Shown: one piece after another, positions 1-10,420 of the stretch | How positions within the stretch are numbered: position 1 is the first letter of the stretch | Layout: each line of letters begins with the position of its first letter | Assembly (NCBI GenBank): GCA_041498975.1 | Contig: JBGQJI010000087.1 | Span: 1-10,420, forward strand | Reading direction: 5' to 3' | Source: Candidatus Methylomirabilis sp. | GTDB taxonomy: Bacteria; Methylomirabilota; Methylomirabilia; Methylomirabilales; Methylomirabilaceae | DNA: 10,420 nt | Made by a program: the position numbers and the translations under genes | Notes under the pieces: generated by a model | What the model was told of the DNA's origin: nothing | Database searches by the model: none | The model's input: only the letters and a program-made list of their open reading frames with translations

Positions 1-2
1 TC

Positions 3-302
3 CGGGTCTCGGGCCGATTCAAGGGGAACGTCAACGTCAAAGGTGAACTGACGGTCGAGCCGGGTGCCTCGATCGACGGAGAGGTGAATGCGGATACCGT
101 CCTCGTCGGCGGCGAGGTGCGGGGGCAGATCGTCTCTTCATCCCGCGTCGAGCTGAAGGAGTCCGGCACCGTCATCGGCGACCTGAAGGCAGGGAGCCTG
201 ACAGTGGCGGCAGGATCGAGGATGCGGGGCAAGGTCGAATTCGGGTGGAAGGAAGGCGAGATCGAGGAGATGCATCCGGGCGAGGGCGGCCTTCCACGAT
301 GA
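3..302 (+). CDS. Bactofilin / polymer-forming cytoskeletal protein (CcmA family), 5'-truncated by the window edge
   Basis: Frame is open from base 3: RVSGRFKGNVNVKGELTVEPGASIDGEVNADTVLVGGEVRGQIVSSSRVELKESGTVIGDLKAGSLTVAAGSRMRGKVEFG. This is the typical bactofilin beta-helix pattern. The track start at 84 is internal. Confidence 0.9.
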   Translation, partial: RVSGRFKGNVNVKGELTVEPGASIDGEVNADTVLVGGEVRGQIVSSSRVELKESGTVIGDLKAGSLTVAAGSRMRGKVEFGWKEGEIEEMHPGEGGLPR

Positions 303-658
303 GCGGCCATGGGGTGATCGGCGAGGCGTGGAACTGCCCGCATTGCAGGGAGCGCATCCTTCGAAGCGCGGTAGCCTGCCCGGCTTGCCAGCGACACCTG
401 CATGTCGACGCCGTCACCCTCGCAAGACCGGCCCAGGCCACGGTATGCCCGCTCAGCGTTGACGGCACGATCCGGCATCCCGGGACCGAGACCCCTTGGG
501 AGTATACGGTTCTCATCGACATCCATGATGCACCGGGACAATTGCTGGCAAGACGAGTTGTTGGCGTAGGGGCGCTTCGGCCTGGCGAGACGCGCACATT
601 CACACTCCGTGTAGAGGTACTCGTGCCCGAGAAATCTACGCTGACCTCAGCCCCCTGA
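299..658 (+). CDS. Hypothetical protein with N-terminal zinc ribbon (CPHC...CPAC) and C-terminal beta-sandwich-like (FxLYD-like) region
   Basis: ATG at 299 overlaps the bactofilin stop (ATGA). Contains two CxxC motifs, then a beta-rich segment ending VGALRPGETRTFTLRVEV. 119 aa. Confidence 0.7.
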   Translation: MSGHGVIGEAWNCPHCRERILRSAVACPACQRHLHVDAVTLARPAQATVCPLSVDGTIRHPGTETPWEYTVLIDIHDAPGQLLARRVVGVGALRPGETRTFTLRVEVLVPEKSTLTSAP

Positions 659-1164
659 CTGAGGGCTTCGCCAAGACCAACAGGACGCCCGCGTCCGCTC
701 GGCGTGGCTGCCACGCCCACGGCTGCTCCAGCACTCGCGACCCTCGGAGGCTCGCCAATCGCCTTCTGCTCTCTGGCCCCAGCGAACAGCAGTTGAATCC
801 CCCCAATGTGTTCCTCTTGGCTCGACCGTACGCCGATGCCCTTCTCCCGCGCAAGTAACGCGCCACGGCCTCCGCTCCCTATCGGGGTGAGGGCATGGCC
901 TAATCACTGGCGAGGGGAGCCGTGCAGGCGATTGGGGTCCGAGACCAGGCGCTTCTCGAAGCGCTGCCTCTTGACAGACGACTGATCAGGGACATCAGGA
1001 AATTTGAAGGCGGGCCACGGGACTCCTCTAGACATGCTGTTCACCCTTACGGGCGACCTCATCTGTATTCATACATGCTCGCAGGCCAACATTCGAACGA
1101 AGTGGGGCGGCGCTCAGGCGGAAGGTCGACTTTCCTTGTGGAAATCATAGGATAGAAAAAGTTC

Positions 1165-1193
1165 TTGACACGCTTCGCCGTGCGAGATATAAA
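1165..1193 (+). promoter_or_regulatory. Sigma70-type promoter for the Rrf2-led operon
   Basis: TTGACA (1165-1170), 17-bp spacer, TATAAA (1188-1193). An A-rich tract lies just upstream and the Rrf2 ATG is 48 bp downstream. Confidence 0.75.
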
Positions 1194-1216
1194 ATCCGAG
1201 TAAGTCGATCGACAAT
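1192..1216. promoter_or_regulatory. Candidate Rrf2 (IscR type-1-like) operator overlapping the -10/+1 region
   Basis: AAATCCGAGTAAGTCGATCGACAAT has a 5-7-5 imperfect dyad core (CCGAG-N7-ATCGA) resembling IscR type-1 boxes. A similar core, TCGAC-N7-GTGGA, lies at 1126-1142. Confidence 0.5.
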
Positions 1217-1240
1217 CTTGTAATAGCTGGACAAAGGATC

Positions 1241-1690
1241 ATGCGAGTTTCCACCAAAGGCGATTACGCAACGCGGGCGATGCAGGATCTCGCCTTCCAC
1301 TATGATCAAGGGCCGATTCAGATCGAGGACATCGCGAAGCGACAACATCTTCCCGTGCGGTATCTGGAACAGATCCTCTTGAGCCTGAAACGGGCGGGCT
1401 TCCTTGAAAGCAAGCGGGGGGTGAATGGGGGCTACTACCTCGCCAAGCATCCTCGGGAGATCACCGTCGGGGCCATCATCAGGACCATGGAGGGCCCGAT
1501 CATCCCTATCTTCTGTGTCGGCAGCGGGAAGCGGGAGATCTGTATCGAAGAGCCGCTCTGCAGCCTGCGGGATATCTGGAACGAAGTCCGCGATGCTGTG
1601 GTGAGGATTGTGGACCATACCACTCTCGAAGATCTGTGTCGGCAGATCAGAGTGAAGCGAGAACGGCAGGAGTTGACGTACCAGATCTAA
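1241..1690 (+). CDS. Rrf2-family transcriptional regulator (CymR/IscR-like)
   Basis: Motifs MRVSTKGDYATRAM, YLEQILLSLKRAGFLESKRGVNGGYYLAK and ITVGAIIRTMEGP. Cys triad C-x8-C-x5-C. AAGGA RBS upstream. Confidence 0.95.
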   Translation: MRVSTKGDYATRAMQDLAFHYDQGPIQIEDIAKRQHLPVRYLEQILLSLKRAGFLESKRGVNGGYYLAKHPREITVGAIIRTMEGPIIPIFCVGSGKREICIEEPLCSLRDIWNEVRDAVVRIVDHTTLEDLCRQIRVKRERQELTYQI

Positions 1691-1792
1691 TCCCGTTCCA
1701 ACTATTTACACCACAATGGAGGCTAGGGACAGCGAGAGTTCTTGGTAGGGCTTATGTTGGCGATTAGCCGCACTCAGTTGGAACGGGACTAG
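1687..1792. mobile_element. MITE-like element / long terminal inverted repeat pair in the rrf2-cysK intergenic region
   Basis: CTAATCCCGTTCCAACT (1687-1703) and AGTTGGAACGGGACTAG (1776-1792) are reverse complements at 16/17 positions, with a perfect 13-bp core. The 72-bp interior is non-coding. Flanks are CTAA/CTAG. Confidence 0.55.
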
Positions 1793-1822
1793 CCCTTTTA
1801 GGGGCAAAAGGTATAGAGACCG

Positions 1823-2737
1823 ATGCCACGCTTGGTTCGAAACGCGCTCGAATTGATCGGCGATACCCCATTGGTGGAGTTGCAGCGGATTCCGCGGCGA
1901 GGCTCCGCCCGTATTCTTGGAAAGCTGGAGTCTCTGAATCCAGGGGGAAGCGTCAAAGATCGGATCGCCCTGGCAATGATCGAAGAGGCGGAGCGTAACG
2001 GGCGCCTGAAGCCGGGCGACACGATCGTCGAGCCGACCTCAGGGAACACCGGGATCGGCCTTGCGATGGTGGCGGCGATCAAAGGGTACCGGTTGATCCT
2101 GACGATGCCGGAAGACATGAGCCTGGAGCGCCGGACGCTGGTCGGTCGGTTCGGGGCCGAGCTGGTGCTCACTCCAGCAATCGAAGGGATGACTGGCGCG
2201 GTCTACGCGGCCCAGTCGCTGGTGGAAAAGCATCCCGATTACTTCATGCCTCAGCAGTTCCTGAACCCGGCCAACCCCGAGATCCACCGGCTGACCACAG
2301 CCAGGGAGATCCTCAAAGCGACTCAGGGGCAGATCGATGCGTTTGTGGCCGGCGTCGGGACCGGCGGGACCATCACGGGGGTAGGCGAGGTGTTGAAGAA
2401 AGAAGTTCCCGGCGTCCAGGTGATCGCAGTGGAACCAGCCAAGTCTCCCGTCTTACAGGGAGGCAGGGCCAGGCCCCACGGGATTCAGGGAATCGGCGCC
2501 AGCTTCGTCCCGGGAGTCCTGAACAGGGAGATGCTTGACGAGATCATCGCAGTCGAGGACGAGGATGCCTATCGGATGGCCGCTCGCCTGGCCAAAGAAG
2601 AAGGCCTCCTGGTGGGAATATCGGCGGGAGGAAACGTTGTTGCCTCGACGTTGGTGGCGGAACGGCTTGGAGCCGGGAAAGTCGTGGTCACAATCCTCCC
2701 CGACACGGGCGAGCGATACCTGACCGTCCCATTCTGA
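1823..2737 (+). CDS. cysK: Cysteine synthase A (O-acetylserine sulfhydrylase)
   Basis: Motifs LIGDTPLVEL, KLESLNPGGSVKDRIA (PLP lysine), EPTSGNTGIGLA, QQFLNPANPEIH, GVGTGGT, HGIQGIGASFVP and DTGERYL. Confidence 0.95.
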   Translation: MPRLVRNALELIGDTPLVELQRIPRRGSARILGKLESLNPGGSVKDRIALAMIEEAERNGRLKPGDTIVEPTSGNTGIGLAMVAAIKGYRLILTMPEDMSLERRTLVGRFGAELVLTPAIEGMTGAVYAAQSLVEKHPDYFMPQQFLNPANPEIHRLTTAREILKATQGQIDAFVAGVGTGGTITGVGEVLKKEVPGVQVIAVEPAKSPVLQGGRARPHGIQGIGASFVPGVLNREMLDEIIAVEDEDAYRMAARLAKEEGLLVGISAGGNVVASTLVAERLGAGKVVVTILPDTGERYLTVPF

Positions 2738-2819
2738 TTCGCGCGGGAGCCAGAGCATGAACGCCTATCGTGGTCTAGATTCTTTGAGGGGAGGGGAGCC
2801 AACGGGGGGTGAGGTGTCG

Positions 2820-3905
2820 ATGGCGATCCGTGTCTATATTCCGACTCCGTATCGGAAGCTGACCCGGAATCAGCCCGTCGTCGAGGGGCATGGGGACGAT
2901 CTGGTGGAACTCCTGGACGACCTGGAGAGGCGCTTTCCGGGCATCCGCGGCCATGTGCTCGACGAGGGTGGTGAGATTCACCGCCACCTAAACGTCTACG
3001 TGAACAGTGTGGCGCTGGAGGAGCTTGGAGGCAAGCGAACGCCACTGAAGGATGGTGACGAGGTGGCGGTGATCCCGGCCATGGCGGGCGGGGCCGTGCC
3101 CTTCAATGAAGAGCAGATCCGCCGCTACAGCCGGCATATCATCCTCCCCGAGGTGGGGGGCAAAGGTCAGCGCAAACTATTGAACAGTTCGATCCTCCTG
3201 GTCGGGGCAGGCGGCCTCGGCTCCCCTGCGGCCCTGTACCTCGCCGCCGCGGGTGTCGGTCGTCTCGGCATCATCGACGCCGATGTCGTGGACATGAGCA
3301 ATTTGCAACGCCAGATCCTCCACCACGTGGATGATGTGGGACGACCGAAGGTCCAGTCTGCGGTGGATTCGATCGGCCAGATCAACCCCGACGTGAAGGT
3401 TGAGCCGTTTCAGGCGATCCTCTCCTCGGAAAACGCCAAGGACATCATCGGCCAGTACGACCTTGTGGTCAACGGCTGTGACAACTTCCCGACCCGGTAC
3501 CTGGTCAACGACGTCTGTGTCTTTCTGAAGAAGCCGCTGGTAGACGGAAGTATCTTCAAGTTCGAAGGACAGGTGACGGTTTTTGTCCCTGGTCAGGGCT
3601 GCTACCGCTGCCTGTACCCTTCCCCTCCGCCTCCCGGACTTGTCCCGAGTTGTCAGGAGGCCGGCGTCCTGGGAGTGCTGTGCGGCATCGTCGGGAGCCT
3701 GCAAGCCATCGAGGCGATCAAGCTTCTGCTCGGGATCGGCGAGTCCCTGGCCGGGCGTCTGCTCTTCGTGGATGCATTTGGGATGGAGTTCCGGCAGGTC
3801 AAGGTGCGCCGCGACCCCGACTGCCCGGTGTGCGGAGACCGTCCGACCATCACCGATCCGATCGACTACTACGAATTCTGCGGGGTGCCTGCCACGGGTC
3901 ACTGA
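2820..3905 (+). CDS. moeB: Fusion of a CysO/MoaD/ThiS-like ubiquitin-fold sulfur carrier (aa 1-91, ending AMAGG) and a MoeB/ThiF-family E1 adenylyltransferase
   Basis: GAGGTG RBS before ATG 2820. Ubl: VYIPTPYRKLT...HLNVYVN...LKDGDEVAVIPAMAGG. E1: RYSRHIILPEVG, GAGGLGSP, SNLQRQILH, DNFPTRY, CYRC, CQEAGVLG and CPVC. No stop codon between the domains and no C-terminal rhodanese domain. Confidence 0.93.
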   Translation: MAIRVYIPTPYRKLTRNQPVVEGHGDDLVELLDDLERRFPGIRGHVLDEGGEIHRHLNVYVNSVALEELGGKRTPLKDGDEVAVIPAMAGGAVPFNEEQIRRYSRHIILPEVGGKGQRKLLNSSILLVGAGGLGSPAALYLAAAGVGRLGIIDADVVDMSNLQRQILHHVDDVGRPKVQSAVDSIGQINPDVKVEPFQAILSSENAKDIIGQYDLVVNGCDNFPTRYLVNDVCVFLKKPLVDGSIFKFEGQVTVFVPGQGCYRCLYPSPPPPGLVPSCQEAGVLGVLCGIVGSLQAIEAIKLLLGIGESLAGRLLFVDAFGMEFRQVKVRRDPDCPVCGDRPTITDPIDYYEFCGVPATGH

Positions 3906-3923
3906 AGGGAAAGGAACGACGCG

Positions 3924-4940
3924 GTGCTTCGAACGGTTGTCCTCGGAATGGTCGTTGGCGTGGCCTTCGGATACGCGCTTCAACGCGGCCGCTTCTGCAT
4001 GAACTCCACATTCCGCGATATCCTGGTGGCGCGGGACCTCACACTTCTCCGCGCGTACATCCTGGCCCTCCTGATCCAGATGGTCGGGGTCAGGGCGATG
4101 TCGGCATTGGGGTGGTTTGAGTTGGGCGTCACCCCCTTTTTCTGGGAGGCTACCCTGTTGGGCGGCTTCGTGTTCGGCCTGGGCATGGCCTTCTCGGGCG
4201 GGTGAGCGAGCGGCAGCACTTACCGGTCCGGTGAGGGGATGGTGGGATCGATCATCGCGTTGCTCGGGTTTGCGTTCGGAATCACCATGACGAGCGGTGG
4301 TGTGCTCGAGCCGGTCCAGACCGCCCTCCGGAGCTGGGTGGTCGAGATCGATGGGGAGTCGGCGACCCTGGATCGGCTCTTTGGAGTGAGCCCATGGCTC
4401 CTGGTCGCGGTGAGTGTGGCGGCCGGCGGATGGTGGTTGTGGAACAGCCCGGCAGGCGGATACCAGAAGGGGTGGAGCTGGACGAGAAGTGGGATCGCGA
4501 TCGGGCTGATCGCCACGTTCGCCTGGCCCATCTCGGCGCTCACCGGCAGGGATTACGGTCTCTCGATCACCGAGGGGATCCGGACGATTTTCGGGCTCCT
4601 GTTCACAGGCGAGGTCGATCTACTGACCTGGGGCAGCTTCATGTGGCTGGGGATCATCCCCGGTGCCTACCTGGCGGCGCGGTCGCACGGGGAATTCGCT
4701 TGGCGCGCGCCCGGCGCGCAGCGCCTCCTCCAGGCCCTCGGGGGCGGTCTCCTGATGGGGGTGGGGGCCGGGATCGCCGGGGGATGCAATATCGGGCATG
4801 GCCTGACTGGGGTCCCGCTCTTTGGCTTAAGCAGCCTGACGGCCACATTCAGCATCGTCCTGGGGGTCTGGACCGGAGCATATATCCTCTTCGGGAGCGT
4901 CGCTTTTGAGCGGAGGGTCAGAAGTGTCCAACGCGCGTAG
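3924..4940 (+). CDS. yeeE: YeeE/YedE (TsuA-like) thiosulfate/sulfur-compound transporter, predicted selenoprotein (UGA 4203-4205 = Sec94; 338 aa)
   Basis: Track ORFs 3924..4205 and 4239..4940 are in the same frame. Readthrough gives FGLGMAFSGG-U-ASGSTYRSGEG, matching the family GGCASG motif. The other conserved Cys motifs, RGRFC (C25) and AGGCNIGH (C288), are intact. Multiple TM helices; SECIS-like hairpin downstream of the UGA. Confidence 0.88.
4219..4235 (+). promoter_or_regulatory. Putative bacterial SECIS element
   Basis: CTTACC-GGTCC-GGTGAG hairpin (6-7 bp stem with one G-U pair). The GGUC-containing apical loop begins about 20 nt after the in-frame UGA. Confidence 0.75.
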
Positions 4941-5835
4941 GATCGGAATCTCTTTCATCGCGACGTGTGTCGTCTGTTGGGTCGGGGCAGTTCAGCCGGC
5001 CCTTGGAACGACGGTTGGCGGCTACGCGAACCCGCAGCTTTTGATCGAGACAGAGGAGTTGGCCAAGCTGGTTGACGAGCCGGCATTGCGGATTGTAGAC
5101 CTTCGAACACCGGAAGAGTATGCCGAGGGCCATATCCCGGGCGCGGTGCATCTGCGCTGGCAGGCCCTGGATGACCTCAAGGCGAATCAGGAGGGTCTCC
5201 CGATCCCCAAGGCTCTGGCAGAGGAGCTGTTCAGCGGAGTGGGGATCGGGGACACGACGAGGGTCGTTGCGTACGATGGTCCGAAGACCCCCTTTGGCGC
5301 CACCCGCCTCTTCTTTGTCCTGGAGTTCTTCGGCCATGACAAGGTCCGGGTGTTAAACGGCGGCTTCAAGAAGTGGGCGCAGGAAGGTCGCCCGGCCTCT
5401 ACCGAGGCGCCGGCGCCGGCCAAGGCCGCCTTCGTCGCTCGACCACGCCCAGAGCTGCTGGCCACCTCGCAGGAGGTGCGCGCGAGACTCGGCGACCCGA
5501 AGGTGTGCCTCCTGGATGCTCGATCGGCGAAGGAGTACACCGGGGAGGATCTCCGGGCCATGCGGGGTGGGAGGATTCCCGGGGCGGTCAATGTGGACTA
5601 CCTCAATACCATGCGGAGTGAGGACCAGACGTTCAAGAGCGTCGAGGAGTTGCGAAAGCTCTTTGAGTCCGCAGGGGTCACGCCGGACCGGGAGACGATC
5701 ACGTACTGCCACACGGGCGCCAGGGCGGCTCACGACTACTTCGTGCTGCGACTCCTGGGATACCAGAAGCTCAAGAACTACGATGGCTCATGGGCCGAAT
5801 GGGGTAACTCCGAGGGGCTGCCGATCGAGGAGTGA
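4924..5835 (+). CDS. Two-domain rhodanese / thiosulfate sulfurtransferase (SseA/TST-like) with probable signal peptide
   Basis: GGAGG RBS then GTG 4924 (alternative start 4906). N-terminus MSNARRIGISFIATCVVCWVGAVQPALG. Motifs YAEGHIPGAV, VRVLNGG, LLDARS, GGRIPGAVN, active-site loop YCHTGARA and YDGSWAEW. Overlaps the yeeE stop by 17 nt. Confidence 0.92.
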   Translation: MSNARRIGISFIATCVVCWVGAVQPALGTTVGGYANPQLLIETEELAKLVDEPALRIVDLRTPEEYAEGHIPGAVHLRWQALDDLKANQEGLPIPKALAEELFSGVGIGDTTRVVAYDGPKTPFGATRLFFVLEFFGHDKVRVLNGGFKKWAQEGRPASTEAPAPAKAAFVARPRPELLATSQEVRARLGDPKVCLLDARSAKEYTGEDLRAMRGGRIPGAVNVDYLNTMRSEDQTFKSVEELRKLFESAGVTPDRETITYCHTGARAAHDYFVLRLLGYQKLKNYDGSWAEWGNSEGLPIEE

Positions 5836-5848
5836 TGGGGGAGAATGG

Positions 5849-6076
5849 ATGGCGCAGTATTCGCTCGACGTGACCGGGGAGATTTGCCCCTATCCTTTGA
5901 TCATGACCAGGAAAGAGTTGGGGAAGCTGCAGCCGGGTGATCAACTGGTCGTGACAGTCGATTACGCAAAATCGGCGGAGGACATCCCCAGGTGGGCGAA
6001 GGAGGATGGCCACACCGTCCTGGCGGTTCGCGAGATGGGCGGGACACAGTGGGAAATCCTGCTGGAAAAGGGGTAA
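5849..6076 (+). CDS. TusA/SirA-family sulfur carrier (YeeD/TsuB-like), CPYP motif
   Basis: ATG 5849 after GGGGAG. Sequence MAQYSLDVTGEICPYPLIMTRKELGKLQPGDQLVVTVD...DIPRWAKEDGH, 75 aa. The track's 5516 start is an over-extension. Confidence 0.92.
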   Translation: MAQYSLDVTGEICPYPLIMTRKELGKLQPGDQLVVTVDYAKSAEDIPRWAKEDGHTVLAVREMGGTQWEILLEKG

Positions 6077-6134
6077 CCCTGATCTCCTGGGGCTGGCAGG
6101 CTGGCCGGCGCCGTCTTGAGCCGGGCGAGGTGTC

Positions 6135-7106
6135 GTGATCGCGTTGAATCCGCCACGGATGGTGTTGATGGCCCTGGCGCTTCTTGCAGGAGGCGCTGCT
6201 GCACAGGCGGAGGCGGCCGGTCGCGTCTACACGGCCAACATGGAGTCCGGCACCGTCTCCGTCATCGATGCCGACGCGATGAAGGTCGTGCTCACGATCG
6301 ATGCCAGGGGACATCACACCGACGACCTTTTCTTGTCGGCTGATCAGTCCAAGCTGTTCGCGACCAACATGCACAGCGGGACCCTGGCGGTCGTGGACAC
6401 CGCTACCGATCAGGTGATCGCCACGATCCCGACGGGGAAGAAGGCTCACTCCATTGCCCTCACTCAGGATGGCAAGCACGTCTGGGTGGTCAACGGGGGA
6501 GAGGAGTATTTGACCGTTGTGGATGTTGCCTCGCTCAGGATCGTCGGACGGGTCTTTCTGGGCCAGATCCTCGGCCCGGGATATGTCCGATTTAACCCCG
6601 AGGGAACACGGGCGTATATGACGAGCCCGATCCTCGGCACTGTTTCCGTGATCGACGTGGCCTCGAAGAAGGTGATCGCGACGGTGGAGGTCGGGAAGAG
6701 TCCGACCTTCATCGCCGTGACGTCCGATGGGCGGCGAATCTGGGGCGCCGATACCGGCGGCGACGAGATTTTTGCCCTCGATGGCTCGAACAATAGCCTG
6801 CTGGGGAAGCTGACAGTAGGGAAGGCTCCGAACCATCTCGCCCTCGTTGGCGACAGCCTCTATGTGACAGTGGGAGGGACGAACGAAGTGGCGATGGTGG
6901 GCGACGTGGGCGGCCAGGTGAGCGTGAGGGGGCGGATCAAGGTCGGCGGGAGGCCCCGTGGAATCAGGCCCAGCCCGGACGGGAAGCGCCTGTATGTCAC
7001 CAGTGAAGATACGAACGATCTGCACGTGATCGACATTGCGGCACAGAGGATAGTGGGGACGGTCCCGGTGGGCAGGAGGCCCGTCGCCGTCGTGACGGCG
7101 AGATAG
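6135..7106 (+). CDS. Secreted YVTN/YncE-family seven-bladed beta-propeller protein
   Basis: GAGGTG RBS. Signal peptide ...MVLMALALLAGGAAAQAEA. Seven repeats of the type RVYTANMESGTVSVID / RLYVTSEDTNDLHVID, several linked by VGxxP-type turns. Confidence 0.9.
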   Translation: MIALNPPRMVLMALALLAGGAAAQAEAAGRVYTANMESGTVSVIDADAMKVVLTIDARGHHTDDLFLSADQSKLFATNMHSGTLAVVDTATDQVIATIPTGKKAHSIALTQDGKHVWVVNGGEEYLTVVDVASLRIVGRVFLGQILGPGYVRFNPEGTRAYMTSPILGTVSVIDVASKKVIATVEVGKSPTFIAVTSDGRRIWGADTGGDEIFALDGSNNSLLGKLTVGKAPNHLALVGDSLYVTVGGTNEVAMVGDVGGQVSVRGRIKVGGRPRGIRPSPDGKRLYVTSEDTNDLHVIDIAAQRIVGTVPVGRRPVAVVTAR

Positions 7107-7133
7107 ATCGACCGTCGCTTTGGAGGAAGTCGG

Positions 7134-7379
7134 ATGAGCGAGCGCCATCAGCAGGTGGCCGAATCCCTCGATTTGAAGGGTGAGGTCTGCCCCTACACCT
7201 TTGTCAAGAGCAAGCTGGCGCTGGAGGAGATGGAAAGCGGCCAGGTGCTGAGAGTGATCGTAGATAACCGAGGCTCGGCCGAAAACGTCCCTAGAAGCTT
7301 GACCAGTGAGGGGCACCAGATCCTGGACGTGTCACAATTGAACGAAACGGACTGGGCGATCACGGTGAAAAAGGCCTGA
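7134..7379 (+). CDS. Second TusA/SirA-family sulfur carrier, CPYT motif
   Basis: GGAGGA RBS. Sequence SLDLKGEVCPYTFVKSKLALEEMESGQVLRVIVD...ENVPRSLTSEGH, 81 aa. Confidence 0.92.
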   Translation: MSERHQQVAESLDLKGEVCPYTFVKSKLALEEMESGQVLRVIVDNRGSAENVPRSLTSEGHQILDVSQLNETDWAITVKKA

Positions 7380-7501
7380 TGCGCGCAGCGTCAGCCGTTG
7401 AATCACTCTCGGCAGCAGGCAAGATGGGGGAAGACGGAACTTCGGGCAGCCTGACGGGTTGAAGCGACCCGGGCACGGGACTGACGACAAAGGGGACATG
7501 G

Positions 7502-8437
7502 ATGAAATCAGCCGATATTCTCGATGCCATCGGTAAGACGCCGCTGGTGGAGCTTACGCGGATCAGTCCCAAGAAAGGGGTCAGGATCTTCGCCAAGATG
7601 GAGGGAAACAACCCCACCGGGAGCCTGAAGGATCGGATCGCGAAGTACATGATCGAGCAGGCTGAACGGAGCGGCGAGCTGACGAAGGACAAGACGATCT
7701 TGGAGCCGACAAGCGGCAACACCGGCATCGCCCTGGCCATGATCGGGCGAAGGAAAGGGTATAAGGTCAAGGTCGTGATCCCGGAGAACGCCACACCGGA
7801 GCGGCGCCAACTCCTGGAGATCTTCGGCGCCGAGATGATCTACTCTGATGGGACGAAAGGGAGCAACGGCGCCATCGAGCTGGCTCAGAGGCTGGTCGCC
7901 CAGGATGCATCCCTCTACATGCCATACCAGTACGGCAATCCCGCCAACCCCCTCGCCCACTATGAGACGACCGGTGTGGAGATCTTGAACGACCTGCCGG
8001 AAATCGACGTCTTCGTGGCCGGCCTTGGCACAGGCGGAACCCTGATGGGTGTGGGCCGACGGCTGAAAGAAGTCAATCCCAAGACCAAGGTCATCGCTGT
8101 CGAGCCTCATCCCGGCGATCTGGTCCAGGGGCTTCGCAGCCTGGAAGAAGGTTTCATTCCGCCCATCCTCGACACAAGCCTGCTGGACGGAAAGATCATG
8201 GTTGACTCCCGCTGCGCCTTTGCCGCCACCCGGGACCTGACCAATAAGGAAGGGATCTTCGCAGGGGTCTCCTCGGGGGCTGTGGTTCATGTCGCCATCC
8301 GGATGGCGCACCGGCTGGAGGAGGGAAACATCGTCGTCATCCTCTGTGATGGCGGATGGAAGTACGTGAGCCTTGGCGTATGGCACAAGGAGTTTCCGGA
8401 GCTCGGTGAAAATATGTACAGCCATCTCTGGTGGTAG
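7502..8437 (+). CDS. cysM: CysM-type PLP-dependent cysteine synthase (probably sulfur-carrier-dependent O-phosphoserine sulfhydrylase)
   Basis: Motifs NNPTGSLKDRIA, EPTSGNTGI, YQYGNPANPLAHYETTG, GLGTGGTLMG, GLRSLEEGFIP and DGGWKY, with C-terminal HLWW. These resemble actinobacterial CysM. Neighbours are a CysO-like carrier, an E1 and Mec. Confidence 0.88.
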   Translation: MKSADILDAIGKTPLVELTRISPKKGVRIFAKMEGNNPTGSLKDRIAKYMIEQAERSGELTKDKTILEPTSGNTGIALAMIGRRKGYKVKVVIPENATPERRQLLEIFGAEMIYSDGTKGSNGAIELAQRLVAQDASLYMPYQYGNPANPLAHYETTGVEILNDLPEIDVFVAGLGTGGTLMGVGRRLKEVNPKTKVIAVEPHPGDLVQGLRSLEEGFIPPILDTSLLDGKIMVDSRCAFAATRDLTNKEGIFAGVSSGAVVHVAIRMAHRLEEGNIVVILCDGGWKYVSLGVWHKEFPELGENMYSHLWW

Positions 8438-8438
8438 G

Positions 8439-8915
8439 ATGGACCTTACTCAGGACGCCTTGAAAGAGATCTTCGCCCACGCCGAGGAGGGCTACCCCGA
8501 CGAAGTCTGCGGGATCGTGCTCGGGAAGGGGAGCGATCCGAACACGCATCTGGTCCGCCGATGCGCCAATCTCGCGAACCAGCATCATCAGGAAGATCCG
8601 GTTCGCTTTCCCAGAGATGCCAGGACCGCGTATGTCATGGACCCTCAGGACCTTCTGCGCATCCAGCGCGAAGCCGATACCAAGGGGCTTGACTTCCTTG
8701 TCATCTATCATTCCCACACGGATCATGAGGCATACTTCTCCAAGACCGACAAAGAGCTGGCGCTGTTCGATGGGGAGCCGATGTGGCCTCATGCGCGGTA
8801 CATGGTGATTTCTGTCAAGGACCATAATGTATCTTATTATAAGGTATTTAGATGGGATTCTCTACTAAACGACTTTATAGATGAGCCGTCCTCCGTTTTG
8901 AAGGCAAGCCGGTAG
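8439..8915 (+). CDS. mec: JAMM/MPN+ (M67) metalloprotease, Mec-like CysO-cysteine peptidase
   Basis: ATG 8439 lies one base after the cysM stop. Motifs HAEEGYPDEVCG and YHSHTDHEAYFSKTD (E...HxH-x7-S-x2-D). 158 aa. Confidence 0.92.
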   Translation: MDLTQDALKEIFAHAEEGYPDEVCGIVLGKGSDPNTHLVRRCANLANQHHQEDPVRFPRDARTAYVMDPQDLLRIQREADTKGLDFLVIYHSHTDHEAYFSKTDKELALFDGEPMWPHARYMVISVKDHNVSYYKVFRWDSLLNDFIDEPSSVLKASR

Positions 8916-9012
8916 CCTCTTTTTGGCCCGCGGTTCTTGATGGTTTCAATCGACGTACTCGCACATGTAGACGTTGACGACTGACCGGAGGAATGTGCCA
9001 CCAGCGAAGGGA

Positions 9013-10420
9013 ATGGCGGTGAGCGACCCACGGTTGGACGAAACCAAGGCGCAAAGGATTGAGCGCCTGAAGAAGGAAAAGAACCCGTGGGAGTGCTTCG
9101 ACGAAATCCGCCGCTTCGCCCGAGAGGGGTTTCAAGCGATTCCGGCAGAATGGCTGGCCAGCTACCTCCGGTGGTGGGGGGTGTATACGCAGGGGGACGG
9201 GATCGGCGCGGTTGGAGGGAAGGGGGGGGAGGGAAAATCCACGCCGTACTTCATGGTGCGCATCCGCATCCCGAATGGGTTTCTGCTTGCCCATCAACTG
9301 CGTACCATTGCTGACCTTGCCGCACAGCACGCCCGCGGCGTCGCCGACCTCAGCGTCCGGCAGAACATCCAACTGCACTGGGTCACGATCGAGGACCTGC
9401 CCGAGCTTCTTGAGTCTCTCTGGAGATGCGGAATCACGACGATGGGTTCGTGCGGCGACGATACGCGGAACATCACCGGCTGCCCGCTTGCCGGTGTGGA
9501 CGGTGATGAACTCGTCGATGCCTCGCCCCTGGTCCATGCGGCGACTCGCCTGTTGAACGGGAACGCGGAGTTTTATAACCTGCCGCGCAAGTACAAGATC
9601 TGCATCAGTGGTTGCCGCGCCTGGTGTGCCTACCCCGAGATCAATGACATCGGAATGACCGCCGTCGGGCATCCGAAGTCCGGCGAGATCGGGTTCTCAG
9701 TGCGGGTCGGCGGGGGACTTTCCACGCAGCCTCACCTGGGCGTTCGGCTGAATGTCTTTGTGCGCTGGGACCAGGTGCTGCCGGTCGTGAAAGGTATCAC
9801 GGAAACCTTCCGCGATTCAGACATCTTGCGCCAGGATAGGGAAAAGGCGCGGATGAAATTCCTGTTCCTCACCCATGGGTGGACCGCCGAACGATTTCAG
9901 AAGGAGGTGGAACGCCGCACCGGCTTTTTCCTCGACCCGGCCGTGCCGGAAGAGCCGCCGGACGATGTCTACCGCGACCACGTCGGCGTTCACCCGCAGA
10001 AGCAGCACGGGTATTACTATGCGGGCGTTCCCGTCCTTCGCGGGCGGATGACCGCCGAGCAGATGCAGGGGATGGCGGGTCTTGCCGATCGCTATGGCAG
10101 CGGCGAGCTGCGCATCACCGTTATGCAGAACCTGGTGATCCCGAACATCCGGCAGTCGCACATACAGGCGCTCAAAGAGGAGATCAACCAGACAGGTCTG
10201 CGACTCGAGGCGTCACCCTTCTGGCGAGGCACGATCGCCTGCACGGGGACGGAATTCTGCAAGCTCGCCTTGACGGAGACCAAAGGGTTTGCCGGATGGC
10301 TGGTGGAAGAGCTCGAGCGACGGATGCCGGGCTTCGACCAGCACGTCAAGATCCACGTCACCGGCTGTCCGAATAGCTGCGGGCAGCAGTGGATCGCCGA
10401 CATCGGGATCGAGGGGAAGA
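9013..10420 (+). CDS. Ferredoxin-dependent sulfite/nitrite reductase (siroheme-[4Fe-4S] hemoprotein, Sir/NirA family), 3'-truncated
   Basis: Missing from the ORF track because it runs off the window. Frame reads LRWWGVYTQ, FMVRIRIPNG, RQNIQLHW, SCGDDTRNITGCP, NLPRKYK, IACTGTEFCKLA and HVTGCPNSCGQ. Start is uncertain (GTG 8995, ATG 9013 or GTG 9019). Sulfite specificity is inferred from context. Confidence 0.93.
   Translation, partial: MAVSDPRLDETKAQRIERLKKEKNPWECFDEIRRFAREGFQAIPAEWLASYLRWWGVYTQGDGIGAVGGKGGEGKSTPYFMVRIRIPNGFLLAHQLRTIADLAAQHARGVADLSVRQNIQLHWVTIEDLPELLESLWRCGITTMGSCGDDTRNITGCPLAGVDGDELVDASPLVHAATRLLNGNAEFYNLPRKYKICISGCRAWCAYPEINDIGMTAVGHPKSGEIGFSVRVGGGLSTQPHLGVRLNVFVRWDQVLPVVKGITETFRDSDILRQDREKARMKFLFLTHGWTAERFQKEVERRTGFFLDPAVPEEPPDDVYRDHVGVHPQKQHGYYYAGVPVLRGRMTAEQMQGMAGLADRYGSGELRITVMQNLVIPNIRQSHIQALKEEINQTGLRLEASPFWRGTIACTGTEFCKLALTETKGFAGWLVEELERRMPGFDQHVKIHVTGCPNSCGQQWIADIGIEGK

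Follow-up and report, generated by a model that had tools for sequence, protein, structure and literature searches.

The 10,420-nt window analyzed here is an entire contig that ends within sir1. It represents no more than the first half of a sulfur-assimilation gene cluster that is conserved in the methane-consuming Ca. Methylomirabilis. In the reading that we regard as probable, the Ubl-fused E1 of this cluster takes its sulfur from TusA2 and charges all Gly-Gly carriers after Mec trims their C-termini. If this is true, one E1 would load the carriers for cysteine, thiamine and the molybdenum cofactor with sulfur drawn from sulfate or thiosulfate.

Extent, conservation and predicted control of the cluster

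The genes of the window are, in order, rrf2, cysK, Ubl:E1, yeeE (with a Sec codon), exported rhodanese, tusA1, beta-propeller, tusA2, cysM, mec and sir1 (1241..10420), and ORF and profile calls place every one of them on the + strand, in agreement with the 11 co-oriented genes of the initial annotation. The intergenic gaps are, in the same order, 132, 82, 18, -17, 13, 58, 27, 122, 1 and 97 nt, and a scan of the window for terminator-like sites found none on the + strand and three on the - strand. A single RNA run, in the form of low-depth contigs from a relative, contained no transcript. The end of the window shares 28 identical nt with contig C210, which is overlapped by contig C221 over 289 nt at 98.6%; these two contigs extend the cluster by tauE, cysH and sat and by second copies of sir and of the propeller gene. 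Sulfite reductase, (P)APS reductase and ATP sulfurylase are linked through the overlaps C87-C210-C221 (C87 being the window) and are contiguous in genome L051. Conservation of the neighbourhood, which had been suggested as a check, holds for the core order and fails for the exact 11-gene form, which is whole in just one of 19 same-genus genomes (L057), with 10 of the 11 genes in L078. The genes cysK, Ubl:E1 and yeeE are adjacent in 18/19 of these genomes, the contig of the nineteenth beginning inside yeeE, and the stretch from tusA1 through tusA2, cysM and mec is kept in all 14 same-genus contigs that reach mec.

The cluster had been proposed as a thiosulfate-dedicated operon in which sulfane sulfur passes only from TusA via the fused Ubl to CysM, and sulfite only from Sir to CysK. 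Every part needed for such wiring is present and linked, and YeeD is described as splitting thiosulfate into sulfite and a persulfide (PMC11073785). Against it, sat and cysH are part of the same cluster and the source genome (84.9% complete) carries sbp-cysTWA elsewhere; therefore the sulfite used by Sir need not derive from thiosulfate, and the dedication to thiosulfate is not supported. With the further evidence on TusA2, the fused Ubl and the E1 given below, we hold the earlier wiring to be improbable. In the pathway that we prefer, sulfate would be converted by Sat and CysH to sulfite, which Sir1 or Sir2 would reduce, and free sulfide would be combined with O-acetylserine by CysK. The identification of cysK (1823..2737, + strand) as a true O-acetylserine sulfhydrylase A gene is supported, with TIGR01139 at 435 bits (cut-off 351); cysE is found above its cut-off in 5/5 genomes and in the source genome lies outside the window.

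By inspection of the sequence a sigma70-like promoter is predicted at 1165..1193 (+ strand; TTGACA-17 nt-TATAAA), and CTTGACA is nearly invariant across 17 aligned upstream regions; the promoter scan missed this site because its rule demands T at the last position. The conserved block just 3' of the -10 box (1196..1216, + strand) is a candidate Rrf2 operator with the palindrome GTCGATCGAC at 1204-1213; it recurs upstream of the rrf2 gene at the sbp-cysTWA locus and presumably resembles IscR type-1 sites. The Rrf2 regulator itself (1241..1690, + strand; PF02082) scores 117 bits with the CymR model and 99 bits with the IscR model, below the respective cut-offs of 195 (equivalog) and 208, and combines three IscR-like cysteines (C92/C101/C107) with a CymR-like Ile end, the C-terminal Tyr-x-Ile being present in 16/16 rows. 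This protein would likely repress the cluster from the 1165-1193 promoter. Between rrf2 and cysK lies a MITE-like repeat (1687..1792) with 17-nt terminal inverted repeats (arms 1687-1703 and 1776-1792) and 30 matches in the genome, 23 of them of at least 70 nt. Most relatives have just some 35 nt between rrf2 and cysK; the repeat is an insertion and stands outside the pathway.

The Ubl-E1 fusion, its proposed carriers and its predicted sulfur donor

Ubl:E1 is a single 361-aa fusion for which Pfam gives ThiS and ThiF only. It consists of a CysO-fold Ubl domain with an internal Gly90-Gly91 end (2820..3092, + strand; PF02597; top PDB matches 4n6e_B and 3dwg_C; low confidence of the structure model at residues 89-91) and a ThiF/MoeB-type E1 with a conserved C278 and without a rhodanese domain (3093..3905, + strand; PF00899 at 292 bits), whose fold resembles ThiF and MoeB on structure comparison and which reaches 372 bits against a cut-off of 647 with the MoeZ model. 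Since the two parts are fused, with the Gly-Gly internal and the rhodanese domain absent, they are not a free CysO plus MoeZ. Nor is it supported that the fused Ubl itself is a CysO: the "EDxRF" motif is missing in 112/112 parsed homologues and is retained in the free thrC-linked Ubl, and among three classes of paralogues the fused one resembles CysO least (58 bits to 3dwg_C, the others reaching 79 and 86), which also counts against the earlier wiring. No free CysO with a terminal Gly-Gly was found within the window, and a CysO-like free Ubl ending in Gly-Gly lies on contig C50.

We infer that the fusion is cleaved after its Gly-Gly. In aligned fusions G90 and G91 are invariant (82/82), the PA-x-x-GG end is present in 117/120 matches by a strict pattern, and fusions of Ubl to CysM or to TusA2 are joined through the same Gly-Gly. 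Precedent exists in linear MoaD-MoaE Ubl fusions that are cut by JAMM proteases (PMC8832034). Alternatively the Ubl may never be cut and be a structural or regulatory domain of the E1, the free carriers alone being charged. The divergence from CysO in all of the 112 homologues would fit this, as would the five other-family relatives that retain a separate CysM-linked Ubl (plus a thrC-linked one where their loci extend that far) and the suggestion of Iyer 2006 that a Ubl fused to ThiF differs in role from free ThiS (PMC1779556); set against the kept Gly-Gly end and its recurrence in other fusions, this alternative seems to us rather unlikely, and it would be compatible with the hub role of the E1.

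Apart from the fusion with its invariant internal Gly-Gly, no full-length enzyme of the MoeB/ThiF class was found in the genome; this, together with the tailed MoaD and ThiS, is new here. Exactly one PF00899 match was found in 11/19 same-genus genomes, the closed genome among them; another has a second copy of the Ubl:E1 locus, one (67% complete) has no match, and in six more, as in the source genome, the extra matches are all partial (at most 109 bits against about 290). MoaD ends three residues beyond its Gly-Gly and lies beside moaE, and ThiS ends two residues beyond and lies beside thiG, each in 5/5 genomes. As this E1 is the only full-length one and both carriers have tails, the E1 and Mec likely serve the carriers of the whole cell, MoaD for the molybdenum cofactor and ThiS for thiamine included; that no other E1 is on hand for these two also counts against the earlier wiring. 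The JAMM/JAB metalloprotease gene mec (8439..8915, + strand; PF14464 at 82 bits) has an intact E22 and HxH-x7-S-x2-D, a motif retained in relatives, and in 5/5 genomes its product scores 82-92 bits while no other JAB match exceeds 34. The product of cysM (7502..8437, + strand) is of the mycobacterial carrier-dependent type, its best PDB match being 3dwg_A at 292 bits and the next family reaching 244. Its R212 aligns to R220 and a C-terminal LW tail is present, which we take to be features of the CysM of the CysO/CysM/Mec/MoeZ pathway. As far as sequence can tell, then, CysM and Mec of a carrier route are both here as had been claimed. The carrier on which CysM would act is one of the CysO type, for which the free thrC-linked Ubl is a likelier candidate than the fused Ubl, and Mec would then release cysteine.

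Of the two PF01206 genes in the window, tusA2 (7134..7379, + strand; CPYTF type) is the predicted sulfur donor to the E1, on the grounds of fusions elsewhere and of a predicted complex. Among 53 candidate relatives of TusA2 eight are longer, being fused to ThiS (3), JAB (2), PALP, Sat or a thioredoxin-like domain, and the best 150 representatives include 22 proteins of at least 140 aa, six of which are Sir-TusA (four with GxGECAG, one also with JAB) and two more JAB-TusA; no E1-TusA fusion occurs in either set. Given the fusions of TusA2-type domains to Ubl, to JAB and to Sir of the type of the second Sir of the cluster in other organisms, the claim that Sir feeds only CysK is not supported. 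The E1 dimer with TusA2 was predicted as a complex with a score of 0.79 (best of three controls 0.00), a mark reached by 116/157 solved and 2/215 mismatched pairs, counts that are only rough here; close cousins can also pass. Contacts agree by at least 96% between model runs and the partner pLDDT is at least 86. On the TusA2 side the modelled interface comprises C19-Y21, F23-K25, 27, 28, 31, 32, 51, 55 and 59, and on the E1 side residues 92-115, to which the second E1 copy adds 160 and 279-280, beside C278. The proposed hand-over from a TusA to the E1 thus gains support from a model that places TusA2 beside the E1 cysteine, a point that the earlier wiring shares, and Iyer 2006 predicted that SirA/TusA stands in for the missing rhodanese (PMC1779556). 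The GxGEC C-terminus of Sir2 is found in 117/120 homologues (GxGECA here) and its tail is disordered in the structure model. Protein-bound sulfur may be envisaged as reaching TusA2 either from TusA1 or from the cysteine in the flexible C-terminus of Sir2, and as moving on to C278 of the E1 and finally to a carrier thiocarboxylate; a cysteine desulfurase could also load TusA2 without any Sir.

The predicted selenoprotein transporter, its neighbors and the reductases

The yeeE/tsuA transporter (3924..4940, + strand) is a predicted selenoprotein whose read-through ORF covers PF04143 1-310/310 at 265 bits and has all three channel positions (C25, U94 and C288), U94 aligning to C91 of S. thermophila. 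The Sec codon TGA (4203-4205) and a candidate SECIS hairpin (stem 4219-4224/4230-4235, loop GGTCC) together occupy 4203..4235 (+ strand). The UGA is very likely selenocysteine because the genome holds the full machinery (selA, selB, selD and tRNA-Sec (selC); selA is present in 19/19 same-genus genomes), because codon 94 is TGA in 21 of 30 orthologues and TGY in nine, so that an in-frame UGA is aligned to a conserved Cys, and because the hairpin tracks UGA among kin. Its stem is intact in 16/21 TGA copies, 0/9 Cys copies of kin and 2/55 distant Cys copies; within the genus the counts are 9/9 for UGA and 0/9 for Cys, in related copies, so that this is not a statistical test. The stem depends on an ACT, used for 9% of Thr, and a GGT, used for 15% of Gly, and the folding energy by itself is unremarkable (z -0.3 to -1.0). 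The adjoining tusA1 (5849..6076, + strand) is of the CPxP type (NF041048 best match, below cut-off); a CPxP-type TusA adjoins yeeE in most of 80 loci, and TusA1 is likely the YeeD partner of YeeE. The presence of a thiosulfate-type YeeE with a YeeD-like partner, as first annotated, is therefore well matched at the sequence level, and either thiosulfate itself or sulfane sulfur that the exported rhodanese derives from it would pass through Sec-YeeE to TusA1.

This rhodanese (4924..5835, + strand; PF00581 twice; top PDB match 1uar) has two domains, the active-site loop CHTGAR (C262) and a signal-peptide-like N-terminus; the hydrophobic stretch is present in 7/7 rows and missing in three cytoplasmic paralogues, so the protein is likely exported. 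A YVTN/YncE-type beta-propeller with an N-terminal leader (6135..7106, + strand; TIGR02276, PF21783) is lost jointly with it: the rhodanese orthologue is missing in 13/19 same-genus genomes, and in the 12 of these with a contig that extends beyond yeeE, the propeller is likewise absent from that place. Instead of intact thiosulfate, Sec-YeeE may pass sulfane sulfur or polysulfide that the exported rhodanese generates in the periplasm and that is relayed covalently via Sec. In favor of such a relay, which would be compatible with the hub role, U94 replaces the middle channel cysteine, which is essential and modelled as a hydrogen-bond partner (PMC7449682); the rhodanese adjoins yeeE in 12/12 other-family Sec loci; the six same-genus relatives outside the loss clade that keep it all have Sec-YeeE, while 10 of the 13 without it have Cys-YeeE; and SoxT1A, another member of the family, is not a thiosulfate carrier (PMC11582611). 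However, the loss is a single event on the tree (support 100/100), so the correlation is not independent, two of the 13 keep Sec (both hold another rhodanese paralogue), and the closest solved relative of YeeE carries thiosulfate; we consider the relay possible but doubtful.

It is very improbable that the YeeE-TusA module handles selenium, in the manner of YedE/YedF, or that the reductase serves nitrite assimilation. The genome does use Sec, and the YedE and YedF models for selenium are matched weakly, but YeeE reaches 252 and 212 bits with the TsuA NCBIfam models (below the equivalog cut-offs of 400 and 645) against 100 and 40 with those for selenium YedE, and selA, selB and selD are on other contigs. 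The product of sir1 (9013..10420, + strand; truncated at the contig end, with the remainder on C210), a ferredoxin-type sulfite reductase, has a nitrite-reductase model as its best NCBIfam match, below cut-off, and scores nearly equally with 1zj8 (best PDB match, 281 bits) and plant NiR (277). Against a nitrite function, Lys-x-Lys is present in both cluster reductases, and Sir1 has LPRKYK where the third Nir/Sir of the genome has LPRKFN, as in plant NiR. We take Asn at the last position of the active-site set to mark nitrite enzymes, as is also visible in the Sir1 alignment. The full Arg, Arg, Lys, Lys set, given as the criterion for assimilatory sulfite reductases (PMC10229431), is found in Sir1 as R83, R116, K193 and K195. 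These residues suggest an enzyme of the sulfite type rather than a nitrite-specific one, as initially annotated.

Relation to known systems

No description of the complete architecture with a selenoprotein transporter had been known to the initial annotation, but novelty is not supported: its class appears among the type-4e sulfur-metabolism operons described from genomes by Iyer, Burroughs and Aravind in 2006 and predicted to hand sulfur from sulfate or sulfite to a carrier (PMC1779556), and "YeeE/YedE thiosulfate transporter", with the motif GUxSG, is already in two review tables as a predicted selenoprotein family (PMC13188914, PMC9312934). According to the accessible text of the 2006 study, type-4e operons share with this cluster a ThiS/MoaD-like Ubl, JAB, rhodanese-less E1, SirA/TusA, (P)APS reductase, ATP sulfurylase and sulfite reductase; their terminal enzymes are O-acetylhomoserine sulfhydrylases, in place of which we find CysK and a mycobacterial-type CysM, and within the same text the fusion of Ubl to E1, the two TusA types and the inserted Sec-YeeE module are particular to Methylomirabilis. 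As O-acetylhomoserine sulfhydrylase, APS kinase and an ABC transporter are not among the ORFs annotated in L051, and sbp-cysTWA lies elsewhere in the source genome, the cluster is a variant and not a type example. With the listed Sec-YeeE family our transporter shares the Pfam family and the GUASG motif, and there is no difference in kind from what the tables give; it adds a new lineage record in which hairpin loss tracks the change to Cys. The YeeE-YeeD (TsuAB) systems of E. coli and S. thermophila, as far as their published accounts go (PMC7449682, PMC11073785; PDB 6leo, 8j4c), likewise have a full-length family member, three channel positions and an adjoining CPxP TusA, whereas here Sec takes the place of the middle cysteine, genes for an exported rhodanese and a propeller are linked to the module, and the whole is embedded in a carrier-protein cluster.

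Mycobacterial MoeZR provides the example of one E1 for both CysO and MoaD (PMC3227635). The CysO/CysM/Mec+/MoeZR route, a thiocarboxylate-dependent synthesis of cysteine from O-phosphoserine, shares the closest solved relative of our CysM (PDB 3dwg) and an intact JAMM protease, but the E1 here lacks a rhodanese domain and has an N-terminal Ubl, and in Methylomirabilis no free CysO stands beside cysM, other families having it free or fused to CysM. Wolinella succinogenes has a carrier-dependent homocysteine route (PMC8191291). Homocysteine is made there via MetY, whereas CysM and a ThrC-like enzyme are the partners here. That route, with Sir, HcyD and HcyF, presumably shares with Methylomirabilis the sulfite reductase, a rhodanese-less E1 and a carrier-trimming JAMM protease. 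Finally, the MoaD-MoaE fusions, as reported (PMC8832034), resemble Ubl:E1 in that a Ubl is fused via its Gly-Gly end and needs release; what differs is the partner, in our case the activating enzyme.

Extent and conservation of the gene cluster

The 11 initially annotated genes on the forward strand, running from position 1241 to the end of the window (rrf2, cysK, Ubl-E1, yeeE, rhodanese, tusA1, beta-propeller, tusA2, cysM, mec and sir1), were confirmed, and the intergenic gaps across this run range from -17 to 132 nt. The largest of these gaps (132 nt, between rrf2 and cysK) is occupied by a dispersed 106-nt repeat. This MITE-like element (window 1687-1792) has 17-nt terminal inverted repeats and a long hairpin and is present in the genome in 23 copies of at least 70 nt, while most relatives carry no element between rrf2 and cysK. 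A promoter (TTGACA-17-TATAAA, 1165-1193) and a block with GTCGATCGAC at 1204-1213 are both kept upstream of rrf2 in relatives, and the Rrf2 protein, which ends in Y-x-I, would act as repressor of the cluster. No terminator-like sites were found on the forward strand of the window, and an Rfam search with E up to 1 identified no RNA family within it. Contigs from an RNA run matched 9% of the window words at a depth of about 3-8 and were mostly less than 95% alike; some of them span gene borders, it being noted that contigs cannot prove a transcript and that the library may include DNA.

The cluster runs on beyond the window, which comprises contig C87 in full and has records of Ca. Methylomirabilis as its nearest GTDB relatives. 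Contig C210 starts with the final 28 nt of the window, completes sir1 and adds tauE and a second reductase gene, sir2; it overlaps by 289 nt (at 98.6%) with contig C221, which contains the rest of sir2 together with another propeller gene, cysH and sat. The closed relative has the cluster uninterrupted, and it continues there with genes for two NIL proteins, for a ThrC-like PLP enzyme and for a free-standing Ubl (L051:17462-19811), a block which in the source genome (G000; 2.68 Mb, 84.9% complete) sits on contig C50 (L168:5700-8029). The source genome also carries cysE and, behind a second rrf2 on contig C44, the genes for sbp-cysTWA (L165:4147-8724; order rrf2-sbp-cysT-cysW-cysA), where the promoter and an operator-like block resemble those of the cluster and the Rrf2 again ends in Y-x-I. 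The continuation into cysH and sat, together with the presence of cysE and sbp-cysTWA elsewhere, identifies this as a general sulfur-assimilation cluster and not as an operon for thiosulfate only. With respect to sulfate supply, no SulP match over the cut-off was detected in five genomes, and sbp passed the cut-off in G000 only (0/4 near-complete relatives); that TauE imports sulfate in the relatives is a guess. A role of YeeE in import for sulfur oxidation, in the manner of SoxT, was considered and is unsupported, as soxB gave no match in the five genomes.

When the neighbourhood was compared between genomes its core proved to be conserved, whereas the full 11-gene form was found whole once only, in the same-genus locus L057. 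The genes cysK, Ubl-E1 and yeeE are adjacent in 18 of the 19 same-genus genomes, the contig of the remaining one beginning inside yeeE, and the stretch from tusA1 through tusA2-cysM-mec is retained in all 14 same-genus contigs extending to mec. An orthologue of the exported rhodanese is present in just 6 of the 19 genomes. Those without it form a single clade (support 100/100) in an independent-marker tree of 11 rows, a tree that does not contain genomes G012 and G003, and as far as their contigs reach they are also devoid of the propeller and sir1. At the other end of the window (1-658) there is a bactofilin fragment and a small zinc-ribbon/FxLYD-like ORF, which appear in the same order in L057 and have no relation to the cluster.

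The Ubl-E1 fusion and its carriers

The third gene encodes a CysO-fold Ubl which is fused via Gly90-Gly91 to a ThiF/MoeB E1 without a rhodanese domain. A strict pattern detects the Gly-Gly end of the fused Ubl in 117 of 120 homologues, and an alignment of 82 sequences (81 homologue matches plus the window protein) shows it to be invariant; an identical junction links Ubl to CysM in proteins from a sister family and, elsewhere, Ubl to TusA2. The Ubl-CysM polyproteins with an intact internal Gly-Gly are located at L060:5004-6218 and L062:4070-5374, and in loci L065 and L082. A fold search with the single-chain fusion model returned only ThiF/MoeB/Uba4-type E1 proteins and left the Ubl domain unplaced. 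An upstream in-frame ATG provides an alternative start which would add 21 N-terminal residues to Ubl-E1 (window 2757-2819); many same-genus copies have an open frame over this stretch as well and were called as 382-aa genes. A carrier protein requires a free C-terminus. JAMM proteases cleave Ubl fusions of such design (PMC8832034).

The fused E1 is the sole PF00899 match in 11 of the 19 same-genus genomes, the closed one included. Exceptions within the genus are one genome in which this locus occurs twice and one without any PF00899 match; the additional matches in six same-genus genomes and in G000 are partial and reach at most 109 bits versus about 290. In five genomes of one family the full-length E1 gene contains one in-frame TGA (G027:C112:5677-6378; G034:C43; G037:C237; G040:C378; G023:C213) and possibly encodes a selenocysteine-containing E1. 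MoaD ends three residues and ThiS two residues after a Gly-Gly in 5/5 genomes, and Mec is the sole JAB protein above 34 bits, again in 5/5. In mycobacteria MoeZR serves CysO and MoaD alike (PMC3227635), and by analogy the cluster E1 may be similarly shared, so that E1 and Mec would serve molybdenum-cofactor, thiamine and cysteine synthesis. In these nitrite-dependent methane oxidisers, molybdenum-cofactor and thiamine synthesis would then hinge on the one E1 and one protease of the cluster.

Three classes of CysO-type Ubl paralogues were identified in the order, namely E1-fused, CysM-linked and thrC-linked, and the CysM-linked class is absent from loci of the genus Methylomirabilis. The EDxRF motif is missing from the fused Ubl in all 112 parsed homologues and is kept in the thrC-linked Ubl, and on this motif evidence the latter is the likelier carrier for CysM. 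Since G000 has four ThrC-like matches, the copy within the NIL-NIL-thrC-like-Ubl block might not be a threonine synthase but a sulfhydrylase that depends on a carrier and makes, for instance, homocysteine. CysK scores above its equivalog cut-off; CysM has the mycobacterial enzyme as its best solved relative and retains the residue equivalent to R220 as well as the C-terminal tail. Cysteine would be made by CysM via the carrier route and by CysK via free sulfide.

TusA1, of the CPxP type, is found next to yeeE well beyond the order and resembles YeeD (PMC11073785); TusA2 has the motif CPYTF. Longer relatives of TusA2 (8/53 candidates) are fusions to ThiS (3), JAB (2), PALP, Sat and a thioredoxin-like domain, and of the 22 long proteins among the 150 best representatives six are Sir-TusA fusions (four with GxGECAG) and two more are JAB-TusA fusions. 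Modelled as a complex, the E1 dimer and TusA2 reached a score of 0.79 versus 0.00 for the best of three controls; this mark is attained by 116/157 solved and 2/215 mismatched pairs, counts which apply only roughly here. Model runs showed at least 96% contact agreement with a partner pLDDT of at least 86. In the modelled interface TusA2 residues C19-Y21 and the next helix lie on E1 92-115, and TusA2 contacts residues 279-280 of the other E1 subunit, beside the invariant C278. The model is support for, not proof of, binding of TusA2 by E1. An E1 is named with none of the nine PDB sequences found for the TusA family.

Predicted selenocysteine in YeeE

Read-through of the TGA at 4203-4205 yields a 338-aa protein which covers PF04143 end to end, and selA, selB, selD and tRNA-Sec are all found in the genome. 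By alignment U94 of the window corresponds to C91 of S. thermophila YeeE, and C25 and C288 to its C22 and C293; PMC7449682 describes C91 as essential and models it as a hydrogen-bond partner. At this codon 21 of the 30 orthologues from the order carry TGA and nine encode Cys, on which grounds an assembly error or a premature stop was rejected for position 4203. All 12 copies outside the genus have TGA, and selenocysteine is therefore likely the ancestral state of YeeE in the order. The initial annotation knew of no description of the complete architecture with a selenoprotein transporter; Sec-YeeE with the motif GUxSG is already a predicted selenoprotein family in tables of PMC13188914 and PMC9312934.

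A 6-bp stem located 13 nt past the Sec codon is intact in 16 of the 21 TGA copies (9/9 in the genus) but in none of the nine related Cys copies and in 2/55 distant ones, and it requires rare synonymous codons. As the copies are related, the association of the stem with UGA is to be read as a pattern, without the force of a statistical test. The folding energy of the region is ordinary (z -0.3 to -1.0), and the argument for a candidate hairpin thus rests on codon-level conservation. No pattern was shared with the hairpin after the selD UGA of the same genome, the two looking different. A further YeeE/YedE-like gene pair of G000 lies ahead of another rhodanese gene, whose product has a signal-peptide-like N-terminus (L166:24-2295, contig C136), and in some relatives a DsrE/DsrF/DsrH (TusBCD-like) trio lies immediately upstream of yeeE (L061:6010-6990; L060:8900-9943).

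Proposed sulfur flow and relation to known systems

Sir1 matches 1zj8 with 281 bits and a plant nitrite reductase with 277. Its residues match the Arg-Arg-Lys-Lys set which PMC10229431 describes as conserved among sulfite reductases, whose last position is Asn in plant NiR and in the third Nir/Sir of the genome; 'N226K', for this Lys/Asn diagnostic of Sir/NiR, occurs in no paper among the matches listed. Sir2 of G000 (L020:1599-3275 on C210 and L167:2-439 on C221) ends in GPGECAA, and a C-terminal GxGEC is present in 117/120 homologues. In the model this tail is disordered, and it could be a swinging persulfide arm; for a Sir C-terminal cysteine together with TusA, the only paper among the matches listed was that of a Dsr predictor. 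A 2026 paper (PMC13188885) reports that assimilatory sulfite reductases directly yield zero-valent sulfur, a product that would fit a transfer in protein-bound form. The initial annotation had proposed separate fates for the two sulfur atoms of thiosulfate, with sulfane sulfur going through TusA to Ubl and CysM and sulfite sulfur through Sir to CysK. Such a division is possible, but nothing found here enforces it and the Sir-TusA fusions count against it.

From the parts, order, motifs and genome counts observed, together with the predicted E1-TusA2 dock, we infer a route in which TusA2 would be loaded by Sir2 or TusA1, E1 would form the carrier thiocarboxylates and Mec would set the carriers free. 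A more far-reaching joint reading, which we consider rather improbable as a whole, is that all protein-carried sulfur chemistry of Methylomirabilis passes through one protease-gated hub. The Ubl-E1 polyprotein, the tailed MoaD, ThiS and CysO would then be inactive before Mec cleavage, and the CPxTF-type TusA would correspond, as a separate protein, to the rhodanese domain of MoeZ/Uba4, sitting on the first helix of E1 immediately after the fusion junction and placing its cysteine next to C278. TusA would receive its sulfur from the assimilatory sulfite reductase, by way of a DsrC-like swinging cysteine tail, and also, through TusA1, from a selenocysteine-gated YeeE acting as a covalent sulfur relay. 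Sulfur from sulfite or thiosulfate would in this way reach cysteine, thiamine and molybdenum cofactor, bypassing free sulfide and cysteine desulfurase.

Clusters combining Ubl, JAB, rhodanese-less E1, SirA/TusA, PAPS reductase, ATP sulfurylase and sulfite reductase were described by Iyer et al. (2006; PMC1779556), who predicted SirA as a rhodanese substitute and noted Ubl-ThiF fusions. No paper among the matches listed describes the cluster in Methylomirabilis, and subscription papers or supplements may describe it or the Ubl-E1 fusion. As the type of cluster and its parts are already known, this work refines existing biology and does not present a new kind of system. To the sulfur source of the rhodanese-less E1, for which TusA was the guess of 2006, a specific predicted E1-TusA interface is now added, and the question of the YeeD sulfur acceptors, left open in PMC11073785, is offered a testable answer. 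For the mechanism of YeeE, by hydrogen bonds or covalent, there are natural Sec and Cys versions, 80-84% identical, within one genus. The value of the finding lies in the predicted E1-TusA2 interface, the candidate single-E1/single-protease hub and this natural Sec/Cys pair of YeeE.

What the first reader, a model, noticed from the sequence alone, without database searches (positions are those of the whole stretch)
2820..3905. Ubiquitin-like sulfur carrier encoded as a polyprotein with its own E1; the C-terminal GG is buried
Seen: the Ubl domain ends ...IPAMAGG at 3092 and continues directly into AVPFNEEQIRRYSRH (MoeB) with no stop. No free-standing cysO/thiS/moaD gene is in the window. Established: CysO/ThiS/MoaD need a free C-terminal Gly-Gly for adenylation and thiocarboxylation, and JAMM proteases cleave after GG. 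Inference: the operon's JAMM protease (8439-8915) first cuts the Ubl-E1 precursor, like eukaryotic ubiquitin-fusion processing, and then releases Cys from carrier-Cys adducts. This would give 1:1 carrier:E1 synthesis. Ubl-E1 fusions are probably not unique to this organism.
Basis: partly seen in the sequence, partly recalled or inferred. Interest (0 to 1): 0.72.

Follow-up and report, generated by a model that had tools for sequence, protein, structure and literature searches.

The report
Sulfur carrier fused to its activator
One gene joins a small ubiquitin-like sulfur-carrier domain, at its Gly-Gly end, to the enzyme that activates such carriers, and a neighbouring protease likely cuts them apart; this is a widespread variation on known biology, and whether the freed domain is the carrier for the operon's cysteine synthase is untested and doubtful.

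Summary
The fusion is real: a CysO-family ubiquitin-like domain runs through Gly-Gly (3087-3092) into a MoeB-type E1 with no stop. Independent contigs agree, and Gly-Gly is invariant in 119 of 119 homologs. The gene probably starts at 2757, not 2820. Cleavage by a JAMM protease is likely but untested: in GTDB loci, 31 of 32 fusions have a JAMM within 3 kb, against 2 of 21 E1s without an adjacent carrier. (1) This is not a private 1:1 pair. It is the only ThiF-family E1 in four near-complete relatives, each with four free carriers, all capped after Gly-Gly. (2) The fused domain may not be CysM's carrier. It forms its own clade and lacks a motif kept by free CysO-type carriers. In about half of the related CysM operons it coexists with a dedicated free CysO, and this genome has two free CysO-like genes elsewhere. 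Ubl-E1 fusions were noted in 2006 and 2010, and JAMM cleavage is shown for MoaD-MoaE fusions. This scan reported the same fusion on other DNA. New variant of a known kind; modest interest.

The parts
2757..3905 (+). Ubl-E1 fusion gene; probable start ATG 2757 (382 aa), alternative start ATG 2820 (361 aa)
   Evidence: ORF; upstream ATG conserved in 13 of 13 same-genus loci, 2820-equivalent codon not a start in 3 of 13
2820..3092 (+). CysO-family beta-grasp (Ubl) domain, a diverged fusion-specific clade
   Evidence: PF02597; best PDB hits 4N6E_B and 3DWG_C; beta-grasp order of elements in the model; own clade of 21 rows, SH-aLRT 95
3087..3092 (+). Internal Gly-Gly, predicted JAMM cut site (GG|A)
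   Evidence: Invariant in 119 of 119 homologs with variable flanks, and synonymous codons vary across 50 fused loci; GG kept in 32 of 32 fused GTDB loci
3093..3905 (+). MoeB/ThiF-type E1 adenylyltransferase with no rhodanese domain; the only MoeB-type E1 found in the genome
   Evidence: PF00899; Foldseek top hit 1JW9_B MoeB; GxGGLG, R105, D153, R164, K177, D221, two CxxC and C278 invariant in 28 aligned homologs; family search
8439..8915 (+). Mec-type JAMM/MPN+ metalloprotease, candidate maturase
   Evidence: PF14464; the Glu, HxH, Ser and Asp motif residues invariant in 16 aligned JAMMs
7502..8437 (+). Carrier-dependent CysM-type cysteine synthase (predicted O-phosphoserine sulfhydrylase)
   Evidence: Best PDB hit 3DWG_A (292 bits vs at most 245 for other synthases); Arg of the LR(S/N) loop and C-terminal HLWW/QLWA kept
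1823..2737 (+). CysK (O-acetylserine route), directly upstream of the fusion
   Evidence: TIGR01139 above cut-off; CysE present in 5 of 5 genomes searched
1241..1690 (+). Rrf2-family (CymR-like) regulator heading the cluster
   Evidence: PF02082, TIGR00738
3924..4940 (+). YeeE/TsuA-family transporter with in-frame TGA at 4203-4205 (predicted selenocysteine)
   Evidence: PF04143 continues across the TGA; Cys at that site in G008; tRNA-Sec and SelB in the genome
4906..5835 (+). Two-domain rhodanese, candidate persulfide donor
   Evidence: PF00581; donor role inferred
5849..6076 (+). TusA/YeeD-like protein
   Evidence: PF01206
6135..7106 (+). YVTN-type beta-propeller protein
   Evidence: TIGR02276, PF21783
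7134..7379 (+). Second TusA-like protein
   Evidence: PF01206
9013..10420 (+). Sulfite/nitrite reductase (runs off the window)
   Evidence: PF01077, PF03460

Best explanation
The gene encodes a CysO-family ubiquitin-like domain joined through Gly-Gly to the only MoeB-type E1 found in the genome, and the product is likely a precursor that a JAMM protease, most likely the operon's Mec-type one, cuts after Gly-Gly. Shown: the in-frame fusion, the invariant Gly-Gly, intact E1 and JAMM motifs, the single E1, and capped ends on the other carriers. Inferred: the same JAMM likely trims the 1-41-residue caps off MoaD, ThiS and the ThrC-linked carrier, so the E1 is just the longest of these caps. The freed E1 likely adenylates all carriers of the cell, as MoeZR does for several in mycobacteria. 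Sulfur would come from the operon's rhodanese/TusA proteins or from sulfide. The freed domain is likely thiocarboxylated. Whether CysM then takes sulfur from it or from a free CysO-like carrier is open (about 0.4 for the fused one).
For: Gly-Gly invariant in 119 of 119 homologs while positions 88, 89 and 92-94 vary, with synonymous codon variation. Of 80 GTDB loci: fused 32, all with GG, and 31 of 32 with a JAMM within 3 kb; adjacent but separate carrier 19 of 27 (capped 17 of 21, uncapped 2 of 6); E1 without an adjacent carrier 2 of 21. In the second architecture (Ubl-E1-rhodanese), fused and split forms are interleaved on both trees (E1 tree: 19 changes, at least 6 forced by starred branches; Ubl tree), as expected if cleavage makes fusion nearly neutral. 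In 4 near-complete same-genus genomes: one ThiF-family gene each, five ThiS-family domains each, and 20 of 20 continue past Gly-Gly, so a protease is needed in any case. Precedents, passages read: HvJAMM1 cuts SAMP1-MoaE exactly after the Gly (PMC4443979); DR0402 cuts MoaD-MoaE (PMC8832034); MoaX must be cut at Gly82 (PMC4326299); one MoeZR serves MoaD and CysO (PMC3227635).
Against: No cleavage, binding or activity was measured. JAMM is expected beside CysM/MetM anyway to release the amino acid, so co-occurrence does not single out precursor processing. A second JAMM-family gene with an HxH...S..D motif lies elsewhere in 5 of 5 genomes. The fused domain lacks the N-[DE]-E-D-[IV]-R-[FY] motif (0 of 120 proteins) that 12 of 12 CysM-adjacent and 15 of 15 ThrC-adjacent free carriers have. 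The spacer from GG to RYSRH is fixed at 10 residues in 114 of 119 homologs, which could equally reflect a structural role of the uncut protein.
Confidence: 0.65

Rival explanations
1. The fusion is cut, but the freed domain is not CysM's carrier. It is a diverged paralog with another acceptor or a regulatory role, and CysM uses a free CysO-family carrier (the ThrC-linked one on C50, or the orphan on C241). This concerns the downstream step only and is compatible with cleavage.
For: The fused domains form their own clade, apart from CysM-adjacent free carriers (SH-aLRT 95 and 97). The motif is lost in 0 of 120 fused vs kept in 12 of 12 and 15 of 15 free carriers and in solved CysO. Of 21 loci with a CysM-type gene, 9 have both the fusion and a free carrier right before cysM (10 with L050, whose fusion is cut by a contig end), 7 have the fusion only, 1 clearly has the free carrier only, and L068 has E1 + cysM with no carrier within 10 kb. 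G019 lost the fused domain and kept the free one. Scores against 3DWG_C: fused 58 bits, C50 carrier 79, free CysO of G021 83.
Against: Where no free CysO sits before cysM (this genus and families f3, f7, part of f6), the fusion is present in all 7 such NC10 loci; in G027 the free copy is frameshifted while the fusion is intact. That pattern fits redundancy. The C241-type gene was found in only 5 of 20 genus genomes and not in the closed one. What the lost motif binds is unknown; the structure paper was not held.
Confidence: 0.4
2. The protein is never cut. The Ubl is a permanent structural or adaptor domain of the E1, as proposed for the N-terminal Ubl of Campylobacter-type ThiF.
For: Fixed spacer length; motif loss; Iyer et al. 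2006 suggest fused Ubls of ThiF have a role different from free ThiS (PMC1779556).
Against: Both glycines are invariant in all fused forms of two separate architectures, which a plain linker would not need. The linker is 2-32 residues in the wider set. Capped carriers in the same cells already demand a GG-specific protease.
Confidence: 0.15
3. The cut is made by the second JAMM-family protein (G000 C28:6775-7305, beside DUF2400) or another protease, and the operon JAMM only releases cysteine.
For: Second PF14464/PF01398 protein with a metal motif in 5 of 5 genomes.
Against: It is very distant from the operon JAMM (E 0.04) and unlinked to any carrier, while Mec-type JAMMs lie within 3 kb of 31 of 32 fusions.
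Confidence: 0.1
4. Artefact: a lost stop codon, an assembly error, or an internal start that yields two proteins.
For: A GTG lies two codons after the Gly-Gly (direct from the sequence).
Against: Independent contigs match; 897 homologs of 198-632 aa match the Ubl-plus-junction region; that GTG position is Val in only 43 of 119 homologs; an internal start would not give the Ubl a free end.
Confidence: 0.01

Closest known systems
JAMM-processed Ubl fusions: MoaD-MoaE of Deinococcus (DR0402), SAMP1-MoaE/HvJAMM1, MoaX (PMC8832034, PMC4443979, PMC4326299; passages read)
   Same: Carrier domain first, Gly-Gly at the domain boundary, partner enzyme behind it, JAMM encoded in the genome.
   Different: The partner is the activating E1, not the sulfur acceptor; cleavage is untested here.
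CysO / CysM / Mec / MoeZR thiocarboxylate cysteine pathway (PMC3227635, passages read; PDB 3DWG)
   Same: CysM-type synthase next to a Mec-type JAMM, a CysO-family Ubl, and one E1 shared among carriers.
   Different: The carrier is fused to the E1; the E1 has no rhodanese domain (a separate rhodanese and two TusA genes are in the operon); the fused Ubl lacks the CysO motif; CysK and CysE are present too.
Ubl-ThiF / Ubl-E1 fusions and 'ThiS/MoaD + E1 + JAB + cysteine synthase' operons of Iyer et al. 2006 (PMC1779556, passages) and the Ubl-E1 fusions of Makarova & Koonin 2010 (PMC2948915, section 3.3)
   Same: The domain architecture is catalogued; a Pelobacter Ubl-ThiF fusion occurs with cysteine synthase; JAB cleavage of fused ThiS/MoaD was predicted.
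   Different: In the passages read, no NC10/Chloroflexota clade, no test of cleavage, and no mention that the fused Ubl coexists with a dedicated free CysO.
MetO / MetM / Mec / MoeZ homocysteine route of Streptomyces (table in PMC13759103, passage read)
   Same: A ThrC-like gene plus free carrier lies near this operon in relatives and on C50 here; the fused Ubl is closer to that class (43% mean identity) than to CysM-adjacent carriers (36%).
   Different: That carrier is free-standing; its function in these genomes was not tested.

Membership tests
ThiS/MoaD/CysO sulfur carriers | beta-grasp domain of about 90 aa | tested here: met
   PF02597 49 bits over cut-off 22.5; PDB hits 4N6E_B, 3DWG_C; model elements
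ThiS/MoaD/CysO sulfur carriers | free C-terminal Gly-Gly | tested here: not met
   Gly-Gly is present but internal as encoded; it would be met only after cleavage
ThiS/MoaD/CysO sulfur carriers | E1-dependent thiocarboxylation (+16 Da) | not testable with these tools
   needs biochemistry
CysO proper (carrier of CysM) | R-F-x-N...N-[DE]-E-D-[IV]-R-[FY] signature shared by solved CysO and free CysM-adjacent carriers (motif drawn here from alignments, not a curated one) | tested here: not met
   0 of 120 fused homologs vs 12 of 12 and 15 of 15 free carriers
CysO proper (carrier of CysM) | orthology with carriers encoded next to cysM | tested here: not met
   separate clades in a quick IQ-TREE tree of 104 rows x 91 columns; deep forks unresolved
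CysO proper (carrier of CysM) | functional use by CysM | tested here: inconclusive
   gene-context evidence points both ways
MoeB/ThiF E1 (PF00899) | nucleotide-binding GxGxxG, catalytic Arg/Lys/Asp, two CxxC zinc sites, loop Cys | tested here: met
   invariant in 28 of 28 aligned; Foldseek to 1JW9/1ZUD; residue roles recalled from MoeB/ThiF
MoeZR/MoeBR | fused rhodanese domain | tested here: not met
   protein ends 24 residues after PF00899; no PF00581 in it
JAMM/MPN+ (Mec-type) protease, gene 8439-8915 | E-x(n)-H-x-H-x7-S-x2-D metal site | tested here: met
   DEVCG...YHSHTDHEAYFSKTD; invariant columns
JAMM-processed linear Ubl fusions (MoaX / MoaD-MoaE type) | conserved Gly-Gly at the domain boundary plus a JAMM in the genome | tested here: met
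JAMM-processed linear Ubl fusions (MoaX / MoaD-MoaE type) | demonstrated cleavage after Gly-Gly | not testable with these tools
   needs biochemistry or proteomics
Carrier-dependent CysM, gene 7502-8437 | closest to 3DWG-type CysM, phosphate-binding Arg and C-terminal Trp tail | tested here: met
   the role of these residues is recalled; one recalled interface Arg is His here

The most novel reading that the evidence does not exclude
The fused domain is a specialised, removable cap on the cell's only E1. It has lost the surface that free CysO/MetO carriers keep, but has kept the Gly-Gly and a fixed 10-residue spacer to the E1's catalytic Arg. It would hold the E1 in a zymogen state, or become a protein modifier once freed, so that one JAMM switches on all thiocarboxylate chemistry (Moco, thiamine, cysteine, homocysteine) in these bacteria.
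Probability: 0.15. Interest if true: 0.65.

Novelty: new variant of a known kind. Interest (0 to 1): 0.33.

Why it matters
If cleavage is confirmed, it extends JAMM processing of linear Ubl fusions from MoaD-MoaE to carrier-E1 precursors. It would also make one JAMM a hub that must mature every sulfur carrier in these NC10-type bacteria (20 of 20 carriers in four near-complete genomes continue past Gly-Gly). That is a tidy, cheap test rather than a surprise. The more interesting open point is what the fusion-specific Ubl clade does where a dedicated CysO exists beside it. Practically, such genes are annotated simply as MoeB, so the carrier domain is missed.

Tried and rejected
AlphaFold model of the fusion: junction 89-106 below pLDDT 50, uninformative on accessibility. 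Internal restart after Gly-Gly: rejected. Sequencing error at the junction: rejected. TtuA/NcsA-type tRNA thiolase as the acceptor of the fused Ubl: TIGR00269 had no match over cut-off in 5 of 5 genomes, one weak match in G063; not supported. Promoter/terminator scan: no terminator on the + strand, counts near chance, so no evidence on co-transcription. The careful Ubl tree did not finish; the quick tree was used. Search of 50%-identity representatives: about 20 of the best 150 had an N-terminal Ubl, nearly all ending GG, so it only repeated the picture. Literature searches listed no paper testing cleavage of a Ubl-E1 fusion; most subscription papers are not held, the CysO-CysM structure paper and a 2009 E1 survey were not held, and no supplements were read, so their tables may already list this clade. 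A word search of earlier findings for fusion plus separate CysO found nothing.

Full report
Observation. Window 2820-3905 (+) is one open frame of 361 aa. A ThiS/MoaD-family domain (PF02597, residues 5-91) ends IPAMAGG at 3092 and continues into a ThiF-family E1 (PF00899, 103-337). Residue A92 aligns with residue 1 of E. coli MoeB (query 96 = chain 5 of 1JW9), so there is essentially no linker. Contigs from 3 of 4 laid public runs cross the junction unchanged. The start is probably ATG 2757: 13 of 13 same-genus loci printed have an ATG exactly 63 nt upstream behind a purine-rich site, and 3 of them have ACG or GCG at the 2820-equivalent codon. This window also has a GAGGTG site before 2820, so both starts may be used.

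Context. The co-directional cluster is rrf2, cysK, fusion, yeeE, rhodanese, tusA, beta-propeller, tusA, cysM, JAMM, sulfite/nitrite reductase. Named close homologs are NC10 / Ca. Methylomirabilis proteins annotated simply as MoeB. The 7502-8437 protein is closest to carrier-dependent CysM (3DWG, 292 bits vs at most 245 for others). The JAMM has an intact metal motif. The E1 keeps its nucleotide-binding, zinc and loop-cysteine residues in 28 of 28 aligned homologs (residue roles recalled) and folds like MoeB/ThiF.

Spread and conservation. A search with residues 1-112 gave 897 proteins of 198-632 aa; the best 120 all carry both domains. Among the 119 that are not the window's own protein, G90 and G91 are invariant, whereas M88, A89, A92, V93 and P94 vary, and the Gly codons vary synonymously across 50 fused loci. 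The full fusion is in 17 of 18 same-genus genomes and 8 of 12 same-order genomes. In a phylum draw it is typical of the order but full-length in only 1 of 88 genomes of the other families of the class. 27 of these 32 have a rhodanese-sized tail and mostly longer linkers, a second architecture.

Case for cleavage (inference). A JAMM lies within 3 kb of 31 of 32 fusions, 17 of 21 adjacent capped carriers, 2 of 6 adjacent uncapped carriers, and 2 of 21 E1s without an adjacent carrier. Kin are not independent, and JAMM is also needed for product release, so this is suggestive only. In the rhodanese-tailed group, fused and split forms alternate across the E1 tree (19 changes, at least 6 forced). 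In four near-complete same-genus genomes all 20 ThiS-family domains continue past Gly-Gly: MoaD +3, ThiS +2, the ThrC-linked carrier +1, another MoaD-like +12 to +41, and the fusion +270. In this genome 5 of 8 examined do. JAMM cleavage right after Gly-Gly of linear Ubl-MoaE fusions is published (PMC4443979, PMC8832034; passages), as is the need to cut MoaX (PMC4326299). Iyer et al. 2006 noted Ubl-ThiF fusions and predicted JAB cleavage of fused ThiS/MoaD (PMC1779556; passages). Makarova and Koonin 2010 list Ubl-E1 fusions shared by Thaumarchaeota and bacteria (PMC2948915, section 3.3).

Against the 1:1 reading. The fusion is the only PF00899 gene in 4 of 4 near-complete relatives, one of them closed. 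This genome has two further, distant ThiF-like genes in unrelated contexts. The E1 therefore likely serves MoaD, ThiS and the other carriers in trans, like MoeZR (PMC3227635). Co-translation gives one carrier per E1, but the E1 is not private to it.

Against 'this is CysM's CysO'. Fused domains of NC10 and Chloroflexota form their own clade (21 rows, SH-aLRT 95), apart from free carriers before cysM (11 rows, 97) and a ThrC-linked clade (10 rows, 97); the tree is a quick one on 91 columns. The motif N-[DE]-E-D-[IV]-R-[FY], present in solved CysO, is in 12 of 12 CysM-adjacent and 15 of 15 ThrC-adjacent carriers but in 0 of 120 fused homologs; the rhodanese-tailed fusions mostly keep it (15 of 27). 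Of 21 loci with a CysM-type gene, the script counted 9 with fusion plus free carrier, 7 with fusion only, 3 with free carrier only and 2 with neither. L050 belongs with 'both' (fusion cut by a contig end), and L052 and L091 are undetermined at contig ends. L068 shows E1 + cysM with no carrier nearby. This genome encodes free CysO-family carriers on C50 (after a ThrC-like gene, ends GG) and C241 (ends GG-WRS). What the lost motif binds I could not look up. I put the fused domain as CysM's carrier at about 0.4. A second JAMM-family gene beside DUF2400 is conserved in 5 of 5 genomes and is a minor rival as the protease.

Verdict. It works like JAMM-processed MoaD-MoaE fusions, inside a CysO/CysM/Mec-type operon. 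It is not a member of CysO proper by motif or tree, nor of MoeZR. The architecture is catalogued, and this scan reported it on other genomes. My literature searches listed no test of Ubl-E1 cleavage. New variant of a known kind; interest 0.33.

Noticed in passing
window 4203-4205 (YeeE gene 3924-4940): In-frame TGA in GG*ASG at the conserved Cys; TGA in five other same-genus genomes printed, Cys in G008; a hairpin follows (-27.8 kcal/mol over 70 nt, no shuffle control); tRNA-Sec and SelB are in the genome. Matches the listed GUxSG YeeE selenoprotein family (PMC13188914 table)..
   Followed up: yes
L133-L136, L138, L151, L152 (mostly other families of the same class): Rhodanese-E1 proteins carry an in-frame TGA exactly at the E1 loop cysteine (C278 here) in 7 of 7 TGA-bearing loci fetched; most class-level matches show one TGA. 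Predicted selenocysteine MoeB, a listed family, here nearly lineage-wide; it suggests this residue is catalytically used..
   Followed up: partly
L075, L081, L083: ThrC-linked carrier continues past Gly-Gly into an 80-residue tail that looks like a NIL domain (label recalled, not scanned), next to E1, cysteine synthase and JAMM: another likely JAMM-processed fusion..
   Followed up: no
G000 C43 ~12924-12936; L013, L014, L016, L017: The Gly-Gly codons of moaD (GGAGG) double as the ribosome-binding site of the overlapping moaE, which forces a 3-residue cap on MoaD in all five genomes looked at..
   Followed up: partly
G000 C28:6775-7305 (L179): Second, divergent JAMM-family gene upstream of DUF2400, conserved in 5 of 5 genomes; substrate unknown..
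   Followed up: partly
G000 C241:1744-2025 (L153-L157): Orphan capped CysO-like carrier found in 5 of 20 genus genomes, with no sulfur gene recognised next to it..
   Followed up: partly
window 2757-2819: Genus-specific 21-residue N-terminal extension, fixed in length but variable in sequence..
   Followed up: partly
G000 C22 ~11580-15562 and C229 450-2302: Two divergent ThiF-like genes in other contexts (one with a JAB-like gene and an AAA ATPase), resembling prokaryotic E1/E2/JAB conjugation operons..
   Followed up: no
window 299-658: 119-aa ORF with two CxxC motifs and no Pfam or NCBIfam match, after a bactofilin gene..
   Followed up: no

Follow-up and report, generated by a model that had tools for sequence, protein, structure and literature searches.

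A predicted bacterial SECIS hairpin downstream of the in-frame UGA in a YeeE/TsuA-type thiosulfate transporter gene of Candidatus Methylomirabilis

The transporter gene and its in-frame UGA

The window, by which we mean the whole stretch of DNA that was analysed (10,420 nucleotides of a Candidatus Methylomirabilis contig, JBGQJI010000087.1), carries on its forward strand a gene of the yeeE/tsuA type whose end overlaps a two-domain rhodanese gene (Table 1). The transporter gene opens with GTG and closes with a TAG at 4938-4940, and gene calling under translation table 11 splits it into two open reading frames, 3924-4205 and 4239-4940, of 93 and 233 aa. When the TGA that ends the first of these is read as U, a single protein of 338 aa results. 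Two antisense open reading frames, 3980-4219 and 4220-4543, were disregarded because they lie inside this well-supported plus-strand gene.

Table 1. Positions of the genes and sequence elements discussed, numbered from the first letter of the window.
Feature	Position	Strand	Basis or remark
yeeE/tsuA-type thiosulfate transporter gene	3924-4940	+	PF04143; TGA read as Sec (338 aa, U94)
Predicted Sec-UGA codon (U94)	4203-4205	+	aligned to essential central Cys
Predicted bSECIS hairpin	4219-4235	+	folds, conservation, covariation, synonymous-recoding control
Arms of the hairpin	5' CTTACCG 4219-4225; 3' CGGTGAG 4229-4235	+	read from sequence
Apical loop	GUC 4226-4228, alternatively GGUCC 4225-4229	+	folds
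GAGG-GG-ATG-GTG	4233-4244	+	codons for E-G-M-V of conserved GEGMV motif
Two-domain rhodanese gene, signal-peptide-like N-terminus	4924-5835	+	PF00581, two stretches, E 1.8e-40

The 338-residue product matches PF04143 (Sulf_transp) from end to end (E 1.1e-78, positions 1-310 of the 310 in the profile), scoring 265 bits against a cut-off of 27. Its best NCBIfam matches are the models for TsuA thiosulfate transporters, the equivalog cut-offs of which it does not reach (NF052577, 252 against 400 bits; NF041049, 212 against 645), and judged by these scores the predicted protein is a member of the family that is not assignable as an exact TsuA equivalog. Among named relatives, those nearest to the gene share 79-91% protein identity with it and come from MAGs labelled Candidatus Methylomirabilis or Methylomirabilota.

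Residues 7-324 align with the YeeE protein of Spirochaeta thermophila (StYeeE, 6leo; E 1.2e-50), and in this alignment U94 stands opposite C91, within the motif GGC-ASG-x-TYR-x-GEG (the U being printed as C), with C25 and the cysteine of AGGCNIGH standing opposite C22 and C293. According to PMC7449682, C22, C91 and C293 of StYeeE line the thiosulfate pathway, and C91 (C94 in E. coli) is essential in that neither Ala nor Ser is tolerated in its place. The predicted protein thus resembles the S. thermophila and E. coli YeeE/TsuA transporters (6LEO/6LEP; PMC7449682) in its full-length homology and in the three pathway positions, and differs from them in the central one, which is Cys there and predicted to be Sec here. 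TusA/YeeD-like genes lie downstream of yeeE here too, recalling the YeeE partner YeeD/TsuB described in PMC11073785. Unlike in the YeeE/TsuA systems, yeeE is separated from the first TusA gene by a two-domain rhodanese.

The assembly that holds the window (2.68 Mb in 241 contigs, 84.9% complete) encodes a full set of Sec genes. A full-length selB (378 bits), selA (595 bits) and selD (399 bits) all score above their curated cut-offs, the last with an in-frame TGA of its own, and a tRNA-Sec with anticodon tca was found by aragorn on the same contig as selB. Two more rhodanese-type genes with an in-frame TGA (rhodanese_LYCAU) are present in the genome. Genome-wide scans for a UGA followed by a hairpin returned 57 hairpin matches at 53 distinct sites, and 130 candidates; they were too noisy to be usable, owing to neighbouring genes in the same frame and to antisense frames, and only the selD and rhodanese_LYCAU matches were kept from them.

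Anatomy of the hairpin and fit to the bacterial SECIS model

The stem CUUACCG/CGGUGAG can be drawn either with seven base pairs closing a GUC loop or with six closing a GGUCC loop. It begins 13 nt 3' of the UGA, and the distance from the UGA to the apical loop is accordingly 20 nt (GUC) or 19 nt (GGUCC). The hairpin is part of the MFE structure given by RNAfold and of the centroid structure as well, with a local energy of -8.5 kcal/mol. An earlier sequence-only reading of this DNA had described such a stem, with a GGUC loop about 20 nt after the UGA, and both its description and its coordinates agree with our direct reading and with RNAfold. Compared with dinucleotide shuffles the fold is unremarkable (z = -0.29 for 58 nt and -0.82 for 101 nt), so stability by itself is no proof in a genome of 62% G+C. 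A scan of positions 3800-4700 against Rfam gave no hits at E <= 10, a result that is uninformative because, to our knowledge, Rfam holds no general bacterial SECIS model. We rejected an intrinsic terminator at this position, as GGGGAUGGUGGGAUCG comes right after the hairpin, without a U run.

The consensus model for bacterial SECIS elements (bSECIS) that PMC13188914 takes from Zhang & Gladyshev (2005) calls for 3-9 nt in the apical loop and 4-16 bp in the upper stem, a G within the first two loop positions, a spacing of 16-37 nt between UGA and loop, and an MFE <= -7.5 kcal/mol. The hairpin studied here has a loop of 3 nt on 7 bp or of 5 nt on 6 bp, a loop that opens with G-U (or G-G-U), and a spacing of 20 or 19 nt; its energy lies only marginally below the limit (-8.5 versus -7.5 kcal/mol). 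It is also placed as such an element would be, inside the coding sequence and directly after an in-frame UGA that stands opposite the Cys of homologs, and its host encodes SelA, SelB, SelD and tRNA-Sec alike.

The sequence-only reading had likened the loop to that of E. coli fdhF, and the MG1655 sequence agrees: codon 140 of fdhF is the UGA, and GCA-GGUC-UGC comes after it, the loop being 18 nt from the UGA. The two elements share a site in the coding region 3' of the UGA, a small loop with G first and a GGUC apex, and their loops lie at comparable distances from the UGA (18 nt in fdhF against 19-20 nt here). They differ in the sequence of the stem, which is unrelated, and the bulged U that the E. 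coli fdhF SECIS contains has no evident equivalent in the 4219-4235 hairpin. A similar picture emerges within the genome that holds the window, where the UGA of selD is followed 33 nt downstream by GGCCCAG-GUC-CUGGGUC, so that both sites have a G-GUC-C apex in common.

Retention of the hairpin in TGA-bearing homologs

Six-frame searching of 61 related genomes showed that each of the other 19 genomes of the genus has the gene, and of 251 genomes searched across the phylum, 112 have it. The best 30 loci (L012-L041), all from the order, hold TGA in 21 cases and TGC or TGT in nine, at an identical codon position throughout. With 37 further loci added, the comparison set from the phylum comprised 30 TGA forms and 37 Cys forms, and 59 Cys forms from outside it (Chloroflexota, Nitrospirota and archaea) were considered as well. 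The raw MFE of 30-nt windows was tried as a discriminator and rejected, as Cys forms average about -9 kcal/mol with other structures. Since they fold nearly as well in such windows, we scored each locus by counts specific to the register, that is, by the number of uninterrupted canonical pairs in the register of the window.

A hairpin lies at the matching position in all 30 TGA homologs of the phylum. At least six pairs are present in 23 of these 30 (22 of 28 if L031 and L037, which come from the unpublished genomes G027 and G054, are left out), compared to none of the 37 Cys forms of the phylum, where the maximum is five. Among Cys forms of other phyla, archaea included, 5 of 59 attain six or seven pairs, owing to the tendency of the residues Y-R-x-G-E to give UACC/GGUG. 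The other seven TGA forms have 4-5 uninterrupted pairs (four loci) or 2-5 (three loci), and their 30-nt folds show the same helix broken by one unpaired base. Two of these seven, L030 and L033, have GGG for GGT and keep the GGUC loop by a register shift of one base. The loop G, which is the third base of an Arg codon, is present in 30 of 30 TGA forms (28 of 28 without L031 and L037) and in 16 of 37 Cys forms inside and 20 of 59 outside the phylum.

The contrast is sharpest within the genus of the window, where at least six pairs are found in nine of nine TGA orthologs (6-7 pairs) and in none of nine Cys orthologs (2-5 pairs), a comparison that is phylogenetically non-independent in that the Cys forms belong to one sub-clade. 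Local energies run from -7.3 to -8.5 kcal/mol in the TGA orthologs and from -1.3 to -7.0 kcal/mol in the Cys orthologs. The differences between the two groups are synonymous, and all nine Cys orthologs have lost pairs: the Thr codon, for instance, is ACT in nine of nine TGA forms and ACG, ACC or AGT in the Cys forms, with occasional GGC, TAT and GAA codons elsewhere in the stretch. When the arms are treated as alignment columns, pairing covers 86.7% of cells for the TGA forms, against 36-61% when the partners are slid by 1-3 columns; for the Cys alignment the figures are 57.3% against 36-55%. The sequence-only reading had staked its interpretation on a difference between TGA-bearing and Cys-bearing orthologs, and such a difference is found, the hairpin being kept in the former and degraded in the latter. 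Across these alignments, then, the putative element is selectively retained in TGA-bearing homologs only.

Covariation, which had also been proposed as a check, comes from a second Sec subfamily (L051-L056). These are distant PF04143 proteins with the motif KG-U-ATS-x-WSRVGTGS and 34-37% identity to the protein of the window. Starting 13 nt past their UGA they carry GGUCCC-GGGUC-GGGACC, in which the letters of the stem are altered while the spacing, the stem length and the G-rich loop are alike. Relative to the stem of the window, three pairs differ in both partners and a fourth differs in one partner only. A single deep split separates the two subfamilies, so this double-sided covariation counts as one event and not as six.

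Much of the stem (UACC/GGUG) is dictated by the conserved residues Y-R-x-G-E. As a control we resampled the 17 codons past the UGA from the codon usage of the genome, generating 5000 variants, of which 25 reach seven pairs and 48 reach -8.5 kcal/mol. Rare codons occupy paired positions in the actual sequence, namely ACT (8% of Thr) and GGT (14% of Gly). The hairpin is partly a consequence of the peptide, yet it is unusual among synonymous recodings.

In a quick maximum-likelihood tree of 40 proteins, Sec forms occur on every deep branch of the order. The nine Cys forms of the genus all belong to a single well-supported sub-clade (SH-aLRT 99), and so do two Sec forms, L023 and L025, in which the full hairpin is kept. 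A minimum of four changes between Sec and Cys is needed on the whole tree, and two are forced by well-supported branches alone. The simplest reading, with the direction of change taken from outgroup rooting, is that Sec was probably ancestral and was replaced by Cys more than once in that sub-clade, the SECIS element decaying since.

Sec insertion, its alternatives and the rhodanese overlap

Sec-containing YeeE/YedE proteins (PF04143) are given as a predicted selenoprotein family in the reviews PMC13188914 and PMC9312934. The former describes them by the motif GUxSG, with WP_012471001.1 as an example, and its listing traces to Zhang & Gladyshev (2008) and Peng et al. (2016), which it cites. 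The present protein has the same Pfam family, a G-U-A-S-G that fits GUxSG and Sec predicted at the conserved Cys, which would make the hairpin the SECIS to be expected in a selenoprotein family already predicted. It differs in being a member from a Methylomirabilis-type genome; the second Sec subfamily, with KG-U-ATS, does not fit GUxSG. Among the literature matches listed (titles and the starts of abstracts), we found no report on the gene of this lineage.

We consider it highly probable (roughly 0.9) that the hairpin serves as bSECIS for a YeeE/TsuA thiosulfate transporter made as a selenoprotein, a reading that draws on the anatomy of the element, its fit to the bSECIS model, the Sec machinery of the genome and the retention of the hairpin in TGA-bearing homologs only. 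From these we infer that SelB probably binds the hairpin and that Sec is probably inserted. At the UGA, SelB carrying Sec-tRNA(Sec) would be tethered by the apex of the hairpin (GGUC on a stem of 6-7 bp), and delivery of Sec would compete with release factor 2. Translation would then run on through the hairpin to give the 338-aa transporter, with Sec in the place of the central essential Cys of the substrate pathway. The SECIS interpretation first put forward from the letters alone therefore holds up well, given a UGA on the codon of the essential Cys, the Sec machinery, the fit to the model and the TGA-only retention.

The same early reading went further and suggested a hairpin with a dual function, which would also gate re-initiation at ATG 4239 or GTG 4242, failed Sec insertion being polar on the rhodanese gene and so coupling selenium supply to sulfur genes. 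The letters are as it described them: GAGG (4233-4236) lies in the 3' arm, ahead of ATG (4239-4241) and GTG (4242-4244), both in frame with the TGA. GAGG is 5 nt from the GTG and 2 nt from the ATG, the latter being a spacing too short for a Shine-Dalgarno site. The layout further downstream is also typical of translational coupling, in that the likely rhodanese start, GTG 4924, is preceded by GGAGG (4912-4916) and overlaps the end of yeeE by 17 nt; the early reading had spoken of an overlapping rhodanese gene. Premature termination some 730 nt upstream would uncouple the rhodanese start and could expose the mRNA to Rho.

However, these letters are the codons of the conserved motif and behave as such. 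GAGG, ATG and GTG are all kept in nine of nine Cys orthologs of the genus, and 54 of the 59 Cys forms from outside the phylum, archaea included, keep the ATG. In the second Sec subfamily all three are missing from six of six loci, with AGC at the position of the ATG and no start codon. Of the 24 TGA forms of the first subfamily, six have GTC or GTT as the Val codon, and because it varies in this synonymous way the GTG start is under no synonymous constraint. The 33 nt from TGA to ATG code for ASGSTYRSGEG, a peptide whose conservation extends to the YeeE of known structure, so this stretch is translated and is not a leader. Moreover, a product started at M106 would be without C25 and U94. Neither retention specific to TGA forms nor constraint beyond the encoded residues was found for the Shine-Dalgarno sequence and starts, and no bacterial SECIS that gates re-initiation was found among the literature matches listed (titles and the starts of abstracts). 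We regard gating of re-initiation by the hairpin, with its polar effect on the rhodanese, as very unlikely.

The link between selenium and sulfur genes fares no better as a general property. The 17-nt overlap between yeeE and the rhodanese gene occurs in six of six complete loci of the sub-clade to which the window belongs, and is confined to it. In more distant Sec forms the rhodanese start lies downstream of the yeeE stop, with positions that are approximate, being offsets projected from the alignment, and with the yeeE stop unresolved in L032 and L038. In the sub-clade that holds Cys the rhodanese is absent, also downstream of its Sec forms L023 and L025. With an overlap limited to one sub-clade and a rhodanese missing elsewhere, a selenium-to-sulfur design is not a conserved property of the Sec forms, and the claim that selenium supply is linked to the downstream sulfur genes gains no support.

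The SECIS reading has two other competitors, both of which concern the UGA itself. In the first, the UGA would be read through by a near-cognate tRNA (for Trp or Cys) aided by the downstream structure. The inserted residue is indistinguishable from the sequence alone, which leaves room for such a scheme, but a thiol or selenol is needed at this position, since YeeE of E. coli or S. thermophila tolerates neither Ser nor Ala in place of this Cys (PMC7449682). The geometry is moreover of the SelB type, with a GGUC apex as at the genome's own selD UGA and in E. coli fdhF, and loss of the TGA coincides with decay of the hairpin; we hold near-cognate readthrough to be extremely improbable. Least probable of all, to the point of being negligible, is a true stop in a gene that is split or broken into the two table-11 frames, with a hairpin arising by accident from Y-R-S-G-E codons: the separate calls, a stem core partly set by conserved residues and the unremarkable z-scores speak for it, and against it stand a TGA on the exact codon of the essential Cys in 30 homologs of ~35-100% protein identity, most of them without other disruption, the conserved peptide between TGA and ATG, the presence of the Sec machinery, and a hairpin that is retained specifically in TGA forms and is rare among synonymous recodings.

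Under the SECIS reading, ordinary polarity after failed Sec insertion is possible. A stronger version, in which the Sec-UGA would act as a selenium valve on the sulfur-assimilation operon in the sub-clade of the window, scarce Sec-tRNA causing a stop at codon 94 and hence less rhodanese, TusA and CysM, seems unlikely to us; here termination at codon 94 would uncouple the rhodanese start that overlaps by 17 nt. The sub-clade of the genus that is free of the rhodanese is the same one that repeatedly swapped Sec for Cys, and there are hints that Sec in YeeE may matter mainly when the transporter works with an exported rhodanese.

Within one genus, these loci let the evolution of SECIS elements be followed as a clean natural experiment, in which orthologs that went from TGA to TGC or TGT lost stem pairs through synonymous changes, and their TGA sisters hold on to rare codons that maintain the stem. 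For annotation, the correction is that two table-11 frames of 93 and 233 aa become one predicted selenoprotein transporter of 338 aa. Though selenoprotein lists already include the family as predicted, a Sec placed at the central residue of a transporter's pathway, and not in a redox enzyme, is of biochemical interest, and if the prediction is true, sulfur uptake in this organism would depend on selenium.

Gene order of the cluster

The region from 1241 to 10419 is a single sulfur-assimilation cluster, with all its genes on the plus strand. Within it, the domain search places a ThiS/MoaD-like ubiquitin-fold domain at the N-terminus of one product (residues 26–112) and, in the same reading frame, a ThiF/MoeB adenylyltransferase domain at residues 124–358, so that the predicted product is a carrier-activator fusion, set beside CysM; this pairing presumably recalls CysO-dependent cysteine synthesis. 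As an open frame in G+C-rich DNA, the 471-residue minus-strand ORF is most likely spurious: searches against Pfam and NCBIfam profiles gave no family match for it, unlike the beta-propeller gene on the opposite strand, which has Pfam matches.

Features of the cluster, with positions in the window
Feature	Position	Strand	Remark
Rrf2/CymR-like regulator	1241–1690	+	
CysK	1823–2737	+	
ThiS-ThiF/MoeB fusion	2757–3905	+	
Sec-YeeE	3924–4940	+	
Rhodanese	4924–5835	+	
TusA-domain gene (first of two TusA)	about 5861–6076	+	
Antisense ORF, 471 aa	5901–7316	-	overlaps plus-strand beta-propeller gene
YNCE-like beta-propeller	6135–7106	+	Pfam matches
Second TusA	7134–7379	+	
CysM	7502–8437	+	
Ferredoxin-type sulfite/nitrite reductase	8974 to window end	+	

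The rhodanese and beta-propeller genes

The N-terminus of the rhodanese, as read from the sequence (4924–5010, VSNARRIGISFIATCVVCWVGAVQPALG), resembles an export signal and contains a twin-arginine, which suggests a putative periplasmic sulfurtransferase encoded beside the transporter gene. Comparison of positions 4941–5835 and 6070–7120 with loci L016, L020, L023, L025 and L029 of related genomes (L023 and L025 being Sec forms) found that both the rhodanese and the beta-propeller genes are absent from that sub-clade to which all Cys forms of the genus belong, while the flanking TusA and CysM parts are retained there. Loss of the rhodanese and replacement of Sec by Cys fall in the same lineage of the genus. 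A further Cys form of the Methylomirabilis type, 85% identical in protein sequence to the YeeE studied here, is found on a contig fragment whose record title reads Patescibacteria group bacterium (L130); it looks like a mis-binned contig.

Further predicted selenoprotein genes

Besides Sec-YeeE, the same genome (G000) has three more predicted selenoprotein genes, selD and two of rhodanese type, at G000:C199 (L008), G000:C195 (L079) and G000:C41 (L080). The selD gene has an in-frame TGA in the context HGAG-U-ACK, and a hairpin with a GUC loop lies 33 nt 3' of it. Each rhodanese-type gene likewise has an in-frame TGA, and one of them, with the context LYCA-U-S, exceeds the cut-off of NF041203 (rhodanese_LYCAU).

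A second Sec-bearing subfamily of PF04143 was found in the same class as this organism (L051–L056, drawn from genomes G112, G205, G220, G228, G190 and G208). Its motif, KG-U-ATS-x-WSRVGTGS, does not fit the published GUxSG, and it has its own predicted SECIS, with the same geometry as the hairpin in Sec-YeeE.

Follow-up and report, generated by a model that had tools for sequence, protein, structure and literature searches.

A YeeE/TsuA-type sulfur transporter gene of Methylomirabilota with a predicted UGA-encoded selenocysteine at its central conserved cysteine position

The stretch of DNA analysed here, referred to as the window, comprises 10,420 nucleotides of a contig from Candidatus Methylomirabilis sp. 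(JBGQJI010000087.1, assembly GCA_041498975.1) and carries a sulfur-assimilation cluster, all of whose genes described below lie on the forward strand. An Rrf2-family regulator (1241..1690), whose best NCBIfam model is that of the Rrf2 superfamily, with CymR coming second and scoring below its cut-off, is followed by the cysteine synthase A gene cysK (1823..2737) and by a ThiS-ThiF/MoeB fusion (2757..3905) in which the ThiS domain, with the terminal sequence AMAGG (residues 108-112), runs on in frame into the adenylyltransferase domain. Next comes a YeeE/TsuA-like transporter gene (3924..4940), the main subject of this work. Downstream of it lie a tandem-rhodanese sulfurtransferase (4924..5835), whose N-terminus is hydrophobic and signal-like and whose catalytic Cys262 is invariant, and then the likely partner of the transporter, a YeeD/TsuB-like TusA-family gene (5849..6076) encoding 75 aa with a CPYP motif, whose orthologue in locus L005 matches Pfam TusA; the rhodanese gene is thus placed between yeeE and its partner. 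The cluster goes on with a YNCE-like beta-propeller (6135..7106), again with a signal-like N-terminus, a second TusA-family gene (7134..7379; 81 aa, CPYT), a CysM-like cysteine synthase (7502..8437), a JAB/JAMM (Mec+-like) metalloprotease (8439..8915) and a NirA/sulfite-reductase-type siroheme enzyme (8974..10419) that runs off the window. The order Rrf2, CysK, ThiS-ThiF, YeeE, rhodanese, YeeD-like, propeller, TusA, CysM, JAMM and sulfite reductase is common to the loci in which yeeE carries an in-frame TGA, called Sec loci below.

The full-length yeeE-like gene starts with GTG, is preceded by AAGGA and contains 338 codons before a TAG stop, with a single internal TGA at 4203..4205, the codon of the predicted Sec94. 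The two open reading frames that a conventional listing reports, 3924..4205 (93 aa) and 4239..4940 (233 aa), occupy the same frame and are parted by this TGA and 11 sense codons. These bridge codons (4206..4238), encoding ASGSTYRSGEG, span the distance from the TGA to the ATG at 4239, the point at which gene callers restart. The read-through product is a protein of 338 aa with the sequence AFSGG-U-ASGSTYRSGEG-MVGS across the junction. The motif around the predicted selenocysteine, G93-U94-A95-S96-G97, fits the GUxSG pattern of a catalogued family discussed below, and the bridge residues R101 and E104 are the equivalents of StYeeE R98 and E101, which make contacts to YeeD. Four of the ten window genes (CysK, ThiS-ThiF, the rhodanese and the second TusA) use TGA as their normal stop, and for this reason TGA is not globally recoded. 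Listing open reading frames with TGA read as U was uninformative, as it produced long spurious frames throughout this DNA of 61.5% G+C.

The read-through protein belongs to the Pfam family Sulf_transp (PF04143): a single match covers residues 21-317 and positions 1-310 of the 310-position profile (E 1.1e-78), and its score of 265.4 bits is far above the cut-off of 27. In an alignment of 121 proteins including the query, cysteine occupies the column of position 25 in 81/81 covering rows, that of position 94 in 84/84 covering homologues and that of position 288 in 119/119 covering rows. An ungapped alignment places the TGA column on Cys91 of StYeeE (PDB 6LEO; E 1.2e-50, residues 7-324), and C25, U94 and C288 of the window protein correspond to StYeeE C22, C91 and C293, with the predicted selenocysteine in second place. 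According to the accessible text of Tanaka 2020 (PMC7449682), these three StYeeE cysteines line the transport pathway at a spacing of about 7 Å, and the C91A and C293A mutants lose complementation. The TsuA equivalog models NF052577 and NF041049 are matched below their curated cut-offs (252.2 vs 400 and 212.2 vs 645), so that thiosulfate is a presumed substrate; the YedE/FdhT models NF033796 and TIGR04112 yield partial matches below cut-off (100.3 vs 350 and 40.1 vs 200). The preliminary description of this DNA had claimed that the two apparent open reading frames are one frame broken only by the TGA at 4203-4205, that both halves are intact with the 11 intervening codons continuing the family motif, and that the TGA sits on the middle one of three conserved cysteines. 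The reading frame is confirmed, the single PF04143 match runs over the whole read-through product, and columns 25, 94 and 288 are all cysteine in the homologues.

The pairing of a UGA codon with cysteine in homologous proteins is the defining signature of selenoproteins. Across 80 related loci the codon at column 94 is TGA in 15, TGC in 44 and TGT in 20, the remaining locus not covering the position; the 64 loci with TGC or TGT encode the Cys forms. The record titles of 13 TGA loci name Methylomirabilota, Methylomirabilis, Methylomirabilales or NC10, and those of the other two read 'uncultured bacterium'. The proteins of the 15 loci range from 91% down to 50% identity with the window protein, and each locus contains one internal stop with the frame open on both sides (13 are complete and two run off the contig). 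TGC is present at the column in the close relatives L005, L006, L009, L010 and L049, and in the nearest Cys forms the flanking residues are identical to those of the Sec forms. Purifying selection acts on either side of the TGA: when Sec forms are compared in pairs, dN/dS is 0.07-0.31 over the upstream codons 1-93 and 0.11-0.29 over the downstream codons 116-325. An IQ-TREE tree of 37 rows recovers a Methylomirabilota clade of 20 (16 Sec and 4 Cys forms; support 99/96), within which the four Cys rows make up a single nested clade (support 100/99). The tree requires a minimum of two changes between the Sec and Cys states and, since the root was taken among the 17 Cys outgroup rows, these are one gain and one nested reversal; judged by this topology, the common ancestor of the Methylomirabilota clade appears to have had the Sec form.

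These comparisons bear out the remaining parts of the preliminary description. It had proposed a 338-aa Cys25/Sec94/Cys288 transporter, a reading supported by TGA and TGC orthologues, conserved flanks and the use of Sec in the lineage, and had suggested that close orthologues be inspected at this column; they have TGA or TGC there, with the flanks conserved. The TGA is not peculiar to one assembly, as it was found in 15 species-level genome representatives. The expectation that standard gene calling would split the gene also holds: 37 of the 120 database homologues listed are C-terminal fragments, and these start 12-28 residues past the TGA column.

Is there a signal in the mRNA that could direct selenocysteine insertion at this UGA? 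A candidate bacterial SECIS hairpin lies at 4219..4235, 13 nt past the TGA and within codons 99-104 (T-Y-R-S-G-E); its 7-bp stem is formed by CUUACCG and CGGUGAG, the apical loop is GUC and the distance from UGA to loop is 20 nt. The bSECIS rules given in a review call for an apical loop of 3-9 nt with G in one of the first two loop positions, an upper stem of 4-16 bp, a location 16-37 nt from the UGA and a minimum free energy of <= -7.5 kcal/mol, and the window hairpin satisfies them (-8.5 kcal/mol for the core and -10.4 kcal/mol for the best model match). A custom bSECIS script passes 15/16 Sec forms, but it also passes 23/64 Cys forms (36%). The mean fold energy of the homologous 23-nt stretch is -9.4 kcal/mol in Sec forms vs -4.3 kcal/mol in Cys forms, the values for the four nested Cys forms being -7.0, -5.3, -4.9 and -1.3 kcal/mol. 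Pairing of stem columns 17-22 with 28-33 is maintained in 16/16, 14/16, 16/16, 15/16, 16/16 and 16/16 of the Sec sequences. In the same 16 sequences the stem contains one compensatory pair, a number equalled in 470 of 500 shuffles; the covariation test is uninformative because the stem barely varies. Because the hairpin overlaps the codons for YRSGEG, a strongly conserved peptide, protein-level constraint accounts for part of its conservation. Synonymous diversity was followed along the gene as well: of 313 windows of twelve codons compared among the 16 Sec genes, the ten with the smallest values (0.22-0.27 vs a gene-wide mean of 0.449) all begin at codons 92-101, and in 62 Cys genes the corresponding window comes 51st out of 304. 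A gene-wide synonymous minimum at codons 92-112 is a feature of Sec forms only. Rfam, searched with the entire window at E <= 10, gave two chance-level matches elsewhere and none at the TGA. The nearest Cys forms keep a weaker version of the hairpin.

Use of selenocysteine has been reported for the lineage. The Peng 2016 supplement credits Ca. Methylomirabilis oxyfera with SelD, the Sec trait and 6 selenoproteins, 63 selenoprotein genes are predicted in a Methylomirabilota MAG by Deng et al. 2026, as cited in a review, and Sec-type hydrogenases have been reported in Methylomirabilota. No selA, selB or selD was found in the window, and ARAGORN detected no tRNA-Sec either there or in 21 loci. 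A Pfam scan of 44 of the 56 flank ORFs of eight Sec loci, the other 12 being left out as apparent duplicates of orthologues in the list, detected no SelA, SelB or SelD. An AIRS-family match at L014:1484-2461 sits among purine genes and was taken as PurM.

Three other explanations of the in-frame TGA have to be weighed. The first is that the UGA is read through without selenium, by a near-cognate or suppressor tRNA inserting Trp or Cys or by some other context-dependent recoding. A hairpin that lacks covariation support leaves room for such a process. However, the UGA falls exactly on the column that is invariably cysteine in homologues, SelD and the Sec trait are reported for the lineage, the hairpin obeys the published SECIS spacing and loop rules, and TGA acts as a stop elsewhere in the window. 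Together these points render read-through without selenium improbable.

The second alternative is a truly split gene, in which ribosomes terminate at the UGA and begin again at the ATG at 4239, and the 93-aa and 233-aa pieces join in the membrane. Two-piece members of the family have been described, PmpB corresponding roughly to the N-terminal half and PmpA to the C-terminal half, and these half-size proteins are proposed to join in the same way (accessible text of PMC11582611); here an in-frame ATG stands 11 codons past the TGA with a purine-rich stretch ahead of it. Yet each of the two Pmp proteins has a length of about 130 aa according to the same text, and the break in the window gene falls inside the GGCxxG motif and not between the halves. 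A split would also remove the essential central cysteine together with all 11 residues of the bridge, among them the counterparts of StYeeE R98 and E101, even though the bridge codons are conserved as protein, with synonymous changes, in 16/16 Sec forms. The ATG at 4239 is no sign of a new start, because it codes for Met106, which is invariant across the family. We consider a split gene very improbable. The last alternative, a pseudogene or assembly error created by an inactivating TGC-to-TGA nonsense change, could draw on the single base that separates the two codons, on the TGC of close relatives and on the truncated-protein annotation of the 37 fragments, but it is effectively refuted by a TGA shared with 15 other species-level representatives down to 50% protein identity, by frames that are intact apart from exactly one internal stop at every TGA locus, by dN/dS of 0.07-0.31 either side of the TGA and by a tree that requires just two state changes and no repeated independent breaks.

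Sequence comparison thus favours a single intact gene for a YeeE-type sulfur transporter, in which the UGA is very probably decoded as selenocysteine. The product would be a nine-helix inner-membrane importer of the YeeE/TsuA type, 338 aa in length, with Cys25, Sec94 and Cys288 in a row through the narrow middle of the transport path and Sec94 standing in for the essential central cysteine. During translation SelB loaded with Sec-tRNA(Sec) would bind the hairpin at 4219-4235 and insert selenocysteine against competition from release factor 2. From homology and gene context, the transporter may import thiosulfate or related sulfane-sulfur species for cysteine synthesis and pass the substrate to the YeeD-like TusA protein; later steps would fall to the cluster rhodanese, the sulfite reductase, CysK/CysM and the ThiS-ThiF carrier system.

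How does this gene relate to systems already described? A selenoprotein family YeeE/YedE (PF04143) appears in two reviews (PMC13188914 and PMC9312934), one of which prints the motif GUxSG, and is listed with 5 proteins from 5 organisms in the Peng 2016 supplement; a published example is WP_012471001.1. The window gene resembles this catalogued family in belonging to the same Pfam family and in carrying Sec in the same motif at the central conserved cysteine, a likeness drawn from Pfam family and motif between proteins both known from computation alone. The basic claim of a Sec-containing YeeE is therefore not new, as the family has figured in selenoprotein lists from 2016 at the latest. The main text of Zhang & Gladyshev 2008 makes no mention of YeeE, YedE or COG2391, the literature searched yielded no experimental evidence for any Sec-form YeeE, and the searched text of published selenoprotein lists mentions neither the Methylomirabilota clade nor the Sec-to-Cys reversal nor the rhodanese linkage.

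The closest characterized relatives are StYeeE and E. coli TsuA-TsuB (PDB 6LEO, 8K1R; PMC7449682, PMC11073785). The likeness comprises full-length homology, matching columns for the three pathway residues, a gene for a YeeD-like CPxP protein near yeeE and a setting of cysteine biosynthesis. The window differs in the predicted Sec for Cys91, in scores below the NCBIfam TsuA cut-offs, in the signal-peptide-like tandem rhodanese between yeeE and yeeD and in the beta-propeller gene after yeeD. SoxT, as described in the accessible text of PMC11582611, is of the same family and size, has three conserved cysteines and is proposed to be served by a periplasmic sulfur-carrying feeder protein, a parallel to the predicted exported rhodanese of the window; its members, however, are Cys forms encoded in sox/sHdr clusters, which serve sulfur oxidation and signalling and not assimilation. 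YedE/FdhT (NF033796, TIGR04112) shares the superfamily and a tie to selenium biology, but it is a presumed selenium transporter whose definition does not rest on a Sec residue of its own; the window protein gives only partial matches to these models and is encoded in a sulfur-assimilation cluster.

What are the implications of a Sec-form YeeE? As gene callers split these genes, both the sulfur-uptake capacity of Methylomirabilota and the size of their selenoproteome are under-counted. Moreover, the central cysteine of YeeE is essential, and the chemical roles proposed for it include hydrogen-bond guidance, a channel and a relay. Within the clade, Sec and Cys forms that are about 80% identical and have the same flanks make up a natural pair, in which the Sec state is tied to an extra, predicted exported rhodanese. 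This pair and its rhodanese link amount to a ready-made experiment on the role of the central residue.

The new detail in the present data is the rhodanese gene that separates yeeE from its yeeD partner in Sec loci, a pattern seen across two transitions only. Within the 80 genome loci covered, a tandem rhodanese stands directly after yeeE and before the yeeD partner in 14/14 Sec loci with downstream DNA and in 0/5 nearby Cys-type loci. The association between Sec and rhodanese is perfect in 34 tree rows, but the independent transitions behind it number only two (sign test p = 0.5): both features arise where the Methylomirabilota clade begins, and both vanish in the Cys revertants. The rhodanese is apparently exported, as its N-terminus suggests. 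Because the two features are gained and lost together, we speculate, with more doubt than conviction, that Sec might change the mechanism of YeeE. In this unlikely but conceivable scheme Cys288-Sec94-Cys25 would form a covalent sulfane-sulfur relay of persulfide and selenosulfide intermediates, replacing the hydrogen-bond guidance of thiosulfate. The exported tandem rhodanese, possibly with an exported beta-propeller, would load the relay from the periplasm, and YeeD/TusA would unload it in the cytoplasm. The beta-propeller gene itself is present in Sec-form loci and does not adjoin yeeE in the five nearby Cys-type loci.

Based on comparative sequence evidence, we interpret the in-frame UGA at 4203-4205 as a selenocysteine (Sec) codon that a Methylomirabilota clade has maintained in place of the central pathway cysteine in a YeeE-family transporter. 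The preliminary description had proposed a Sec-encoding UGA here, and this reading is upheld by the alignment of the column with a known cysteine, Cys91, by the recurrence of TGA in 15 related loci and by purifying selection on both sides. In the ORF listing of the window, 3924..4205 (93 aa) and 4239..4940 (233 aa) share a frame. When TGA is read as U, 3924-4940 translates into 338 residues with one recoded position, U94, in the surroundings ...GMAFSGG-U-ASGSTYRSGEG-MVGS.... The Pfam profile Sulf_transp (PF04143) spans the read-through as a single match over the whole profile (E 1.1e-78). Global reassignment of TGA shows no sign, because TGA is the ordinary terminator of four window genes (CysK, ThiS-ThiF, rhodanese and the second TusA), and among the ten delimited genes an internal stop, the TGA, occurs in yeeE only. 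A PDB sequence search matched residues 7-324 to Spirochaeta thermophila YeeE (StYeeE, 6LEO; E 1.2e-50). The first alignment block is gap-free with an offset of 3, and therefore U94 corresponds to Cys91, the middle conserved cysteine, as had been claimed; C25 and C288 correspond to Cys22 and Cys293. The three StYeeE cysteines are reported to stand in line at intervals of ~7 A where the hourglass-shaped protein is narrowest; mutants C91A and C293A gave no complementation, and a C22-C91 disulfide was observed in the crystal (Tanaka et al. 2020, PMC7449682). YeeD is described as an essential partner contacted by StYeeE R98 and E101 (Ikei et al. 2024, PMC11073785). The equivalents, R101 and E104, both lie within the 11 codons from the TGA to the next ATG.

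Is the TGA unique to this assembly? It is not, as the same codon occurs in 15 other loci. Among the 120 homologues listed by a protein search, 11 are full-length at 77-81% identity and have Cys at column 94 with identical flanks, several being named NC10 or Methylomirabilis; another 37 of those listed are C-terminal fragments of 217-236 aa at 60-95% identity (all but one 74-95%). The fragments start at query position 106, 107, 111 or 122, past column 94, the output expected of a gene caller restarting after an in-frame stop. A scan of genome representatives yielded 80 loci (L001-L080), with TGA at position 94 in 15, TGC in 44 and TGT in 20, the codon being uncovered in L011; the nearest of the 64 TGC/TGT forms have identical flanks. 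TGA is found in L001-L004, L007 and L008 (82-91% identity) and in L012-L020 (50-60%), and 13 of these 15 records are titled Methylomirabilota, Methylomirabilis, Methylomirabilales or NC10, the other two 'uncultured bacterium'. Apart from the TGA, the frame is open on both sides in all 15 (13 complete, two running off contigs). Nei-Gojobori dN/dS for Sec-Sec pairs is 0.07-0.31 over codons 1-93 and 0.11-0.29 over codons 116-325; purifying selection acts on the gene both before and after the TGA. Sec has persisted in the TGA loci down to 50-60% protein identity. A maximum-likelihood tree was built on 37 rows, the window and 36 loci, omitting L011, L049 (114 codons only) and 42 more distant Cys-form loci among L032-L080. 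All Methylomirabilota sequences, 20 rows in number, fall in one clade (support 99/96), 16 Sec and four Cys, and the Cys rows (L005, L006, L009, L010) form a single clade nested inside it (100/99). The Sec/Cys label needs at least two changes on this tree; if the root is put among the 17 outgroup rows, all of Cys form, these read as one Cys-to-Sec change at the clade base and one later reversal.

RNAalifold, given 60 nt from the TGA onward for each of the 16 Sec genes, predicts a candidate SECIS hairpin pairing alignment columns 17-22 with 28-33 (window 4219-4224 x 4230-4235), whose six stem pairs are kept in 16, 14, 16, 15, 16 and 16 of the 16 sequences. The window has a seventh pair, closing a GUC loop that begins 20 nt past the UGA, and the hairpin core has -8.5 kcal/mol; these values agree with published bacterial SECIS constraints, which are an apical loop of 3-9 nt with a G among its first two nucleotides, 4-16 bp in the upper stem, a distance of 16-37 nt to the UGA and MFE <= -7.5 kcal/mol (2026 review, PMC13188914). 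Our purpose-written script for these constraints passes 15/16 Sec forms and is not specific, because 23/64 Cys forms pass too. Covariation lends the hairpin no support among the 16 Sec genes (one compensatory pair, equalled by shuffles in 470/500 trials), as expected of a stem sitting in the conserved peptide T/S-Y-R-S-G-E. The homologous 23-nt stretch has a mean folding energy of -9.4 kcal/mol in Sec forms versus -4.3 in Cys forms; synonymous changes, e.g. ACU to ACC or ACG, have weakened it to -7.0, -5.3, -4.9 and -1.3 kcal/mol in the four revertant Cys genes. Of 313 twelve-codon windows in the 16 Sec genes, the ten lowest in synonymous diversity all start at codons 92-101; diversity just after the UGA, 0.22-0.27 against a mean of 0.449, is the gene-wide minimum, and the equivalent window ranks 51st of 304 in 62 Cys genes. 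Such a contrast between Sec and Cys forms would be the pattern expected of an RNA element overlapping coding sequence. The window and 21 loci yielded no tRNA-Sec, and the 44 flank ORFs scanned no SelA, SelB or SelD. Ca. Methylomirabilis oxyfera is listed as SelD+ and Sec+ with 6 known selenoproteins (Peng et al. 2016 supplement, PMC5029168), the 2026 review mentions 63 selenoprotein genes predicted for a Methylomirabilota MAG, and a 2026 paper reports Sec-type hydrogenases in the phylum.

The window gene is a new member of an already catalogued selenoprotein family, and the finding is for that reason much less novel than first hoped. Its G-U-A-S-G fits the family motif GUxSG, exemplified by WP_012471001.1, which the 2022 review (PMC9312934) also gives; both reviews refer to Zhang & Gladyshev 2008 and to Peng 2016, whose supplementary table has 'YeeE/YedE family: 5 organisms, 5 selenoproteins'. 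A full-text search for YeeE with selenoprotein returned only these reviews as relevant matches, and our literature searches found no account of a Sec-YeeE clade in Methylomirabilota, of its Cys reversal or of experiments on the Sec form. The Methylomirabilota proteins are probably a newly delineated clade of the family.

What does the transporter carry? Around yeeE (3924-4940), assigned by the PF04143 read-through, homology places, all on the forward strand, an Rrf2 regulator (1241-1690), CysK (1823-2737), a ThiS-ThiF fusion (2757-3905), a tandem rhodanese (4924-5835), a YeeD-like TusA-family CPYP protein (5849-6076), a YNCE-like beta-propeller (6135-7106), a second TusA (7134-7379), a CysM-like protein (7502-8437), a JAB/JAMM protease (8439-8915) and a NirA/sulfite-reductase type enzyme (8974 onward). 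This order is conserved in Sec loci. The cluster is one of sulfur assimilation and cysteine synthesis, and our best guess is therefore that YeeE(U) imports thiosulfate or a sulfur species related to it. YeeE(U) scores below the TsuA cut-offs of NCBIfam and is only partly matched by the YedE/FdhT selenium models. In the fusion, a ThiS/MoaD-like domain ending ...AMAGG (residues 108-112) is joined in frame N-terminal to a ThiF/MoeB adenylyltransferase; with the CysM-like gene and the JAB/JAMM gene after it, the fusion resembles the CysO-CysM-Mec+-MoeZ type protein-thiocarboxylate route to cysteine. For a CysO-type route here, the protease would need to cut after GG, freeing the carrier. The two small TusA-family genes differ in that the second has CPYT, the second proline of the CPxP motif being replaced; the first is hidden in the default ORF listing, absorbed by a longer overlapping frame, 5516..6076.

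The most interesting remaining point is the co-occurrence of Sec with the rhodanese. A tandem rhodanese lies downstream of yeeE, before the yeeD-like gene, in all 14 Sec loci with downstream DNA (the window, L001-L003, L007, L008, L012-L019), starting -13 to +152 nt from the yeeE end; L004 and L020 end too early to be scored. The five nearby Cys-type loci of Methylomirabilota (L005, L006, L009, L010, L011) have yeeD, TusA and CysM immediately after yeeE, with neither rhodanese nor propeller beside it; in this phylum the two adjoin yeeE only where it has TGA. Other Cys loci, where a TusA-like gene almost always directly adjoins yeeE, have only weak rhodanese matches (23-24% identity; L054 at +221 nt, L030 and L057 at +1.6 to +2.1 kb). 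The catalytic Cys is invariant among the 14 rhodanese orthologues, each of which begins with a charged, then hydrophobic stretch, and the propeller N-terminus is similar; from these signal-peptide-like N-termini we infer that both proteins are exported. Sec and rhodanese states coincide in 34/34 scorable tree rows with only two independent transitions (sign test p = 0.5), a lead, not a result. From the co-occurrence, the Sec form may be a covalent relay for sulfane sulfur and not just a guide for thiosulfate.

At the left edge of the window, 3-302 (+) encodes a bactofilin fragment (Pfam E 2.8e-19), and the ~900 bases of 300-1240 hold no ORF with a Pfam match except a weak double-zinc-ribbon (245-658). 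Four of the longer Sec loci have, 3' of the cluster, a TauE/SafE sulfite-exporter-family gene and then a second, longer NirA/sulfite-reductase-type gene (L007 17267-20150; L008 9444-12214; L014 16708-19422; L017 7004-9694), which add to the sulfur theme of the neighbourhood; in L013 the TauE gene (15799-16569) has a HemD-like ORF after it instead of the NirA-type gene. The 2.1-kb L049 (DATMXF010000249.1, 1-2148), titled 'Patescibacteria group bacterium', contains CysK, ThiS-ThiF and the beginning of a yeeE of the Cys form, 83-85% identical to the window; it appears to be Methylomirabilota DNA placed in the wrong bin.

Follow-up and report, generated by a model that had tools for sequence, protein, structure and literature searches.

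We analysed a window of 10,420 nucleotides of Candidatus Methylomirabilis sp. (contig JBGQJI010000087.1), in which a run of same-strand genes surrounds a gene for a membrane transporter of the YeeE/YedE family (Table 1). With translation table 11, this gene appears as two open reading frames, one of 93 aa at 3924-4205 and the other of 233 aa at 4239-4940. A preliminary description of the locus had read them as a single interrupted frame coding for a Cys25/Sec94/Cys288 product, in which the TGA takes the place of the middle one of three conserved cysteines of a YeeE/TsuA-type protein. Our results bear out this reading. One frame leads from GTG 3924 to TAG 4938-4940 on the forward strand, the TGA at 4203-4205 is its only break, and one Pfam match extends across both halves. 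Translated with TGA as U, it comprises 338 codons without a second stop, in the context FSGG-U-ASGSTYRSGEG, and C25 and C288 are the only cysteines other than position 94. The frame, the structural model and the alignment to YeeE of S. thermophila (StYeeE), in which C25, U94 and C288 fall on C22, C91 and C293, support the 338-aa product, with selenocysteine (Sec) as its predicted central residue. The preliminary description had also expected standard gene calling to split such genes; indeed, 37 of the 120 database homologs listed consist of the C-terminal fragment only, and U is absent from all 120. The annotation error is systematic, with dozens of NC10-type YeeE genes split in the databases.

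Table 1. Features of the window, numbered from its first nucleotide
Feature	Position	Strand	Basis
Rrf2-family regulator, best subfamily match CymR (below cut-off)	1241..1690	+	family scans
Cysteine synthase A, CysK, above the TIGR01139 cut-off	1823..2737	+	family scan
ThiS/MoaD-like carrier fused to ThiF/MoeB-like activating enzyme	2757..3905	+	family scans
YeeE/YedE (TsuA-like) membrane transporter gene, 338 aa, C25/U94/C288	3924..4940	+	frame, Pfam, alignment, model
In-frame TGA, predicted Sec codon U94 (= StYeeE C91)	4203..4205	+	translation, alignment, orthologs
SECIS-like hairpin, 6-pair stem 4219-4224/4230-4235, loop 4225-4229 starting GG	4219..4235	+	comparative
Two-domain rhodanese, signal-peptide-like N-terminus, candidate periplasmic sulfur donor	4924..5835	+	family scan, orthologs
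TusA/YeeD(TsuB)-like sulfur carrier, CPYP motif, candidate cytoplasmic acceptor	5849..6076	+	family scans
YVTN/YncE-type beta-propeller, hydrophobic N-terminus	6135..7106	+	family scans
Second TusA-like protein, CPYT motif	7134..7379	+	family scans
Second cysteine synthase, CysM-like, above the TIGR01136 cut-off	7502..8437	+	family scan
JAB/Mec+-type protease; ORF listed from 8373, ATG at 8439	8439..8915	+	ORF list, family scan
Nitrite/sulfite reductase (NirA/SirA-like), truncated by contig end	8974..10420	+	family scans

Judged from its gene content, the same-strand run around YeeE is a sulfur-assimilation cluster. The rhodanese probably starts at GTG 4924, overlapping the YeeE stop codon, and the CPYP protein scored 67 against the YeeD model, below the cut-off of 147.5. 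Both hallmarks of a TsuA-TsuB pair were found, i.e., a CPxP TusA/YeeD neighbour and the interface residues R31, R101, E104 and E257. The ThiS/MoaD carrier is joined via Gly-Gly to its ThiF/MoeB activator, with the JAB protease and the second cysteine synthase nearby, and a bactofilin fragment and a 137-aa CxxC protein (weak FxLYD match) occupy positions 3-658, upstream of the cluster. A promoter scan returned 5 promoter-like sites where 1.7 were expected; on the forward strand within 900-9100, none of them precedes the gene run, and no forward-strand terminator was found.

The product gave one match to PF04143 (Sulf_transp), over residues 21-317 and the complete model (1-310 of 310), at 265.4 bits (cut-off 27), and its top PDB match by sequence was StYeeE (6LEO, E 1.2e-50), with position 94 on C91. 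The structure predicted from a 73-sequence alignment, with Cys put at position 94, reached a pLDDT of 92.9 (a single-sequence model was unusable, at 42.9) and superposed on 6LEO with a TM score of 0.89 and an rmsd of 1.9. The top five Foldseek matches of this model were all YeeE proteins (TM 0.86-0.90), and the hourglass fold of StYeeE was recovered. By alignment, R28, R98, E101, R215 and E261 of StYeeE, the roles of which are described in passages of PMC7449682 and PMC11073785, correspond to R31, R101, E104, R209 and E257 here. The locus shares this fold, the Cys path, the conserved R/E residues and a nearby CPxP TusA-like partner with the TsuA-TsuB systems of S. thermophila and E. coli (6LEO, 8K1R; PMC7449682, PMC11073785). 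It differs from them in having Sec for C91, in its 37% identity to TsuA, in T and G at the positions of the St binding-site residues K67 and E241, and in a gene run that also holds an exported-type rhodanese and a beta-propeller. The scores against the TsuA equivalog models (NF052577, 252 against a cut-off of 400; NF041049, 212 against 645) are both below the cut-off, and those against the Se-YedE/FdhT models (NF033796, 100.4 against 350; TIGR04112, 40 against 200) are far below. The Se-linked YedE/FdhT proteins belong to the same superfamily and have a TusA-like partner, YedF, but are defined by their association with Se metabolism and not by containing Sec. As far as its residues and neighbours indicate, the protein resembles TsuA in the way it works but fails the cut-offs of the TsuA and Se-YedE models; because both TsuA-model scores are below the cut-off, thiosulfate specificity is treated as a candidate assignment. 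The closest named database records are Ca. Methylomirabilis, Methylomirabilota or unlabelled MAGs, with 79-91% identity.

A genome without selABCD had been named in advance as an argument against Sec at this codon. The host genome (2.68 Mb, 61.8% GC, 241 contigs, 84.9% complete) contains all four components: selA (505 bits) and selB (378 bits), both above cut-off, a tRNA-Sec with UCA anticodon (71 bits, above cut-off, and also called as tRNA-Sec by ARAGORN), and selD (399 bits, above cut-off), which itself has an in-frame TGA. When the host and 60 relatives were searched, 48 of the 61 genomes gave a match. Among the 30 best loci, codon 94 is TGA in 21 and TGC or TGT in 9, with the other two cysteines kept in all; this count includes the unpublished genomes G027 and G054, without which TGA is found in 19 of 28. 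The TGA is thus not unique to the assembly, being present at the same codon in 20 other genomes whose proteins are 54-91% identical to that of the window. Cys is invariant at this column in the 72 full-length database homologs aligned, as well as in 59 of 59 distant homologs (L070-L129 without the close relative L098). In a scan of 251 genomes from the phylum, one internal TGA was present in 41 of the 150 PF04143 matches listed (11 further matches were obtained), placed at the central Cys in 37, at the first Cys in 2 and unplaced in 2, and none of the 150 has an internal TAG or TAA.

These distributions bear on two explanations that dispense with Sec. The fragmented and incomplete assembly could favour a sequencing or assembly error, but the recurrence of the codon in 20 other genomes speaks against it, as do contigs from public sediment runs, which showed no difference at 4203-4205 among the 40 of 78 differences listed; these are contigs and not raw reads, few of them cover 31 bases to the left and to the right, and the window may itself derive from one of the runs. 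The sole RNA run contained only the sequence of a related strain, in contigs that begin at 4226, downstream of the TGA. TGA is the commonest stop in the host genome, where it terminates 325 of 629 long ORFs, and it also ends several genes of the window; general recoding of UGA, as in a Trp or Gly code, is therefore excluded. Taken together, error or recoding is extremely improbable.

According to the other explanation, UGA terminates translation, and the two halves are either dead or form a PmpA/PmpB-like pair through re-initiation at 4239. Two-piece YeeE proteins are indeed known (PMC11582611) and the host genome has such a pair on contig C136; a purine-rich stretch precedes ATG 4239 and GTG 4242, and UGA is the usual stop in this genome. 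However, termination at position 94 would remove a Cys that is essential in both StYeeE and E. coli YeeE (PMC7449682), and PmpB is described as retaining the central Cys (PMC11582611). Moreover, the internal stop in the PF04143 matches listed is always TGA and nearly always on a conserved Cys, and the purine-rich stretch codes for a conserved GEGM motif that is also present in Cys homologs and in archaea. We regard a split gene or pseudogene as highly improbable, and decoding of the TGA at 4203-4205 as Sec as very likely, close to certain.

The bacterial SECIS consensus includes the spacing from the UGA and a G in the loop. In the window gene, a SECIS-like hairpin is located at +17 to +33 from the TGA, and its six pairs are complete in 9/9 TGA genes of the genus versus 0/9 Cys genes. 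In other genera, they are complete in 7 of the 12 TGA genes, with one or two pairs missing from the other five. One of the pairs is made by ACT, a rare Thr codon (8% genome-wide) that occurs in every TGA gene of the genus, and synonymous resampling retained all six in 117 of 20000 trials. Across 24 distinct TGA sequences, 93.8% of cells pair and three pairs are changed on both sides, compared with 77.8% of cells and no such pair in the 9 Cys genes; these values are to be read with the stem having been defined on the window gene and its kin not being independent. The compensatory changes stem from whole lineages and alter amino acids too, and the count of pairs altered on both sides was matched in 107 of 500 shuffles. 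Stems in the same register, but with different letters, were also found in two further Sec-YeeE lineages, in one of them in 6/6 genes, and in the other in 8/9 TGA versus 0/8 Cys genes.

Over codons 95-105, synonymous difference was suppressed in TGA genes, at 0.12 in the genus (gene mean 0.39) and 0.30 in 10 genes from other genera (gene mean 0.47), but not in the Cys genes (0.31, gene mean 0.35). One further 11-codon stretch, codons 51-61 (about 4074-4106), was equally low (0.09) in the genus TGA set, which was not observed in other genera. The folding energy of the region 3' of the TGA was no better than that of shuffles (z -0.17 to -0.99) and, because shuffles fold equally well, was dropped as evidence. 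In the window gene, the helix has a probability of 0.46 and a competing fold is present.

With the other genera as outgroup, the sequences place Sec as the ancestral state of the YeeE orthologous group of the window. All Cys copies among the 30 loci fall in one well-supported clade of 11 genomes, together with the TGA copies of G012 and G019. In trees built without codon 94 (and, for DNA, also without the hairpin), the Sec/Cys changes needed are 2 in the DNA tree and 3 in the protein tree. As one common Cys clade remains compatible with the data (p-AU 0.086), we do not claim independent Sec losses. The idea that the Cys orthologs belong to genomes that lost the Sec machinery was discarded, as selA, selB and a TGA-bearing selD are present in 9/9 Cys genomes. 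A 91-nt tRNA-Sec hit was obtained in 8 of these nine, and a weaker 98-nt hit in G001. To judge from these comparisons, Sec reverted to Cys, with SECIS decay, within a Sec-using genus. Such reversion has already been described for other families and is uncommon (PMC1794560); the present one offers a clean case, with SECIS decay while Sec decoding is retained. In a wider quick tree of 46 rows, for which the root was not inferred, central TGA occurs in three separate groups, and the well-supported branches force at least 3 Sec/Cys changes.

The rhodanese gene directly follows YeeE in 18/21 TGA loci versus 0/9 Cys loci (16/19 TGA loci without the unpublished G027 and G054); one of the three exceptions is cut by a contig end, and two have no rhodanese. 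The N-termini of the rhodanese and its orthologs are signal-peptide-like, as judged by eye and hydropathy. A close ortholog was not found in the 9 Cys genomes, the 11-genome clade yielding only a paralog of 44-48% identity, and on this sequence evidence its absence from the clade represents one loss event. Because of this single loss, and because Sec is kept without the rhodanese in two genomes, we treat the link between rhodanese and Sec as a lead and not as a correlation.

A high novelty of this Sec-YeeE is not supported, since the family has already been tabulated as a predicted selenoprotein. The YeeE/YedE row in the selenoprotein table of PMC13188914 (2026) gives the motif GUxSG and the example WP_012471001.1, the table of PMC9312934 (2022) includes YeeE/YedE, and supplementary file 4 of PMC5029168 (2016) lists it for 5 organisms. 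Reviews cite PMC2398784 for the family, though its main text has no mention of YeeE/YedE; PMC12013277 has none either. Other predicted transporter selenoproteins are named in PMC13188914. As the same paper counts 63 predicted selenoprotein genes in one Methylomirabilota MAG, the phylum was already known to use Sec. Thus, the window gene adds a member to a known predicted selenoprotein family. It shares with the catalogued proteins the Pfam family and a single Sec, and its GUASG fits GUxSG, a motif that, among the three conserved cysteines, fits the central one only; the match to the catalogued row is by motif and family. Unlike the catalogued motif, the relatives of the window gene in other genera have GUTTG or GUATS. 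The catalogue passages of these papers make no mention of a distribution in Methylomirabilota, of Sec-to-Cys reversion or of TGA at the first or third Cys. By titles and abstract openings in the open literature, we found no experimental study of a Sec-YeeE. Our results widen a family that was listed for only 5 organisms in 2016. Their residual value lies in the natural Sec/Cys pairs, in the recurrence of Sec at one residue, and in a small number of genes whose TGA falls on the first or third Cys.

Overall, we consider a full-length, Sec-containing YeeE importer of reduced sulfur to be the best explanation of the locus, and a highly probable one. In the scheme we propose, SelB on the hairpin would deliver Sec-tRNA to the UGA, and a single gene would yield a full-length inner-membrane importer of the YeeE family. 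In the structural model, the path is ordered with Cys288 on the periplasmic side, Sec94 in the middle and Cys25 on the cytoplasmic side. Based on the neighbouring genes, the substrate would move along Cys288, Sec94 and Cys25 to the CPYP TusA/YeeD protein, and the imported sulfur may then supply both cysteine synthases as well as the carrier system of ThiS-ThiF and JAB. We favour thiosulfate as the substrate, as for TsuA-TsuB, with moderate confidence; a less probable candidate is sulfane sulfur, or polysulfide, produced by the exported rhodanese encoded next to YeeE, and a selenium species is an improbable one. Because half of the genus has Cys at this position, we interpret Sec as a more reactive yet replaceable form of the essential central thiol. 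Compared with a thiol, a selenol has greater acidity and nucleophilicity, and covalent exchange would therefore suit it better than hydrogen-bond donation to an anion. It is conceivable, though we think it unlikely, that Sec has been recruited repeatedly to the mid-membrane Cys, in three lineages of one phylum, for transient covalent S/Se exchange in place of guidance by hydrogen bonds, with a Cys-Sec-Cys wire to TusA that the rhodanese of this lineage loads with sulfane sulfur; occasional recruitment of Sec onto the other two path cysteines may form part of this picture.

Work on Cys-containing homologs leaves room for more than one chemistry. C91 and C293 are essential in StYeeE, none of the three cysteines of E. 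coli YeeE tolerates replacement by Ser, and an S-H-S hydrogen-bond relay has been proposed (PMC7449682). YeeD contributes a fourth cysteine, C17, which accepts thiosulfate, and the cysteines are spaced 8.6, 6.7 and 10.8 Å apart (PMC11073785). Passages of PMC11582611 describe SoxT1A/B of Hyphomicrobium denitrificans, also of the YeeE family, as having three conserved cysteines, essential in SoxT1B, and as being paired with periplasmic and cytoplasmic sulfur transferases; they are proposed sulfane-sulfur carriers, and for SoxT1A, thiosulfate transport is argued against. The SoxT proteins function in sulfur oxidation and signalling, whereas the context of the window is assimilatory, and Sec does not figure in the passages on SoxT (PMC11582611).

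A variant of the preferred explanation, different in substrate and chemistry, is a covalent sulfane-sulfur relay, in which the exported rhodanese splits periplasmic thiosulfate and transient Cys288-S, Sec94-S and Cys25-S bonds pass a sulfur atom or a short polysulfide to TusA, with Sec selected for faster exchange. The position of the rhodanese gene next to TGA but not Cys copies of YeeE, the signal-peptide-like N-termini and the occurrence of central-Cys TGA in three separate YeeE lineages are consistent with such a relay, as are the C22-C91 disulfide in StYeeE crystals (PMC7449682) and PspE of E. coli, which generates sulfane sulfur in the periplasm for uptake into the cell along a path not yet identified (PMC10215317). 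However, the rhodanese link amounts to one evolutionary event, G012 and G019 keep TGA without it, the cysteines are 6.7-8.6 Å apart (PMC11073785), and direct Cys-to-Cys transfer has been questioned (PMC11582611); we consider the relay unlikely.

A selenium importer, carrying selenide or selenite-derived species as the Se-linked YedE/FdhT proteins do, and with a Sec codon that couples its synthesis to the Se supply, appears very improbable. YedE proteins have been linked to Se metabolism (PMC9312934, PMC11582611), and selD is located 11-14 kb upstream of YeeE, on the opposite strand, in 6 (G006, G009, G010, G012, G014 and G019) of the 19 genomes of the genus that gave a selD hit, the selD of the host (G000) being on another contig. 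Against this, the TsuA models are much closer than those of Se-YedE, family scans named no sel gene among the 13 window proteins, the neighbours are for cysteine synthesis, and an importer that needs Se for its own synthesis would presumably be off in Se scarcity. The Sec/Cys orthologs form closely related pairs of a structurally solved transporter for which the chemistry, hydrogen-bond relay or covalent transfer, is unsettled; if Sec was repeatedly recruited for covalent exchange, these natural pairs (about 80% identity) would bear directly on how YeeE moves sulfur.

Further TGA-bearing genes were observed in the genomes searched. Two YeeE-like sequences, L141 (G049) and L142 (G047), have TGA on the first conserved Cys (RGRF-stop-M), with the central Cys kept, Asp at the third position and a hairpin at shorter spacing. 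Both genomes have selA; selB gave a partial hit in G049 and none above cut-off in G047. By sequence, L141 and L142 are candidates for Sec at a position outside the GUxSG motif. In a Nitrospirae MAG (L129:3561-3563, a single genome, with selA and selB), it is the third conserved Cys that coincides with the TGA (AGG-stop-NIG), and a strong hairpin follows. A YeeE subfamily without the first Cys (FGFT motif; L153-L161) has a central TGA in 9 genomes, with Cys at this position in another 8 relatives, and the hairpin tracks the TGA. The Sec-YeeE lineage with the motif G-U-ATS (L143-L146, L162, L164) has a very stable in-register hairpin and no Cys member among the sequences fetched. The two-piece locus of the host genome (L140, G000:C136, about 200-2295) is PmpA/PmpB-like, with the C-half preceding the N-half, and is followed by a second signal-peptide-bearing rhodanese. 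A motif scan for further selenoproteins gave mostly noise and no FdhA pattern; three likely UxxC selenoprotein genes (redoxin/DsbA-like by eye) with hairpins after the TGA are located on contigs C10, C107 and C109 of the host. Finally, rhodanese paralogs near the YeeE cluster in two genomes (G042:C50:14206-15105 and G040:C218:68629-69489) have one internal TGA each and are possible Sec rhodaneses.
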